Assembly (NCBI GenBank): GCA_049296095.1
Contig: JBAQRV010000001.1
Coordinates: 150,001 to 182,000 of the forward strand
Direction of reading: 5' to 3'
From: Candidatus Saccharimonadota bacterium
GTDB lineage: Bacteria; Patescibacteriota; Saccharimonadia; Saccharimonadales; Saccharimonadaceae
Length of the DNA: 32,000 nt
Both the position numbers and the translations under genes were made by a program. Positions 1 through 32,000 of this stretch are shown here, in pieces. How positions within the stretch are numbered: position 1 is the stretch's first letter; each line of letters opens with the position of its first letter. A model generated the notes under the pieces. It was not told where the DNA came from. It saw nothing but the letters and a program-made list of their open reading frames with translations, and ran no database searches.

Positions 1-3000
1 TGGCGAGTCCAGTTGCGCACATCTGGTTTATGCGCGGAACTCCTTCTGCAATGTCACTATTGCTTGGAATTACCGTTCGTAACCTCGAGCGTATCGCTTA
101 CTTTGCAACCTACGTTGTATTGAAATCAGACGAAGAAACTCGTGACAAGTTCCTTGCCGATCTCGAAGCCGAGACCGAAGCGGGACGTGCTGCGATCAAG
201 ATTCGCTATGAAAAAGAAGCTGAAGCTGAAGGCGCTGACGTAAAAACTCTCGCTGAAGCAATGACTCGTGAGACTGAAGAGTTGAACGAGAGCTACCTCG
301 CGAAGAAGACACAGCTTGAGAGCCTTGTAAAGAACTCTCTCATGAGCGAAGTTGATTATCGAAACCTTCCAGAAGAGTACCAGGATCTCATTGAAGTTGG
401 TATGGGTGGCCAGGCATTGAAGGCACTGCTTGATGCGATCAACCTGAGCGAACTTATCGCTGAGCTGACTGAAGAAGTTGCTGGTGCTAAGGGGCAACGC
501 GAGAAGAAACTTCTCAAGCGCCTGAAGGTGCTTGAGGGTATGCAATCTGCAGGTATCAAGCCATCAAGCTTGACCCTGACTGTGCTTCCAGTGATTCCTC
601 CGGACCTTCGTCCAATGGTGCAGTTGACCGGTGGTCGTTTCGCGACCTCTGACCTTAATGACCTTTATCGTCGCGTTATCAACCGTAACAACCGTTTGAA
701 GAAACTGATCGAGCTCAACGCTCCTGAGGTGATTCGCCGAAACGAAATGCGTATGTTGCAAGAAGCAGTTGATGCTTTGATCGACAACTCAGCAGCTCGT
801 GGTGGCCGTGCGGTGAACGCAACTGGTGGACGACGCCGTCTGAAGTCAATCTCTGACATGCTCAAGGGTAAGCAAGGACGATTCCGTCAGAACTTGCTTG
901 GTAAGCGTGTCGACTACTCTGGACGTTCTGTAATCGTTGTTGGTCCAAAGCTAAAGATTAGCGAATGTGGTCTGCCAAAGCAGATGGCACTCGAACTCTT
1001 TAAGCCGTTTGTGATTCACTGGTTGATTGCTGGGGAATATGCCCACAACATCCGTTCAGCTACTCGTTTGATCGAGTCAGGCGAAGCGATCGTTTGGGAT
1101 GCCCTCGACGCCGTGATTGAAGGTAAGTACGTTCTTTTGAACCGTGCGCCGTCACTTCACCGATTGTCAATCCAGGCTTTCATGCCTAAGTTGGTTGAAG
1201 GTAAAGCTATTCAACTTCACCCACTGGTTGCGAACGGTTTCAACGCCGACTACGACGGTGACCAGATGGCAGTTCACCTTCCTTTGAGCCGTCAGGCACA
1301 ACAGGAAGCTCGTGAGCTGATGAGCGCGACAGCCAACCTCCTAAAGCCAGCTGATGGTGCGCCTGTCCTCTCTATCGCTCAGGACATTGTCCTCGGTAAC
1401 TACTACTTGACCTACGACAAGCCAAGTGCGCAAACTGACGTCCGCAAGGCTTACAGTTCTGTCTATGAGGCTGAAATGGCATATGAGAACAAGGTGATTC
1501 AGCTTCAGACCCCAATCCGCGTTATGACCAAGGGTGAAGTTCGTGATACGACACTGGGACGAGTCTTCTTTAATGAGATTCTGCCAGCTGAATATCCATA
1601 CGACAACAATGTCCAGACCAAAAAGCAACTCAAGAAGGTACTTAATAACATCTTCTTGCAGTATGGTGCTGAAATGACCGCGCAGACTGCTGACCGCATG
1701 AAGGGTATGGCCTTTCGCTTTGCGACCGTCGCTGCCGTATCAACAGGTAAGGATGACTACATTGAATTCGAAGAGACGGCTGAATTCATCGCCGAAGGTG
1801 ACGCGAAAACGACACTGATTAGCGAACAATTCAACCAAGGTCTCATCACCGAAGATGAGCGTTACACCCTCACCGTTGCGACCTGGCGTGGTGTGGTTCG
1901 AAATATTACTGAGTTCCTTCAAGAGAAGCTCAAGGGCATGGATACCAGTGTCTCTGTCATGGTGAACTCTGGTGCTCGTGGTGATATTTCAAACGTCCAG
2001 CTAGCAAGCGCTATGATCGGTATCATGGTCGATGCGACCAACCGTGAAATTGAGCTGCCAATTCGTTCGAGTTACAAGAAGGGTCTGTCATCACTTGAGC
2101 AGTTCGTGGCCACTCGTGGTTCACGTAAGGGTCTGATTGACACCGCGCTTAAGACTGCTGACTCTGGATACCTAACACGACGTTTGGTAGACGTTTCTCA
2201 GGATGTCTTCACCGTTGAAGATACTGCAGGTGACGACGAAGGCTTTACGATCTACCGATCTGAGTCTGAACTGACTATGATCGACTTTGGAAACCGTCTC
2301 TACGGACGATTTGCGGCAGAAAACATCGGCAACTACGTTAAGGCAGGTGAGCTCATTACGCGTGAGATTGCTAACCAAATTGATGTTGACGCTGATATTA
2401 CCGAAGCTAAGATTCGTTCGGTACTCTCAACTAAGAATCTCCGCGGCGTGCCTCAGACTAGCTACGGTATCGATATGTCTACTAACAAGCTTGTCGCGAA
2501 AGCGCAGCCAGTTGGTGTTATCGCTGCCCAATCAGTCGGTGAACCTGGTACCCAGCTAACGCTTCGTACTTTCCACGCCGGTGGTGTGGCCGAAAGTGAC
2601 ATCACCCAGGGTCTCCCTCGTGTTGAAGAGTTATTCGAAGCCCGTTCACCAAAGGGTCAAGCCTTCATGACGGAAGTGACTGGACTCGTTGAGCAGTGGG
2701 AAGATGGCAAGAAGTATATCGTTCAGGTTACTCCTGAAGCAGGACATGTTGAGCGCATCGCGCTTGAAGGACGAACTGCTTCGATTAAGAACGGCAGCAC
2801 CGTAAAGGTCGGAGACGTTCTCGCCAGCGGCGAAAGCGAATCAAAGCCACTGGTTGCACCGTTTGATGGAGTGGTTGAAGTGACTGATGAGCACCTGGTG
2901 CTTGCTGCTAACGCTAGTTCACCAGTTCGTTACGAAGTCCCAGGTAACTACCAGTTGATGGTGAAATCAGGTGACGTTGTTGAAGCTGGTGACCGCCTGA

Positions 3001-3539
3001 CGAATGGTTCATTGAACCTGCATGACCTAATGCGCCTCAAGGGTATCGAAGCGACACAGCGCTACATCATCAACGAAGTGTTGCGTATCTACGCGGCGCA
3101 GGGTCAAGACGTGGCTGACAAGCACCTCGAGATCATCGTTCGACAGATGTTTAGCCGTGTTCAGGTTGAAGATCCAGGTGACAGTGCCTTTGTCACAGGT
3201 GATATCGTCTCGAAGGCTGCAGTGGTTGAAAGCAATGATGCTTTGGCCGCTGAAGGCAAGGAACAGATCGCCTTTACGCAACTGCTTCTTGGTATCACGA
3301 AGGTCTCAATCTGGTCTGATAGCTTCCTGTCGGCTGCATCGTTCCAAGACACGACTCGTGTCCTGATCAACGCTGCTGTCTCAGGTCGTATCGACCGATT
3401 GCACGGACTCAAGGAAAACGTGATCATCGGACGCAAGATCCCTGTCGGAACCGGTGTTGATAGCGCAACCGCGCTTGATACGCTTGATGAGGACGTGGTG
3501 ACGGCTGAGATTGCGGAAGACCTCGAGCTCGCTGCTTAG
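1..3539 (+). CDS. rpoC: DNA-directed RNA polymerase subunit beta-prime, 5'-truncated by the window edge
   Basis: Frame 3 is open from nt 3 (..[14 protein letters not shown]..), so the listed ATG at 30 is internal. Contains the catalytic [12 protein letters not shown] block and conserved [23 protein letters not shown] / LHRLSIQAF blocks. Stop TAG at 3537-3539. Confidence 0.98.
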
Positions 3540-3556
3540 GTACATCTGTGTTTAAG

Positions 3557-3590
3557 AGAGAATGCCTTCCGTATGGAAGGTATTCTCTTT
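3557..3590 (+). terminator. Hairpin terminator candidate downstream of rpoC
   Basis: AGAGAATGCCTTCC (3557-3570), loop GTAT, GGAAGGTATTCTCT (3575-3588): a 14-bp stem with one G-T pair. It is followed by TT-ATGCTT, a weak T-run. Confidence 0.6.
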
Positions 3591-3665
3591 ATGCTTGTGT
3601 GTAATGCCCCGCAGTGGTAACTTAAGGAATAAATGAAAAGGAAGCCGGCATCCGGCTAAGGTTTA

Positions 3666-4373
3666 TTGTTGAAGGATGCCCAAAGAGATATGCAAGCAGG
3701 AGATAGACTAAGTACCTTCATCACACCCTTTATGTTTGATGAGGGGAAAGAGGTTAGTATCGAAAAAATGACCGAAACACTTCGGTTCTTTCTCGAGATG
3801 TCTGTGGGTATATTACAAAAATATGCAGATGATGTTGATACAATCGAAGTGCTAGAAGAAAGTGGGTTTGTAACAGTATTAGAGCTTTCATTAAGAGTAA
3901 CCTCAAGCGATGGCTCCTATCTACATATATTGATATTTGGACATAAGCAAGGTACGGCTATCCTTGACTTAGGCATTTCTATTATCGAGCATGGCCCTAA
4001 GGGAGAGTACATCGGAGGATATCAATACGTAGCGGAAGGTATTGAAGTCCGCCGCTCAAGTACTCGCCTAGCCGATTCTGAAGAGGAGCAAGATGAAGAC
4101 TCTACAATGAGCCATTTTAGCGTTCTCGACCTATACGCTAGTCGGGATGAATTATTTGAACTTATGATGGCAGAGGATGAAGAAACGAAGCGCATTGGAT
4201 TGGAAACAAAAACTGCTATAGAGCAGGATGCCGAGCTTGATGCCTGGGAAGAAGAAATGGGATTTGATAATCAGCCAATTGCAAAGGATGAGCTTGAGAA
4301 AGTAGAAGCTATCTTAAGATCGGCAGAGCTATTTCCCTTGCCTCATCGCCAACTTGGGGGCGACACCGCTTAA
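3666..4373 (+). CDS. Hypothetical protein with strongly acidic C-terminal half (no recognised domain)
   Basis: 708-nt ORF in an otherwise non-coding gap between rpoC and rpsL. The ORF-track start is TTG at 3666; the first ATG is at 3690. An 86-aa stretch (nt 4071-4328) has 29 D/E versus 7 K/R by my count. AT-rich relative to flanking genes (spot count 21/60 G+C in line 3841). Confidence 0.6.
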   Translation: MLKDAQRDMQAGDRLSTFITPFMFDEGKEVSIEKMTETLRFFLEMSVGILQKYADDVDTIEVLEESGFVTVLELSLRVTSSDGSYLHILIFGHKQGTAILDLGISIIEHGPKGEYIGGYQYVAEGIEVRRSSTRLADSEEEQDEDSTMSHFSVLDLYASRDELFELMMAEDEETKRIGLETKTAIEQDAELDAWEEEMGFDNQPIAKDELEKVEAILRSAELFPLPHRQLGGDTA

Positions 4374-4555
4374 CCATTTACTAATCTGTGGATTTCTGCT
4401 ATTATTATTGATGAGTTTCCGCCCATCTATTACGAGTTAATGTACAAGGTTCGTAATCGAGATAGGCACCACTTTCGAAGAATGCTGATCTGAGAGAGTA
4501 ACCATACGATCATCTGATCGTCAATTAATCTGTAATAAGGGAAGTTTATTTAAAC

Positions 4556-4969
4556 ATGCCAACTATCAACCAACTCGTGCGTAAGCCACGAAAGACCGCT
4601 AACGCGAAGAGTAAATCTCCTGCACTCGGTCGTATTCACAATGCGCTCAAAGTTCGTTATTACAACCAGGACGCTCCTTTGAAGCGTGGCGTTTGTATTA
4701 AAGTAACCACCAAGACACCAAAAAAGCCTAACTCGGCCCTCCGTAAGGTTGCTCGTGTTCGTTTGACCAACGGTCAAGAAGTCTGGGCTTACATCGGTGG
4801 TGAAGGTCATAACCTCCAGGAACACGCCGTTGTGCTGGTTCGTGGTGGTCGTGTGCCAGACCTTCCAGGTGTTCGTTATCACATCGTTCGTGGCGCCCTT
4901 GACCTTCAAGGTGTCGCCAACCGTAAGCAGGGTCGTAGCAAGTACGGCGCTAAAAAGGATGACAAGTAA
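4556..4969 (+). CDS. rpsL: 30S ribosomal protein S12
   Basis: [13 protein letters not shown]..., [29 protein letters not shown] and [12 protein letters not shown] signatures. Carries an extra ~13-aa insertion and a Pro at the K88-equivalent position (see findings). Confidence 0.97.
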
Positions 4970-5448
4970 TGCCTCGTAAAGTCACCGTTAGCCTCCAACG
5001 TATTCCAAATCCAGACCGCAAGTACCAAAGCGTGATGGTGCAGCGTTTGATCAACAAATCAATGCTTGATGGTAAGAAAATGCTTGCCGAACGTGCTGTC
5101 TACGAAGCACTGGAAGTCGCTGCCAAGAAACTTGATAGCGAAAACCCACTCGAAGTATTTGAGCGAGCGCTCAAGAATGTTTCACCAAACTTCGAAGTTA
5201 AATCTCGTCGTGTTGGTGGTGCGAACTACCAGATTCCATTCCCAGTTGCTGGACACCGTCAGCTCCACTACGCCTTCACTTGGCTTGTCCAAGCAGCACG
5301 TGGTCGTAAGGGTATCCCTTACTCACAGCGCCTTGCGCTTGAGATCGTCGATGCCTACAACGAAACTGGTGCTGCCTTCAAGAAAAAAGAAGACACCCAC
5401 AAAATGGCCGAAGCCAACCGTGCTTTTGCTCACTTTGCTCGCGGATAA
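4969..5448 (+). CDS. rpsG: 30S ribosomal protein S7
   Basis: Start overlaps the rpsL stop (TAATG). 159 aa with the S7 blocks KSMLDGKK, VKSRRVGGANYQIPFPV and AFAHFAR. Confidence 0.97.
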   Translation: MPRKVTVSLQRIPNPDRKYQSVMVQRLINKSMLDGKKMLAERAVYEALEVAAKKLDSENPLEVFERALKNVSPNFEVKSRRVGGANYQIPFPVAGHRQLHYAFTWLVQAARGRKGIPYSQRLALEIVDAYNETGAAFKKKEDTHKMAEANRAFAHFARG

Positions 5449-5470
5449 CACCAAAGAACTGGCAAATATT

Positions 5471-5497
5471 CCGGTCTGAGAAGGCCGGTTTTTTGTT
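5471..5497 (+). terminator. Rho-independent terminator after rpsG
   Basis: CCGGTC (5471-5476), loop TGAGAA, GGCCGG (5483-5488), then TTTTTTGTTTT. Confidence 0.8.
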
Positions 5498-5511
5498 TTA
5501 ACTGCTCATGC

Positions 5512-5539
5512 TTGTATTTGTATGTATATGTACTAGAAT
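5512..5539 (+). promoter_or_regulatory. Sigma70-like promoter placing the TSS at or next to the ATG of the 225-aa ORF (leaderless layout)
   Basis: TTGTAT (5512-5517), 16-nt spacer, TAGAAT (5534-5539). Only 8 nt separate the -10 box from ATG 5548, and no SD is present. Confidence 0.5.
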
Positions 5540-5547
5540 GAAGAACC

Positions 5548-6225
5548 ATGATTCCTCGAATACCAGCAGAATTCCGTATACCGACCAATCAAACAATTGA
5601 TGATCTTATTGCTGGCGTAGATAGTGATATAAAAGAAGAGGGAAGCGTACGGTCATTCTTGGGTATAATTCGGTTCGACCGACAAAATAGTCAGGCGTTT
5701 TACCATAAGGTGCTTTATCCTTCTACATATTTTGCACTCACACTTGAACTAAGAGATAGTGATGAAAACTTACGAGACCGCCAGCATAGATTAGCGAATG
5801 CAGTACTATCAGGGATGATCTTTGGCCACATTATTAATGAGTCAACGTACCCAGGGGTTGGGCGTAGCCATTTTCCTTATGACAAGATTTGGGTTAATAA
5901 TAATCTGCTAGGAGCTTATAAGGAAAGCTTTGAATCGCATGATGGTATTAAAACGGTAGAGGGAAGGAGGGTCGGCTACTATGCCATGGCACGTACTGCA
6001 ATCCAGGATCTCTCAGATGAATCTTTTGCGAATTTAGAAAAGTGGTCGGAAGATCTCATCCCTGAAGCTGTCTATAGACCGAATTTTACACTAGGATTCG
6101 GGACGGCAATATATAGTGGATGGGATTATTATACTGACAGGTTACTAGCTGAAGGTCGGGGTGACGAATTTATGGTTGCACCCGCCGGATTACCCTCTCC
6201 AAACGATGACCCACTACAAGCCTAA
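5548..6225 (+). CDS. Hypothetical protein, 225 aa (no recognised domain)
   Basis: Clean ATG-initiated ORF between rpsG and fusA. AT-rich (spot count 21/60 G+C in line 5881). Flanked by the rpsG terminator and its own promoter-like signal. Confidence 0.65.
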   Translation: MIPRIPAEFRIPTNQTIDDLIAGVDSDIKEEGSVRSFLGIIRFDRQNSQAFYHKVLYPSTYFALTLELRDSDENLRDRQHRLANAVLSGMIFGHIINESTYPGVGRSHFPYDKIWVNNNLLGAYKESFESHDGIKTVEGRRVGYYAMARTAIQDLSDESFANLEKWSEDLIPEAVYRPNFTLGFGTAIYSGWDYYTDRLLAEGRGDEFMVAPAGLPSPNDDPLQA

Positions 6226-6270
6226 AAGTTTTATCCCCGTATTATTTATAGCCAGTTTTTTGTTTTAGGC

Positions 6271-6300
6271 TTTACAAATATCATTCCGCTCGTGTATAAC
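6271..6300 (+). promoter_or_regulatory. Sigma70-like promoter upstream of the ~260-aa ORF
   Basis: TTTACA (6271-6276), 18-nt spacer, TATAAC (6295-6300). Confidence 0.5.
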
Positions 6301-6351
6301 AAAGACAAATGGGAATAAACACAAACACGATGAAAGGCCTTGGTTACTAAT

Positions 6352-7134
6352 ATGACGATAGAGCGTGTGCGTCCCGATGACGTAACGCGCTCACGCCGCC
6401 TGCCACCACTTGAAGCCTGGAAGAAGCCGGATAAGTGGATTGATATCTCTAGCGGTCTAGCTAGGAGAGATGCACCTAGACTCGTGTTTGCTGCTGATGA
6501 TCGTGGTTTTGTTAGACCAGATCAAATTGTAGAGTCGATTACCGATACCTTATTCTGGAATGATTACGATTGGCCATTTGAGCCTGGCGATGTAGAGACA
6601 CGGCCTGACGAGCATCACTTTTACTACGAAAGAAAGAAGTACTTGGTCGACGCAAATCATGGAGATGAGATTCCGCATCAATTTCGCGAACTACCAACTT
6701 CAATAGGAAGAATGCCTCGACAATTACATAATGCAATTCACGATTTTTCACTTCCACCTGAAAAGCCAGATAATGAAGCAATGCGAGAATATGTCGGCTC
6801 GTATCAATTGGCGCATGAGGCGTTTAGAAAAATGTTCAAGAGAGCGAAGCGAGTATTGCATCATATAGATATGCCTTATGATATGGCGCCGTTTGACATA
6901 AATGAGAAAAGGATGGATCCGATTGATGAAGCCTTTATGCAAAGCTTCTTTTCAGAGCACTTTAAAACATACAGTGTTTCTATAGAATTATTCCGTGTTG
7001 CATCCCAGAACATTGACCTCGAACAGTATATCCTTGAAGCACATCGACAACGGATGATCGAGTTTGCTGAGCGTATTGGGGATTTTGCTAGTCAGAAATA
7101 TTTTAACTTCACCCCTCTTCTGCAAGCGGCATAA
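6352..7134 (+). CDS. Hypothetical protein with a D-E-H-H ... N ... H-N-A-I-H motif (possible His-Me finger / HNH-EndoVII-like fold; speculative)
   Basis: ORF is open from TTG 6340; the first ATG is at 6352. DEHH is at nt 6607-6618 and LHNAIH at nt 6724-6741, with ANHG between them. No other recognisable domain. Confidence 0.6.
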   Translation: MTIERVRPDDVTRSRRLPPLEAWKKPDKWIDISSGLARRDAPRLVFAADDRGFVRPDQIVESITDTLFWNDYDWPFEPGDVETRPDEHHFYYERKKYLVDANHGDEIPHQFRELPTSIGRMPRQLHNAIHDFSLPPEKPDNEAMREYVGSYQLAHEAFRKMFKRAKRVLHHIDMPYDMAPFDINEKRMDPIDEAFMQSFFSEHFKTYSVSIELFRVASQNIDLEQYILEAHRQRMIEFAERIGDFASQKYFNFTPLLQAA

Positions 7135-7169
7135 TATGGAGCCCACTACTGGTAGTTATTCAGAAATTC

Positions 7170-7178
7170 TGCTATAAT
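7170..7178 (+). promoter_or_regulatory. Extended -10 promoter element upstream of fusA
   Basis: TGcTATAAT matches the TGnTATAAT extended -10 consensus, 67 nt upstream of ATG 7245. No good -35 box. Confidence 0.5.
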
Positions 7179-7244
7179 GTAACTAAAGCGCTATTCTTTA
7201 TGGCAAAAAATATTTAGACAACTAAGAGAAAGAGATGACCAACT

Positions 7245-9335
7245 ATGGCCCAAGCTAACGTTCCACTAAAGGACTTCCGTAATATCGGTATTATTGCCCA
7301 CATTGATGCGGGTAAAACAACTACAACCGAAGGTATTTTGTACCGAACGGGTATTAGCCACAAAATCGGTGCGGTTCATGATGGTGAAACCACTACTGAC
7401 TGGATGGCTCAAGAGCGCGAACGTGGTATCACGATTACTTCTGCTGCCGTGACGGCTTTCTGGAAGGGTCACAAGATCAACATCATCGATACCCCTGGCC
7501 ACATCGACTTTACAGCCGAAGTTGAGCGTTCACTCCGTGTTCTTGACGGTGCGGTGACCGTTTTCGACGGCAAGATGGGTGTCGAAGCACAGACAGAGAC
7601 TGTTTGGCGTCAAGCTAACAAGTACGGCGTGCCTCGTATCTGTTTCATTAACAAGATTAACCAAATTGGTGGTGACTTCTACAAATCTCTCGACTCGATT
7701 CACCTGCGTCTTTCAAAGCACGCCCTGCCTATTCACCTTCCTATTGGGTTTGAAAAGGAAATCAACGGTGTTGTCGACCTCGTTGATATGAAGGCCTACA
7801 CTTACAATGACTTTACTGACCACGAACTAATGGTTGGTGAAATTCCTGCCGACATGCTCGAAAAGGCTAAGCATGCACGTAGCCTCTTGGTTGAAGCAGC
7901 CGTTGAAGCTGAAGATGAACTGTTTGAACGATTCTTGACCGAAGGTGAAGAGTCTATCTCTGTTGAGGATCTTAAGCGGGCCCTTCGTAAGCGAGTACTT
8001 GCTGGTGACTTTTATCTTGTCACTGGTGGAGATGGCCGTGGGGTGATTGTTGAGAAGGTTCTTGACCTCGTGAACGACTACCTGCCATCACCGCTTGATG
8101 TTGAGGCTATTCAGGGTACTAACCCAAAGACTGGTGATCTCGTTGAACGCCAGCCTGCAGATAGTGAACCGCTCGCTGCACTTGCTTTTAAGATCGCAAC
8201 CGACCCATTTGTTGGACGACTTATCTTCGTTCGTGTCTACAGTGGTAAATTGACTGCCGGTAGTTACGTACTGAACACGACTACTGGTGACAAGGAGCGT
8301 ATCGGTCGCATCGTTCGTATGCACGCCGACAAGCGTGAAGACATCGATATGATTGGTGCAGGTGACATCGCTGCCGTCGTAGGCCTCAAGGACACCTTTA
8401 CTGGTGCCACCCTAGCGGACCCTGCGCATCCAATTTTGCTTGAATCAATCGACTTCCCAGAACCACCTGTTTCAATTGCTGTTGAGCCTAAGACCAAAGC
8501 TGACCAAGAGAAGATGGGTATTGCGCTGCAACGCCTGGCCGAAGAGGACCCAACCTTCCGTATTCACACAGACGAAGAGACTGGACAGACGATCATGTCT
8601 GGAATGGGCGAGCTTCACCTCGAGATCCTAGTTGATCGTATGAAGCGTGAATTCAATGTTGAAGCCAATGTTGGTGAGCCACAGGTTGCCTTCCGTGAAA
8701 CAATTCGCGGCATGGCTGAAGCCCAAGGTAAGCACGCCAAGCAATCAGGTGGACGTGGTCAGTATGGTGACGTCTGGATTCGATTTGAGCCGACTGAATC
8801 TGGTATTGGCTTTGAATTCGTTGATGAAATTAAGGGTGGTGTGGTCCCTCAGGAATACCGAAAGCCAGTTGAAAAAGGTATTCACGACACGCTCGATAGC
8901 GGTGTGATCGCCGGCTATCCAATGATCGGTGTCAAAGCAACCCTTTATGACGGTAGCTACCACGACGTGGACTCAAGCGAACTTGCCTTCAATCTGGCTG
9001 GTGTGTTGGCTGTCAAAGAAGGTATTCCAAAGGCAAAACCTGTTATTCTTGAGCCTGTCATGAAGGTTGAAGTATCAACCCCAGAAGACTTCATGGGTGA
9101 TATCATCGGTGACCTTAACGCTCGCCGTGGCCGTATCGATGCCATGGAAGACATTCCTGGTGGCGCCAAGCTGGTTCGTGCCTTTGTCCCTCTCTCAAAC
9201 CTGTTTGGGTACACCAATGACATTCGCTCGATGAGCCAAGGTCGCGCTGCATCAACTATGGAACTTGCTCAATACGAGGAAGTACCACCAAATGTTGCTG
9301 CCGAGATCATCGCCAAGCGAACCAACAAAGCCTAG
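7245..9335 (+). CDS. fusA: Elongation factor G
   Basis: 696 aa. G-domain motifs [17 protein letters not shown] and NKIN, plus EF-G domain IV/V blocks ([24 protein letters not shown]). Confidence 0.98.
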
Positions 9336-9344
9336 TACATCGAA

Positions 9345-9377
9345 ATACCCGGACCTAAAGAGCCGGGTATTTTATTT
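9345..9377 (+). terminator. Rho-independent terminator after fusA
   Basis: ATACCCGG (9345-9352), 10-nt loop, CCGGGTAT (9363-9370), then TTTATTT. Confidence 0.85.
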
Positions 9378-9396
9378 GGAATAAAGAATTGATTTG

Positions 9397-9402
9397 TAGA
9401 AT
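9397..9402 (+). promoter_or_regulatory. -10 box (TAGAAT) immediately upstream of the RadC-N ORF (leaderless layout)
   Basis: TAGAAT lies 7 nt upstream of ATG 9410. The -35 is weak (TTTGGA 9375-9380 with a 16-nt spacer). Confidence 0.4.
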
Positions 9403-9409
9403 GGGGGGT

Positions 9410-9679
9410 ATGGAGTTCGTACTATATCAGCGACCACGCGAAAAGCTACAGAGCAAGGGTGTTAAAGCGCTCTCTGTCGTCGAATTGCTCCAAGTTATCC
9501 TCGGGTCAGGTAGTCCTGATGCTTCAGGGGCAAAGATTGCGCGCTTGATTGAGAAGTTGATGATAGATAACGACGTCACGTATGAAACGCTGTTGTCGAT
9601 TCGAGGTGTCGGTAACGCAAAGACCTGTCAGATATTGGCCGCGTTTGAATTAAGTAAGAGAATGATGCCTCATGAATGA
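9410..9679 (+). CDS. RadC-family N-terminal (helix-hairpin-helix) region only; no JAB/MPN domain
   Basis: ..RPREKLQSKGVKALSVVELLQVILGSGS...IRGVGNAKTCQILAAFELSKR aligns block for block with the N-terminus of E. coli RadC/YicR as I recall it (PREK..G..AL...ELLA..L.TG......I.GIG.AK...L....EL.RR). The protein ends after ~90 aa without the HNHPSG JAB motif. Alternative starts: ATG 9401, TTG 9389. Confidence 0.75.
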   Translation: MEFVLYQRPREKLQSKGVKALSVVELLQVILGSGSPDASGAKIARLIEKLMIDNDVTYETLLSIRGVGNAKTCQILAAFELSKRMMPHE

Positions 9680-10112
9680 AGTTGTTGAGCTAAGGCGATG
9701 GCATCAACGTGCTCAGATTGATTACAAGTATCATTACATGGGCCTGTACGCAGCTTTTAACGCTTGGTATCGGCTGACGACAGGTGCCCATAATGATCGC
9801 GAGGCGCTGAATAAGCTGCGGATGGGGAATGTGACGTGGGAGCAATACTGTAGGGGTAGAACTATGCGCGAACTGGCACAGTACATGAATATGTTAGTCG
9901 AATGTACCCAACGAGAGCCGATTTCACACACGACACCACACTGGAACGGCGAGGTAGCACACACGAAAGATTGGCCCTCTGTCGTGGAGTACTGGTATAG
10001 GGTACGATGCCTTGTTATGCACGGTGCCGAGATACGTTCAGTCTATGTCTATCTTGCATACGAAACGCTTAACATTTTCATGACTGAAGTTATCACGCAA
10101 AAGCACTATTAA
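9672..10112 (+). CDS. Hypothetical 146-aa protein with an RxRCxxxHG motif (HEPN-like Rx4H; speculative)
   Basis: The ATG overlaps the RadC-N stop by 8 nt (ATGAATGA). YRVRCLVMHG at aa 109-118 (nt 9996-10025) resembles the HEPN signature R-R-N-x-x-x-H-G, with Cys replacing Asn, and sits in the last third of a small protein as in HEPN domains. Confidence 0.6.
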   Translation: MNEVVELRRWHQRAQIDYKYHYMGLYAAFNAWYRLTTGAHNDREALNKLRMGNVTWEQYCRGRTMRELAQYMNMLVECTQREPISHTTPHWNGEVAHTKDWPSVVEYWYRVRCLVMHGAEIRSVYVYLAYETLNIFMTEVITQKHY

Positions 10113-10117
10113 TACTG

Positions 10118-10146
10118 TTTACAACACTTCTAAAACAAGCTATAAT
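10118..10146 (+). promoter_or_regulatory. Sigma70-like promoter for tuf
   Basis: TTTACA (10118-10123), 17-nt spacer, TATAAT (10141-10146). A strong SD (AAAGAGGAG, 10192-10200) precedes ATG 10212. Confidence 0.7.
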
Positions 10147-10211
10147 TAGCCTATACGTCATGAGATGGCTATATTCTTATGCGAAATAATTAAAGAGGAG
10201 ATATAAACTAA

Positions 10212-11393
10212 ATGGCAGATTTCGATCGAACCAAGCCACATGTTAACGTTGGAACTATGGGTCACGTTGACCACGGTAAAACAACGCTTACAGCAGCTAT
10301 CACAGCTGTGCTTGCAAAACGACTTCCTAGCGAAGTAAACAAGCCAATTGCTTATGACCAAATTGACAACGCCCCAGAAGAGCGTGCGCGTGGTATTACC
10401 ATTGCTACCTCTCACCAGGAATACGAGTCAGAAAAGCGTCACTACGCTCACGTTGACATGCCAGGACACGCTGACTATGTAAAAAACATGATCACCGGTG
10501 CTGCACAGATTGACGGCGCAATCCTCGTGGTTGCGGCAAACGACGGTCCTTTGCCACAAACTCGTGAGCACGTTCTGCTTGCTCACCAGGTTGGTGTGCC
10601 AAAGATCCTTGTTTTCCTAAACAAGATGGACCTTGCCGACCCAGAACTAGTTGAACTCGTTGAAATGGACATTCGTGAACTACTCGCAAAGAACGGGTAC
10701 GACGAAAACGCTCCTATCATCAAGGGTTCAGCAACCAAGGCTCTCGAAGGTGATCCTGCATCTGAGGATGCAATCATGGAACTGGTAAAGGCTCTTGATG
10801 AGTACGTTCCAGAACCAACTCGTGAGCTCGACAAGCCATTCTTGATGCCAGTTGAAGACGTCTTCTCAATTAAGGGACGTGGAACTGTTGCAACTGGACG
10901 TATTGAGCAAGGTATCGTAAAGATCAACGACGAAGTTGAAATTGTCGGTGTTCGCCCAACTCAGAAGTCTGTTGTGACTGGAATTGAAGCCTTCAAAAAG
11001 AACCTTAACCAAGGTCAAGCTGGTGACAACGCTGGACTCCTCCTTCGTGGAATTGAGCGTGAAGACATCGAACGTGGCCAGGTTATCGTCAAGCCAGGCT
11101 CATTGACTCCTCACACTGAATTTGAAGCTGAAGTCTACATCCTTAAGAAGGAAGAAGGTGGTCGCCACACTCCTTTCTCAAAGGGTTACAAGCCTCAGTT
11201 CTACTTCCGAACCACTGACGTGACAGGCGAAGTTGAACTTCCAGCTGACAAGGAACTGGTTATCCCTGGTGATACAGTAACTTTCATCGTGAAGCTTCTC
11301 GCTCCTATCGCCATGGAACAAGGTTTGAACTTTGCTATCCGTGAAGGTGGTAAGACTGTTGGTGCCGGTGTGGTTACCAAGGTTGTTAAATAA
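10212..11393 (+). CDS. tuf: Elongation factor Tu
   Basis: 393 aa with [18 protein letters not shown] and NKMD, and typical EF-Tu domains II and III. Confidence 0.99.
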
Positions 11394-11416
11394 TTAGATC
11401 TCTCTAATGAAAGAAT

Positions 11417-11446
11417 ATCCCCGGAGAAATCCGGGGTATTTTTTTG
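11417..11446 (+). terminator. Rho-independent terminator after tuf
   Basis: CCCCGGA (11419-11425), loop GAAA, TCCGGGG (11430-11436), then TATTTTTTT. Confidence 0.85.
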
Positions 11447-11452
11447 CTTGAA

Positions 11453-11490
11453 ATGCGAAAAACCCGCCAGATCCCGGAGGAACTAGCGGG
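11453..11490 (-). terminator. Minus-strand terminator of cassette A; copy 1 of a repeated 3' element
   Basis: Minus strand reads CCCGCTAG-TTCCTCCGGGA-TCTGGCGGG-TTTTTCGCAT. Shares the ..GTTCCTCCGG.A.CTGGCGG.GTTTT(T)CGCAT.. string with copy 2. Confidence 0.7.
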
Positions 11491-11499
11491 TAGTTCGCT

Positions 11500-12009
11500 T
11501 CAACGGGACTGACGGGCGAGTTGTCGCTCATTGCGACGCTTGGCACGAAAGTAGGCACGGTTGTTGGCTGCAAGACGACGCCGTATCCGACGTAGCTCTG
11601 CGGTCGGTACTTCAATGAAGTAGTACCTTGGACCACCGATACTGTGGCTGAAATCAAGGAACCGAAAGCTCCTAGCGAACCGCTCGAGTAGCTTCTCAGC
11701 GTTGTCGTGCGTTGTCAGGCAACGGATGTACGCGTCCGAATAGCCATCAACGCGCACCAAGTTCTCGTTTCGGAGAAAGGGGAGCGCCAGGATCCACAAG
11801 CCATCAATCTCGACTAGCCGAATGGTGACTTTTCGGTCGCCCTTGATCAGCGCGATTGGCAGCCTGAGGAGTGCCTTCCAGAGTTCCTTTCGCAAGGTCT
11901 TCAGGGTGAGCACTTGTGCCGCCTGAAATTCTTCTTCGGAGAGATTGGCGAGTTCTCGATTGCGCCAATGTTTGGGAGGCTCGAAGCCCTTATCCCATGG
12001 ACTTAGCAT
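11500..12009 (-). CDS. Hypothetical protein A, 169 aa, Arg-rich C-terminal tail
   Basis: ATG at 12009 is preceded by GAAGAAGG. Has its own promoter and terminator. C-terminus is ELRRIRRRLAANNRAYFRAKRRNERQLARQSR. No recognised domain. GC-richer than surroundings (spot counts 34/60, 32/60, 34/60). Confidence 0.65.
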   Translation of the reverse strand: MLSPWDKGFEPPKHWRNRELANLSEEEFQAAQVLTLKTLRKELWKALLRLPIALIKGDRKVTIRLVEIDGLWILALPFLRNENLVRVDGYSDAYIRCLTTHDNAEKLLERFARSFRFLDFSHSIGGPRYYFIEVPTAELRRIRRRLAANNRAYFRAKRRNERQLARQSR

Positions 12010-12066
12010 AGAACCTTCTTCGTGTCGGTGAATGTGCGTGTAACTACTAGGGATACAACTATCTAT

Positions 12067-12095
12067 ATTATACTACAATCGTTATGTAAAGTCAA
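12067..12095 (-). promoter_or_regulatory. Near-consensus sigma70 promoter for cassette A
   Basis: Minus strand: TTGACT (12095-12090), 17-nt spacer, TATAAT (12072-12067). Confidence 0.7.
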
Positions 12096-12113
12096 TGATT
12101 TGAGATGTCGGGA

Positions 12114-12178
12114 ATGCGAAAACCTCCGCCAGTTCCGGAGGAACTCGTGGGGGAATTCGCGTCGACGGATGGCGGAGG
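12114..12178 (-). terminator. Minus-strand terminator of cassette B; copy 2 of the repeated 3' element
   Basis: Minus strand: CCTCCGCC (pairing with GGCGGAGG), an internal GTTCC-TCC-GGAAC hairpin, then TTTTCGCAT. Confidence 0.6.
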
Positions 12179-12203
12179 TAGGGTTGACAGGTAGATCGGA
12201 TAG

Positions 12204-12533
12204 TTACTTGACTCGGAAGACCATACGCTCAGGTTCCCATACGAGCCTTGTCGTGGTAGTGTAGGGTTTCGTGTTCATCCAGCTGGGTGCCAGGACGAGC
12301 ATGGTGTACTCGCGTGCTTCGATGTAGGCGACGAGTTGAACGAGTTGCTTAGGTGACAGCCTGTCTAGGCCGCCGATGAGTTGCCACGGCGTGACATAGT
12401 CCATGCTGTGTCGTTTTCCGTCTCGCAGGGACTGTTCCATCGAGATCTCAAAGATCGAAATGGCAACCTGATCCTGTCCATCCAGGAGATCTAGACAACG
12501 TTCGGTTGTCGAGATGGGAACTACTTCAGTCAT
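12204..12533 (-). CDS. Hypothetical protein B, ~109 aa
   Basis: ORF is open to TTG 12548; the first ATG is at 12533 (MTEVVPIS...). No clear SD. Has its own promoter and terminator. No recognised domain. Confidence 0.55.
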   Translation of the reverse strand: MTEVVPISTTERCLDLLDGQDQVAISIFEISMEQSLRDGKRHSMDYVTPWQLIGGLDRLSPKQLVQLVAYIEAREYTMLVLAPSWMNTKPYTTTTRLVWEPERMVFRVK

Positions 12534-12580
12534 AATATATCCAATCAATGTTCGAGGCCTGAAACTCAGAGCTTGGGCGT

Positions 12581-12609
12581 ACTATATAAAACTTGACCGA
12601 CCCTGTCAA
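12581..12609 (-). promoter_or_regulatory. Near-consensus sigma70 promoter for cassette B
   Basis: Minus strand: TTGACA (12609-12604), 17-nt spacer, TATAGT (12586-12581). Confidence 0.7.
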
Positions 12610-12620
12610 TTGGTTTTGAG

Positions 12621-12674
12621 ATGCGAAAACCCCGCTGACCTGGATGGCCAATTGGGCCTTCGACGGGTGCGGGG
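12621..12674 (-). terminator. Minus-strand terminator of cassette C; copy 3 of the repeated 3' element
   Basis: Minus strand: CCCCGC directly after the stop codon, an internal GGCC..GGCC palindrome, GCGGGG, then TTTTCGCATCTC. Confidence 0.6.
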
Positions 12675-13031
12675 TTAGAGATGGAAGATGTAGCGAAATC
12701 GTACGTGGATCGTCTCGAACGCGTAGTACTCGATGCGAAGAACGGTTCCGAACGACGCAAAGTTCCTCCGAACATACTCCTCGATTGCTTCTCGGAGGTA
12801 CCGAGCGTCGAGTCTGTCGTCTCTTGTGTACAGGTACACCCGGGGTTGCTTGTTGTTCCCGACGACGTAGTCCTGTCGTGCGAGCCCGATCACCAAACCC
12901 AGTTCCGGGCCAATCGTGGCTTCGACATGAGCGATCGCGCGTTCGCGAAGATCTTGCTCGTAGTCACGCCATCTCTTCTTGTCGGCTCGCTCATGGGCTC
13001 GTCGATTGCGGAGAGTTTGACGTCTCTGCAT
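12675..13031 (-). CDS. Hypothetical protein C, ~118 aa, Arg-rich N-terminus
   Basis: ATG at 13031 is preceded by AAAGGAAG. The longer ORF to 13139 starts at TTG inside the promoter and is unlikely. N-terminus is MQRRQTLRNRRAHERADKKRWR. No recognised domain. Spot G+C 37/60 in line 12841. Confidence 0.6.
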   Translation of the reverse strand: MQRRQTLRNRRAHERADKKRWRDYEQDLRERAIAHVEATIGPELGLVIGLARQDYVVGNNKQPRVYLYTRDDRLDARYLREAIEEYVRRNFASFGTVLRIEYYAFETIHVRFRYIFHL

Positions 13032-13110
13032 TACTTCCTTTCGGTTAAGTATGCCTTTCACAATAGTTCCTTTCAATCGGTGATGTACTAATCGGTCAGG
13101 CTGGTTTCTA

Positions 13111-13139
13111 TTTATATCATGGGGTAGATAAGGATGCAA
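13111..13139 (-). promoter_or_regulatory. Sigma70-like promoter for cassette C, back to back with the rpsJ promoter
   Basis: Minus strand: TTGCAT (13139-13134), 17-nt spacer, TATAAA (13116-13111). Confidence 0.6.
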
Positions 13140-13140
13140 C

Positions 13141-13169
13141 TTGCCAGTTTTGTATTTGTTTGCTAAGAT
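13141..13169 (+). promoter_or_regulatory. Sigma70-like promoter for rpsJ
   Basis: TTGCCA (13141-13146), 17-nt spacer, TAAGAT (13164-13169). Leaves a ~95-nt leader before ATG 13271. Confidence 0.55.
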
Positions 13170-13270
13170 TAACCCCGTATTATATTAATCATTCCGACAA
13201 CTCGGCCAGACGCGAACACCACCGATTCGAGCAGAGGTTACGGGATACAACAAGAAAGGTTTCTTCCCTC

Positions 13271-13597
13271 ATGGCAGAAGCACCAAAAGAAGCAGGCCTC
13301 CGAATTCGGATTCGCCTCAAGGCCTATGACCACAAGGTCATCGACCAATCAGCAAAACAAATTATCGATACGGCTATTCGTACAGGCGCGAGCATTGCTG
13401 GCCCAGTACCTTTGCCAACTCGACGTAGTACATTTACAGTAGTCAAGTCGCCGCACGTCTACAAAAAGGGCGGTGAAACGTTTGAAATGCGTATTCACAA
13501 GCGCTTGATTGATATCACCAACGCCACCCCAAAGACGATCGACAGTCTACAGAACCTCAGCCTCCCAGCTGGTGTTGATGCAGAAATCCGTATGTAA
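13271..13597 (+). CDS. rpsJ: 30S ribosomal protein S10
   Basis: [35 protein letters not shown]...HKRLIDI. The upstream part of the listed ORF (13160-13270) is leader, not S10-like. Confidence 0.96.
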
Positions 13598-13617
13598 ATA
13601 AATCGTGCATAAAATAA

Positions 13618-13640
13618 CCCCTCGAAAGAGGGGCTTTTTT
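13618..13640. terminator. Bidirectional Rho-independent terminator between rpsJ and the antisense small ORF
   Basis: CCCCTC-GAAA-GAGGGG, followed by CTTTTTT on the + strand and TTATTTT on the - strand. Confidence 0.85.
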
Positions 13641-13654
13641 ATAACCCAAAGACA

Positions 13655-13891
13655 CTACTGAGCCAAGATTACCTGTGTGAGATTTGCAATGTCCATCTGT
13701 AGTTTCAAGATCCATAACTGAGAGATGATAATAAACACCATTAAGATAACCCAGTACGCAGTCTGCTTGGTGATACGTGTACTAAAGAAGGGAATGGTAT
13801 CTTTTTCAATACGAAACGAGCGCATTGGTGCCTGCGAAGCCTTGCGGGTTGTTTTGACGGTTCGCTTTGTTGATTTCTTTTTTGTTGCCAT
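13655..13891 (-). CDS. Small membrane protein, 78 aa (basic N-terminus plus one predicted TM helix)
   Basis: ATG is preceded by TAGGAG 8 nt upstream. MATKKKSTKRTVKTTRK... is followed by the hydrophobic AYWVILMVFIIISQLWIL. Convergent with rpsJ onto the shared terminator. Confidence 0.6.
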   Translation of the reverse strand: MATKKKSTKRTVKTTRKASQAPMRSFRIEKDTIPFFSTRITKQTAYWVILMVFIIISQLWILKLQMDIANLTQVILAQ

Positions 13892-14118
13892 CGAATGACT
13901 CCTAAAGATTGTTGATTATTTCTACCTGTAGTATGACGAATGAGGCCTATAAACACAAGTGGATTGTCCGTGTCTGAGCCTAGCCCTCCTAAGGTATTGA
14001 CTCTCTGTTAATCTCGTGCTACTGTAGGGAGGTAACTTTTTAATGAAATAACAAACAATTCTTGGTGAATTGGCAAGTCTAATCCTGACAGCTCCGCTGA
14101 ACATGGTAAAGATACTAC

Positions 14119-14144
14119 CTCCCACCAAGAATTTTAAGTGGGAG
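14119..14144 (+). promoter_or_regulatory. Leader hairpin sequestering the rplC Shine-Dalgarno
   Basis: CTCCCAC (14119-14125) pairs with GTGGGAG (14138-14144) across a 12-nt loop. The 3' arm contains the GGGAG SD 10 nt upstream of ATG 14155. Confidence 0.4.
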
Positions 14145-14154
14145 AACGAAGCGC

Positions 14155-14790
14155 ATGAAAGCACTTCTCGGTACCAAAATTGGTATGACCCAAATCATCA
14201 GCGAAGATGGCAAGGCAGTTCCTGTCACGCTTATTCAAGCTGGTCCTGTGACTGTGACTCAGGTAAAAACCATCGACACCGATGGTTACAACGCAGTCCA
14301 AGTAGGATTCGATTCGGGTAAGAACCTGAGCAAGGCCGTCGCTGGGCACGTTAAGGCCAGCAATATCACTCCGAAGTATATTCGGGAGTTTCGTGTTGAT
14401 GAGCTAGAGGACCTTGCGGTCGGCAGCATTATCGACGTGAGCGCATTTACCTTAGGTGAAGTTGTTGATGCAACTGGCACCTCTAAGGGTAAAGGGTTCG
14501 CCGGAACTATCAAACGTCACAACTTCGAACGACACAAGAAGTCGCACGGTGGTAAGGGAAACACTCGTAAACCAGGATCAATCGGTTCGATGTACCCACA
14601 AAAGGTGTTTAAAGGTAAGCGCATGGCTGGCCGTATGGGCCACGACCAAGTCACCGTTAAGAACCTCGTTGTCAGCTACATTGACCTCGAGAACAACTTG
14701 ATCGGTCTGCGCGGCGCTGTACCTGGGCCTAAAAAGGGTCTGATCGTTCTTAACTCACTTTCCGGCTCCGCCGTGGGAGGAAAAGCATAA
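14155..14790 (+). CDS. rplC: 50S ribosomal protein L3
   Basis: KIGMTQI and GKGFAGTIKRHNF signatures; 211 aa. Confidence 0.97.
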   Translation: MKALLGTKIGMTQIISEDGKAVPVTLIQAGPVTVTQVKTIDTDGYNAVQVGFDSGKNLSKAVAGHVKASNITPKYIREFRVDELEDLAVGSIIDVSAFTLGEVVDATGTSKGKGFAGTIKRHNFERHKKSHGGKGNTRKPGSIGSMYPQKVFKGKRMAGRMGHDQVTVKNLVVSYIDLENNLIGLRGAVPGPKKGLIVLNSLSGSAVGGKA

Positions 14791-15410
14791 TGGCTGATAC
14801 AGTGAAAACAACTGAGACAAAAGCGACACTTCCAAAAGAAGTCTTTGCTGTTGAAGTTAAAAACCACGAGCTATTAAAGCTTGCTTACGATTCATACCTC
14901 TCAAACAGTCGCCTCGCTTCTGCAACCACGAAGACTCGTGGCGAAGTTCGCGGTGGTGGTAAGAAGCCTTGGAAGCAGAAGGGTACAGGACGTGCACGAT
15001 TCGGTTCGAGCCGTAACCCTATCTGGCGCGGTGGTGGTATCGTCTTTGGTCCTCTCGGCAACGAGAACTACAAGAAGAAGATTTCTACCCAAGCCAAGCG
15101 TCAGGCGATTCGCCAGGCACTTACTCTTGCCAACGAAGCAAAGAAAATCCACGTTATGGATATTAAAACTACTGGTAAAACCTCTGAAATCGCTAAATTC
15201 TTGGCTGACAACAAGTTTACTCGTAAGACTCTCATCGTTGTCGAAGATAAGACTCCGGTCCTACTCCAGGCAACAAACAACATTCAGAACGTCTTACTCG
15301 TCAGTACAAAGTACTTGAACGTCTACCACATCTTGAATGCTGACCACATCGTGCTCTCAAAGGCATCGATCGCCATCCTCAAGAGCTGGCTCGTGAAAGA
15401 GGAGGCATAA
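14790..15410 (+). CDS. rplD: 50S ribosomal protein L4
   Basis: TKTRGEVRGGGKKPWKQKGTGRAR signature; start overlaps the rplC stop. Confidence 0.97.
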   Translation: MADTVKTTETKATLPKEVFAVEVKNHELLKLAYDSYLSNSRLASATTKTRGEVRGGGKKPWKQKGTGRARFGSSRNPIWRGGGIVFGPLGNENYKKKISTQAKRQAIRQALTLANEAKKIHVMDIKTTGKTSEIAKFLADNKFTRKTLIVVEDKTPVLLQATNNIQNVLLVSTKYLNVYHILNADHIVLSKASIAILKSWLVKEEA

Positions 15411-15412
15411 TC

Positions 15413-15745
15413 ATGGCTATTCTTATCACCCCAGTCACAACTGAAAAGGCGTATGGACAGAGCCAAAAGAACATCTACGTGTTTAACGTTCCTCTGGATT
15501 CAAACAAGCAGCAGATCCTCGAGACTGTTGAAAAAGAATTCGGTGTCACAGTAAAGGCGATCAAGACACTGGTTCAATCTGGTAAAGCGATTCGTTTCTC
15601 TCGTGGAAAGAACCGTTACCCAGGCTCAACGACTCGCTCAAACAGCAAGAAGGCCTATGTCACACTGGCAGCTGGTGATTCAATCAAGATCTTTGACCAA
15701 CCAGAAGAGCCAAAGGCTGCAAAAGCTGAAAAGGAGAAGAAGTAA
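15413..15745 (+). CDS. rplW: 50S ribosomal protein L23
   Basis: Conserved position between L4 and L2. L23-like PVTTEKA...YVFNV...KKAYVTL. Confidence 0.93.
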   Translation: MAILITPVTTEKAYGQSQKNIYVFNVPLDSNKQQILETVEKEFGVTVKAIKTLVQSGKAIRFSRGKNRYPGSTTRSNSKKAYVTLAAGDSIKIFDQPEEPKAAKAEKEKK

Positions 15746-16584
15746 TGGCTATTAAACAATATAACCCAACAACTCCAGCTCGACGTGGCATGACGACTCA
15801 GGATCTTTCAGAGGTTACGACACGTAAACCACTAAAGAGTCTTGTCAAAAGCAAGAAGCAGAACGCTGGCCGCAATAACACTGGCCGCATCACTGTTCGT
15901 CACCGTGGTGGCGGTGTCAAACGACATCACCGTCTGATGAACCACAACCTGGCAGCTGGAACAGTTGCAACTATCGAGGAAATTGAATACGATCCAAACC
16001 GTAGCGCGCGTATTGCACGTATCAAGGATCAGCACGGTCTGTATCACTACGTCCTGGCTGATACCTCAATGACTAAGGGCAAGGTCATTACCAGCGGTGC
16101 AGATGCACCTGTTGAGTCAAGCAACCGTATGCCACTGGCCAATATTCCTGTCGGTTCACAGATCTACGCGATCGAACTTCACCCAGGTAAGGGTGCCCAG
16201 ATGGTTCGCTCAGCTGGAACTAAAGCGCAACTTATGGCTAAAGAAGGTGACTACGCACAAGTACGTATGCCATCTGGTGAGGTCCGTAAGTTCCGCCTAG
16301 AGGCAACTGCAGCTCTTGGTGTGGTCGGAAACGTCCAACATCAGAACATCAAAATCGGTTCTGCCGGTCGTAACCGTCGCAAGGGTATCCGCCCAGGCGT
16401 CCGTGGTGTCGTTATGAACGCCGCAGATCACCCACATGGTGGTGGTGACGGTGGACGTCACGGTACTGGTAAGGCACCTCGCACACCTTGGGGTCAATTG
16501 ACTCTGGGGTACCGAACGCGCCGCCGTAAGGATGTTGCCGGATTAATCGTAAGAACGCGCCACGCCGCGAAGAGGAAGAAGTAA
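15745..16584 (+). CDS. rplB: 50S ribosomal protein L2
   Basis: [16 protein letters not shown] and HPHGGGDG signatures; 279 aa. Confidence 0.98.
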
Positions 16585-16585
16585 T

Positions 16586-16849
16586 ATGAGTCGATCACTG
16601 AAAAAAGGTCCATTCGTAGATTTCAAGCTCGCTAAGAAAGTGGCGGCGCTGACTCTCGAAGACCGTACAATTATCAAAACTTGGGCACGCGCTAGCGTGA
16701 TTAGTCCTGAAATGGTCGGGCGAACCATCGCTGTTCACAACGGCAAGGTTCACGTTCCTGTGCTCGTTTCAGAAAACATGGTTGGCCACAAGCTCGGTGA
16801 GTTTAGCCCTACCCGCAAATTCCGTAAGCACGGAGGCAAGGCGAAGTAA
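16586..16849 (+). CDS. rpsS: 30S ribosomal protein S19
   Basis: [21 protein letters not shown] and GHKLGEF signatures. Confidence 0.97.
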
Positions 16850-16851
16850 TC

Positions 16852-17268
16852 ATGGCTAATCCTACTAAAGGTAACGTAACGAACAAAGTTCGCGCCTACG
16901 CTAAAGGCGTTGATCAGACACCACGAAAGGTCAGCCTTGTTGCCAGCCTTGTCCGTGGTCGTACTGTTGCCGATGCAATTGTTATTTTGAACCACACCCC
17001 AAAGCGTGCTGTTCGTCCTCTCTTGAAGACGATCGAAAGCGCTCAGGCTAATGCCGTTAACAATCACGGCTACGACGCAAAGACTTTGGTTATTTCAACC
17101 TTGTCTGTCACGACTGGTACTCGTTTGAAGCGATTCACACCTGCGAGCCGTGGCCGCGCCCTGCCATTCCAAAAGAAATCATCGAACATTTTAGTCGAAG
17201 TGACCGGTGAATTGAAACCTAAGAAAGCTCCAGCTAAGACAGCTGAAGTGAAAGAGGAGACCAAGTAA
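16852..17268 (+). CDS. rplV: 50S ribosomal protein L22
   Basis: Position between S19 and S3. PRKVSLVASLVRGRTVADA block. Has a K/A/E-rich C-terminal tail. Confidence 0.94.
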   Translation: MANPTKGNVTNKVRAYAKGVDQTPRKVSLVASLVRGRTVADAIVILNHTPKRAVRPLLKTIESAQANAVNNHGYDAKTLVISTLSVTTGTRLKRFTPASRGRALPFQKKSSNILVEVTGELKPKKAPAKTAEVKEETK

Positions 17269-17903
17269 TGGGACAAAAAGTAAACCCAACCAGCTTCCGA
17301 CTCCAGCTCACCAAGAACTGGGATTCTCGTTGGTTCGCTCCAAAGAAGGATTTTGCTCGTCTCCTCGGAGAAGACATCCGTATTCGCGACCACGTTGAAG
17401 CACGCTTTTCAAGCCGTCCAACGATTGCTCGTGTCGAGATTGAGCGCTCAGCTAACCTCGTGACTGTCACGATTCACACCGCTAAGGCTGGTGTTGTCAT
17501 TGGTCGTGGTGGTGCTGGTGTGACTGAACTGAAGGCTGAGCTCGAAAAAATCGCTAGCCTACCAGTTCGTATTAACATCGAAGAAGTAAAGCGCCCAGAC
17601 ATGTCTGCTAAGTTGGTTGCTGAAAATATTGCTCACCAACTGATGCGTCGCGCAAACTTCCGTCGTGCAACCAAGATGGCTGCACAAAACACGATGGCTG
17701 CAGGCGCGAAAGGTGTTCGTATCCAGGTTGCTGGACGACTCAACAACGCTGAAATGGCTCGTCGCGAGAAGGTAATTGAGGGCTCAGTGCCGCTTCATAC
17801 GCTCCGTGCTGATGTTGATTTCCATGTTGCCCGTGCTCAGACCCCTGCCGGTATTATCGGTGTGAAGGTCTGGATTTACAAAGGTGAAAGGATTGATAGG
17901 TAA
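17268..17903 (+). CDS. rpsC: 30S ribosomal protein S3
   Basis: MGQKVNPTSFRL and the KH-domain block GVVIGRGGAG. Confidence 0.97.
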   Translation: MGQKVNPTSFRLQLTKNWDSRWFAPKKDFARLLGEDIRIRDHVEARFSSRPTIARVEIERSANLVTVTIHTAKAGVVIGRGGAGVTELKAELEKIASLPVRINIEEVKRPDMSAKLVAENIAHQLMRRANFRRATKMAAQNTMAAGAKGVRIQVAGRLNNAEMARREKVIEGSVPLHTLRADVDFHVARAQTPAGIIGVKVWIYKGERIDR

Positions 17904-17909
17904 TTTATT

Positions 17910-18323
17910 ATGCTACTTCCAAAGAAAACCAAGTACCGAAAAGTCCGCAAGGGCAAAAACGAAGGTCACGCAACTCGCGGACATTACGTCGCCTTTGGTG
18001 ATTTCGGTCTTCAATCTCAGTCAAACAACGATATTACCTCTCGTCAGATCGAGTCAGCTCGACAGGCGATGACCCGCTACATCAAGCGTGGTGGTAAGAT
18101 CTGGATCCGCATCTTCCCTCACACCCCACGTACCCGTAAACCACAGGACGTGAAAATGGGTAGCGGTAAAGGTAACCCTGAATTCTTCGTTGCGAAGGTA
18201 AAGGCAGGAACTGTCCTCTTCGAAATGAAAGGTGTTGACGAAGCGGTTGCTAGGGAAGCAATGCGCCTGGCTGCTCACAAGCTTCCTGTGAAGACGAAGT
18301 TCGTCATTAAGGAGCAAGCATAA
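17910..18323 (+). CDS. rplP: 50S ribosomal protein L16
   Basis: [14 protein letters not shown] and [10 protein letters not shown] signatures. Confidence 0.97.
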
Positions 18324-18562
18324 TGGCTGACGCAAAGAAAACAACGAAGGCTGCACCTAAGAAAGCAACCGAAGTGAAGACTATTGATCAATTACACGAA
18401 GAGTTGGCAAAGCTCCAAGGTGAACACCTTGAATCACGCAAAAGTCACCGTGCAGGGGAACTTGTGAACCCGCACGTGTTGACGGTTCAGCGCAAGAACA
18501 TCGCCCGAGCCCACACTGCCATCTCAATCGCAAAGAAAACAGCTGTAAAGGAGGAGAACTAA
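18323..18562 (+). CDS. rpmC: 50S ribosomal protein L29
   Basis: Position between L16 and S17; small helical protein with an L29-like LHEELAKLQGEH...RKNIARAHT. Confidence 0.88.
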   Translation: MADAKKTTKAAPKKATEVKTIDQLHEELAKLQGEHLESRKSHRAGELVNPHVLTVQRKNIARAHTAISIAKKTAVKEEN

Positions 18563-18563
18563 T

Positions 18564-18839
18564 ATGGCAAAGACACTGACCGGTATTGTCACCTCTGATA
18601 AGGCTGACAAGACCATTACTATCACCGTCACTAGTCGTGAGACGCACCCTATTTATGGAAAGCAGTATTCTGTGACCCGTAAATATATTGCTCATGATGA
18701 GAAGAACGAAGCGCATGTTGGCGACAAAGTGACTATTTCCGAAGGTCGTCCAATTTCAAAGCGCAAAACCTTTTCATTGGTAAGCGTCGATGAACGATCA
18801 CGTGGCTCGATTGAGCTTAAAGAGGAGACCGAAGTATGA
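18564..18839 (+). CDS. rpsQ: 30S ribosomal protein S17
   Basis: [18 protein letters not shown]...HPIYGK...KYIAHDE signature. Confidence 0.95.
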
Positions 18840-19204
18840 TTCAGCAAGAATCTCGTCTCAAAGTAGCCGACAACAGCGGCGCAAAGGAAATTCTTTGTAT
18901 TCGTGTTCTCGGTGGTACTGGCCGTCGTTACGCCTATGTTGGTGACGTTATTGTTGCTACAGTTAAGGACGCTAACCCGACTGGTGCTGTAAAGAAGAAA
19001 TCAGTCGTCAAGGCTGTGGTCGTCCGAACTCGTAACCGTATCCAACGTAAAGATGGCAGTACGATTGCTTTCGACGACAATGCTGCCGTTATCATTAACG
19101 ATGACAAGACCCCTAAGGGTACTCGCGTCTTCGGACCAGTCCCTCGCGAGCTTCGTGACCTCGGTTACGCAAAGATCATCAGCCTAGCACCGGAGGTACT
19201 CTAA
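18836..19204 (+). CDS. rplN: 50S ribosomal protein L14
   Basis: [17 protein letters not shown] signature; 122 aa; 4-nt overlap with rpsQ. Confidence 0.98.
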
Positions 19205-19205
19205 T

Positions 19206-19535
19206 ATGTCACGTATTATCAAAGGCGACACCGTAAAGCTGATTAGTGGTGCTCAAAAAGGCACGACTGGTAAAGTTCTTGGCGTGACTGCTGAAGGCGT
19301 TCTGATTGAAGGAATTGGCCAAAAGCACCGCCATATTAAACCGAGCCAGCTCAACCCTCGTGGTGGCCACAAAGACATTCATGTCCCAGTACCCCTTCAC
19401 AAGGTTGCTCTGGTGATCGATGAAAAGACTGGCAAGACCTCACGAGTGGGCTATGTAAAGAACGCTGACGGTGGTAAAACTCGTGTTGCCCGCCAAGCCC
19501 AGAGTAAAGTAATTAATAGTAAGGAGAACAAGTAA
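19206..19535 (+). CDS. rplX: 50S ribosomal protein L24
   Basis: KOW motif IKGDTVKLISGAQKGTTGKV; position after L14. Confidence 0.95.
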   Translation: MSRIIKGDTVKLISGAQKGTTGKVLGVTAEGVLIEGIGQKHRHIKPSQLNPRGGHKDIHVPVPLHKVALVIDEKTGKTSRVGYVKNADGGKTRVARQAQSKVINSKENK

Positions 19536-19536
19536 T

Positions 19537-20118
19537 ATGCCAAACGCAGTTACTACTACCGCTCCTCGCCTGAAAGCCTTGTACCGTACTCAGTACGTCA
19601 AGGAACTACAAGCCGAACTCGGTCTTTCGAACGTTAACGAAGTGCCTCAACTCGACAAAATTGTAGTCAGCGTAGGAATCGGTAAGAACAAAGATGACAA
19701 GCACCACTACGAAGTGGTTCGCAACACCATCATTAAGGTGACCGGACAATCTCCAGTCGACCGTATGGCTCGCAAGTCAATTGCTGGCTTCAAGATCCGT
19801 GCTGGTATGAACCGTGTTGGTATCAGCGTGACGCTTCGCGGCGCTCGTATGTACGAATTCCTCGACCGTCTCATCAACGTTGCCTTGCCTCGCGTTCGTG
19901 ACTTCCACGGTGTCAGTGCAAAGGCATTTGACCACGGTGGAAATTACAACCTCGGTATCATTGAACAGTCAATCTTCCCAGAACTAAGTTTCGAAGAGAC
20001 GCAACACCTACACGGTATGCAAATCACCTTCGTGATGAAGAATGGAAGCAAGGTGAACAGCCGTGCGCTCCTAGAGAAGTTTGGGATGCCGTTTGAAAAA
20101 GAAGGGGGAATTCGATAA
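19537..20118 (+). CDS. rplE: 50S ribosomal protein L5
   Basis: L5 blocks [19 protein letters not shown] and GNYNLGI.EQ.IFPE. Confidence 0.97.
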
Positions 20119-20387
20119 TGGCTAAGACATCTGCTGTCGTCCGCGACGAGAAACGAAAGAGAATGATCCGAAAGTATGCCGCTAAGCGTGCAGAACTGAA
20201 GGAAATGGGTGACCTCGAAGGTCTCGCCAAGTTGCCACTCAACAGTTCTCCAACTCGTTGGAAGAACCGCGACCAACTTCATGGCCGTCCCCGAGGATTC
20301 ATGCGTCGATTTGGCCTGAGCCGTATCAACTTCCGTGAAAAAGCATCAAAGGGAGAGATCCCTGGTATTACTAAGAGTAGCTGGTAG
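20118..20387 (+). CDS. rpsN: 30S ribosomal protein S14, long Cys-less (C-) form
   Basis: 89 aa with [18 protein letters not shown]...[11 protein letters not shown]. No CxxC zinc-ribbon pairs. Confidence 0.95.
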
Positions 20388-20404
20388 GAAAGGAGTAAAG
20401 TACT

Positions 20405-20806
20405 ATGTCACTACAATCAACTGACCCAATCGCTGACCTCCTGACCCGCATTCGTAATGCAGTCATGGTCGGCAAGAATGAAATCACTGTTCCTTCAAGC
20501 AAATTGAAGGTCACAGTAGCAAAAGAGCTGCAAAAAGCAGGCTACCTCGAGAACGTAAAGGTTGAAAGTGCCAAACCACGAGATATCTTGGTCGTCACAA
20601 TCAACAAAGAGGGTGAGAACTCAACCATTAACGAAATTACTCGTCTCTCAAAGCCAGGTCGTCGCGTTTACGTCGGTGCCTCAGATATTCCAAAGATCAA
20701 GCAAGGTCGCGGAATTGTGCTGGTGAGCACCAGTAAGGGCGTTATCACTGGATCAGCTGCTTACAAGCAGCGTCTCGGCGGTGAGTTGTTACTTAAGGTT
20801 TATTAA
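20405..20806 (+). CDS. rpsH: 30S ribosomal protein S8
   Basis: DPIADLLTRIRNA signature; 133 aa. Confidence 0.97.
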   Translation: MSLQSTDPIADLLTRIRNAVMVGKNEITVPSSKLKVTVAKELQKAGYLENVKVESAKPRDILVVTINKEGENSTINEITRLSKPGRRVYVGASDIPKIKQGRGIVLVSTSKGVITGSAAYKQRLGGELLLKVY

Positions 20807-20826
20807 TAAATAAAGGAATATAGATT

Positions 20827-21360
20827 ATGAGTCGAATCGGAAAACTACCCATTCAAATCCCATCCGGTGTGACAATCACGGTCGGCGATGATTCTATTAC
20901 CGTTGTTGGCGCAAAAGGCCAACTGGTAGTACCTCATCTGTCTGACGTGACTGTTACTCTCGAAGATGGTAACGCAATCGTCACTCGTAAAGATGACCAG
21001 CGTATTGCAAAGGCCCAGCACGGCCTCCAACGTGCACTCCTTAACAACGCAGTCGACGGCGTGACGAAGGGCTTTGAAAAGAAGCTCGAAGTAAACGGTG
21101 TCGGTTTCCGCGTTGAAGGTGGTGGCAAGGAAATTAACATGGCTCTCGGCTTCTCACACCCAGTGAAATACACTGCACGAGATGGCGTCAGCCTTGAAGT
21201 AAATAAAATGGAAATCACTGTCAGTGGTATCGACAAGCAACTTGTCGGTCAGACAGCTGCAGAGATCCGAAGTCTTAAAAAGCCAGAACCTTACAAGGGT
21301 AAAGGTATTAAATATGCAGACGAAGTGCTGCTGCGAAAAGCCGGAAAGGCAGGTAAATAA
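20827..21360 (+). CDS. rplF: 50S ribosomal protein L6
   Basis: MSRIGKLPI..P.GV and EPYKGKGIKY signatures. Confidence 0.97.
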   Translation: MSRIGKLPIQIPSGVTITVGDDSITVVGAKGQLVVPHLSDVTVTLEDGNAIVTRKDDQRIAKAQHGLQRALLNNAVDGVTKGFEKKLEVNGVGFRVEGGGKEINMALGFSHPVKYTARDGVSLEVNKMEITVSGIDKQLVGQTAAEIRSLKKPEPYKGKGIKYADEVLLRKAGKAGK

Positions 21361-21362
21361 TC

Positions 21363-21716
21363 ATGACTGATCTGACAAAAAAACTGCTGAACCGTACGCT
21401 TCGAGCAAACCGTGTTCGTGCAAAGATCTCTGGAACAACTGAACGTCCACGCCTCAGCGTGACTATCAGTAACAAGCACGTCAGTGCCCAGATTATCGAC
21501 GACGTGTTAAAGAAGACTATCGTGTCTGCAACCACTGTTGGTGCAAAGCAAACTGGTACCATGACTGAGCAAGCCGCTTTTGTCGGTAGCGAGATTGCAA
21601 AGAAAGCAAAGAAGAGCAAAATCACCTCTGTTGTCTTTGACCGTAACGGTCGGCAATATGCACAGCGCCTCGCGGCACTAGCTGACGCTGCTCGTAAAGA
21701 AGGACTGGAGTTCTAA
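21363..21716 (+). CDS. rplR: 50S ribosomal protein L18
   Basis: RPRLSVT.SNKH..AQIIDD and VVFDRNG..Y..R..ALADAARE.GL.F signatures. Confidence 0.96.
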   Translation: MTDLTKKLLNRTLRANRVRAKISGTTERPRLSVTISNKHVSAQIIDDVLKKTIVSATTVGAKQTGTMTEQAAFVGSEIAKKAKKSKITSVVFDRNGRQYAQRLAALADAARKEGLEF

Positions 21717-21717
21717 T

Positions 21718-22308
21718 ATGGCTGAAGTACAACAATCACGACCACAAGGCGGACGTCCACAGGGTAACCGTGGCCCACGTCGCGACCAAGCTCCTGCTGA
21801 ACCAAAGCAATTTGACGAACTCGTTATCAATGTCGACCGTGTCTCACGTGTCGTTAAAGGTGGACGACGTTTCCGATTCAAGGCTTTGGTAGTCGTTGGA
21901 GATCACAAAACCAAGATCGGAGTCGGTGTCGCTAAGGGTGCTGACGTACAAGTCGCTATCCAAAAAGCGACCGATGTTGCCAAGAAGAACCTGATCGTGA
22001 TCCCTGTGATCAACGAAACAATTCCTCATGAAAACGAGATAAAGTTCTCTGGTGCTCGAGTGCTTTTGAAGCCTGCTGCACCTGGTACCGGTATTATCGC
22101 CGGCGGTGTTGTTCGATCGATCATCGGTATGACAGGTATTCGTAACCTTCTTTCAAAGTCGCTCAACTCAACCAACAAGGTAAACATTGCGTATGCGACT
22201 ATCGAAGCGCTTCGCACGCTTGTTCCTAAAGACGAATGGCTCAATGCACCAAAGAAGAAAGTAGCCAAAGCTCCCGTAGCAGAAGCTGCTCCTGAGGAGA
22301 CAAAATAA
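21718..22308 (+). CDS. rpsE: 30S ribosomal protein S5 (with R/G/P/Q-rich N-terminal and K/A/P-rich C-terminal extensions)
   Basis: INVDRVSRVVKGGRRFRFKALVVVGD signature; 196 aa. Confidence 0.97.
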   Translation: MAEVQQSRPQGGRPQGNRGPRRDQAPAEPKQFDELVINVDRVSRVVKGGRRFRFKALVVVGDHKTKIGVGVAKGADVQVAIQKATDVAKKNLIVIPVINETIPHENEIKFSGARVLLKPAAPGTGIIAGGVVRSIIGMTGIRNLLSKSLNSTNKVNIAYATIEALRTLVPKDEWLNAPKKKVAKAPVAEAAPEETK

Positions 22309-22790
22309 TGACTAAGTATAACGAACTCGACATCACAGCCAGTAAAACACGCAAGCGCGTTGGTCGCGGTATCGCAGCCGGACAGGGTAAAACTGCTGGT
22401 CGTGGAACAAAGGGACAGGGCGCACGTACTGGTAAGAAGCTCGGCGCAACCTTCCAAGGTGGTCAGCGAACATTAGTTCGAGCCGTGCCTAAGGCTCGTG
22501 GATTCAAGAGTCTTCGAACGGCGGCACAGGTTGTCTATCTTGATCACCTAAATGCCCTTAAGGGTAAGACTGTCGATAACTTCGTACTGTATGAAGAGGG
22601 TTACATCGCCTCTCCATTTGCAGCAACTAAGGTTATCGCACGCGGTGAATTGACCGAAAAGGTGACTCTCAAGGTTGCAGGCGCGAGCAAAAGCGTTGTT
22701 GAAGCAATCGTAAAGGCTGGTGGAACTTTCGTAAAGACTCCAGTGCCTTTGAAGCAGAGTACTAAGGACGCTGAAGCTAGCGATAAGTAA
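22308..22790 (+). CDS. rplO: 50S ribosomal protein L15
   Basis: KRVGRGIAAGQGKTAGRGTKGQ signature. Its start overlaps the rpsE stop, so no L30 gene lies between. Confidence 0.96.
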   Translation: MTKYNELDITASKTRKRVGRGIAAGQGKTAGRGTKGQGARTGKKLGATFQGGQRTLVRAVPKARGFKSLRTAAQVVYLDHLNALKGKTVDNFVLYEEGYIASPFAATKVIARGELTEKVTLKVAGASKSVVEAIVKAGGTFVKTPVPLKQSTKDAEASDK

Positions 22791-22810
22791 AACTACTGTG
22801 TATAAAGAAA

Positions 22811-22836
22811 AGCATCCGACGCGGGTGCTTTTTTAT
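22811..22836. terminator. Rho-independent terminator after rplO (could function in both directions)
   Basis: AGCATCCG-ACG-CGGGTGCT (8 bp including one G-T pair), followed by TTTTTT on the + strand. The - strand reads GCACCCG..CGGATGC-TTTTCTTT. Confidence 0.8.
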
Positions 22837-22879
22837 TATGAAAATATTCGACAAAAAAAGTACTATATGGTAATTTACT

Positions 22880-23332
22880 ACTGTTAGGCCGTGACGTAAG
22901 TCATGTTCGTCTAATTGCTGAGAGTGCAAAGGCAAAAGGGCAAGGAGCACGGGACTACGGTTGCAAACCCCTAAGATAGGAATGTAGCCGTAGAGAATCC
23001 TAAATCAACTATGTCCTTCGCGAGTTCAGTGACAAGCCAAAGTCATTGGATGGACGATTAAGCGAGTAGCACGCCTTATTGCTACAGACAATCGACGCTG
23101 ACTAGGTGGGAATATAGGAAGCACGAGCGCGTGGCGGCGAGATGTTAGAGTAGGCAACGTAAAACTTACTGCTACATCCCATACTGGTGGAGATCCAGTC
23201 ACCCCTGAAAAAGAGGGTAATGAGAAACACCGGATTAATTCGGTGCCCATCCTGGGGGCGAGAGTTTAGCGGTACCAAGAGTATCGCACCGATGCGCTAA
23301 GCGCTCGGGTCTCTCGCCCCCCATTTTAATTT
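22880..23332 (+). ncRNA. Candidate structured non-coding RNA of unknown class (orientation uncertain)
   Basis: A ~450-nt gap between rplO and secY with stops in every + frame. Multiple local hairpins: 22890-22905 (6 bp, GUAA tetraloop); CTACGG 22955-60 / CCGTAG 22988-93; GTAGCA 23066-71 / TGCTAC 23080-85; AGTAGG 23149-54 / CTTACT 23165-70; CACCG 23228-32 / CGGTG 23241-45. The terminal 11-bp stem GGGGGCGAGAG 23254-64 / CTCTCGCCCCC 23311-21 is followed by CATTTTAATTT. I recognised no known RNA-family consensus. Confidence 0.35.
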
Positions 23333-23344
23333 CCACGCTATACA

Positions 23345-23373
23345 TAGAAAAGCATCTAGTCCTGTAGTATAAT
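23345..23373 (+). promoter_or_regulatory. Promoter candidate for secY
   Basis: TAGAAA (23345-23350, weak -35), 17-nt spacer, TATAAT (23368-23373), 47 nt upstream of ATG 23421. Confidence 0.45.
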
Positions 23374-23420
23374 CAAAGGTAATTGACCGAAACAAAATAG
23401 AGTAGGACTGAACTAGACTG

Positions 23421-24836
23421 ATGAACTGGAAAACAATTCTTAAATCGCTTAAAAACCGCGACATGCAAAAGCGGCTCCTTATCGTTCTCGGTATTATTAT
23501 TGTTTATCGATTGCTGTCCCATGTTCCAGTACCTTTGGCCGAGCCAACACAGCTTCGTGAAGTGATCAATAGCGTCGTGAGCGGTACGGACTTTGGTGGC
23601 TTCCTCAACTTACTTTCTGGTGGTGCGCTGGCGAGTTTCTCGATTGTCCTTGTAGGGCTGACACCTTTTATTACCGCCTCTGTTATTACGCAGCTCTTGA
23701 CCAAAGCTATTCCTCGTCTTGAAGAGCTTCATAAAGACGGCGAGTCTGGTCGCCGCCGCATTAATCAATGGACTCGTGTTGCGACTATCCCACTCGCTAT
23801 TGTGCAATCGATCGCCTTTATTTATATCCTCCGGCAGACCGTCCTGGCGGGCAATACAACTATTCTGACCAATGCATCTCCGATTGAGTGGATCGTGGCC
23901 GTCACCGCTATGACCGCCGGTTCTGTGCTGCTCATGTGGCTTGGTGAATTAATCACCGAACAAGGTGTTGGTAATGGCATAAGTTTACTTATCTTTGCAG
24001 GTATCATCAGCCAACTTCCTTCGATGCTTTCGACGATTGGTTCATCTCTCGTCGATACGACCCAATCAGGGGGCTTGAATGTCTTTAACTGGTTTACCAT
24101 ACCGGTGAATCCATTGGTGTTCTGGGTAGCTTTAGGCATAGTTTTAGTGTCCTTGGCGCTACTGTACATACTGGTTAAAATTAACGAGGCGCAGCGTATC
24201 ATCACGATTAACTATGCCAAGCGTGTCCAGGGTAATAGCAACTACGGTGGTGTCAAAAGCATCCTTCCAGTCAAGCTGATCGCGGCTGGTGTGATTCCTG
24301 TGATCTTTGCCGTCGCTTTCTTGTCACTCCCGGCTTTCTTAGGACAGGTCCTCAAGGCCTCTGGCAATGAAGCGTACGCTGATTTAGCGAATAACCTTAT
24401 CCTTTGGTTCCAGGCGCCAACCCCAGGAGCATTCACAGGATCAACCCTACAGGCCTTTATTTATCCTGGTGCTTACTTTGCGCTCGTGATCCTGTTTACA
24501 TACTTCTACACGGGCATCGTGTTTAACTCGAGCGAGATCGCCGAGAACTTGCAAAAGCAGGGTGGCTTTATCGAAGGTGTGCGACCAGGTAAAAAGACCG
24601 AGGAATACCTATCTATGACGGTAAACAGACTTATTCTGTTCGGATCATTGGTTCTGGGACTTATTGCGGTCACGCCATTCATCGCGGAGTACCTCCTGTA
24701 TCAACTTGCAGGCATTAGTGGTACTAACTTGTCAATTGGCGGTACGGGACTTCTCATCATAGTCTCCGTTGGTCTAGAGGCACTTCGCCAAATCAACTCG
24801 CGCGCGCTGATGGTTACATACGACGATTATAAGTAG
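23421..24836 (+). CDS. secY: Preprotein translocase subunit SecY
   Basis: 471 aa, polytopic. Conserved SecY blocks (GGALASFSIVLVGLTPFITASVITQLL, MWLGELITEQGVGNGISLLIFAGI, GGFIEGVRPGK.T) at the canonical position after L15. Confidence 0.97.
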   Translation: MNWKTILKSLKNRDMQKRLLIVLGIIIVYRLLSHVPVPLAEPTQLREVINSVVSGTDFGGFLNLLSGGALASFSIVLVGLTPFITASVITQLLTKAIPRLEELHKDGESGRRRINQWTRVATIPLAIVQSIAFIYILRQTVLAGNTTILTNASPIEWIVAVTAMTAGSVLLMWLGELITEQGVGNGISLLIFAGIISQLPSMLSTIGSSLVDTTQSGGLNVFNWFTIPVNPLVFWVALGIVLVSLALLYILVKINEAQRIITINYAKRVQGNSNYGGVKSILPVKLIAAGVIPVIFAVAFLSLPAFLGQVLKASGNEAYADLANNLILWFQAPTPGAFTGSTLQAFIYPGAYFALVILFTYFYTGIVFNSSEIAENLQKQGGFIEGVRPGKKTEEYLSMTVNRLILFGSLVLGLIAVTPFIAEYLLYQLAGISGTNLSIGGTGLLIIVSVGLEALRQINSRALMVTYDDYK

Positions 24837-24851
24837 GTACCTCTGTAGGAC

Positions 24852-24880
24852 TTGAATATTTATGCCAAATCTGGTATAAT
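24852..24880 (+). promoter_or_regulatory. Near-consensus sigma70 promoter for the 151-aa ORF
   Basis: TTGAAT (24852-24857), 17-nt spacer, TATAAT (24875-24880). Confidence 0.7.
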
Positions 24881-24912
24881 AGACATCGCCTTAGTGACCG
24901 AACCGATTCGCG

Positions 24913-25368
24913 GTGGAGCGCTATGCACCTACACGACAGAGGAGTGAAGTGGAAGCCCCACAGACCTACGAAGATATCAAGCGGAACGCATTGCGTTTTG
25001 CAGCCAACACATGGCGTCGTTACCAGACGTATGCCAAGCGGTATATGAGGAAGTACGGACGAACGAGTTCAACGCCGCGACCCGAGGCGTACTTCGATAA
25101 CCGTATTCTCGAGGATACATATGCCATGCAGGGTGGCTCTAACCCCTTGCCATATGGCAAGAAGATTGAGCCGCGCCAAAAACTGGCCGACTCGATCTTG
25201 GCGTACCGTTCTAGTCTGCCCGACCCGTCGATGTTCGACGAGCACTACACGGGTAGTCTAGGGCGACGCATGCCCGGATACAAGGTGACGATTAGCAAGG
25301 CCTTGAGCGCTTCGCGAGCCGTCCACGAAAAGGATTCGATTCGCACCTTCGTCGAGAAGGCAAGCTGA
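24913..25368 (+). CDS. Hypothetical protein, 139-151 aa, basic N-terminal region (no recognised domain)
   Basis: The ORF-track start is GTG 24913. An alternative GTG at 24949 is preceded by AGAGGAG. GC-richer than neighbours (spot counts 31/60 and 35/60). Occupies the slot where adk and map usually sit. Confidence 0.6.
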   Translation: MERYAPTRQRSEVEAPQTYEDIKRNALRFAANTWRRYQTYAKRYMRKYGRTSSTPRPEAYFDNRILEDTYAMQGGSNPLPYGKKIEPRQKLADSILAYRSSLPDPSMFDEHYTGSLGRRMPGYKVTISKALSASRAVHEKDSIRTFVEKAS

Positions 25369-25394
25369 CCGTGTTCTGGATCGTGTGAGGGCTC

Positions 25395-25464
25395 AGGAGG
25401 CCTTAGCGCCTCCTCTGTCCTCATCCTTATATTCTTAATCAAGTATTAAGGACGTAAGGATGAG
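25395..25464 (+). other. Two consecutive hairpins downstream of the 151-aa ORF (possible T-run-less terminator or processing site)
   Basis: AGGAGGC (25395-25401) / GCCTCCT (25408-25414), and CTCATCCTTA (25420-25429) / TAAGGATGAG (25455-25464), a perfect 10-bp stem. No U-run follows. Confidence 0.4.
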
Positions 25465-25477
25465 TAAGTAGTAGATA

Positions 25478-25505
25478 TTGACGATATGTCAGCATTTGCT
25501 ACAAT
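25478..25505 (+). promoter_or_regulatory. infA operon promoter P1 (with extended -10)
   Basis: TTGACG (25478-25483), 16-nt spacer, TGcTACAAT (25497-25505). Confidence 0.65.
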
Positions 25506-25561
25506 ATAATCACAAACCTATCAATGACCGAGATTTCTCGGAGTGATATTCTTGAAAACGC

Positions 25562-25590
25562 TTTACGCGAACCACTTTTTGCTGTATAAT
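25562..25590 (+). promoter_or_regulatory. infA promoter P2 (very short leader)
   Basis: TTTACG (25562-25567), 17-nt spacer, TATAAT (25585-25590). Only 15 nt lie between the -10 box and ATG 25606. Confidence 0.5.
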
Positions 25591-25605
25591 CCACTACTGT
25601 AACTT

Positions 25606-25830
25606 ATGGTAGCTCAAAAGGAAGTCATTAAAATGCGAGGTAAGGTGGTGGAAGCACTGCCTAATACGCAATTTAAGATTGAACTGGAGAACGGCCTGAG
25701 CATCATCGCACACATCAGCGGAAAAATGCGTAAAAACTATATCCGTCTGGTGCCTGGTGATATGGTGGACGTCGAGATGACCCCTTATGATCTCACAAAG
25801 GGAAGAATCACGTACCGCCACAAAGATTAA
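25606..25830 (+). CDS. infA: Translation initiation factor IF-1
   Basis: [26 protein letters not shown]...[32 protein letters not shown] is the IF-1 S1-fold signature. An internal ATG at 25633 with an AAGGAAG SD is a possible alternative start. Confidence 0.95.
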
Positions 25831-25855
25831 ATTAAACTGGAGTTTTTAAACGCTC

Positions 25856-25972
25856 ATGAAAGTTCGTGCGAGTGTCAAAAAAATCAGTCCTGATGACCAA
25901 ATAGTCCGCCGTAAGGGGATTCTTCGTGTCATCAACAAGAAAAAACCTAAGAATAAGCAAAGGCAGGGTTAA
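25856..25972 (+). CDS. rpmJ: 50S ribosomal protein L36, Cys-less (C-) form
   Basis: Not in the ORF track because it is under 60 aa. My translation is [38 protein letters not shown], with the L36 signatures MKVRASVKK and KHKQRQG-like ending. Canonical position between infA and rpsM. Confidence 0.9.
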
Positions 25973-25974
25973 GC

Positions 25975-26361
25975 ATGGCTCGAATTGCAGGGGTAGTAAT
26001 CCCAGCTGAAAAGCAAGTTCAGATCGCTCTCACCTATATTTATGGTGTCGGTCCGAAATTTGCATCGACCATCCTTGCGGCGGCAAATGTTGAGCCGACC
26101 ACTCGGGTGAAAGATCTCACCGAGACTGAAGAACAACGTATTCGCGAAGTCATTGATCGTGACTATACCGTGGAAGGCGACCTACAGCGCTTGGTAACAA
26201 ACAATATTAAACGGTTGAAAGACATTAACGCTTATCGTGGCCTTCGCCACAAAGCTGGTCTGCCAGTCCACGGACAGCGTACACGTACGAACGCACGAAC
26301 TCGTAAGGGTCGCGCAATTGCCGTTGGTGGTGCTCAACCTAAATCAGCAACTAAGACGTAG
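25975..26361 (+). CDS. rpsM: 30S ribosomal protein S13
   Basis: MARIAGV.IP, YIYGVG and YRG.RH..GLPV.GQRT.TNART.KG signatures. Confidence 0.97.
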
Positions 26362-26372
26362 GAAGGATTAAG

Positions 26373-26777
26373 ATGGCTGAAGCAAATACAACTACCGCTA
26401 CACCACGTAGCAAAAAGCAGCGCCGATCAGTTCCTTCTGGTCAGTTGCATATCCAAGCGACATTCAACAATACGATCGTTAGCTTTACTGATAAAAAAGG
26501 AAACGTTCTGGCTCAAAGCAGCGCAGGCGCAACTGGTTTCCGTGGAAGCAAAAAGGGGACAGCTTATGCTGCCCAAGTTGCTGCCGAAAAAGCCGCAGAA
26601 GTTGCAAAGACGCAGTTTGGCATGAACGCTGTTGATGTTTTCGTAAAAGGCGTTGGCCTTGGACGTGACGCTGCAATCCGAGCAATGGGCAGCTTTGAAA
26701 TCAGTATCGATAGTATTAAAGAGGTAACCGGCGTCCCACATGGTGGCGTTCGTCCTCGTAAGGCTCGAAGGGGTTAG
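26373..26777 (+). CDS. rpsK: 30S ribosomal protein S11
   Basis: IQATFNNTIVSFTDKKGN, GFRGSKKGT.YAAQ and VTGVPHGG.RP.K.RR signatures. Confidence 0.97.
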   Translation: MAEANTTTATPRSKKQRRSVPSGQLHIQATFNNTIVSFTDKKGNVLAQSSAGATGFRGSKKGTAYAAQVAAEKAAEVAKTQFGMNAVDVFVKGVGLGRDAAIRAMGSFEISIDSIKEVTGVPHGGVRPRKARRG

Positions 26778-26780
26778 GTT

Positions 26781-27398
26781 ATGGCACGAGATACTTCTCC
26801 TATTGTTAAACAGAGCCGTCGTGAAGGTTATGCCCTTCACCCGAAGGCACACAAAGTCATGGCGAAAAAGACCGGTATTCCAGGTCAGCACGCTAATGGC
26901 CGTCAGGGTAAGCCTAGCCTTTACCTGACACAACTTCGTGAAAAGCAAAAAGTTCGTCGTACTTACGGCCTGCTTGAAAAGCAATTCGCGAAACTTATGA
27001 ATGAAGCTGTTCGTAGCGAGGGCATGGCGGGTGAAAACCTCTTGAAGATGCTCGAGCAACGAATGGACAACGCAGTCTATCGTGCAGGATTCGCCACAAG
27101 CCGCCGCGCAGCACGTCAACTGGTTGGTCACGGCCACTTTATGCTTAACGACCGCCGTGTCGACATTCCTTCAATCCGTATGAAAGCCGGTGATATTCTC
27201 ACCGTTCGTCCTAAAAGCACTAAATCTGGCTACTTTTCACAGCTTGATGATGTGGTAAAGAATGCAAGCGCTGTGAGCCTCAGCTGGTTAAAGAGTGATC
27301 CTAAAAAGATGACGATTACCATTACTGGCGAACCAAAGCGTGAAGAAGCAGAAGCAGATATTAACGAACAACTCATCGTTGAGTATTACTCACGGTAA
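26781..27398 (+). CDS. rpsD: 30S ribosomal protein S4
   Basis: QLREKQK.RR.YG..E.QF and the S4 RNA-binding domain LE.R.DN.VYR.GFA.SR..ARQLV.HGH. The last motif runs through HGH, where the evidence stops. Confidence 0.97.
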   Translation: MARDTSPIVKQSRREGYALHPKAHKVMAKKTGIPGQHANGRQGKPSLYLTQLREKQKVRRTYGLLEKQFAKLMNEAVRSEGMAGENLLKMLEQRMDNAVYRAGFATSRRAARQLVGHGHFMLNDRRVDIPSIRMKAGDILTVRPKSTKSGYFSQLDDVVKNASAVSLSWLKSDPKKMTITITGEPKREEAEADINEQLIVEYYSR

Positions 27399-27421
27399 TT
27401 AAGGGTAAGGAGCCTACTACA

Positions 27422-28345
27422 ATGTCAAAAGTTATTCACAACCCAGCACTTGCAAGCGTCGAGGAACACAGCGCGACCAGTGCATCGTTCGTTATCGAGC
27501 CTCTGCAGGCTGGCTACGGCAATACCCTCGGTAACAGCCTTCGCCGTGTCCTCCTTTCAAGTATTAAGGGTGGCGCTATCGTTGCTTTCCGTATTGAAGG
27601 CGTTTCTCACGAGTTCACAACCGTACCTGGTGTTAAAGAAGATGTCGTTGACATCATGCTGAACCTCAAGAACGTCAAACTCAAGGTATCAACCGACGAA
27701 CCAATTGAGCTTCGTCTTGAGAAAAAGGGAACCGGCACAATTACTGCTGGTGACATCAAAACTTCAGCTGATATTGAAGTCATTAACAAAGATCAGGTTA
27801 TTGCAACTATTGATGATCCAAAGACATCTGTTGTTATGGACATCGTCGTTGAATCTGGTCGTGGCTATGAAACTATCGAGCAATCAAGTGCGAACCGCCT
27901 TCACAGCGACATGATCGCTCTGGATGCTGTCTACAGCCCAGTGCTTCGTGTGCGTTACAAGGTTGACTCAACTCGTGTTGGTCAAGAAACTAATCTTGAT
28001 AAGCTGCAACTGAACGTCGAAACTGATGGTTCAATCACTCCTCGCGAGGCGTTTGAAGAAGCTTCAGCTATCCTTGTAAACCAGTACTCAGCACTTGCTG
28101 GCTCAACAACTGTTGAAGCCGCACCTGCCCTTGGTCAGACGGCCGAAGAAGAGTCAAATGAGCTCAACACTCCAATTGAAGAGTTGAACCTCAGTGCTCG
28201 CACTGCGAACGCACTCATCAATAACGAAATCCGCACTGTCCGTGACCTTGTCACTCTTTCAGAGCAAGATCTTCGTGAATTGAAGGGCTTCGGTAGCAAG
28301 GCTTTGGACGAAGTTAAAGATAAACTGGCAGAACTGGAAATCTAA
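27422..28345 (+). CDS. rpoA: DNA-directed RNA polymerase subunit alpha
   Basis: IEPLQAGYGNTLGNSLRRVLLSSI N-terminal domain, and a C-terminal domain with IEELNLSARTANALINNEIRTVRDL. Confidence 0.97.
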   Translation: MSKVIHNPALASVEEHSATSASFVIEPLQAGYGNTLGNSLRRVLLSSIKGGAIVAFRIEGVSHEFTTVPGVKEDVVDIMLNLKNVKLKVSTDEPIELRLEKKGTGTITAGDIKTSADIEVINKDQVIATIDDPKTSVVMDIVVESGRGYETIEQSSANRLHSDMIALDAVYSPVLRVRYKVDSTRVGQETNLDKLQLNVETDGSITPREAFEEASAILVNQYSALAGSTTVEAAPALGQTAEEESNELNTPIEELNLSARTANALINNEIRTVRDLVTLSEQDLRELKGFGSKALDEVKDKLAELEI

Positions 28346-28347
28346 AG

Positions 28348-28806
28348 ATGCACCGACACGGATATAAAGGACGTAAATTCAGCCGAGAACGCGACCAGCG
28401 TCGTGCGTTGATCAAGGGCTTGGCAACAAGCTTGGTTGAGCATGGCAAGATCGAAACGACTTTGCCTAAGGCTAAGGAACTCGTCCGCTACATTGAAAAG
28501 CTTGTCACCAAAGCTAAAAAAGGTGATTTGGCAAACCGACGTCAAGTGATTGCTGGTCTTTCGACCCAAGCAGCTGCCTTCCGCCTGGTTGATGTCATCG
28601 CTCCGCAACTCACTGGTCGCACTAGTGGTCATGTACGCGTGGAACGAACTCGTCTTCGCATCGGTGATGGCGCACAAATGGCAACAATCGCTTTTGTTGA
28701 TGAGATTAAAGAATCATCAAAGGCTGCGCCAGTCGTTGAAAAACCAGCTGCAGCTCCTGTAAAGAAGCCTGCTGCTAAGAAAACCCCTGCAAAGGAGGCT
28801 AAATAA
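28348..28806 (+). CDS. rplQ: 50S ribosomal protein L17 (with a ~30-aa K/A/P-rich C-terminal extension)
   Basis: MHRHGYKGRKFSRERDQRRAL...L..HG.IETT..KAKEL signature. Confidence 0.96.
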   Translation: MHRHGYKGRKFSRERDQRRALIKGLATSLVEHGKIETTLPKAKELVRYIEKLVTKAKKGDLANRRQVIAGLSTQAAAFRLVDVIAPQLTGRTSGHVRVERTRLRIGDGAQMATIAFVDEIKESSKAAPVVEKPAAAPVKKPAAKKTPAKEAK

Positions 28807-29246
28807 TGGTTAATCCAAAGACATTCAGCCAACGCACTGAAGACACGAGCCGTGAATGGTTCTTGATCGATGCCGCTGAAATTCCACTCGGACGTATGGC
28901 AACTCAGGTTGCAAACCTCCTTATCGGTAAGTCAAAGGTAACTTATACCCCTCACGTTGATAATGGCGACTACGTCGTGGTTATTAACGCCGACAAGTTG
29001 ATTGTTACGGGTGACAAAGAGAACGCCAAAATGTACTACCGACACAGTGGTTTCCCTGGTGGTATCACCGACGCAACACTCGGTGAAATGCGAACTAAGT
29101 TCCCAGAACGAATTATTGAAGAAGCAGTAAAGGGAATGATTCCTCGCAACAAGCTCGCAGCTGGCCGTCTGGCACGTCTGCGCGTCTTTGCCGGCGAAGA
29201 TCACCCGCACACTGCACAAACTCCAAAGAAAGTAGAGATGAAGTAA
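28806..29246 (+). CDS. rplM: 50S ribosomal protein L13
   Basis: W.LIDA....LGR.A..VA..L.GK....YTPH.D.GD.VVVINA.K...TG.K signature. Its start overlaps the rplQ stop. Confidence 0.96.
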   Translation: MVNPKTFSQRTEDTSREWFLIDAAEIPLGRMATQVANLLIGKSKVTYTPHVDNGDYVVVINADKLIVTGDKENAKMYYRHSGFPGGITDATLGEMRTKFPERIIEEAVKGMIPRNKLAAGRLARLRVFAGEDHPHTAQTPKKVEMK

Positions 29247-29247
29247 T

Positions 29248-29652
29248 ATGGCAACTCCAACTGGAACCTATTTCTACGGTCTTGGACGACGAAAAAGCGC
29301 CACTGCACGAGCTCGTCTCTACGCTGGTAAGGGCAACCTAACCATCAACGATAAGCCAGCAGCTGAGTATCTGTCTGACAACAAAGCATTAATTGCTGAA
29401 GTTACTGATCCTCTGGCTCTTGTGAGCAAGCAAAAAGACTACGATGTAACCATCCGCGTACAAGGTGGTGGTGTGTCTGGTCAAGTCGATGCAATTAAAC
29501 TTGCTATTGCTAAAGCTCTCACAACCGCACACGCTGATCTTCGCCCAGTCCTAAAGAAAGCAGAACTTCTGAAACGTGACTCACGTGAGAAAGAACGCAA
29601 GAAGTACGGTCTTCGTTCAGCACGTAAGCGCGAACAGTTCTCGAAGCGATAA
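29248..29652 (+). CDS. rpsI: 30S ribosomal protein S9
   Basis: GRRK.A.AR, V.GGG.SGQ..AI..AIAKAL and LLKRDSREKERKKYG...ARK..QFSKR signatures. Confidence 0.97.
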   Translation: MATPTGTYFYGLGRRKSATARARLYAGKGNLTINDKPAAEYLSDNKALIAEVTDPLALVSKQKDYDVTIRVQGGGVSGQVDAIKLAIAKALTTAHADLRPVLKKAELLKRDSREKERKKYGLRSARKREQFSKR

Positions 29653-29672
29653 GATCGCATTTACAAACAAAG

Positions 29673-29699
29673 CTCCCAGAGATGGGAGTTTTTGTTTTG
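29673..29699 (+). terminator. Rho-independent terminator after rpsI
   Basis: CTCCCA-GAGA-TGGGAG, followed by TTTTTGTTTT. Confidence 0.85.
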
Positions 29700-29705
29700 A
29701 TACGC

Positions 29706-29711
29706 TATAAT
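29706..29711 (+). promoter_or_regulatory. -10 box (TATAAT) 8 nt upstream of the trpS ATG (leaderless layout)
   Basis: TATAAT is at 29706-29711 and ATG at 29720. No SD in between and no convincing -35. Confidence 0.35.
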
Positions 29712-29719
29712 AGAGACAA

Positions 29720-30748
29720 ATGAGCAATCCTGTCATCCTTACCGGCATTCGTGCCAATAACAACCTGACGATCGGTAACTATTTCGGTGCCATGTTGCCA
29801 ATTATTGATATGGCTAAATCTCGCTCGAGTGAGTTTCAGGTTAATATGTTTATTCCTGATCTTCACAGCTTCACAACCCCAGTTGATCATTCAATACTTC
29901 ACGATCAAATTCTACTGACGGCAAAGCTGTTTACAGCAGCTGGTCTACCCCTTGATAACCCAAACATCCATATGTACCGTCAAAGTTACATTTCGGCTCA
30001 TAGCGAACTGACCTGGATCCTCGATTGCTTTACTGGCATTGGTGAAATGAGCCGTATGACGCAGTTTAAGGACAAATCAGAGGGCTTAGGTGACGAAAGG
30101 GTAAGTATGGGGTTATTTAATTATCCTGTGCTCATGGCGGCTGATATCCTCTTGTATAACGCCGAGTACGTCCCGGTCGGCGACGATCAGTCGCAGCACC
30201 TTGAATTCACTCGTGATATTAGTGAACGTATGAATGCTCGTTTCGGCGAATTGTTTGTCGTCCCTAGGTCTGTAAAGGAGCAACACGCTTTCTTTGGTAA
30301 AGACCAGGGCCTTCGAATTATGGATTTGCAAAATCCAACCAAGAAGATGAGTAAGAGTGATGAGATTGGCAAGGGAGTCATTTTCCTAAATGATGATCCT
30401 GAGGCTGCTGCTCAGAAAATCATGAGTGCGACAACTGATGATGTGGCCGAGGTGCGACTTGATCGCAAGAACCAGCCTGGTATCAGCAATCTTTTAGAAA
30501 TCCTGGCGCTGCTCCGTGGAGTGCCTCTTGATGAGGTGGTCAAGGAATTTGAAGGCCAGACCCGTTACGGAGACTTTAAGGCGGTTGCGGCCGAGGAAGT
30601 AAAGCGATTCCTGACCGATTTCCAGCAAAGGCTCGCTGAAGTTGATGAAGCGGCAGTTATTGCCAAGCTTGAAGCATCCGAAGCAGAACTGCGCCTCGTT
30701 GCCAACGAGACCCTCCTCAAAGCTCAACGAGCTGTTGGGTTACGCTAG
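29720..30748 (+). CDS. trpS: Tryptophan--tRNA ligase
   Basis: 342 aa class I aaRS. N-terminal TGIRANNNLTIGNYFGA (TIGN variant of HIGH, as I recall for E. coli TrpRS), GDDQSQHLEFTRDI, and KMSKS. Confidence 0.92.
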   Translation: MSNPVILTGIRANNNLTIGNYFGAMLPIIDMAKSRSSEFQVNMFIPDLHSFTTPVDHSILHDQILLTAKLFTAAGLPLDNPNIHMYRQSYISAHSELTWILDCFTGIGEMSRMTQFKDKSEGLGDERVSMGLFNYPVLMAADILLYNAEYVPVGDDQSQHLEFTRDISERMNARFGELFVVPRSVKEQHAFFGKDQGLRIMDLQNPTKKMSKSDEIGKGVIFLNDDPEAAAQKIMSATTDDVAEVRLDRKNQPGISNLLEILALLRGVPLDEVVKEFEGQTRYGDFKAVAAEEVKRFLTDFQQRLAEVDEAAVIAKLEASEAELRLVANETLLKAQRAVGLR

Positions 30749-30756
30749 GAAGCACG

Positions 30757-31935
30757 GTGACCAAAACTCTTATCCCTACCATTCTGGCGATCTTGCGCCA
30801 ATTCCACGTTGCTGATGATGAGTCGACGCAGCGATCTGTTTCTAATGCAAAGGAACAGCAACCGCGCCAATTTACAAATCTCATTTCATTTATCTTTAAC
30901 CAGACAAAGTACTATATTATCTTTGATGATAACGCTGACGACGACAAAGAGCACCTCAAAGAGCTGATTGCCTTTGATCGCTCTGATATAAAAGGCTATT
31001 TCGTACAAAACCCGCGTGATGAAAGTAAAACTTATGGCATGCCTTTCAAAGGCAAAGTTGTTTACTTATTCCAGATCGTTTCTGAAAAAAAGCGACTTGA
31101 TCTTGAGCTCGCCGAGCGCTATCCAGATCTGTCCCGTAGTACAATTCAAAAATATATCAAAGCAGGGCATGTTCAGGTGAATGGTGAAGTCATTACTAAA
31201 GCAAAACACGATATCAAAGATACTGATGATATTGCCATGGTACCGCCGACCAGTACCGATTTCTCGACGAGCGAAATTCCGATTCTCTATATTGATGATA
31301 ACGTGATTGTTATCAATAAACCGGCAGGCGTATTGACCCACAGCAAGGGTGCGATGAACGATGAATTTACAGTGGCAGACTTTTTCCGCCGTTATACCAC
31401 TAATGCCCTCGAGACCACTCGTCCTGGTATTGTGCATCGTCTCGACAGAGACACAAGCGGTGTTATGATCGGTGCTCGGAACGATGAAACGGCCCTACTG
31501 CTTAAGAAGCAATTCTCTGATCGTGGGACGAAAAAGGAATATATCGCCATCGTCAGTGGTGTGCCAAAAGTTGACCATGCCGTCATTGATCTGCCGATTG
31601 GACGAAATCCGTCCGCACCGAGTACTTTCCGCGTCAATGTTCGAGGGAAAGCTGCTATAACGACCTACGAGGTTCTCGCGACGAATAATGATCATACGCT
31701 CGTGAAGCTCAATCCAAAGACGGGTCGCACCCATCAACTTCGTGTCCATATGGAGTACATAAATACACCGATATGGGGTGATCGAATCTATGGCCACAAA
31801 AAGGACAAAGCTGACCGCCTTTACCTGCATGCTCATAAGCTTGAGATCACTATTCCAACTTCACGACGCGAAACATTTATCGCACCGGTACCAAAGGAGT
31901 TTACCAAACATTTTCCAGGAGTAGGGAATGTCTAA
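30757..31935 (+). CDS. rluD: RluA-family 23S rRNA pseudouridine synthase with S4 domain (RluD/RluC type) and a ~94-aa N-terminal extension
   Basis: S4 domain RLDLELAERYPDLSRSTIQKYIKAGHVQVNG, catalytic HRLDRDTSGVMI, and GRTHQLRVH. GTG start 30757 follows AGGAAG. An internal ATG at 31039 would give a canonical-length protein. Confidence 0.85.
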   Translation: MTKTLIPTILAILRQFHVADDESTQRSVSNAKEQQPRQFTNLISFIFNQTKYYIIFDDNADDDKEHLKELIAFDRSDIKGYFVQNPRDESKTYGMPFKGKVVYLFQIVSEKKRLDLELAERYPDLSRSTIQKYIKAGHVQVNGEVITKAKHDIKDTDDIAMVPPTSTDFSTSEIPILYIDDNVIVINKPAGVLTHSKGAMNDEFTVADFFRRYTTNALETTRPGIVHRLDRDTSGVMIGARNDETALLLKKQFSDRGTKKEYIAIVSGVPKVDHAVIDLPIGRNPSAPSTFRVNVRGKAAITTYEVLATNNDHTLVKLNPKTGRTHQLRVHMEYINTPIWGDRIYGHKKDKADRLYLHAHKLEITIPTSRRETFIAPVPKEFTKHFPGVGNV

Positions 31936-32000
31936 TGCCTATACCCATTCAACATCACAAGCTCGACTCGAAGCATTAATCACAGACTTGCCTCAGTCGA
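31928..32000 (+). CDS. 5' end of an unidentified gene (runs off the window)
   Basis: ATG 31928 is preceded by AGGAG 6 nt upstream and overlaps the rluD stop by 8 nt. The frame is open to the window end (MSNAYTHSTSQARLEALITDLPQS...). Confidence 0.5.
   Translation, partial: MSNAYTHSTSQARLEALITDLPQS

What the first reader, a model, noticed from the sequence alone, without database searches (positions are those of the whole stretch)
9389..10112. RadC N-terminal-only ORF translationally coupled to a HEPN-like (RxRCxxxHG) ORF between fusA and tuf
The first ORF matches the N-terminal helix-hairpin-helix region of RadC/YicR (PREKL..G..ALS..ELL...LG.G ... IRGVGNAKTCQILAAFELSKR). It stops after ~90 aa, so the JAB/MPN metalloprotease domain (HNHPSG motif) that defines RadC is absent. 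Its stop overlaps the start of a 146-aa ORF by 8 nt (ATGAATGA). That ORF contains YRVRCLVMHG (aa 109-118) in its last third, which fits the Rx4-6H catalytic motif of HEPN RNases and resembles the common R-R-N-x-x-x-H-G version, with Cys in place of Asn. The pair sits between its own -10 box (TAGAAT 9397-9402, leaderless layout) and the tuf promoter, downstream of the strong fusA terminator. HEPN toxins are usually paired with MNT antitoxins. An HhH(RadC-N) plus HEPN-like pair would be an undescribed two-gene architecture, possibly a toxin-antitoxin or abortive-infection module, or a RadC derivative in which the JAB domain was swapped for another effector.
Basis: partly seen in the sequence, partly recalled or inferred. 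Interest (0 to 1): 0.7.

Follow-up and report, generated by a model that had tools for sequence, protein, structure and literature searches.

The report
RadC-derived partner plus HEPN-like protein cassette
Between the elongation-factor genes fusA and tuf, this Saccharibacteria genome carries a conserved, tightly coupled gene pair: a short DNA-binding remnant of RadC and a small helical protein whose only invariant residues form an RNase-type Arg/His motif; the pair has not been described before, and it is probably a toxin/defence-like module, but its biochemistry is untested.

Summary
ORF1 (9410-9679, 89 aa) is a RadC N-terminal HhH domain (Pfam UPF0758_N, E 1e-13) with no JAB domain. Its stop overlaps by 8 nt the start of ORF2 (9672-10112, 146 aa), which matches no curated family.

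The pair is not a decaying fragment. About 40 Saccharibacteria loci carry the same two genes, always between fusA and tuf. The stop and start overlap in 34 of 43 loci, and dN/dS is about 0.05-0.27.

Sister lineages carry a longer form: a full-length RadC-like protein with a degenerate JAMM site, plus ORF2 with a ~55-aa tail. The window holds the trimmed form of both genes. One protein (P0124) fuses the HhH domain directly to the ORF2 domain.

Across 90 divergent ORF2 relatives, only R112 and H117 are invariant (R-[C/N]-x3-H-G). The motif sits at the end of the penultimate helix, which is where HEPN places it. More distant relatives lie in R-M/TIR defence islands and match the C-terminus of Dazbog DzbB.

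HEPN membership is not proven. The profile similarity to ApeA HEPN (hhalign 76%) comes from the motif block alone, and two high-confidence AlphaFold models match nothing in the PDB by Foldseek.

Verdict: a real, undescribed two-gene module, probably a HEPN-like RNase with a RadC-derived regulator. Interest is moderate to high.

The parts
7245..9335 (+). fusA (EF-G), the upstream boundary of the cassette's conserved position
   Evidence: 696-aa ORF. Homologous loci carry the EF-G Pfam domains. It is 86-95% identical across loci.
9342..9373 (+). Hairpin after fusA followed by a U-rich tail; a likely intrinsic terminator
   Evidence: RNA fold dG -15.9 kcal/mol, z -3.5, 0 of 200 shuffles as stable. 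The simple scan did not call it.
9397..9402 (+). TAGAAT, a possible -10 box 7 nt before the ORF1 ATG (leaderless layout, unproven)
   Evidence: Present in the sequence. There is no -35 and the scan did not call it. Related loci have a -10-like box close to the ATG and no Shine-Dalgarno sequence.
9410..9679 (+). ORF1: 89-aa RadC-derived HhH protein (UPF0758_N only, no JAB domain). An alternative TTG start lies at 9389.
   Evidence: Pfam PF20582 E 1e-13. NCBIfam RadC models are matched over their N-terminal ~85 positions only. The homologues are 88-90 aa. dN is far below the saturated dS.
9672..9679 (+). ATGAATGA: the ORF2 start overlapping the ORF1 stop (translational coupling)
   Evidence: The overlap is conserved in 34 of 43 loci, and the gap is 32 nt or less in 8 more.
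9672..10112 (+). ORF2: 146-aa all-alpha protein of an uncharacterised family carrying a HEPN-like R-[C/N]-x3-H-G motif
   Evidence: No curated family hit. 63 close homologues and 278 profile hits. AF2 pLDDT 92.7, seven helices.
9996..10025 (+). Codons for Y109-R-V-R112-C113-L-V-M-H117-G118, the predicted active-site motif
   Evidence: R112 and H117 are the only invariant columns in 90 sequences. Y109 and G118 are conserved in at least 90%. The motif lies at the C-terminal end of helix 101-116.
10118..10146 (+). tuf promoter TTTACA-17-TATAAT, abutting the 3' end of ORF2
   Evidence: 11 of 12 consensus positions. It is conserved at the DNA level in related loci. Some homologues translate it as the C-terminal extension TVYNTSKTSYN.
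10212..11393 (+). tuf (EF-Tu), the downstream boundary
   Evidence: 393-aa ORF. It is 87-96% identical across loci.

Best explanation
The region encodes a conserved two-gene cassette that has sat in the fusA-tuf spacer of a Saccharimonadaceae lineage for a long time.

Shown:
- ORF2 belongs to an uncharacterised all-helical family. Its non-Saccharibacteria members lie in restriction-modification and TIR defence islands.
- The only invariant residues of that family are an Arg and a His, four residues apart, at the end of the penultimate helix.
- ORF1 is the helix-hairpin-helix nucleic-acid-binding half of a RadC-like partner. In sister lineages that partner still carries a JAB domain with a destroyed metal site.
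- The two genes are translationally coupled, co-inherited and, in one case, fused.

Inferred:
- ORF2 is a HEPN-type, metal-independent endoribonuclease. H117 would activate the 2'-OH and R112 would stabilise the transition state, probably across a dimer interface.
- ORF1 binds ORF2 in a 1:1 complex and either holds it inactive (antitoxin-like) or tethers it to DNA or RNA as a sensor.
- RNase activity would then be released under a specific condition, such as foreign nucleic acid or loss of the partner, and would arrest growth.
- The window holds a minimised version: the partner's pseudo-JAB domain and the ~55-aa ORF2 tail were lost together.
For: Domain identity of ORF1.

Co-conservation and position:
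- Every locus with ORF2 identity of 33% or more and enough upstream DNA has a RadC-like ORF directly upstream.
- All of these loci lie between fusA and tuf.
- The stop and start overlap in 34 of 43 loci.
- P0124 fuses the HhH domain to the ORF2 domain.

Selection: dN/dS is 0.05-0.27 where it can be computed, and dS is otherwise saturated.

Catalytic dyad:
- R112 and H117 are the only invariant columns of 90 sequences.
- The residue after the Arg is Cys in 70 and Asn in 20 of them. Distant members read RNNLFHG.
- The motif lies at the end of helix 101-116, before the loop to helix 123-145. A second model shows the same layout. This is the HEPN position per PMC3710099.

Weak similarity, but consistently to HEPN proteins:
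- The A2 profile's top four PDB hits are ApeA (E 0.011).
- hhalign against an ApeA C-terminal profile gives 76%, versus under 1% for reversed or shuffled controls.
- Bona fide ApeA homologues also carry R-C-x3-H.
- Sub-threshold hits reach HEPN_Apea, HEPN_RiboL-PSP, Cas13a, Csx1 and CARF-HEPN models.

Defence context of relatives:
- 34 of 90 relatives match the C-terminus of Dazbog DzbB.
- Some relatives are fused to DUF4357/RAMA-like domains.
- Neighbouring genes include ThsB-TIR, Type ISP, BsuBI/PstI R-M, HsdS, GIY-YIG-DUF4357 and Pycsar-type TIR.

The partner is a pseudo-enzyme: the first JAMM His is lost in every full-length partner.

Correlated loss: 9 of 9 HhH-only loci lack the ORF2 tail, while nearly all full-length loci keep it.
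Against: - No curated HEPN model reaches significance.
- The hhalign signal disappears when the motif columns are removed (0.3%), so only the motif is shared, not the domain.
- A profile of the RN-type subfamily hits no HEPN structure.
- Foldseek finds nothing in the PDB or BFVD for two high-confidence models.
- Long-term vertical inheritance at one fixed housekeeping locus under strong purifying selection is not typical of TA or defence modules.
- No viral or plasmid relatives were found.
- No RNase activity, toxicity or ORF1-ORF2 binding has been measured.
Confidence: 0.5

Rival explanations
1. The cassette is a domesticated housekeeping factor. The pair would form an RNA-processing or translation-linked activity, for example rRNA/tRNA maturation or quality control, that this Saccharibacteria lineage needs. 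On this view it is not a toxin or immunity module. ORF2 could still be a HEPN-like RNase.
For: - The pair keeps a fixed position inside the str/S10 ribosomal gene region in about 40 loci.
- The tuf and ORF2 trees are roughly congruent, which suggests vertical descent.
- dS is saturated while dN/dS is about 0.05-0.27.
- No phage or plasmid copies were found.
- The host genomes are small and reduced, yet the genes are retained.
Against: - Relatives outside this lineage are standalone genes in R-M/TIR defence islands and near transposases or recombinases.
- Relatives match the Dazbog DzbB model.
- The strict-pattern scan of GTDB species representatives found only 5 loci.
- One strain carries an in-frame TGA at the invariant W91 codon, seen in four assemblies, so ORF2 may be dispensable.
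- The fusA-ORF1 spacer holds variable extra genes, which marks it as an insertion hotspot.
Confidence: 0.25
2. ORF2 is not a HEPN domain. It would be a new helical fold that uses an Arg/His pair for a different chemistry, such as DNA or nucleotide cleavage or binding of a phosphorylated ligand. The resemblance to HEPN would be a convergent short motif.
For: - Two models with pLDDT 92.7 and 94.1 have no Foldseek match to any PDB chain, although many HEPN structures are in the library.
- The profile similarity to ApeA is confined to the motif block.
- The family has seven helices and a conserved aromatic-rich N-terminal half (W10, D17-Y18, Y22, N30, W32) that is not part of the HEPN definition.
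Against: - The motif's composition (Y-x2-R-[N/C]-x3-H-G), its location at the end of the penultimate helix and the defence-island context all match HEPN.
- The R-C variant occurs in genuine ApeA homologues.
- Foldseek is known to be weak on small all-helical domains (my own knowledge, not tested here).
- Cys113 is replaced by Asn in 22% of members, which argues against a Cys-His nucleophile chemistry.
Confidence: 0.2
3. The region is a decayed radC pseudogene fragment next to an unrelated hypothetical ORF, and the two have no joint function.
For: Sister lineages carry a full-length (210-225 aa) RadC-like gene at the same position. ORF1 is therefore historically a truncation.
Against: - The 88-96-aa form is intact in 9 distinct loci at 42-61% identity. 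It still scores E 1e-13 against the Pfam HhH model, with dN far below dS.
- The stop/start overlap with ORF2 is retained.
- No JAB remnant is left.
- The pairing predates the truncation, and a fused form exists.
Confidence: 0.03

Closest known systems
ApeA-type HEPN domain (Pfam HEPN_Apea; anti-phage tRNA anticodon nuclease, PDB 9hxb)
   Same: - Both carry the block Y-R-x-R-[N/C]-x3-H followed by a long helix. Some ApeA homologues read R-C-x3-H.
- ApeA gives the best PDB profile hits and an hhalign probability of 76%.
- Both families have members in defence or R-M neighbourhoods.
   Different: - ORF2 is 146 aa and lacks the ~300-aa ApeA N-terminal domain.
- The similarity is limited to the motif block.
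- Foldseek does not link the models to 9hxb.
- ApeA acts as a single protein activated by deoxydinucleotides (bioRxiv 10.64898/2026.01.26.701840). Here there is a RadC-derived partner gene.
DzbB of the Dazbog anti-phage system (PADLOC PDLC03836)
   Same: - 34 of 90 ORF2-family members match the C-terminal ~120 positions of the DzbB model, best E 2.8e-6.
- Both are the uncharacterised second gene of a two-gene unit whose first gene is a DNA-recognition protein. In Dazbog that gene is a DUF262 protein.
   Different: - The window ORF2 itself gives no PADLOC hit.
- DzbB is 341 positions long and is paired with DzbA (DUF262), not with RadC.
- No DUF262 gene is present here.
- I did not see a DzbB sequence, so I could not check whether it carries the R-x4-H motif.
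RadC/YicR (UPF0758: HhH N-domain plus JAB/MPN domain)
   Same: - ORF1 matches the RadC N-terminal HhH domain.
- Full-length partners in sister lineages align with E. coli YicR over the whole JAB domain.
   Different: - The window protein has no JAB domain at all.
- The full-length partners have lost the first JAMM histidine (HNHPSG becomes IGHAQH, FYPSTD and similar). They score 59 bits against a cutoff of 134.
- Canonical radC is not reported with a coupled downstream R-x4-H gene. No paper in the held library mentions such a pair.
HEPN-MNT and other HEPN toxin-antitoxin pairs
   Same: Both are a small two-gene, translationally coupled unit in which a putative Rx4H RNase is paired with a small partner encoded upstream.
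   Different: - The partner here is an HhH domain (with or without a pseudo-JAB domain), not a minimal nucleotidyltransferase.
- The cassette is chromosomally fixed and vertically inherited rather than mobile.

Membership tests
HEPN superfamily | Conserved Rx4-6H motif | tested here: met
   R112-x4-H117. These are the only invariant columns in 90 divergent relatives. The motif is present in nearly all 149 listed representatives.
HEPN superfamily | Motif at the end of core helix 3 and the start of the loop to helix 4 (PMC3710099) | tested here: met
   AF2 DSSP gives helix 101-116, loop, then helix 123-145. The second family model places R129-H134 at the end of helix 118-133. The definition was read. 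This rests on predicted, not solved, structures.
HEPN superfamily | Polar residue (N/D/H) immediately after the Arg | tested here: inconclusive
   The window has Cys113. Across the family, Cys occurs in 70 of 90 and Asn in 20 of 90. Two genuine ApeA homologues also have Cys here.
HEPN superfamily | Significant sequence-profile similarity to an established HEPN family over the whole domain | tested here: not met
   - Pfam, NCBIfam and PADLOC give only sub-threshold hits.
- The profile search against PDB sequences gives ApeA at E 0.011.
- hhalign gives 66-76%, but 0.3% once the motif columns are deleted.
HEPN superfamily | Four-helix up-down bundle superposable on known HEPN structures | tested here: inconclusive
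HEPN superfamily | Metal-independent endoRNase activity giving 2',3'-cyclic phosphate ends | not testable with these tools
   This needs biochemistry.
RadC/YicR (UPF0758) | N-terminal HhH domain (PF20582) | tested here: met
   E 1e-13, 51.6 bits against a cutoff of 27.1.
RadC/YicR (UPF0758) | C-terminal JAB/MPN domain with the JAMM motif (HxH...S..D) | tested here: not met
   ORF1 ends after the HhH domain, and the NCBIfam models are matched over positions 1-81/212 and 1-87/218 only. No JAB-like sequence lies in the window. Full-length relatives have a degenerate motif.
Dazbog (DzbA+DzbB) | Match to the DzbB model | tested here: not met
   The window ORF2 has no PADLOC hit at E up to 10. 34 of 90 relatives match only the C-terminal third of DzbB.
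Dazbog (DzbA+DzbB) | Adjacent DUF262 (DzbA) gene | tested here: not met
   The upstream gene is a RadC-N HhH protein, and the flanks are fusA and tuf.
ApeA | ~300-aa beta-rich N-terminal domain fused to the HEPN domain (PMC3710099 table) | tested here: not met
   ORF2 is 146 aa and entirely helical.
HEPN-MNT toxin-antitoxin | Partner is a minimal nucleotidyltransferase | tested here: not met
   The partner is UPF0758_N, and no NTase hit was found.

The most novel reading that the evidence does not exclude
RadC-like proteins (HhH plus a JAB or pseudo-JAB domain) act as nucleic-acid-sensing regulators of a previously unrecognised R/H-dyad effector family. That family also supplies the C-terminal domain of Dazbog DzbB.

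If so, the Saccharibacteria cassette would be a new type of two-component RNA-targeting immunity or addiction system, fixed inside the translation-factor operon. It would give the first mechanistic handle on two open questions: what RadC-family proteins do, and how Dazbog kills. The effector fold might be new rather than a HEPN variant.
Probability: 0.25. Interest if true: 0.75.

Novelty: new variant of a known kind. Interest (0 to 1): 0.58.

Why it matters
If the reading holds, three things follow.
- It defines a new effector family with a HEPN-like catalytic dyad. The family has about 278 clusters at 50% identity and no Pfam, NCBIfam or PDB entry.
- It reveals a partner type not seen before: a RadC-derived HhH or pseudo-JAB protein.
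- It proposes a testable activity (an Arg/His RNase) for the unexplained effector side of the Dazbog anti-phage system.

It would also give a concrete partner to RadC/YicR. That is a near-universal bacterial protein whose function has been disputed for decades (PMC5512222 cites 'RadC, a misleading name?').

Finally, the case is unusual because a defence-island type gene has been kept for a long time at a fixed site between fusA and tuf in reduced episymbiont genomes. There it was progressively minimised: the JAB domain and the effector tail were lost together.

Tried and rejected
Searches that gave nothing useful:
- Direct family searches of ORF2 (Pfam, NCBIfam, PADLOC, PHROGs, PDB sequences): no meaningful hit.
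- Foldseek of two models against the PDB and of the ORF2 model against BFVD: nothing.
- A profile of the RN-type subfamily against the PDB: nothing HEPN-like.
- The search for homologous proteins with a 48-aa ApeA fragment: no candidates, so the call was wasted. ApeA homologues were taken from plasmids instead.
- Viral contigs and plasmids hold no relatives.
- Rfam: no RNA family in 9200-10300.
- No tRNA in the window.

Ideas considered and dropped:
- Pseudogene remnant. Rejected on conservation, coupling and dN/dS.
- Cys113-His117 as a cysteine-hydrolase dyad. Rejected because Cys is Asn in 22% of members.
- Rapid diversification or allele exchange at the locus. This was first suggested by the lack of correlation between tuf and ORF2 identity (Spearman 0.07-0.12). 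I withdrew it because dS is saturated, the trees are roughly congruent and dN/dS is low. EF-Tu and EF-G are simply too conserved to serve as a clock.
- P0120 (1035 aa, 15 matched stretches) is a repetitive protein and a spurious hit.
- The 209-aa gene upstream of relative P0087 is a membrane protein, not RadC.
Full report
**1. What is in the sequence**

The window comes from a Saccharibacteria genome. The top ORF2 hit is a MAG of Candidatus Microsaccharimonas, family Saccharimonadaceae.

- fusA ends at 9335. It is followed by a stable hairpin at 9342-9373 with dG -15.9 kcal/mol and z -3.5.
- ORF1 can start at TTG 9389 or ATG 9410. The ATG form (89 aa) matches the NCBI gene call and the 88-90-aa homologues.
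- Its stop (9677-9679) overlaps the ATG of ORF2 (9672) within ATGAATGA.
- ORF2 (146 aa) ends at 10112, five bases before a near-consensus promoter, TTTACA-17-TATAAT, at 10118-10146. That promoter precedes tuf (10212-11393).
- TAGAAT at 9397-9402 exists, but it has no -35 and the scan did not call it.
- No related locus has a Shine-Dalgarno sequence before ORF1, and most have a -10-like box a few bases before the ATG. A leaderless mRNA is therefore plausible but not shown.
- No Rfam family and no tRNA lie in the region.

**2. ORF1**

- ORF1 hits Pfam UPF0758_N (E 1e-13). It aligns only to the first ~85 positions of the two NCBIfam RadC models.
- The JAB/MPN half is absent, and no JAB-like remnant is left in the window.

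**3. ORF2 family**

- ORF2 matches nothing in Pfam, NCBIfam, PADLOC, PHROGs or PDB sequences.
- It has 63 homologues at 51% identity or more. In these, EYWYRVRCLVxHG is essentially invariant.
- An exhaustive profile search finds 278 cluster representatives.
- In an alignment of 90 diverse members, the only invariant columns are R112 and H117. Y109, G118 and L133 are conserved in at least 90%.
- The residue after the Arg is Cys in 70 members and Asn in 20. Distant members read RNNLFHG.
- AlphaFold gives a confident seven-helix model (pLDDT 92.7, pTM 0.87). The motif sits at the C-terminal end of helix 101-116, just before the loop to the last helix, 123-145.
- A second model, for an Asn-type member, has the same topology (pLDDT 94.1).

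**4. Is it HEPN?**

For:
[quoted passage not shown] That matches the models.
- The broad profile's top four PDB hits are ApeA anti-phage HEPN proteins (E 0.011), aligned on the motif and the following helix.
- I built an ApeA C-terminal profile from ten plasmid homologues. hhalign gives 76% (A2), 66% (A1) and 46% (A5).
- Reversed and column-shuffled controls give under 1%.
- Two genuine ApeA homologues carry R-C-x3-H, like ORF2.
- Sub-threshold hits of family members go repeatedly to HEPN models: HEPN_Apea, HEPN_RiboL-PSP, Cas13a, Cas13-ApeA, Csx1 and CARF-HEPN.

Against:
- Deleting the motif columns drops hhalign to 0.3%, and 8-column block shuffles still reach 70%. The similarity is therefore the motif block only.
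- The Asn-type sub-profile hits no HEPN structure.
- Foldseek finds nothing in the PDB or BFVD for either model.

I therefore treat ORF2 as HEPN-like in its active site, with fold-level membership unproven (about 55%).

**5. The pair is conserved and older than its present form**

- In 8 distinct loci from long contigs and GTDB genomes, the order is fusA - (variable insert) - ORF1 - ORF2 - tuf.
- A metagenome scan added 46 loci.
- Local HMM and tblastn analysis shows that every locus with ORF2 identity of 33% or more and enough upstream DNA has a RadC-like ORF ending at the ORF2 start. All of these lie between fusA and tuf genes that are 86-96% identical to the window's.
- The stop and start overlap in 34 of 43 loci, and the gap is 32 nt or less in 8 more.

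Two forms exist.
- The short form, as in the window, has an 88-96-aa HhH-only ORF1 and a ~146-aa ORF2.
- The full form has a 210-225-aa ORF1 plus an ORF2 carrying a ~55-aa tail that ends SPDhWNVDM.
- The full-length partners align to the RadC models and to E. coli YicR across the JAB domain. However, HNHPSG is replaced by IGHAQH, FYPSTD, IGGQDQ and similar, and they score 59 bits against a cutoff of 134. They are pseudo-JAB proteins.
- All 9 short-form loci lack the ORF2 tail, and nearly all full-form loci have it. The two pieces were lost together.
- P0124 fuses the HhH domain directly to the ORF2 domain.

Synonymous sites are saturated in most pairs. Where it can be computed, dN/dS is 0.05-0.27 for both genes. 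For the closest pair it is 0.07 and 0.05.

The tuf and ORF2 trees are roughly congruent. The cassette is therefore old, vertically inherited and constrained. It is not a pseudogene.

**6. Relatives outside this lineage**

- Members at 26-42% identity have no RadC partner and are not near fusA or tuf.
- Their neighbours include two ThsB-type TIR genes, a HIT protein and a Type ISP specificity domain.
- Other neighbours are an Eco57I/N6-methylase fused to a BsuBI/PstI endonuclease, a Type I HsdS upstream with GIY-YIG-DUF4357 downstream, a Pycsar-type TIR with a serine recombinase, and transposases.
- Some members are fused to DUF4357/RAMA-like domains or to zinc ribbons.
- 34 of 90 members match the C-terminal third of Dazbog DzbB, best E 2.8e-6.
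- Dazbog is an abortive-infection system. Its first gene (DUF262) is thought to sense methylated DNA, and the papers read here assign no domain to the second gene.

**7. Most likely mechanism**

Shown:
- The pair is a coupled, co-inherited and occasionally fused gene pair.
- ORF1 is an HhH domain.
- ORF2 belongs to a defence-island family with an invariant Arg/His dyad placed as in HEPN.

Inferred:
- ORF2 is a metal-independent endoRNase.
- ORF1 binds it and acts as an inhibitor or as a nucleic-acid-sensing tether.
- The unit behaves like a toxin-antitoxin or abortive-infection module that has become fixed in the fusA-tuf spacer.

The main rival is a domesticated housekeeping RNA-processing role. 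Fixed synteny, vertical descent and low dN/dS favour it. The family's defence contexts disfavour it, as does a strain with a TGA at the invariant W91 codon, reproducible in four assemblies. So does the hotspot character of the spacer, which carries unrelated membrane-protein genes in some loci.

**8. Novelty**

No paper in the held library links RadC with HEPN or describes this pair. The family has no curated model.

I rate it a new variant of a known kind: a HEPN-like effector with a new partner class. There is a real chance, about 20-25%, that the effector fold is itself new.

Noticed in passing
L007 3770-3772 (identical in L019, L020, L021): In Candidatus Saccharibacteria bacterium 49-20, the ORF2 homologue has an in-frame TGA exactly at the invariant Trp91 codon. 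The rest of the gene, including EYWYRVRCLVMHG, is intact. The same TGA appears in four assemblies that are 100% identical over 3 kb. It could be a recent inactivation of a toxic gene or UGA read-through as Trp.
   Followed up: partly
window 5548-6225 and 6340-7134 (+): Two ORFs (225 and 264 aa) with no Pfam or NCBIfam hit sit between the ORFs at 4556-4969 and 4969-5448 (137 and 159 aa) and fusA. I read the first two as rpsL and rpsG from their size and position only. L001 has two similar unannotated genes (219 and 225 aa) before fusA. The normally contiguous str operon therefore seems to be interrupted by lineage-specific genes at several junctions.
   Followed up: partly
L005 2065-3057; L007 1983-3206; L008 2046-3143: In some relatives the spacer between fusA and the cassette holds an extra, unrelated gene: a 330-aa protein with a weak ABC-2 membrane-domain hit, a 407-aa protein with no hits, and a 365-aa DUF998-like membrane protein. 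The fusA-tuf gap therefore behaves as an insertion hotspot.
   Followed up: partly
window 10114-10146 and homologues P0004, P0030, P0042, P0057 and others: Many ORF2 homologues end in ...TVYNTSKTSYN. This is simply the translation of the conserved tuf promoter DNA (ACTGTTTACAACACTTCTAAAACAAGCTATAAT). In those genomes the ORF2 stop lies inside or after the -10 box, so coding sequence and promoter overlap.
   Followed up: yes
window 11500-12009 (-), 12644-13048 (+), 13160-13597 (+): Two more ORFs without family hits (169 and 134 aa) lie between tuf and rpsJ. The rpsJ ORF as listed (TTG start, 145 aa) has about 49 residues before the S10 domain (Pfam residues 50-143), so the start is probably over-extended. 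Related loci carry a VanY-domain gene between tuf and rpsJ instead.
   Followed up: no
L036 1219-2831; P0151, P0214: In a non-Saccharibacteria relative, the ORF2-like gene sits between a Type I HsdS gene and a GIY-YIG-DUF4357 gene. In P0151 and P0214 the ORF2-like domain is fused to DUF4357, and these proteins match the PADLOC candidate system PDC-S14. This suggests a second sensor-effector pairing for the same effector domain.
   Followed up: partly
L066 and L067 (Enterobacter and Klebsiella plasmids): The ApeA homologues fetched as controls lie directly next to a gene annotated as anti-phage protein Ppl. This is a small defence cluster on IncF plasmids.
   Followed up: no

Follow-up and report, generated by a model that had tools for sequence, protein, structure and literature searches.

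Small gene cassettes ending in a conserved structured element: a candidate hotspot between tuf and rpsJ in Microsaccharimonas-like Saccharibacteria

The three small genes lying between tuf and rpsJ in a Candidatus Microsaccharimonas genome are, in the reading that we somewhat favour, the local case of a lineage-wide hotspot: Microsaccharimonas-like Saccharibacteria would use the spacer between these two genes as a site for cassettes. At the 3' end of each cassette there is a conserved structured element of 65-80 nt, here named ELEM, which would both terminate transcription and supply the homology for cassette swapping. Saccharibacteria genomes are tiny and strongly syntenic, so where and how new genes enter them matters; the tuf-rpsJ junction would be a precise entry point, used lineage-wide, within the best-conserved gene cluster that these genomes have. 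Literature searches turned up no account of either the hotspot or ELEM.

The DNA studied was a 32-kb window (GCA_049296095.1, contig JBAQRV010000001.1, positions 150,001-182,000), and coordinates below are those of the window. As the initial annotation had noted, its tuf-rpsJ spacer holds three minus-strand genes, A, B and C (169, 109 and 118 aa), with tuf and rpsJ flanking them on the plus strand. The conserved left flank is tuf, a 393-aa ORF for EF-Tu (10212-11393, plus strand; GTP_EFTU domains are annotated on the identical gene in L002). A terminator scan placed its intrinsic terminator, a 7-bp GC stem with a T-run, at 11419-11446 (plus), convergent with e1, the ELEM copy that forms the 3' element and predicted terminator of cassette A (11446-11523, minus; nhmmer E 5.8e-15; covariance-model match 11450-11518, 44.3 bits). 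The stop codon of gene A (11500-12009, minus) is a conserved TGA inside e1 (11500-11502). A is an ORFan with an Arg-rich helix at its C-terminus, and its predicted promoter, TTGACT-17-TATAAT, is at 12067-12095 (minus). Cassette B ends in e2, likewise its predicted terminator (12108-12185, minus; nhmmer E 2.6e-13; covariance-model match 12111-12180), in which the basal helix carries the compensatory CCUCCGCC/GGCGGAGG. Gene B (12204-12533, minus; 109 aa from ATG) is preceded by its predicted promoter, TTGACA-17-TATAGT (12581-12609, minus), which is kept in the related genome L001. The copy serving as 3' element and predicted terminator of cassette C, e3, is divergent (12614-12682, minus; nhmmer E 3.7e-08), and the stop codon of C adjoins its basal helix. 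Gene C (12675-13031, minus), an ORFan of 118 aa from ATG, has a strong Shine-Dalgarno site (AAAGGAAGT) and an N-terminal Arg-rich helix; this helix and the Arg-rich tail of A are as first described. The predicted promoter of C, TTGCAT-17-TATAAA (13111-13139, minus), is divergent from that of rpsJ (TTGCCA-17-TAAGAT with TG, 13141-13169, plus). The right flank consists of the rpsJ leader, conserved and with an invariant CGATTCGAGCAGAGGTTAC, and rpsJ (13170-13597, plus; rpsJ at 13271-13597).

A promoter scan of the region gave 6 promoter-like sites, against 2.2 ± 1.6 in shuffles. The initial annotation had assigned each gene its own near-consensus promoter, which stood for A and B (11/12 matches each); that of C is present, but with 8/12 matches it is not near-consensus. 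It is the positional counterpart of the TTGACA-17-TATAAA of relatives, back to back with the rpsJ promoter (L012, L014, L001). Folding of the minus-strand RNA gave -32.7 kcal/mol for e1 (z -4.9), -29.6 for e2 (z -4.4) and -24.3 for e3 (z -3.2), all three hairpins being followed by UUUU(U)CGCAU. ELEM thus presents what characterises an intrinsic (Rho-independent) terminator, a stable GC-rich hairpin with a U-run directly after it, and is predicted to function as one; a simple terminator scan overlooked the cassette terminators because their loops are long. RNA folding hence bore out the earlier proposal that A, B and C each have their own terminator and, each also having a predicted promoter, are separate transcription units. 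What had gone unnoticed is the homology of the three terminators, all copies of a single conserved structured element. As read from the sequence, the cassette is shown to be a self-contained minus-strand unit: a promoter of sigma-70 type and a Shine-Dalgarno site precede a small gene, ORFan in most cases, and ELEM closes the unit. Such a promoter-ORF-terminator unit is an expression cassette by nature and might provide a landing pad for the emerging genetic tools for Saccharibacteria. The block is also GC-richer, at 0.525 compared to 0.479 ± 0.018 in same-size windows elsewhere (z 2.5), exceeding the highest of all 540 such windows, and GC3 is 0.62-0.65 in cassette genes versus 0.43-0.53 in core genes; the shift first reported is therefore real, but smaller than the original spot counts implied.

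Several measures agreed that the minus-strand frames, rather than their plus-strand shadows, are the coding ones. In a strain variant of A, 3/4 SNPs are synonymous in the minus frame, and its codon log-likelihood ratio is +26. In the minus frame of B, dN/dS is 0.096 and differences fall 19/13/53 by codon position, a comparison indicating that B is under purifying selection. For C, codon log-likelihood favoured the minus frame over an exactly antisense 136-aa plus-strand ORF by +7.9 and +11.8 nats, so that coding-strand support, judged from codon usage, is weaker than for A and B. The 136-aa ORF antisense to C is the one picked by JGI's gene caller. A, B and C are shown to be real, strain-specific accessory proteins.

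B is the only one of the three with a homologue, a protein of 74% identity encoded in L001, where it is the sole cassette at the tuf-rpsJ junction. When 5.8 billion clusters were searched by word index with A, B and C, nothing came back except the queries and one B homologue, and a full HMMER pass of A over 1.84 billion representatives returned A itself and a low-complexity match. The statement that A, B and C have no recognisable domain was upheld: together with nine other cassette families they gave nothing in Pfam, PHROGs, PADLOC, NCBIfam or PDB sequences, and no significant match among toxin, antitoxin and anti-phage defence families. By blastn the block had no match in 50,697 phage records or in plasmid collections. 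AlphaFold2 models were of too low a confidence to be of use (pLDDT 55 for A; 58 for B, from a 2-sequence alignment), and the best Foldseek hit of the B model in the PDB had an E of 0.32. A hidden superfamily uniting B with F1, F2, F9 and F11 is no more than a weak lead, since only F9-F11 was significant (B-F2 reached 43% probability, the others less). Turnover, divergence and occasional two-gene operons lead us to guess that A, B and C may belong to conflict or interaction systems (defence, toxin-immunity or host interaction), and cassettes of two genes in which stop and start codons overlap (L014) make a toxin-antitoxin-like logic possible. The many ORFan proteins with fast turnover may, in an episymbiont, serve in strain-specific interaction or defence. 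That the Arg-rich tails of A and C might bind nucleic acids is a guess from composition.

ELEM folds on a basal helix of 7 bp, above which lie an asymmetric internal loop, itself conserved, and an apical hairpin with a tetraloop at its tip; UUUUCGCWUUU comes after the fold. The ends of the element read (A/C)CCCCGCC ... GGCGGGGUUUUCGCWUUU. The internal loop, of about 22 nt, has the conserved sequence CCCGUUGA.GCGAACC and contains CCUCC. In the covariance-model alignment 98.1% of cells are paired and 10/12 pairs show compensatory changes, backing two helices; the observed value was reached in 0/500 shuffles, and slid controls gave 18-66%. RNAalifold on a plain MAFFT alignment yielded no structure because that alignment is not structure-aware. 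On the minus strand only, the apical loops read as tetraloops of the UNCG type (UCCG) or, in L012 and L014, of the GNRA type (GCAA). An alternative helix pairing GCGAA-CCC with GGG-UUUUCGC, as a second conformer or pseudoknot, was discarded, being found in the MFE fold of e1 only and lacking covariation support. The best overlaps in Rfam 15 were at chance level (BSnc120, 21 bits with a gathering threshold of 114; sX5, 16 against 50), and an element that matches no Rfam family would be undescribed. On this comparative evidence, ELEM is a structured RNA motif with covariation support not described before. Its conservation goes beyond the needs of a terminator, including in the internal loop, which hints at a further function.

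ELEM was found in one place only. In 861 kb of related loci, 65-70 profile matches were obtained, all inside the junction and in one orientation (70/70), and the 32-kb window contains exactly three matches at E<=10 (nhmmer). Scanning genome contigs with a gapped ELEM pattern gave at least 3 true ELEM loci, all between tuf and the rpsJ leader; restriction to this locus thus refers to flanks of about 5 kb and to the matches listed in the contig scan, the others among them being mostly chance hits in high-GC genomes. The sole viral match to the pattern, L136, proved not to be an ELEM, and scanning viral sequences again found nothing. In 54/58 cases ELEM directly adjoins the stop codon of an ORF 70 codons or more in length; the stops take one of two discrete positions with respect to the element, and units of promoter and ELEM lacking an ORF occur in L012 and L225. 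The edges are sharp against neighbours that are unrelated: in some copies the terminator of tuf, in others a promoter or a convergent gene's 3' end.

We compared 93 tuf-rpsJ junctions of related Saccharibacteria, the source of the 861 kb of loci. One conserved pair of flanking genes encloses differing content, as is characteristic of hotspots of horizontal transfer. Junctions range from 139 bp (empty) to 5.7 kb and carry 0 to 3 or more cassettes; their ORFs fall into 225 clusters, shadow ORFs included, and the cargo represents many mutually unrelated families. The order A-B-C is confined to near-identical contigs (99.7-100% identity), the L001 junction has neither A nor C, and 10 relatives with identical S10 protein have 0, 1 or 2 differing genes at the junction. 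The block is hence accessory and not ancestral, as had been proposed; use of the junction as a cassette site across the lineage had been overlooked. Families F1, F2 and F3 recur in the same position across many genomes, L207 has an additional cassette between F9 and F10, and in some relatives the junction is also occupied by an arginine deiminase operon. The arginine deiminase operon is reported to be an adaptive acquisition. The dN of cassettes exceeds that of F0, the neighbouring accessory gene, by a factor of 6-9, and dS is saturated in the homologous families F1 and F3, so that fast divergence in place is inseparable there from allele exchange. Many junctions have minus-strand genes without ELEM.

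Pairwise comparisons place ELEM at boundaries of exchange. Between L207 and L219, ELEM is 97% identical, the adjacent gene 80%, and the next gene unalignable. In L161 versus L176 and in L164 versus L200, one boundary of the replaced segment coincides exactly with the ELEM edge and the other lies close to the promoter or 5'UTR, between flanks 76-92% identical; some replacements swap the ORF alone and spare ELEM and promoter. ELEM copies are nonetheless positionally orthologous (L161a with L176a, L161b with L176b). Natural transformation occurs in Saccharibacteria, and arms of only 221 bp suffice for recombination (PMC10187176). The cargo is far less conserved than ELEM, the cassette promoter, the rpsJ leader or tuf, for which reason we infer that these four act as homology arms: DNA taken up by competent cells would replace, add or delete cassettes through RecA-type or homology-facilitated recombination. 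The ELEM arm, of about 70 nt, is shorter than the 221 bp shown experimentally to work, and sharp ELEM borders with unrelated flanks imply that the arrival of new neighbours needs illegitimate or site-specific events beyond plain homologous recombination. As a putative intrinsic terminator, ELEM would halt cassette transcription before it could continue as antisense into tuf, which is convergent and highly expressed, or into the cassette next in line.

Much of this picture would also arise if ELEM were a recombination site, as folded ssDNA or bound duplex, for a recombinase encoded elsewhere in the genome, with cassettes excised and inserted at its borders as in integrons. The single structured element in constant orientation 3' of many unrelated ORFs, its sharp borders on both sides, the two discrete stop positions, the varying cassette number, the ORF-less units, and conservation of ELEM far above that of the cargo all fit such capture. 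We nevertheless consider it unlikely. The ORFs of the 32-kb window either belong to translation or have no domain, a scan of unassigned ones revealing neither a recombinase nor any other Pfam domain, and no integrase or recombinase was called in the flanks of 10 relatives; no attC cores (RYYYAAC/GTTRRRY) are apparent when ELEM is read by eye; UNCG and GNRA loops on the transcript strand point to selection on RNA and not DNA; the cassettes come with promoters of their own; orthology by position among ELEM copies fits vertical descent of arrays; and replacements can leave ELEM and promoter and change only the ORF. We find it similarly doubtful that ELEM is the site of an undescribed Saccharibacteria capture system, integron-like in logic and built of unrelated parts, or else a new RNA class that every cassette needs. 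ELEM could instead be primarily a functional RNA (a 3'UTR-derived sRNA, or a site bound by a protein or by the ribosome) with the ORFs as passengers, which is compatible with a terminator role. Its conservation above neighbouring coding sequence (97% versus 80%), the internal loop with CCUCC, the covariation-backed fold, the units without ORF and the absence of an Rfam match speak in that direction; but a sizeable ORF lies directly 5' of 54/58 copies, minus-strand genes in junctions without ELEM, some junctions being empty, mark it as dispensable, it has no known target or partner, and the switch-like pairing has no covariation support, all of which makes this proposal improbable to us.

A history without horizontal exchange, in which ancestral resident genes diverge very fast in place and are differentially lost, would account for the recurrence of F1, F2 and F3 at one position, for positional orthology of ELEM, for B at the same site in two genomes and, given saturated dS, for alleles whose age or import cannot be told apart. 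We give it little credence in view of the non-homologous replacement between otherwise collinear arrays (L161 versus L176), the extra cassette of L207, the lack of A and C in L001, the acquired arginine deiminase operons in the same junction, a GC3 0.13 to 0.2 above that of core genes, and the dN excess over F0. The suggestion in the initial annotation that the cassettes are DNA of a high-GC host draws on the somewhat higher GC of the block, and the usual hosts of Saccharibacteria are high-GC actinobacteria. It was not supported by the comparisons and appears very improbable: outside one relative of B, no homologue of A, B or C was found in protein clusters or in phage and plasmid collections, the block GC of 0.525 is well below that generally given for the hosts, and promoters, Shine-Dalgarno sites and ELEM are specific to one Saccharibacteria clade. 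The initial interpretation of the block is thus partly supported, and the hotspot with ELEM-mediated swapping is the reading that we retain.

The arrays at this hotspot resemble those of integrons and CALINs (attC clusters without integrase) in having small, unrelated genes of shared orientation, each followed by one imperfect-palindrome element, with numbers that differ among strains and cargo mostly of unknown function. They differ in several respects. No IntI lies near the tuf-rpsJ array, as is also the case in CALINs; the array is enclosed by two core genes of translation instead of adjoining attI/intI; by reading, the ELEM palindrome has no GTTRRRY, whereas attC has R''/L''...L'/R' boxes with RYYYAAC...GTTRRRY; selection on ELEM is apparently on the transcript strand; and integron cassettes are promoterless, whereas A and B have their own sigma-70 promoters. 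Phage morons, reportedly defined by Hendrix and colleagues as self-contained promoter-gene-terminator units between conserved genes, often with deviant GC, share this architecture and an own transcriptional programme. Unlike morons, the cassettes lie outside any prophage, flanked by tuf and rpsJ, match no phage families or collections, and have one homologous terminator element at one fixed chromosomal site across the lineage. Horizontal-transfer hotspots between core genes, which Oliveira et al. are said to have described in 2017, and the replacement flexible genomic islands between core genes of Alteromonas have in common with the tuf-rpsJ site conserved core flanks, differing content, no integrase and presumed homologous recombination; this site, in contrast, is tiny (0.1-5.7 kb), lies inside the str/S10 ribosomal super-operon, and holds modular cassettes with a dedicated conserved RNA element. 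REP/BIME, Correia and RUP/BOX sequences are hairpin repeats, scattered over the genome in tens to hundreds of copies, which also serve to terminate transcription or to stabilise mRNA. Like them, ELEM is a short conserved hairpin just 3' of genes, but it was found in one junction only and in one orientation.

The tuf-rpsJ block is a cassette hotspot, a known kind of locus, that carries a candidate new RNA motif. The source genome belongs to a Candidatus Microsaccharimonas sp. (Saccharibacteria), and the gene order is rpoC, rpsL, rpsG, fusA, tuf, the minus-strand genes A, B and C, then rpsJ, rplC and so on. Genes A (11500-12009, 169 aa), B (12204-12533, 109 aa) and C (12675-13031, 118 aa) have the positions and sizes that the initial annotation gave them, and NCBI names the three WAV04_03950, WAV04_03955 and WAV04_03960, all hypothetical. 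The near-consensus promoters proposed at that stage hold for A and B (11 of 12 consensus positions each) but not for C, whose promoter (13139..13111, minus strand, TTGCAT-17-TATAAA) reaches only 8 of 12; this promoter and that of rpsJ are arranged back to back, and relatives have TTGACA-17-TATAAA at the position of the former. Windowed composition agrees with the GC enrichment first spotted by eye (0.525 vs 0.479 +/- 0.018): the block is the window's most GC-rich 1.7-kb stretch, and GC3 is raised in the cassettes (0.62-0.65, against 0.43-0.53 in core genes).

A homologue of B, 74% identical, gives a dN/dS of 0.096 in the minus frame, where differences are distributed 19/13/53 over the codon positions. 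Comparison of A with its counterpart in the strain variant L003 shows four differing sites, three of them synonymous in the A frame. The case of C is less certain than those of A and B. Exactly antisense to it lies a plus-strand ORF of 136 aa (12681-13091), called as the gene by JGI in L003 and L004, while NCBI called C instead. By codon log-likelihood the minus frame scored better, whether training used validated cassette genes or core genes (+7.9 and +11.8 nats), and C has a strong SD site, with promoter and 3' element oriented as in every other cassette. On these grounds we accept C as a probable minus-strand gene; the antisense ORF is the shadow ORF expected from a GC3-rich gene.

The terminators of A, B and C are mutually homologous, i.e.: one shared 3' element (ELEM), with the gene-sense consensus ACCCCGCC-AY-CCCGUUGAMGCGAA-CCCYAA-GGUUCC-UCCG-GGAACU-GGCGGGG-UUUUCGCWUUU. 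Within the sampled sequence, ELEM is restricted to this locus. We sampled loci with an identical S10 protein and metagenome contigs with an invariant 19-mer of the rpsJ leader, obtaining 93 complete tuf-rpsJ junctions, from 139-220 bp when empty up to 5.7 kb. In 861 kb of these loci and contigs, a first profile found 65 ELEM copies and a richer one 70, all in the same orientation and 100% junctional (scored, in six contigs without tuf, as upstream of the rpsJ leader), though junctions account for just 12% of that sequence. The window contains exactly three matches at E<=10, the copies e1, e2 and e3 of A, B and C. Among the matches listed by a pattern scan over GTDB species genomes, true ELEM loci number three, all from Saccharibacteria and all lying between tuf and the rpsJ leader. 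No matching family was found in Rfam.

A covariance model built on 12 clean copies, to which 49 copies were then re-aligned, gives a conserved fold: a basal helix of 7 bp, in which CCCCGCC pairs with GGCGGGG, and an apical hairpin of 5 bp. Pairing in these helices reaches 98.1%, and compensatory changes (58 cells) affect 10 of 12 pairs, figures somewhat inflated by an alignment fitted to the structure; none of 500 shuffles reached the observed value, and slid controls gave 18-66%. The basal helix is backed by independent variants in e2 and the related locus L001 (CCUCCGCC/GGCGGAGG), in L243 (CCCCACC/GGUGGGG) and in L246 (CCGCUAG/CUAGCGG). In most copies a UNCG tetraloop, UCCG, caps the apical hairpin; L012 and L014 have the GNRA loop GCAA instead. 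Since such loops are special only on the minus-strand transcript, this argues that the selected form of ELEM would be the RNA. Covariation gave no support for an alternative helix between the internal loop and the U-rich tail, which was rejected. Predicted folding energies of e1, e2 and e3 are -32.7, -29.6 and -24.3 kcal/mol (z -4.9, -4.4 and -3.2), and U-runs follow all three copies, bearing out the GC-stem plus T-run terminators initially described.

Cassette units have a modular anatomy. In a typical junction, tuf and its terminator may be followed by plus-strand genes (for pilin-like proteins, a HIT protein or members of an unknown ~150-aa family); after these come one to three minus-strand cassette units and then the rpsJ promoter. 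Each unit runs as ELEM, minus-strand ORF(s), promoter. ELEM lies directly 3' of an ORF of at least 70 codons in 54/58 copies, and the three units of the block are predicted to be monocistronic, as first interpreted. The cassette stop codon falls either just ahead of the basal helix or at a conserved TGA within the ELEM internal loop, and because of this position unrelated cassette proteins share ELEM-encoded C-terminal residues (ARQSR in A; PVTSR, PAVSA and PVAST in others). Conservation stops sharply past UUUCGCWUUU. Cargo families are mostly unrelated, few pairs being significantly similar by profile comparison. Two loci (L012 and L225) have promoter plus ELEM units without any ORF, and ~25 loaded junctions lack ELEM. 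Three junctions (L152, L191 and L199, junction positions 168-5086) hold, as further optional plus-strand genes, a 778-aa arginine deiminase/ornithine carbamoyltransferase fusion, an arcD-like transporter and carbamate kinase, assigned from reading translations; the arginine deiminase system is described as an adaptive acquisition of mammal-associated Saccharibacteria in a study that does not mention the tuf-rpsJ location (PMC8764695).

Two-gene cassettes also occur: in L014 (junction 142-758), where stop and start codons overlap, resembling toxin-antitoxin-like pairs, and as the family pairs F3+F1 (L141, L164, L176, L200 and L239) and F10+F9 (L219 and L254). A weak C-terminal motif, L.W......F.V, is common to B and families F1, F2, F9 and F11; profile comparison backs only F9-F11.

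Comparison of junctions across genomes shows gain, loss and replacement; the block is variable and, as initially proposed, accessory. The L001 junction has only the B homologue with its promoter and ELEM; the window has A extra on the tuf side and C extra on the rpsJ side. L161 and L176, collinear at 76-80% identity, differ by one internal gene swapped for an unrelated one, the left breakpoint lying exactly at the ELEM edge. L164 and L200 are 91-93% identical in the flanks, including an accessory gene and ELEM, while the cassette coding region, from ELEM to the promoter or 5'UTR, is unalignable; their cassette proteins are 23-40% identical, with a dN 6-9 times as high as in the accessory gene beside them. 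Between L207 and L219, ELEM is 97% identical and the next gene 80%. Taken together, these comparisons refute an ancestral block common to the whole lineage. For homologous cassette families, import and very fast in-place divergence are inseparable because dS is saturated.

ELEM would act as an intrinsic terminator, shielding cassettes from one another and from convergent tuf, and tuf, ELEM, the cassette promoter and the rpsJ leader could provide the homology arms through which DNA taken up by the cell exchanges cassettes. This exchange model draws on the natural competence of Saccharibacteria, in which 221-bp arms still allow recombination (PMC10187176), and on the absence of a recombinase near the junction, in the 32-kb window and in the flanks of relatives. 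Counting against it, ELEM is short as an arm, its borders are sharp against unrelated flanks, and it is conserved beyond what termination needs; these points leave some room for two less likely readings, a site-specific system of integron type and a further RNA role of ELEM. The array is like an integron cassette array in logic, yet the defining features, IntI nearby and attC cores, are absent, and the cassettes carry their own promoters, unlike integron cassettes, making a system of this type improbable.

Each unit resembles a phage moron but lies outside a prophage context. As a locus, the junction belongs with the horizontal-transfer hotspots or replacement flexible islands that occur between core genes, from which its dedicated conserved RNA element sets it apart; we found no description of this hotspot or element in the literature.

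The absence of recognisable domains noted initially stood in profile and sequence searches: A, B and C had no matches in Pfam, PHROGs, PADLOC, NCBIfam or PDB sequences. A full HMMER search of A over 1.84 billion representative proteins returned only itself and a low-complexity match, no homologue of C was found, AlphaFold2 gave low-confidence models for A and B without a usable Foldseek match, and the block showed no similarity to phage and plasmid collections. The suggested origin from host DNA is not supported: apart from the one of B, searches returned no homologues in any organism, GC is intermediate, well below the level expected of the usual high-GC actinobacterial hosts, and the regulatory parts are peculiar to this clade of Saccharibacteria.

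Other str/S10 junctions vary too, since relatives have unknown genes differing in number and size at rpoC-rpsL and rpsG-fusA. In the window these junctions are interrupted by three plus-strand ORFs without any domain (3666-4373, 5548-6225 and 6340-7134; 235, 225 and 264 aa), AT-rich (GC 0.43, GC3 0.34-0.39) and hence of compositional bias opposite to the tuf-rpsJ cassettes. Between fusA and tuf, a RadC-like gene (9389-9679, 96 aa, UPF0758_N domain alone) overlaps a domainless ORF (9672-10112, 146 aa); relatives have a full ~213-aa RadC-like protein, then a variable 164-206-aa partner. The S10 operon is split between rpsJ and rplC by a minus-strand gene (13655-13891) for a putative membrane protein (78 aa, basic, with a hydrophobic stretch), which matched no known family in the searches; 10/10 relatives examined have a minus-strand gene of 79-102 aa at this position. 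L012 has an ABC transporter, an unknown gene and a class-A beta-lactamase-like gene there (6795-10409). Pilin-like N_methyl/He_PIG proteins follow rpsJ in L011 (6427-7098) and tuf in L007 (4892-5869).

The ~100-nt rpsJ 5' leader (13170-13270) is highly conserved, its 19-mer CGATTCGAGCAGAGGTTAC being invariant in >120 metagenome contigs; an E-value scan of Rfam covering the leader gave no match, and the leader is possibly an S10-operon leader RNA not described before. L211 and L216 are one 914-kb metagenome contig (Ga0208896_1000001) with the leader at two places ~750 kb apart and an identical empty 140-bp junction at both, a pattern that an assembly concatemer of a genome of about 750 kb could produce.

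Follow-up and report, generated by a model that had tools for sequence, protein, structure and literature searches.

The spacer between tuf and rpsJ in the window, that is in the whole 32,000-nt stretch of DNA that we analysed, contains three small orphan genes which run backwards relative to the ribosomal operon (rpoC-rpsL-rpsG-fusA-tuf on one side and rpsJ-rplC... on the other). Each of them ends in a copy of one hairpin element. We found that these copies belong to a family with at least 34 non-redundant members at 24 loci of Saccharimonadales. All 34 are confined to the tuf-rpsJ spacer and run antisense to the ribosomal operon, and each is located at the 3' end of a small gene without a known family. 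Since the element ends different orphan genes at one spot in many related genomes, it flags a hotspot of gene swapping and not an ordinary terminator. The explanation that we favour, with moderate confidence, is a conserved intrinsic terminator and 3' stem-loop that bounds, on the 3' side, cassettes of promoter, gene and terminator in a hotspot of recombination.

Organization of the tuf-rpsJ spacer

The features of the spacer are given below in the coordinates of the window, with the basis of each assignment in brackets.

11419..11436, no strand assigned: bidirectional tuf terminator CCCCGGAGAAAUCCGGGG (A and T runs flanking both sides)
11448..11520, minus strand: J1, junction copy at the 3' end of gene 1 (sequence, fold, nhmmer, covariance model)
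11500..12009, minus strand: gene 1, 169 aa (ORF)
12067..12095, minus strand: gene 1 promoter, TTGACT, 17-nt spacer, TATAAT (sigma-70 consensus scan, 11/12 positions)
12096..12110, minus strand: linker from the J2 tail to the gene 1 promoter (sequence reading)
12111..12183, minus strand: J2, junction copy downstream of gene 2 (sequence, fold, nhmmer, covariance model)
12204..12533, minus strand: gene 2, 109 aa (ORF)
12581..12609, minus strand: gene 2 promoter, TTGACA, 17-nt spacer, TATAGT (sigma-70 consensus scan, 11/12 positions)
12616..12677, minus strand: J3, junction copy right after gene 3 (sequence, fold, nhmmer)
12675..13031, minus strand: gene 3, 118 aa (ORF)
13048-13076, minus strand: alternative candidate for the gene 3 promoter, TTGAAA, 17-nt spacer, CATACT (9/12 positions)
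13111..13139, minus strand: putative gene 3 promoter, TTGCAT, 17-nt spacer, TATAAA (inferred from position)
13141..13169, plus strand: rpsJ promoter, TTGCCA, 17-nt spacer, TAAGAT (promoter scan and comparison across relatives)

The array is enclosed by two fixed boundaries. On the tuf side this is the tuf terminator, which is kept in all relatives and whose sequence is unrelated to the junction element, and on the rpsJ side it is the rpsJ promoter. The putative promoter of gene 3 stands back to back with the rpsJ -35 box, in the position where relatives have the promoter of their first cassette (123-171 nt upstream of rpsJ). The promoters of gene 1 and gene 2 are located 16 nt past the J2 tail and 10 nt past the J3 tail, respectively. 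The initial annotation had placed a TTGAC(A/T) promoter after the second and the third copy, and both were confirmed by the consensus scan (12095-12067 and 12609-12581). In alignment, the promoter and 5'UTR of gene 2 were homologous to those of the cassettes at L054 and L134, two of the loci of relatives. No tRNA or tmRNA which could be an integration site was found in the window.

At the other internal junctions just 1-7 nt separate CGCAT (CCAT in L006) from the next TTGAC -35 box. The extra 9 nt noticed earlier in the second copy (TCGGGAATG) are present there and belong to the linker at 12096..12110, in which part of the tail is repeated (CAUCUCAAAUC; J3 has CGCAUCUCAAAACC). From its sequence, this linker may be read as an imprecise recombination joint.

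The three junction copies

Three homologous copies had been annotated at 11449-11490, 12111-12153 and 12617-12640, together with a segment containing the -35 box that is shared by the second and third of them (GTCAATGATTTGAGATG and GTCAATTGGTTTTGAGATG). All quoted strings were present in these places. The location of the elements was right and their size was not: they are larger, the third one much larger, and they reach about 11520, 12183 and 12677. The missed portion comprises a second, distal C-rich arm and the stop codon or the last codons of the gene. A complete element is about 62-73 nt long and consists, in this order, of the stop or last codons, the distal C-rich arm, a long hairpin (mostly with a UCCG tetraloop and closed by GGCGGGG) and the TTTTCGCAT tail.

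J1 contains the TGA stop of gene 1 (11500-11502), the distal arm CUCGCCCGUCAG and a long hairpin with the UCCG tetraloop, the 3' arm CUGGCGGG and the tail UUUUUCGCAUUUCAA, and it adjoins the tuf terminator. Its predicted folding energy is -34.1 kcal/mol. The 3' arm of J2 (UGGCGGAGG) is paired by the distal arm CCUCCGCCA and followed by the tail UUUUCGCAUU. The distal arm of J3, CCCCGC, comes immediately after the TAA stop of gene 3 (12675-12677); then follow an inner hairpin GGCC-CAAUU-GGCC, a 3' arm (GCGGGG) and the tail UUUUCGCAUCUCAA.

We searched the window with an nhmmer profile of 30 copies, all taken from other genomes, with the window excluded. There were exactly three matches in 32 kb, all on the minus strand (J1, 11448-11514, E = 2.7e-10; J2, 12112-12183, E = 1.9e-9; J3, 12616-12691, E = 2.1e-6), and the next match had E > 1. 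With the covariance model R1, J1 reached 65.3 bits (E = 6e-14) and J2 an E value of 2.6e-7; J3 gave only 0.21, because its apical loop differs. All three copies folded better than their own shuffles (z = -5.2, -3.4 and -3.2 for J1, J2 and J3, respectively). The homology therefore extends beyond a generic stem and T-run, as the initial annotation had claimed.

Distribution of the element among relatives

Further, we analysed the distribution of the element in related genomes. The host genome of the window is described as Saccharibacteria-like, and the element-bearing genomes are uncultured. In 762 kb of sequence from relatives every strong match to model R1 (E < 1e-3) was found in the tuf-rpsJ spacer and on the strand antisense to the ribosomal operon. 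The nhmmer search of approximately 685 kb of related sequence gave the same picture, with all confident copies inside the spacer and in a single orientation. The stem-plus-tail motif occurred 36 times in 75 kb of spacers and 14 times in 610 kb outside them, so it is approximately 21-fold denser inside. A narrow pattern, used to scan 596 Gb of genomes, had one match per contig in Saccharibacteria (contigs of 0.3-0.9 Mb), and the match always adjoined rpsJ.

These distributions already contradict the proposal that the repeat is a dispersed MITE/REP-like element, or that it represents the usual terminator style of the organism and is met three times here by chance. GC-rich stems with UNCG loops followed by TTTCGCATT are indeed ordinary terminators in unrelated bacteria and phages, and L023, L035 and L039 were chance matches of this kind. 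However, ATGCGAAAAMC was present at the three junctions only within the 32-kb window, the remaining terminators of the window have different sequences, and all confident copies in the 762 kb share one spacer and one orientation. We consider both versions of this proposal highly improbable. An uptake sequence of the DUS/USS type was rejected, as the element is not dispersed in the related sequence that we scanned.

We did not detect the narrow pattern in viral contigs, where a broad pattern found just unrelated GC-rich terminators, and no match was found in phage or plasmid collections by BLAST, or in IMG/VR. Nothing relevant was found in the literature on integrons, attC sites, hotspots or hypervariable regions of Saccharibacteria and Patescibacteria.

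Structure of the element and evidence for an RNA helix

All 33 copies fold, with energies from -22 to -49 kcal/mol. As counted from the alignment, a run of T3-5 directly follows the stem in about 24 of the 33, and about 9 copies have a weak U-tract (CCUUCGC or UCUUCGC; poor examples are GGGGCCUUCGCAU in L007 and L011, and GGGGUCUUCGCAU in L009). Of 26 element-adjacent ORFs, 16 have their stop codon 0-7 nt ahead of the distal arm and 6 have it inside the element. Judged by sequence, the element would qualify as an intrinsic terminator, with a GC-rich stem-loop, a U-rich tract and a position at the 3' end of a gene (stop codon 0-20 nt upstream, as tested). A simple terminator scan of the window did not flag the junction elements.

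The stem covaries. In the covariance-model alignment 86% of the cells were paired, compared with 77% in shuffles, and both partners vary in 10 of the 13 pairs. The covariation score was 0.315, as compared with 0.174 for shuffles (0 of 500 reached the observed value) and 0.05-0.07 with slid partners. An independent loop-anchored count agreed with this result; we used these two approaches because indels break the register of the stem in a plain MAFFT alignment and made RNAalifold unusable on it. On the gene strand we counted 60 G-U/U-G pairs and 13 A-C/C-A mismatches (p = 2e-8), in an alignment that was fitted to the model and whose rows are related to one another. This excess points to a helix in the RNA of the gene strand. 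The folding energy of the whole element did not differ between sense and antisense, and only the pair-wise count was informative.

One motif of 7-8 nt is present three times per element, twice directly (CCCCGCC) and once inverted (GGCGGGG). One and the same 3' arm can be paired by either 5' arm, distal or proximal, and where its sequence varies both of them vary with it (CCUCCGCC with GGCGGAGG, ACCCGCC with GGCGGGU). Conservation of the distal arm extends to copies in which the proximal one is sufficient for a perfect hairpin. A plain terminator has no need of a distal arm, and this counts against the explanation that we favour. In many copies AAC...GTT surrounds the distal helix, while the outer bases (CYCT, TTCG) are not complementary. 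The TTCGCAT tail, which lies past the expected RNA 3' end, is conserved even without an upstream pairing partner, and this conservation hints at a role at the DNA level.

We considered two other roles for parts of the element and rejected them. A short ORF on the plus strand, which would begin at the conserved ATG of AATGCGAA, has no Shine-Dalgarno sequence, and neither the length nor the sequence of its peptide is conserved, because indels between copies (J1 and L014, for instance) shift the frame. The T-rich tail as an UP element of the next promoter is not the sole explanation, as the terminal copies adjacent to tuf keep the tail and no promoter follows them.

The two 5' arms which compete for one 3' arm, the stop codon close to the distal arm and the G-U excess would also fit a functional RNA. 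It could be a stable sRNA derived from the 3'UTR or a conformational switch built on the two arms, in which, for example, termination would be tuned by a ribosome halting at the adjacent stop codon. At L010 a consensus promoter is directly followed by the element with no gene in between, and the predicted transcript is about 70 nt long. However, L010 resembles a version of L012 from which the coding part has been deleted. The two alternative helices share the U-tract at which they end, therefore both would terminate, and there is no obvious on/off logic. Further, positions 11300-13400 matched no family of Rfam 15 (the best scores were 14-22 bits, against gathering scores of 39-114). We regard a functional RNA of this kind as improbable.

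Genes of the cassettes

We did not find homologues of gene 1 in 5.8e9 proteins, nor by exhaustive HMMER search over 1.84e9 representatives, and none of gene 3 in the homologue search. Gene 2 had one close relative in this search, and its homologues are known only from the same spacer of relatives (P0003/L134, 74%; L054, 52% protein identity). Pfam, PHROG, PADLOC and NCBIfam gave nothing above threshold for genes 1-3. With 20 cassette proteins of relatives, which had no match in Pfam, this makes 23 cassette proteins without a family. AlphaFold2 models of gene 1 and gene 2 had pLDDT of 54 and 58, respectively, too low for a meaningful fold search.

The dN/dS of gene 2 was 0.10-0.29; therefore it is a real coding gene. 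The same range was obtained across the five homologous pairs tested, and purifying selection acts on these cassette genes. The mean GC content of cassette ORFs was 53.7%, compared with 47.0% for the flanks, and it was higher than in the flanks in 26 of 27 cases (gene 1, 55% vs 48%). The cassette genes are real and look foreign.

The element-associated ORFs encode 77-169 aa and follow a TTGACA/TATAAT-like promoter. Pairs of a TTGACx -35 box and a -10 box were present before the first cassette at 13 of 25 element-bearing loci. With a promoter, a single ORF and a probable terminator between conserved operon genes, such a unit would be moron-like in its sequence features.

Reshuffling of cassettes

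In 66 non-redundant loci the length of the spacer varied from 167 to 5702 bp. It was empty in 16 loci, carried the element in 20 and contained other inserts in 30. The gene 2 cassette is the sole cassette in L134, the first one in L054 and the middle one in the window, with homology from the -35 box/AATTGACA through TTCGCATT. In all three places gene 2 keeps the CCUCCGCC/GGCGGAGG subtype of the element, as if the site travelled with its gene. This is contradicted by the comparison with L057. J3 is 86-90% identical to L057c and J2 is 91% identical to L057b (its nearest kin, along with L054b and the L134 copy). They occupy the same array positions, whereas the genes in front of them are unrelated, differ in length (118 vs 93, 109 vs 158 and 169 vs 98 aa at the matching positions of the window and L057) and have no DNA similarity left, even at word size 7. 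The recurrence of the gene 2 cassette and the same subtypes behind unrelated genes support the earlier suggestion that cassettes were assembled by recombination at a common junction.

The matching subtypes, in the same order in the window and L057, could also be left by tandem paralogues of one ancestral gene-plus-terminator unit. These would have been inherited vertically, with no transfer, and their proteins would have diverged past recognition, by rapid or diversifying evolution, with the terminator kept. A weak likeness of protein motifs (C-terminal xLxWxP...FxV; best hhalign over 15 columns) and a diverged two-gene cassette common to L065 and L066 (29-37% protein identity) are consistent with this. 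However, the profile comparisons were not significant (hhalign probability 10%; hmmsearch E 0.015-0.11 among just 258 ORFs), and neither the lengths nor the DNA of genes at matching positions agree. The dN/dS of 0.1-0.3 where homologues exist speaks against runaway divergence, the GC content of cassettes is consistently higher than that of the flanks, and the 16 empty spacers are scattered among relatives. We give descent of this kind little credence.

Another possibility, which we consider unlikely, is that the element is a dedicated recombination site. It would be attC-like or the hairpin end of a HUH/IS200-type system, read in folded form by a recombinase encoded elsewhere, and the array would be an integron-like or CALIN-like platform, possibly fed by ssDNA from natural transformation. 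Several observations agree with this: the one-orientation tandem of small orphan cassettes, each with an imperfect palindrome of 60-80 nt at its end, overlapping the stop; the two direct and one inverted repeats; the conserved TTCGCAT; the AAC...GTT around the distal helix; the strict confinement to one locus; and the gain of cassettes on either side of a shared one. On the other hand, a regex search found the canonical attC cores RYYYAAC...GTTRRRY in 0/66 strand-copies (33 copies, both strands), and there was no recombinase domain among the unknown ORFs tested in the 32-kb window. An attC site moves with its own gene, whereas here one subtype stands behind unrelated genes. The duplicated tail of J2 fits an imprecise joint better than a precise site-specific one, and L010, which keeps the promoter and the element and has lost the gene, is not a product of cassette excision. 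Unlike integron cassettes, most of those described here come with a consensus promoter of their own, and the G-U excess on the coding strand also argues against a site of this type. We assign a low probability to the idea that Saccharimonadales possess a dedicated cassette-capture platform with the TTCGCAT hairpin as a folded site for a putative recombinase. Such a platform would be a functional analogue of the integron, with other sites and cassette-borne promoters, and would supply orphan genes to genomes otherwise poor in mobile elements.

Proposed mechanism and significance

According to the cassette-boundary explanation that we favour, a cassette is a self-contained unit in which a small orphan gene has a strong sigma-70 promoter in front of it and the hairpin element behind it. 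In the tuf-rpsJ spacer of Saccharimonadales, such units follow one another head to tail on the strand antisense to the ribosomal operon. In the cassette mRNA the element would form a GC-rich hairpin of 13-21 bp, usually with a C(UCCG)G cap, followed by UUUUCGCAU. This hairpin may stop transcription ahead of the next cassette and of tuf, and may shield the 3' end of the mRNA. The element would double as a homology patch for adding, losing and swapping cassettes; we infer this because it is the only sequence common to unrelated cassettes and the spacer lies between two extremely conserved genes. The likely route would be homologous, or homology-facilitated illegitimate, recombination of incoming DNA. 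A point against it is that homologous recombination would not be expected to be very efficient over a match of just 60-80 nt at roughly 80-90% identity.

The genomes of CPR bacteria are tiny and contain few recognisable mobile elements, and gene acquisition in these bacteria is poorly understood. Here, one spacer of the cell's most conserved operon shows a turnover of small genes which have no known family and are under purifying selection, and a family-specific boundary hairpin is the sole feature that these genes have in common. If the element is only a terminator, it would be a cheap sequence tag to harvest hundreds of cassettes from metagenomes, and the spacer would be a ready insulated expression slot for genetically tractable Saccharibacteria. 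If it is a true recombination site, it would represent a new cassette-capture system outside the integron family.

Comparison with known systems

The arrays resemble those of integron attC cassettes, above all sedentary chromosomal integrons with their near-identical repeats (Vibrio cholerae repeats) and attC clusters that lack an integrase (CALINs). In both, small genes of mostly unknown function are arranged in tandem and in one orientation, and each ends in an imperfect palindrome (about 60-130 nt) which starts at or overlaps the stop codon. In both, conservation is higher in the repeats than in the genes, arrays vary between close relatives and the composition is unlike that of the host core. 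The arrays described here differ in that they lack the RYYYAAC/GTTRRRY cores (0/66), no integrase or attI was seen, they are short (1-3 elements each) and most cassettes carry their own consensus promoter. They also show reassortment of elements and genes, at least one imprecise joint and RNA-type G-U pairs on the coding strand.

REP/BIME sequences and the inverted pairs of Neisseria DUS and Haemophilus USS also form a conserved hairpin stem at the 3' ends of genes and may work both on RNA (termination or stability) and on DNA. A genome contains hundreds to thousands of such repeats at dispersed sites, whereas the element described here occupies one spacer.

A phage moron likewise has a sigma-70 promoter and a hairpin terminator of its own around one small gene of unknown function, is inserted between two conserved genes of a tight operon and differs from its surroundings in base composition. 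In contrast, the cassettes described here are located on a bacterial chromosome, in one fixed spacer flanked by ribosomal-operon genes, are stacked in tandem, share a homologous terminator across species and have no phage or plasmid match. No family-specific terminator is known to be shared by morons.

Integration hotspots between core genes are known from bacterial pangenomes and turn over by homologous recombination in their flanks. As in such hotspots, one interval between highly conserved genes has very different accessory content, empty states included. The units described here are tiny (0.4-0.7 kb) and carry no integrase or mobile-element genes. Unlike those hotspots, they share an internal boundary sequence, which is a possible homology anchor.

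Cassettes and boundary elements in the tuf-rpsJ spacer

The window contains a large operon for ribosomal proteins and translation factors (rpoC ... rpsL-rpsG-fusA-tuf-rpsJ-rplC...), all of it on the plus strand, and its close relatives in public records carry the labels Candidatus Saccharibacteria or Saccharimonadales. The spacer between tuf (end 11393) and rpsJ (start 13271) is 1877 bp long and holds three antisense genes, each followed by a copy of one element (J1, J2 and J3, respectively):

11500-12009, minus strand, gene 1, ORF of 169 aa
12204-12533, minus strand, gene 2, ORF of 109 aa
12675-13031, minus strand, gene 3, ORF of 118 aa

We observed that minus-strand promoters, each with 11 of 12 consensus positions (n = 2), lie just past copies 2 and 3. 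The -35 box of the putative first-cassette promoter stands back to back with that of rpsJ (13131-13146, ATGCAA-C-TTGCCA). The same arrangement was seen upstream of rpsJ, as TGTCAA-TTTACA, in the related loci L010, L012, L054, L058, L062, L065 and L066; in empty spacers, e.g. L122 and L094, one TTGTCAA is readable as a -35 box both ways.

The initial annotation had described the three gene ends as a homologous junction, and every string it quoted was found in its place. The junction core ATGCGAAAAMC occurs in 32 kb only at 11453, 12114 and 12621. Further, a profile of 30 copies from other genomes only, with the window left out, matched exactly three window sites, all on the minus strand (E = 2.7e-10, 1.9e-9 and 2.1e-6; next match E > 1). 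The homology therefore goes beyond a generic stem and T-run. The unit is longer than first described, as judged by alignment and folding. A 9-nt insertion reported in J2 is present; it repeats part of the tail (CAUCUCAAAUC) and is best interpreted as an imprecise joint.

On the gene strand, the element starts at the stop codon or just past it; this codon is TAA in 17 of 26 element-adjacent cassettes. The distal arm (A)CCCCGCC lies 0-7 nt past the stop codon in 16 of the 26, and in 6 others the ORF crosses this arm and ends inside the element, mostly at the TGA within GU-UGA-AG. Next in order are a brief linker, either GUCGA(N)GCGAA or GUCGAAGA, the proximal arm with sequence CCC(Y)CCGC, an apical stem whose cap is mostly C(UCCG)G and sometimes GCAA or another loop, an invariant 3' arm GGCGG(G/A)G and the tail UUU(U)CGCAU(U). 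An upstream A-rich segment pairs with the tail, giving 21 consecutive base pairs in copy L107b. At internal junctions, CGCAT is followed after 1-7 nt by the next cassette's -35 box; the gaps in the window are 10 and 16 nt.

Evidence for a selected RNA helix

R1, a covariance model of the element, rests on 13 copies and was run against 762 kb. In the resulting alignment, which is model-fitted and has rows related to one another, 86% of cells were paired (77% in shuffles) and 10 of 13 pairs changed on both sides. The covariation score was 0.315 compared with 0.174 in shuffles, 0.315 being reached by 0 of 500, and fell to 0.05-0.07 with slid partners. A loop-anchored pair count independent of R1 agreed with this covariation. 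The gene strand showed 60 G-U/U-G pairs against 13 A-C/C-A mismatches (p = 2e-8), an excess expected if the transcript of the cassette forms an RNA helix. As a caveat, folding energy of whole elements did not differ between strands.

Distribution of the element

We compared loci encoding an identical S10 protein, together with 80 further loci from metagenomes. The tuf-rpsJ spacer ranged from 167 to 5702 bp. Among 66 non-redundant loci, 16 were empty, 20 had the element and 30 had other inserts, many of the latter bearing 1-3 short ORFs in antisense along with relatives of the element that have diverged further. Iterated nhmmer found 34 non-redundant copies at 24 loci, and R1 added weaker ones. 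All confident copies from both searches lay within this spacer, antisense to the operon, and the density of the stem-plus-tail motif in spacers was approximately 21 times that found elsewhere. In a scan of 596 Gb of genomes, a narrow pattern was found in three Saccharibacteria contigs (0.3-0.9 Mb), each time only upstream of rpsJ; the other 16 matches were chance or unrelated terminators. Therefore, neither a house terminator style nor a dispersed MITE/REP element, both raised in the initial annotation, is supported. No Rfam family matched the element.

'Candidatus Saccharibacteria bacterium 47-87' carries a partial element (L028 6620-6666, L063 762-808), an apical hairpin with AATGCGAAGACCCCGC, immediately 5' of the rpsJ promoter and behind a same-strand gene ending ...GGGYYY*. 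This hairpin would serve that gene as a terminator, in the orientation opposite to other copies.

Reassortment of genes and elements

Pfam gave no match for any of the 23 cassette proteins, and for genes 1 and 3 no homologue came up even when 1.84 billion representatives were searched exhaustively with HMMER. The cassette genes are real despite the missing families, because dN/dS was 0.10-0.29 for those having homologues. GC content was 53.7% in cassette ORFs and 47.0% in flanks (ORF higher in 26/27 cases).

Relatives of gene 2 were confined to the same spacer. The homologue at L134 (74% protein identity) is the sole cassette between rpsJ and tuf, the one at L054 (52%) is in the rpsJ-proximal cassette, and in the window gene 2 has cassettes on either side. 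Homology of this cassette runs from AATTGACA (-35 box) to TTCGCATT, so that it takes in the promoter and 5'UTR as well as the gene and its element. The converse was seen with L057, where elements at matching positions of the array are of the same subtypes as in the window (J3 and L057c, 86-90%; J2 and L057b, 91%) but stand behind unrelated genes of unequal length. Thus genes and boundary elements reassort, in agreement with one of the readings in the initial annotation, assembly of the cassettes by recombination. L010 keeps promoter and element without a gene, and resembles L012 minus the coding part.

A 157-aa ORF of L066 (5468-5941, plus, operon strand) and a 166-aa ORF of L082 (6435-6935, minus, antisense), with coordinates derived from spacer offsets, share 32% identity across 79 aa. 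Thus, for at least one family of inserted genes, both orientations are found within the tuf-rpsJ spacer.

Other features of the operon

The rpsJ 5' leader (13186-13255, plus; GACAACTCGGCCAGACG...CGATTCGAGCAGAGGTTACGG) was conserved in all relatives examined, the equivalent stretch in L005-L133 also lying upstream of rpsJ. For 21 diverse loci, RNAalifold gave an outer helix that carries compensatory changes (at four adjacent pairs, both sides changed in 3-8 sequences), and GAGAACTCGG and AGAGGTTAC were nearly invariant. The leader had no Rfam match at E <= 5 and is possibly a ribosomal-protein leader (S10 operon) of a kind not yet described.

The fusA-tuf spacer (9389-10112, plus) also varies between relatives. 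Its 96-aa ORF (9389-9679) is limited to UPF0758_N, the N-terminal part of a protein resembling RadC; in relatives this protein is 213-217 aa long and includes the RadC domain. Past the 96-aa ORF lies an overlapping 146-aa ORF of no family. In the rpsJ-rplC spacer, an antisense ORF (13655-13891, minus, 78 aa, C-terminal half hydrophobic) had a counterpart of 79-102 aa called at the same site in 10 of 10 relatives; it is positionally conserved, unlike the cassettes. Three plus-strand ORFs without a Pfam match (3666-4373, 5548-6225 and 6340-7134; 235, 225 and 264 aa) are inserted in further spacers of this operon, behind rpoC and in the rpsG-fusA interval, where relatives have ORFs of similar size. 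Some relatives carry a pilin-like plus-strand gene (N_methyl + He_PIG; L005 4892-5869, L009 6427-7098) in the tuf-rpsJ spacer or just 3' of rpsJ.

Interpretation

The best-supported reading is that the element is an intrinsic terminator with a 3' stem-loop, forming the conserved boundary of moron-like stacked cassettes at a hotspot, which lies between two near-invariant genes, tuf and rpsJ. We infer its roles in termination and RNA stabilisation, and its recombination route. Homology for gene gain, loss and replacement would come from this boundary element and from the core genes on either side.

A plain terminator needs no conserved distal arm, no TTCGCAT tail conserved past the expected RNA end and no strict restriction to one locus. 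These features keep alive an integron-like reading, in which the element is a recombination site; we consider it rather unlikely, since canonical attC cores (integron recombination sites) were found in 0 of 66 strand-copies, genes and elements reassort, the joint in J2 is imprecise, the cassettes bear their own promoters, and no recombinase was seen among the unknown ORFs tested in the 32-kb window.

In summary, the terminator-like boundary element reveals a hotspot of gene turnover in CPR genomes and provides a sequence tag by which this hotspot can be mined. Searches of the literature, of Rfam and of phage and plasmid collections brought up no match. The array, whose cassettes are bounded by a conserved hairpin, resembles both phage morons and integron arrays.

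Follow-up and report, generated by a model that had tools for sequence, protein, structure and literature searches.

The locus described here raises a simple question, namely what occupies the 630 nt that separate rplO from secY in a genome of Candidatus Saccharimonadota. Both genes lie on the + strand of the window, the whole 32,000-nt stretch of DNA that was analysed. The upstream neighbour, rplO (L15; 22308–22790), was taken from the list of open reading frames and from a Pfam match, Ribosomal_L27A, obtained for the identical locus L161, and the downstream neighbour, secY (23421–24836), from the same list; the spacer runs from the rplO stop at 22790 to the secY start at 23421. A sequence-only reading of this DNA had described a hairpin-dense non-coding region between the two genes, and each of the elements that it listed is present where it had been placed. 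We consider it likely that positions ~22873–23334 of the + strand form an independent gene for a structured non-coding RNA of ~450 nt that acts in trans, one of a family found in a subset of Microsaccharimonas-like Saccharibacteria.

The spacer is bounded by signals that belong to its neighbours. The rplO operon ends in an intrinsic terminator (22808–22834, + strand), identified in the sequence as the inverted repeat GCATCC-GACGC-GGGTGC followed by T6 (hairpin and T6 at 22812–22834), and an equivalent terminator follows rplO in every relative inspected. At the other end the secY promoter (23345–23373, + strand; 10/12 in the promoter scan) reads TAGAAA-17-TATAAT inside the conserved TGTAGTATAAT, with the −10 element at 23368–23373 as already noted in the sequence-only reading. 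In relatives this promoter is conserved, and its distance from secY is unchanged, whether or not they carry the insert.

Between these signals lies the predicted RNA gene (22873–23334, + strand), delimited from the fold z-scores, from nhmmer homology to the related loci L083 and L163 and from covariance model matches, its ends being inferred from the sequence. The transcript would most likely start between about 22873 and 22884. A candidate promoter at 22838–22876 on the + strand, which scored 8/12 in our own scan of the sequence, can be read either as TCGACA (22848–53)-17-TAATTT (22871–76) or as ATGAAA (22838–43)-17-TACTAT (22861–66); a stricter promoter scan made no call for the RNA gene in the window. 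The region had originally been drawn from 22837, and while the folded element is real, the stretch from 22837 to about 22876 is better read as promoter, outside the RNA. The 5′ part of the RNA is predicted to begin with the hairpin CGUGAC-GUAA-GUCAUG (22890–22905), the previously seen stem of 6 bp capped by a GUAA loop of the GNRA type, which is visible in both sequence and fold. It is followed by a large domain folded by span-limited energy minimisation as an extended imperfect hairpin (22932–23021), by the hairpin GUUCAGUGAC/GUCAUUGGAU (23024–23051) and by an internal-loop module (23055–23094), the last two taken from the fold. In this module an outer stem CGAUU/AAUCG and an inner stem GUAGCA/UGCUAC enclose a purine-rich internal loop, all of these elements being on the + strand.

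The 3′ domain consists of five consecutive + strand hairpins, named Ha to He. Helix Ha (23141–23178) is a GAUGU/ACAUC stem closing an extended hairpin, and was placed from the fold and the structure-guided alignment only. Helix Hb, ACUGG-UGGAGAU-CCAGU (23183–23199), is found in both the sequence-only HMM alignment and the structure-guided alignment. Helices Hc (ACCC..UGAAAAAG..GGGU, 23201–23218) and Hd (CACCGG/UCGGUG, 23228–23245) come from the fold and the structure-guided alignment. Helix He (23254–23321), the hallmark 3′ element of the family, rests on the fold and on sequence alignment; its 11-bp stem GGGGGCGAGAG/CUCUCGCCCCC closes a three-way junction. This is the compound hairpin that the earlier reading had written as GGGGGCGAGAG/CTCTCGCCCCC, with two nested hairpins inside and CCATTTTAATTT after it. 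A U-rich tract, CAUUUUAAUUUCC, follows in the sequence (23322–23334, + strand). A pseudoknot or alternative pairing with the interior of He was considered as a conserved feature and rejected, since it can be formed in the window and in L170 and is absent from L083, L090 and L163.

The spacer folds more strongly than its composition predicts. Its + strand has a minimum free energy of -164.6 against -137.8 ± 6.1 for shuffled sequences, giving a z-score of -4.37 with 0/100 shuffles as good, which answers the comparison with shuffled controls that the sequence-only reading had proposed; the minus strand has a z-score of -2.39. For 22876–23325 of the + strand our own dinucleotide-shuffle scan gave -4.84, in comparison with a mean of -1.28 (sd 1.2) for 60 windows of 450 nt taken as background from the same 32 kb, only one of which was lower. 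Across 12 homologs the + strand z-scores ranged from -1.7 to -6.0, some homologs having unremarkable values or a + strand no better than the minus strand.

Related genomes show that the RNA is one of several states of this gap. Among 150 distinct related spacers, 91 (about 60%) do not exceed 200 nt and contain nothing besides the terminator and the secY promoter. In close relatives the same spacer was also seen to carry a 197-aa protein gene or a reverse ORF of 260–280 aa; the protein that shares the spacer is a membrane protein of 195–197 aa. At least 20–25 distinct related spacers carry an insert of 320–490 nt with a common layout: the rplO terminator, a TTGAC-N17-TATAAT promoter, a multi-helix RNA, the five hairpins Ha–He, an intrinsic terminator and the secY promoter. 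The promoters of the homologs are TTGACN-17-TATAAT-like and occupy the same place as that of the window, matching the consensus at 9–12 of 12 positions, against 8/12 in the window; in most members they lie 48–64 nt from the rplO stop. Across the family the He stem, GGGGCGRRAG/CUYYCGCCCC, has 10–11 bp and as a rule closes a three-way junction, and in most homologs an intrinsic terminator is found 5–26 nt past it, with about 112–135 nt then remaining to secY. In some genomes the RNA is tandemly duplicated. The internal-loop module recurs in L087, L085, L092, L002, L090 and the pair L166/L169, and the sequence of Hc is near-identical in L083, L092 and L090. Long domains analogous to 22932–23021 are also present in homologs, where their reliable alignment failed, and no convincing alignment with other members was obtained for the 5′ two-thirds of the window RNA. 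The search covered the rplO–secY neighbourhood only, from which every known copy comes.

Conservation in relatives, which the sequence-only reading had named as a point to check, is absent at the level of BLAST but is seen in profile searches and in structure. BLASTN of the spacer against more than 160 related loci found nothing beyond the secY promoter, as would be expected because synonymous sites are saturated even between the closest relatives, the identity at four-fold sites between the window and L163 being 40–60%. With nhmmer, and leaving the promoter out, the window was linked to L083 at E ~ 1e-7; it was also linked to L163 at 1e-11 over whole spacers with the secY promoter–leader included, a match that was gone after trimming of the last 62 nt. 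An iterated HMM of the 3′ domain recovers 15 loci. A strain-specific cassette, suggested by the blank BLASTN result, was dropped in view of the saturated four-fold sites and of the homology shown by nhmmer and the common architecture. That a block of the same size and architecture is retained where four-fold sites are saturated implies selection.

Helices Hb and He covary. Of the Hb cells in the sequence-only HMM alignment, 93% are paired, with double changes in 4/5 pairs, compared with 10–47% in controls in which the helix was slid; for He the value is 71% against ~50% in controls, and for all helices together 62% against 39–49%. The arms of He align by sequence and compensate, as GGGGCGGGAG/CUCCCGCCCC, GGGGCGGAAG/CUUCCGCCCC, GGGGCAGAAG/CUUCUGCCCC and GGGGUGGGAG/CUCCCACCCC. 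Ha, Hc and Hd have no support in this alignment. In the structure-guided alignment Hc covaries (CUCC/GGAG, CCCC/GGGG, UCCC/GGGA, AGCU/AGCU) and the whole skeleton is 95% paired, with double changes in 25/29 pairs and 42–48% pairing when slid, but the hairpins were picked from individual folds and the support for Ha, Hc and Hd is partly circular. A pairwise comparison of L166 and L169 shows 3′-domain substitutions mainly in loops and few in stems, and in their sequence-based alignment three consecutive compensatory pairs fall in the internal-loop module. MAFFT with RNAalifold, applied to full RNAs or 3′ domains, gave almost no consensus structure, the alignments being off by ±1–2 columns.

A hand-built skeleton, padded with N and with its loops truncated (A5, A11), served to bootstrap two covariance models, R1 and R2. 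They match the window at 23139–23323 and 23179–23323 with 38.6 and 37.2 bits, scores that arise by construction because both models had been seeded with the window. Both have low sensitivity. R1 missed two of its seeds, L085b and L002, as well as L170–L172, which are clear members of the family. R2 recovers all of its seeds and gives weak scores to non-seeds: 20.3 bits for L034 (E = 0.0016), 17.5 for L003 (E = 0.01) and 12.4 for L170 (E = 0.02). About a dozen G·U cells, the orientation of the promoters and terminators and the higher covariance model scores all favour the + strand.

The window copy is recognisably a member of this family, though an atypical one. It lies on the + strand, flanked by the rplO terminator and the secY promoter, behind a weaker candidate promoter of its own, and it has the 3′ domain Ha-Hb-Hc-Hd-He with the GGGGCGRRAG/CUYYCGCCCC stem. 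Unlike most homologs it has no separate terminator 3′ of He that two scans could detect, leaving CAUUUUAAUUUCC as the one feature here that resembles a terminator for the RNA. He could itself serve as an intrinsic terminator, with an 11-bp GC-rich stem followed by CCAUUUUAAUUU; on the other hand it closes a three-way junction, its U tract is interrupted and it was not called by the scan. With the separate terminator absent, read-through of the window RNA into secY is possible. The window insert is also flanked by two direct repeats of 16 nt that are 88% identical and 540 nt apart (no strand assigned), found by a repeat search: a left copy TATAAAGAAAAGCATC at 22801–22816 and a right copy TACATAGAAAAGCATC at 23341–23356, the latter a relic of the 5′ half of a terminator. 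The pair resembles a duplicated terminator half plus promoter, and none was seen in L163.

The arrangement of the family suggests how such a gene might work. Each member would be driven by its own sigma-70-type promoter straight after the rplO terminator, and its 5′ region would fold into a long domain and the purine-rich internal-loop module, followed by the 3′ domain of five hairpins. The RNA would end in the very stable G-rich He stem, with the intrinsic terminator next to it in most genomes. Transcription from this promoter and the resulting transcript ends are read from sequence, and on the same basis the product is expected to act in trans as a stable RNA, without cis control of secY, and binding a protein or serving as a scaffold would be its most plausible function. 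The RNA is patchily distributed, occurs as tandem duplicates in some genomes and changes quickly in sequence, all of which suggests an accessory role rather than a core housekeeping one. The family appears to be lineage-specific, accessory and undescribed.

The alternative that lies closest to this is a cis element, either a long 5′ leader of secY, as the sequence-only reading had also proposed, or the 3′ UTR of the ribosomal protein operon, acting for instance by termination or antitermination at He. The element has the orientation of both neighbours. In the window He is not followed by a separate terminator, the distance from He plus CAUUUUAAUUU to the secY −10 downstream is only about 40 nt, and the segment 23133–23142 is able to pair alternatively with the 3′ arm of He. 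That alternative pairing was, however, not seen in the homologs inspected by eye. Moreover the secY promoter TGTAGTATAAT comes after the element and is kept whether or not a genome has the element, some 60% of relatives have secY with no such element, and in most homologs a canonical terminator stands before the secY promoter and the RNA has a near-consensus promoter. The leader proposal does not fit this arrangement, and a cis role in either form seems unlikely. It is very unlikely that the spacer is non-functional DNA, a decayed gene or a mobile-element relic in a permissive gap between terminator and promoter with hairpins that arose by chance or as GC-rich remnants. Such an origin would suit the patchy distribution, a spacer that is a hotspot with differing contents in close relatives, the lack of BLASTN similarity to any relative and the imperfect 16-nt direct repeats around the window copy. 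It is countered by the length, promoter, terminator and helix order kept despite saturated neutral sites, by the covariation of Hb and He and the stems spared by substitutions between L166 and L169, and by the lack of any ORF or Pfam signal or of phage or plasmid similarity. A MITE or IS was not indicated, as no terminal inverted repeats were found at the borders of the insert, no second copy in the 32-kb window and, in about 1.07 Mb of related loci, no covariance model match other than in the spacers. A mobile or phage origin was likewise rejected, with no match in phage or plasmid collections; a pattern for the He stem matches 24 IMG/VR contigs through the stem alone, and the single partial match, L182, reflects an iteron-like CCTTCCGCCCC repeat.

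A known housekeeping RNA (RNase P, SRP, tmRNA or 6S) too diverged for covariance models would share with the spacer RNA a stable, structured, stand-alone gene with a strong promoter, a terminator and stable ends, and its size would overlap that of RNase P RNA and tmRNA. The short strings GGUGCAAC and GGUAAGGG in the spacer RNA, which we take to resemble RNase P motifs, were counted on this side. Against it, neither the RNase P models (RNaseP_bact_a/b) nor those for tmRNA, small and large bacterial SRP RNA and 6S RNA gave a match at E ≤ 10 in four members (the window, L085, L166 and L092), nor did RNase P RNA at its gathering threshold, and ARAGORN found no tmRNA or tRNA in the window. The RNA is missing at the locus in 60% of close relatives and tandemly duplicated in others, and its 3′ end, a local three-way junction, fits neither RNase P RNA, in which the P1 helix joins the 5′ and 3′ ends, nor the tRNA-like end of tmRNA. 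As an indirect point in the same direction, PGAP annotates ncRNAs, of kinds unspecified, in other Saccharibacteria genomes (PMC8830319). We regard a diverged housekeeping RNA as highly improbable. Hidden small protein-coding genes are extremely unlikely. Gene callers place ORFs over homologous regions, a minus-strand one of 150 aa in L166 and a + strand one of 126 aa in L170, and in the window the longest ORF in the spacer is the 74-aa minus-strand one at 23026–23250. These ORFs vary in strand, frame and length between homologs, conservation tracks stems and loops rather than codons, and the five ORFs of the window spacer all fell below the Pfam threshold, with a sub-threshold match to Imm17 alone, in keeping with the earlier statement that the spacer holds no credible ORF.

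An independent RNA gene is thus our preferred reading, and the dedicated RNA gene of unknown class put forward in the sequence-only reading is borne out by homologous inserts with a common architecture, by covarying helices and by the lack of an Rfam family. Large, conserved, structured bacterial RNAs without an assigned function are known in very few classes, and very little has been described of the RNA biology of the Saccharibacteria phylum. CPR/Saccharibacteria genomes are tiny and densely packed, and a non-coding gene of ~450 nt kept there despite saturated neutral divergence is unlikely to be junk. Of the classes of large bacterial RNAs just mentioned, each one solved has proved to be a ribozyme, an RNP core or a self-assembling RNA architecture. 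A more ambitious proposal, which we hold as a tentative and rather doubtful one, is that the window contains the first-seen member of an undescribed class of large structured RNAs (~320–490 nt) confined to Saccharibacteria (CPR), made within the ribosomal-protein/secY cluster from its own strong promoter and doing real biochemical work beyond that of a simple regulatory sRNA, as a ribozyme or the core of an RNP serving translation, secretion or the epibiotic lifestyle. The family is directly tractable, being small and tied to one genomic address, with genomes of a single genus that naturally have or lack it, and its tandem duplicates and conserved 3′ domain are suited to probing, pull-downs and structure determination. 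Were it merely a stable by-product RNA, a recurrent unannotated gap and spurious ORF calls in Saccharibacteria would still be explained.

Comparison with known RNAs places the family apart from those described. A scan against Rfam, as the sequence-only reading had advised, matched no family: there was no match to Rfam 15 at gathering thresholds in the window and 20 related loci, and none at E ≤ 10 in the same four members as above, these searches including OLE, ROOL, GOLLD, raiA and HEARO; models for riboswitches and the T-box gave no match in the window. A full-text literature search returned no description of such an RNA, although absence there is no proof. CsrB-like GGA sponges, K-turns, the SRP Alu and S domains and group II domain V were considered by inspection of the sequence and rejected, their motifs being inconsistent across members. 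The lysM-TM7 RNA (RF03005) is from the same phylum but is a cis-regulatory motif of ~138 nt, and its sole match, at 19 bits against a gathering score of 61.5, is at noise level and on the wrong strand of L085. Like the leaders of ribosomal protein operons, such as the S8 site of the spc operon, the spacer RNA lies inside the str-S10-spc-alpha cluster in the orientation of the operon; in contrast to them it is about 5–10 times larger, has its own promoter and a terminator upstream (and downstream in homologs), and the gene downstream of it keeps its own promoter. From the housekeeping RNAs it differs in being patchy among close relatives and sometimes duplicated, and in its terminal architecture. 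It differs from OLE, GOLLD, ROOL, raiA and HEARO in coming from Saccharibacteria/CPR, in that every copy lies between rplO and secY (the sole locus searched), in having no phage or tRNA association, and in that its 3′ half is a simple chain of hairpins, with no long-range ‘ornate’ fold found. It is nevertheless these RNAs that it resembles in being several hundred nucleotides long with many helices, patchy in distribution and seemingly accessory, probably transcribed independently, and found by comparative structure.

The window, assigned to Candidatus Microsaccharimonas sp. (Saccharibacteria/TM7) and encoding a SecY with 100% identity to a MAG protein at NCBI, carries an spc-type ribosomal cluster in the order rplR, rpsE, rplO, spacer, secY. 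In the ORF list rplO occupies 22308-22790 and secY 23421-24836, both on the + strand and separated by a spacer of 630 nt; the related locus L161 (GCA_049286885.1, JBAQET010000003.1) is identical to the window over 2 kb. rpsE and rplO overlap at their stop and start, with no L30 gene (rpmD) between them (window 21718-22790), which fits the general absence of L30 from CPR bacteria. A 151-aa ORF (24913-25368; 139 aa in the gene call of the MAG) with no Pfam match stands 3′ of secY, where adk and map usually follow in bacterial spc operons, and relatives have hypothetical ORFs of unrelated length (117-179 aa) at this position.

All the elements of the spacer listed in the sequence-only reading are present: the rplO terminator (22812-22834), the GNRA-type hairpin CGUGAC-GUAA-GUCAUG (22890-22905), the 11-bp stem GGGGGCGAGAG/CTCTCGCCCCC (23254-23321), within which two hairpins are nested and after which comes CCATTTTAATTT, and the TATAAT of secY (23368-23373). 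Its view that the spacer holds no credible ORF also stands, the longest, on the minus strand, having 74 aa and none reaching the Pfam threshold. On the + strand the MFE is -164.6 kcal/mol, and dinucleotide shuffles average -137.8 ± 6.1 (z = -4.37, 0/100 as good); for the minus strand z = -2.39. In a separate fold scan 22876-23325 (+) reached z = -4.84, with a mean of -1.28 (sd 1.2) for 60 background 450-nt segments from the same 32 kb, one of which lies below the target. The structure signal of the spacer is real, though the z-score alone would not decide. The lowest background segment (z = -5.61), outside 22001-23950, may reflect a second structured element elsewhere in the window.

A comparative set of 174 loci around SecY relatives yielded 150 distinct rplO-secY spacers: 91 of at most 200 nt, 5 of 201-400 nt, 37 of 401-850 nt and 17 longer. 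The short ones consist of the rplO terminator, ~25 nt, the promoter TGTAGTATAAT, which is conserved, and a leader of ~55 nt. Read individually, spacers with the element share a layout in which the rplO terminator is followed by a promoter, an RNA of 320-490 nt, the hairpin He, a terminator and the secY promoter. The RNA promoter is TTGACN-17-TATAAT-like, lies 48-64 nt past the rplO stop in most members and reaches 12/12 consensus positions in L085 and L090; He is a terminal G-rich stem, usually closing a three-way junction, with an intrinsic terminator 5-26 nt beyond it, and ~112-135 nt, containing the secY promoter, then remain to the secY ATG. Judged by this architecture, the members are the window, L163/L089, L166, L169, L170, L171/L172, L083, L034, L082, L086/L088, L087, L091, L092/L093, L003, L001 and L002, and probably also L009 and L096. 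L085 (locus 1002-2051) and L090 (locus 2027-3000) each hold a tandem pair, one gene short (~245-270 nt) and one long (~460-525 nt). In L085 a near-consensus promoter (12/12 and 10/12), a G-rich terminal stem and a terminator belong to each gene; L090 has a 12/12 promoter for its first gene and a weaker one (8/12) for its second. Public annotations place hypothetical ORFs over two of the homologous genes (L166 906-1358 (-), 150 aa; L170 952-1332 (+), 126 aa), and these are probably spurious calls due to the unrecognised RNA.

Span-limited folds showed one and the same order of elements in each member. A 5′ hairpin, in many members with a GYGGUGKGA-type loop, precedes a long domain, which is followed by an internal-loop module of outer stem, purine-rich internal loop and inner stem (window 23055-23094) and by a 3′ domain consisting of a GCGC-type hairpin and then the hairpins Ha (23141-23178), Hb (23183-23199), Hc (23201-23218), Hd (23228-23245) and He (23254-23321), all on the + strand. 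The evidence for pairing was ranked by independence, with the pairwise comparison of L166 and L169 first, the nhmmer alignment next and a hand skeleton last. In the purely sequence-based pairwise alignment the 3′ domains of L166 and L169 are ~95% identical and differ mostly in hairpin loops, with few substitutions in the stems of Ha and Hd; three compensatory pairs in succession (AUU/AAU to GCC/GGC) occur in the internal-loop module, and one more in its inner stem. When the window's own helices were projected onto the columns of the sequence-only nhmmer alignment of 12 distinct sequences, Hb was 93% paired with double changes in 4/5 pairs (slid controls 10-47%), He 71% paired (~50% in controls) and all helices together 62% (39-49%). 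Ha, Hc and Hd found no support there because at these helices the alignment is shifted by one or two columns. The arms of He can be aligned by their sequence, and their changes compensate exactly (GGGGCGAGAG/CUCUCGCCCC, GGGGCGGGAG/CUCCCGCCCC, GGGGCGGAAG/CUUCCGCCCC, GGGGCAGAAG/CUUCUGCCCC, GGGGUGGGAG/CUCCCACCCC). In the hand skeleton, assembled from the outer stems of hairpins in individual folds, pairing holds for 95% of cells (slid controls 42-48%) and 25/29 pairs show double changes, a support that is partly circular and was given less weight.

MAFFT alignments of these RNAs were not good enough for RNAalifold, and two covariance models, R1 and R2, were therefore bootstrapped from N-padded, loop-truncated skeletons (A5 and A11, respectively). 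The window scores 38.6 and 37.2 bits, a match by construction as it is a seed. Non-seed members were matched with low scores, in the position and on the strand expected: L034 20.3 bits (E = 0.0016), L003 17.5 bits (E = 0.01) and L170 12.4 bits (E = 0.02). Across ~1.07 Mb of loci no match fell outside long spacers, save weaker reverse-strand ones overlapping or adjoining He. The models are insensitive, so the member count rests on architecture. G·U pairs, the orientation of promoter and terminator, and the model scores indicate that the RNA lies on the + strand.

Even with its closest relatives, homology of the window ends at the rplO stop codon and restarts at 23365, at the secY promoter, and BLASTN within the spacer found no similarity to relatives. 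The first impression of a strain-specific cassette was set aside, since the window and L163 (SecY 96% identical) agree at only 40-60% of four-fold degenerate sites, which amounts to saturation; over such a distance non-coding DNA under weak constraint would have been scrambled. With nhmmer the window insert matches L083 (E ~ 1e-7, promoter excluded) and L163 (1e-11), the latter only over whole spacers including the secY promoter-leader, no window-L163 match appearing in a trimmed all-against-all run; an iterated HMM of the 3′ domain gathers 15 loci. Decayed DNA is likewise rejected, as the element keeps its size, signals and helices where divergence is saturated, and substitutions avoid the stems. 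The sequence-only reading had offered an RNA gene of unknown class or a long secY leader. Homologous layout and pairing support the gene; the leader fails because the secY promoter lies downstream of the element and is conserved in genomes without it, and most homologs have a terminator before that promoter. The most economical reading is that the element would be a gene in its own right, encoding a stable structured ncRNA that belongs to a lineage-specific family.

The window copy has its own peculiarities. Its promoter match is weak (8/12, TCGACA-17-TAATTT or ATGAAA-17-TACTAT), no separate terminator is present past He, and imperfect direct repeats, TATAAAGAAAAGCATC (22801-22816)/TACATAGAAAAGCATC (23341-23356) and GGTAATTTAC (22869-22878)/GGTAATTGAC (23378-23387), flank the gene. 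In this genome, some transcription of the RNA may thus read through into secY. To judge by the repeats, the stretch upstream of the RNA may be a diverged duplicate of a terminator half together with the secY promoter and the start of its leader, a hint of how the gene may have been inserted or rearranged here. The element is not obviously mobile; no terminal inverted repeats were found and the 32-kb window holds no second copy.

The element is accessory, being missing from ~60% of relatives, duplicated in some and sharing the spacer with other cargo in others, and the rplO-secY spacer is a hotspot for such cargo. In very close relatives, whose SecY is 92-95% identical, a gene of 195-197 aa occupies this spacer (L164 2270-2863; L167 164-754; L169 798-1385; L173 769-1362), alone in L164 and L173 and downstream of the RNA gene in L169. 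The L164 product reaches no Pfam family at threshold, and a hydrophobic stretch at its N terminus may be a membrane anchor. Spacers of ~960-1000 nt in L005, L014, L024, L098 and L108 contain a 260-280-aa ORF opposite in strand to rplO and secY. A separate sequence cluster (L099, L115, L117, L132, L133; spacers 450-1300 nt, promoters 11/12) has a different terminal stem, GAGAGGGGGACC/GGTCCYCCTCTC, with a terminator 5 nt later, and could represent a sister RNA family in this position.

Three features suggest an RNA that would act in trans, as a protein-binding or scaffold RNA: strong promoters, a 3′ stem that would resist exonucleases, and purine-rich internal loops that are conserved. Consistent with the earlier failure to place it in a known class, Rfam 15 at gathering thresholds gave no match in the window or in 20 related loci, and at E <= 10 the window spacer and three homologs returned unrelated noise only. 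ARAGORN detected no tRNA or tmRNA, and phage and plasmid collections held nothing similar, which also speaks against a mobile element. IMG/VR matches to the He-stem pattern are unrelated to the RNA; one, on a viral contig (L182 760-960, IMGVR_UViG_3300037466_001900), is an iteron-like array of CCTTCCGCCCC-type short repeats that was picked up solely through that pattern. With no Rfam family and no description found in full-text literature searches, the spacer RNA is provisionally classified as a new family within a known kind, the large orphan bacterial structured ncRNAs.
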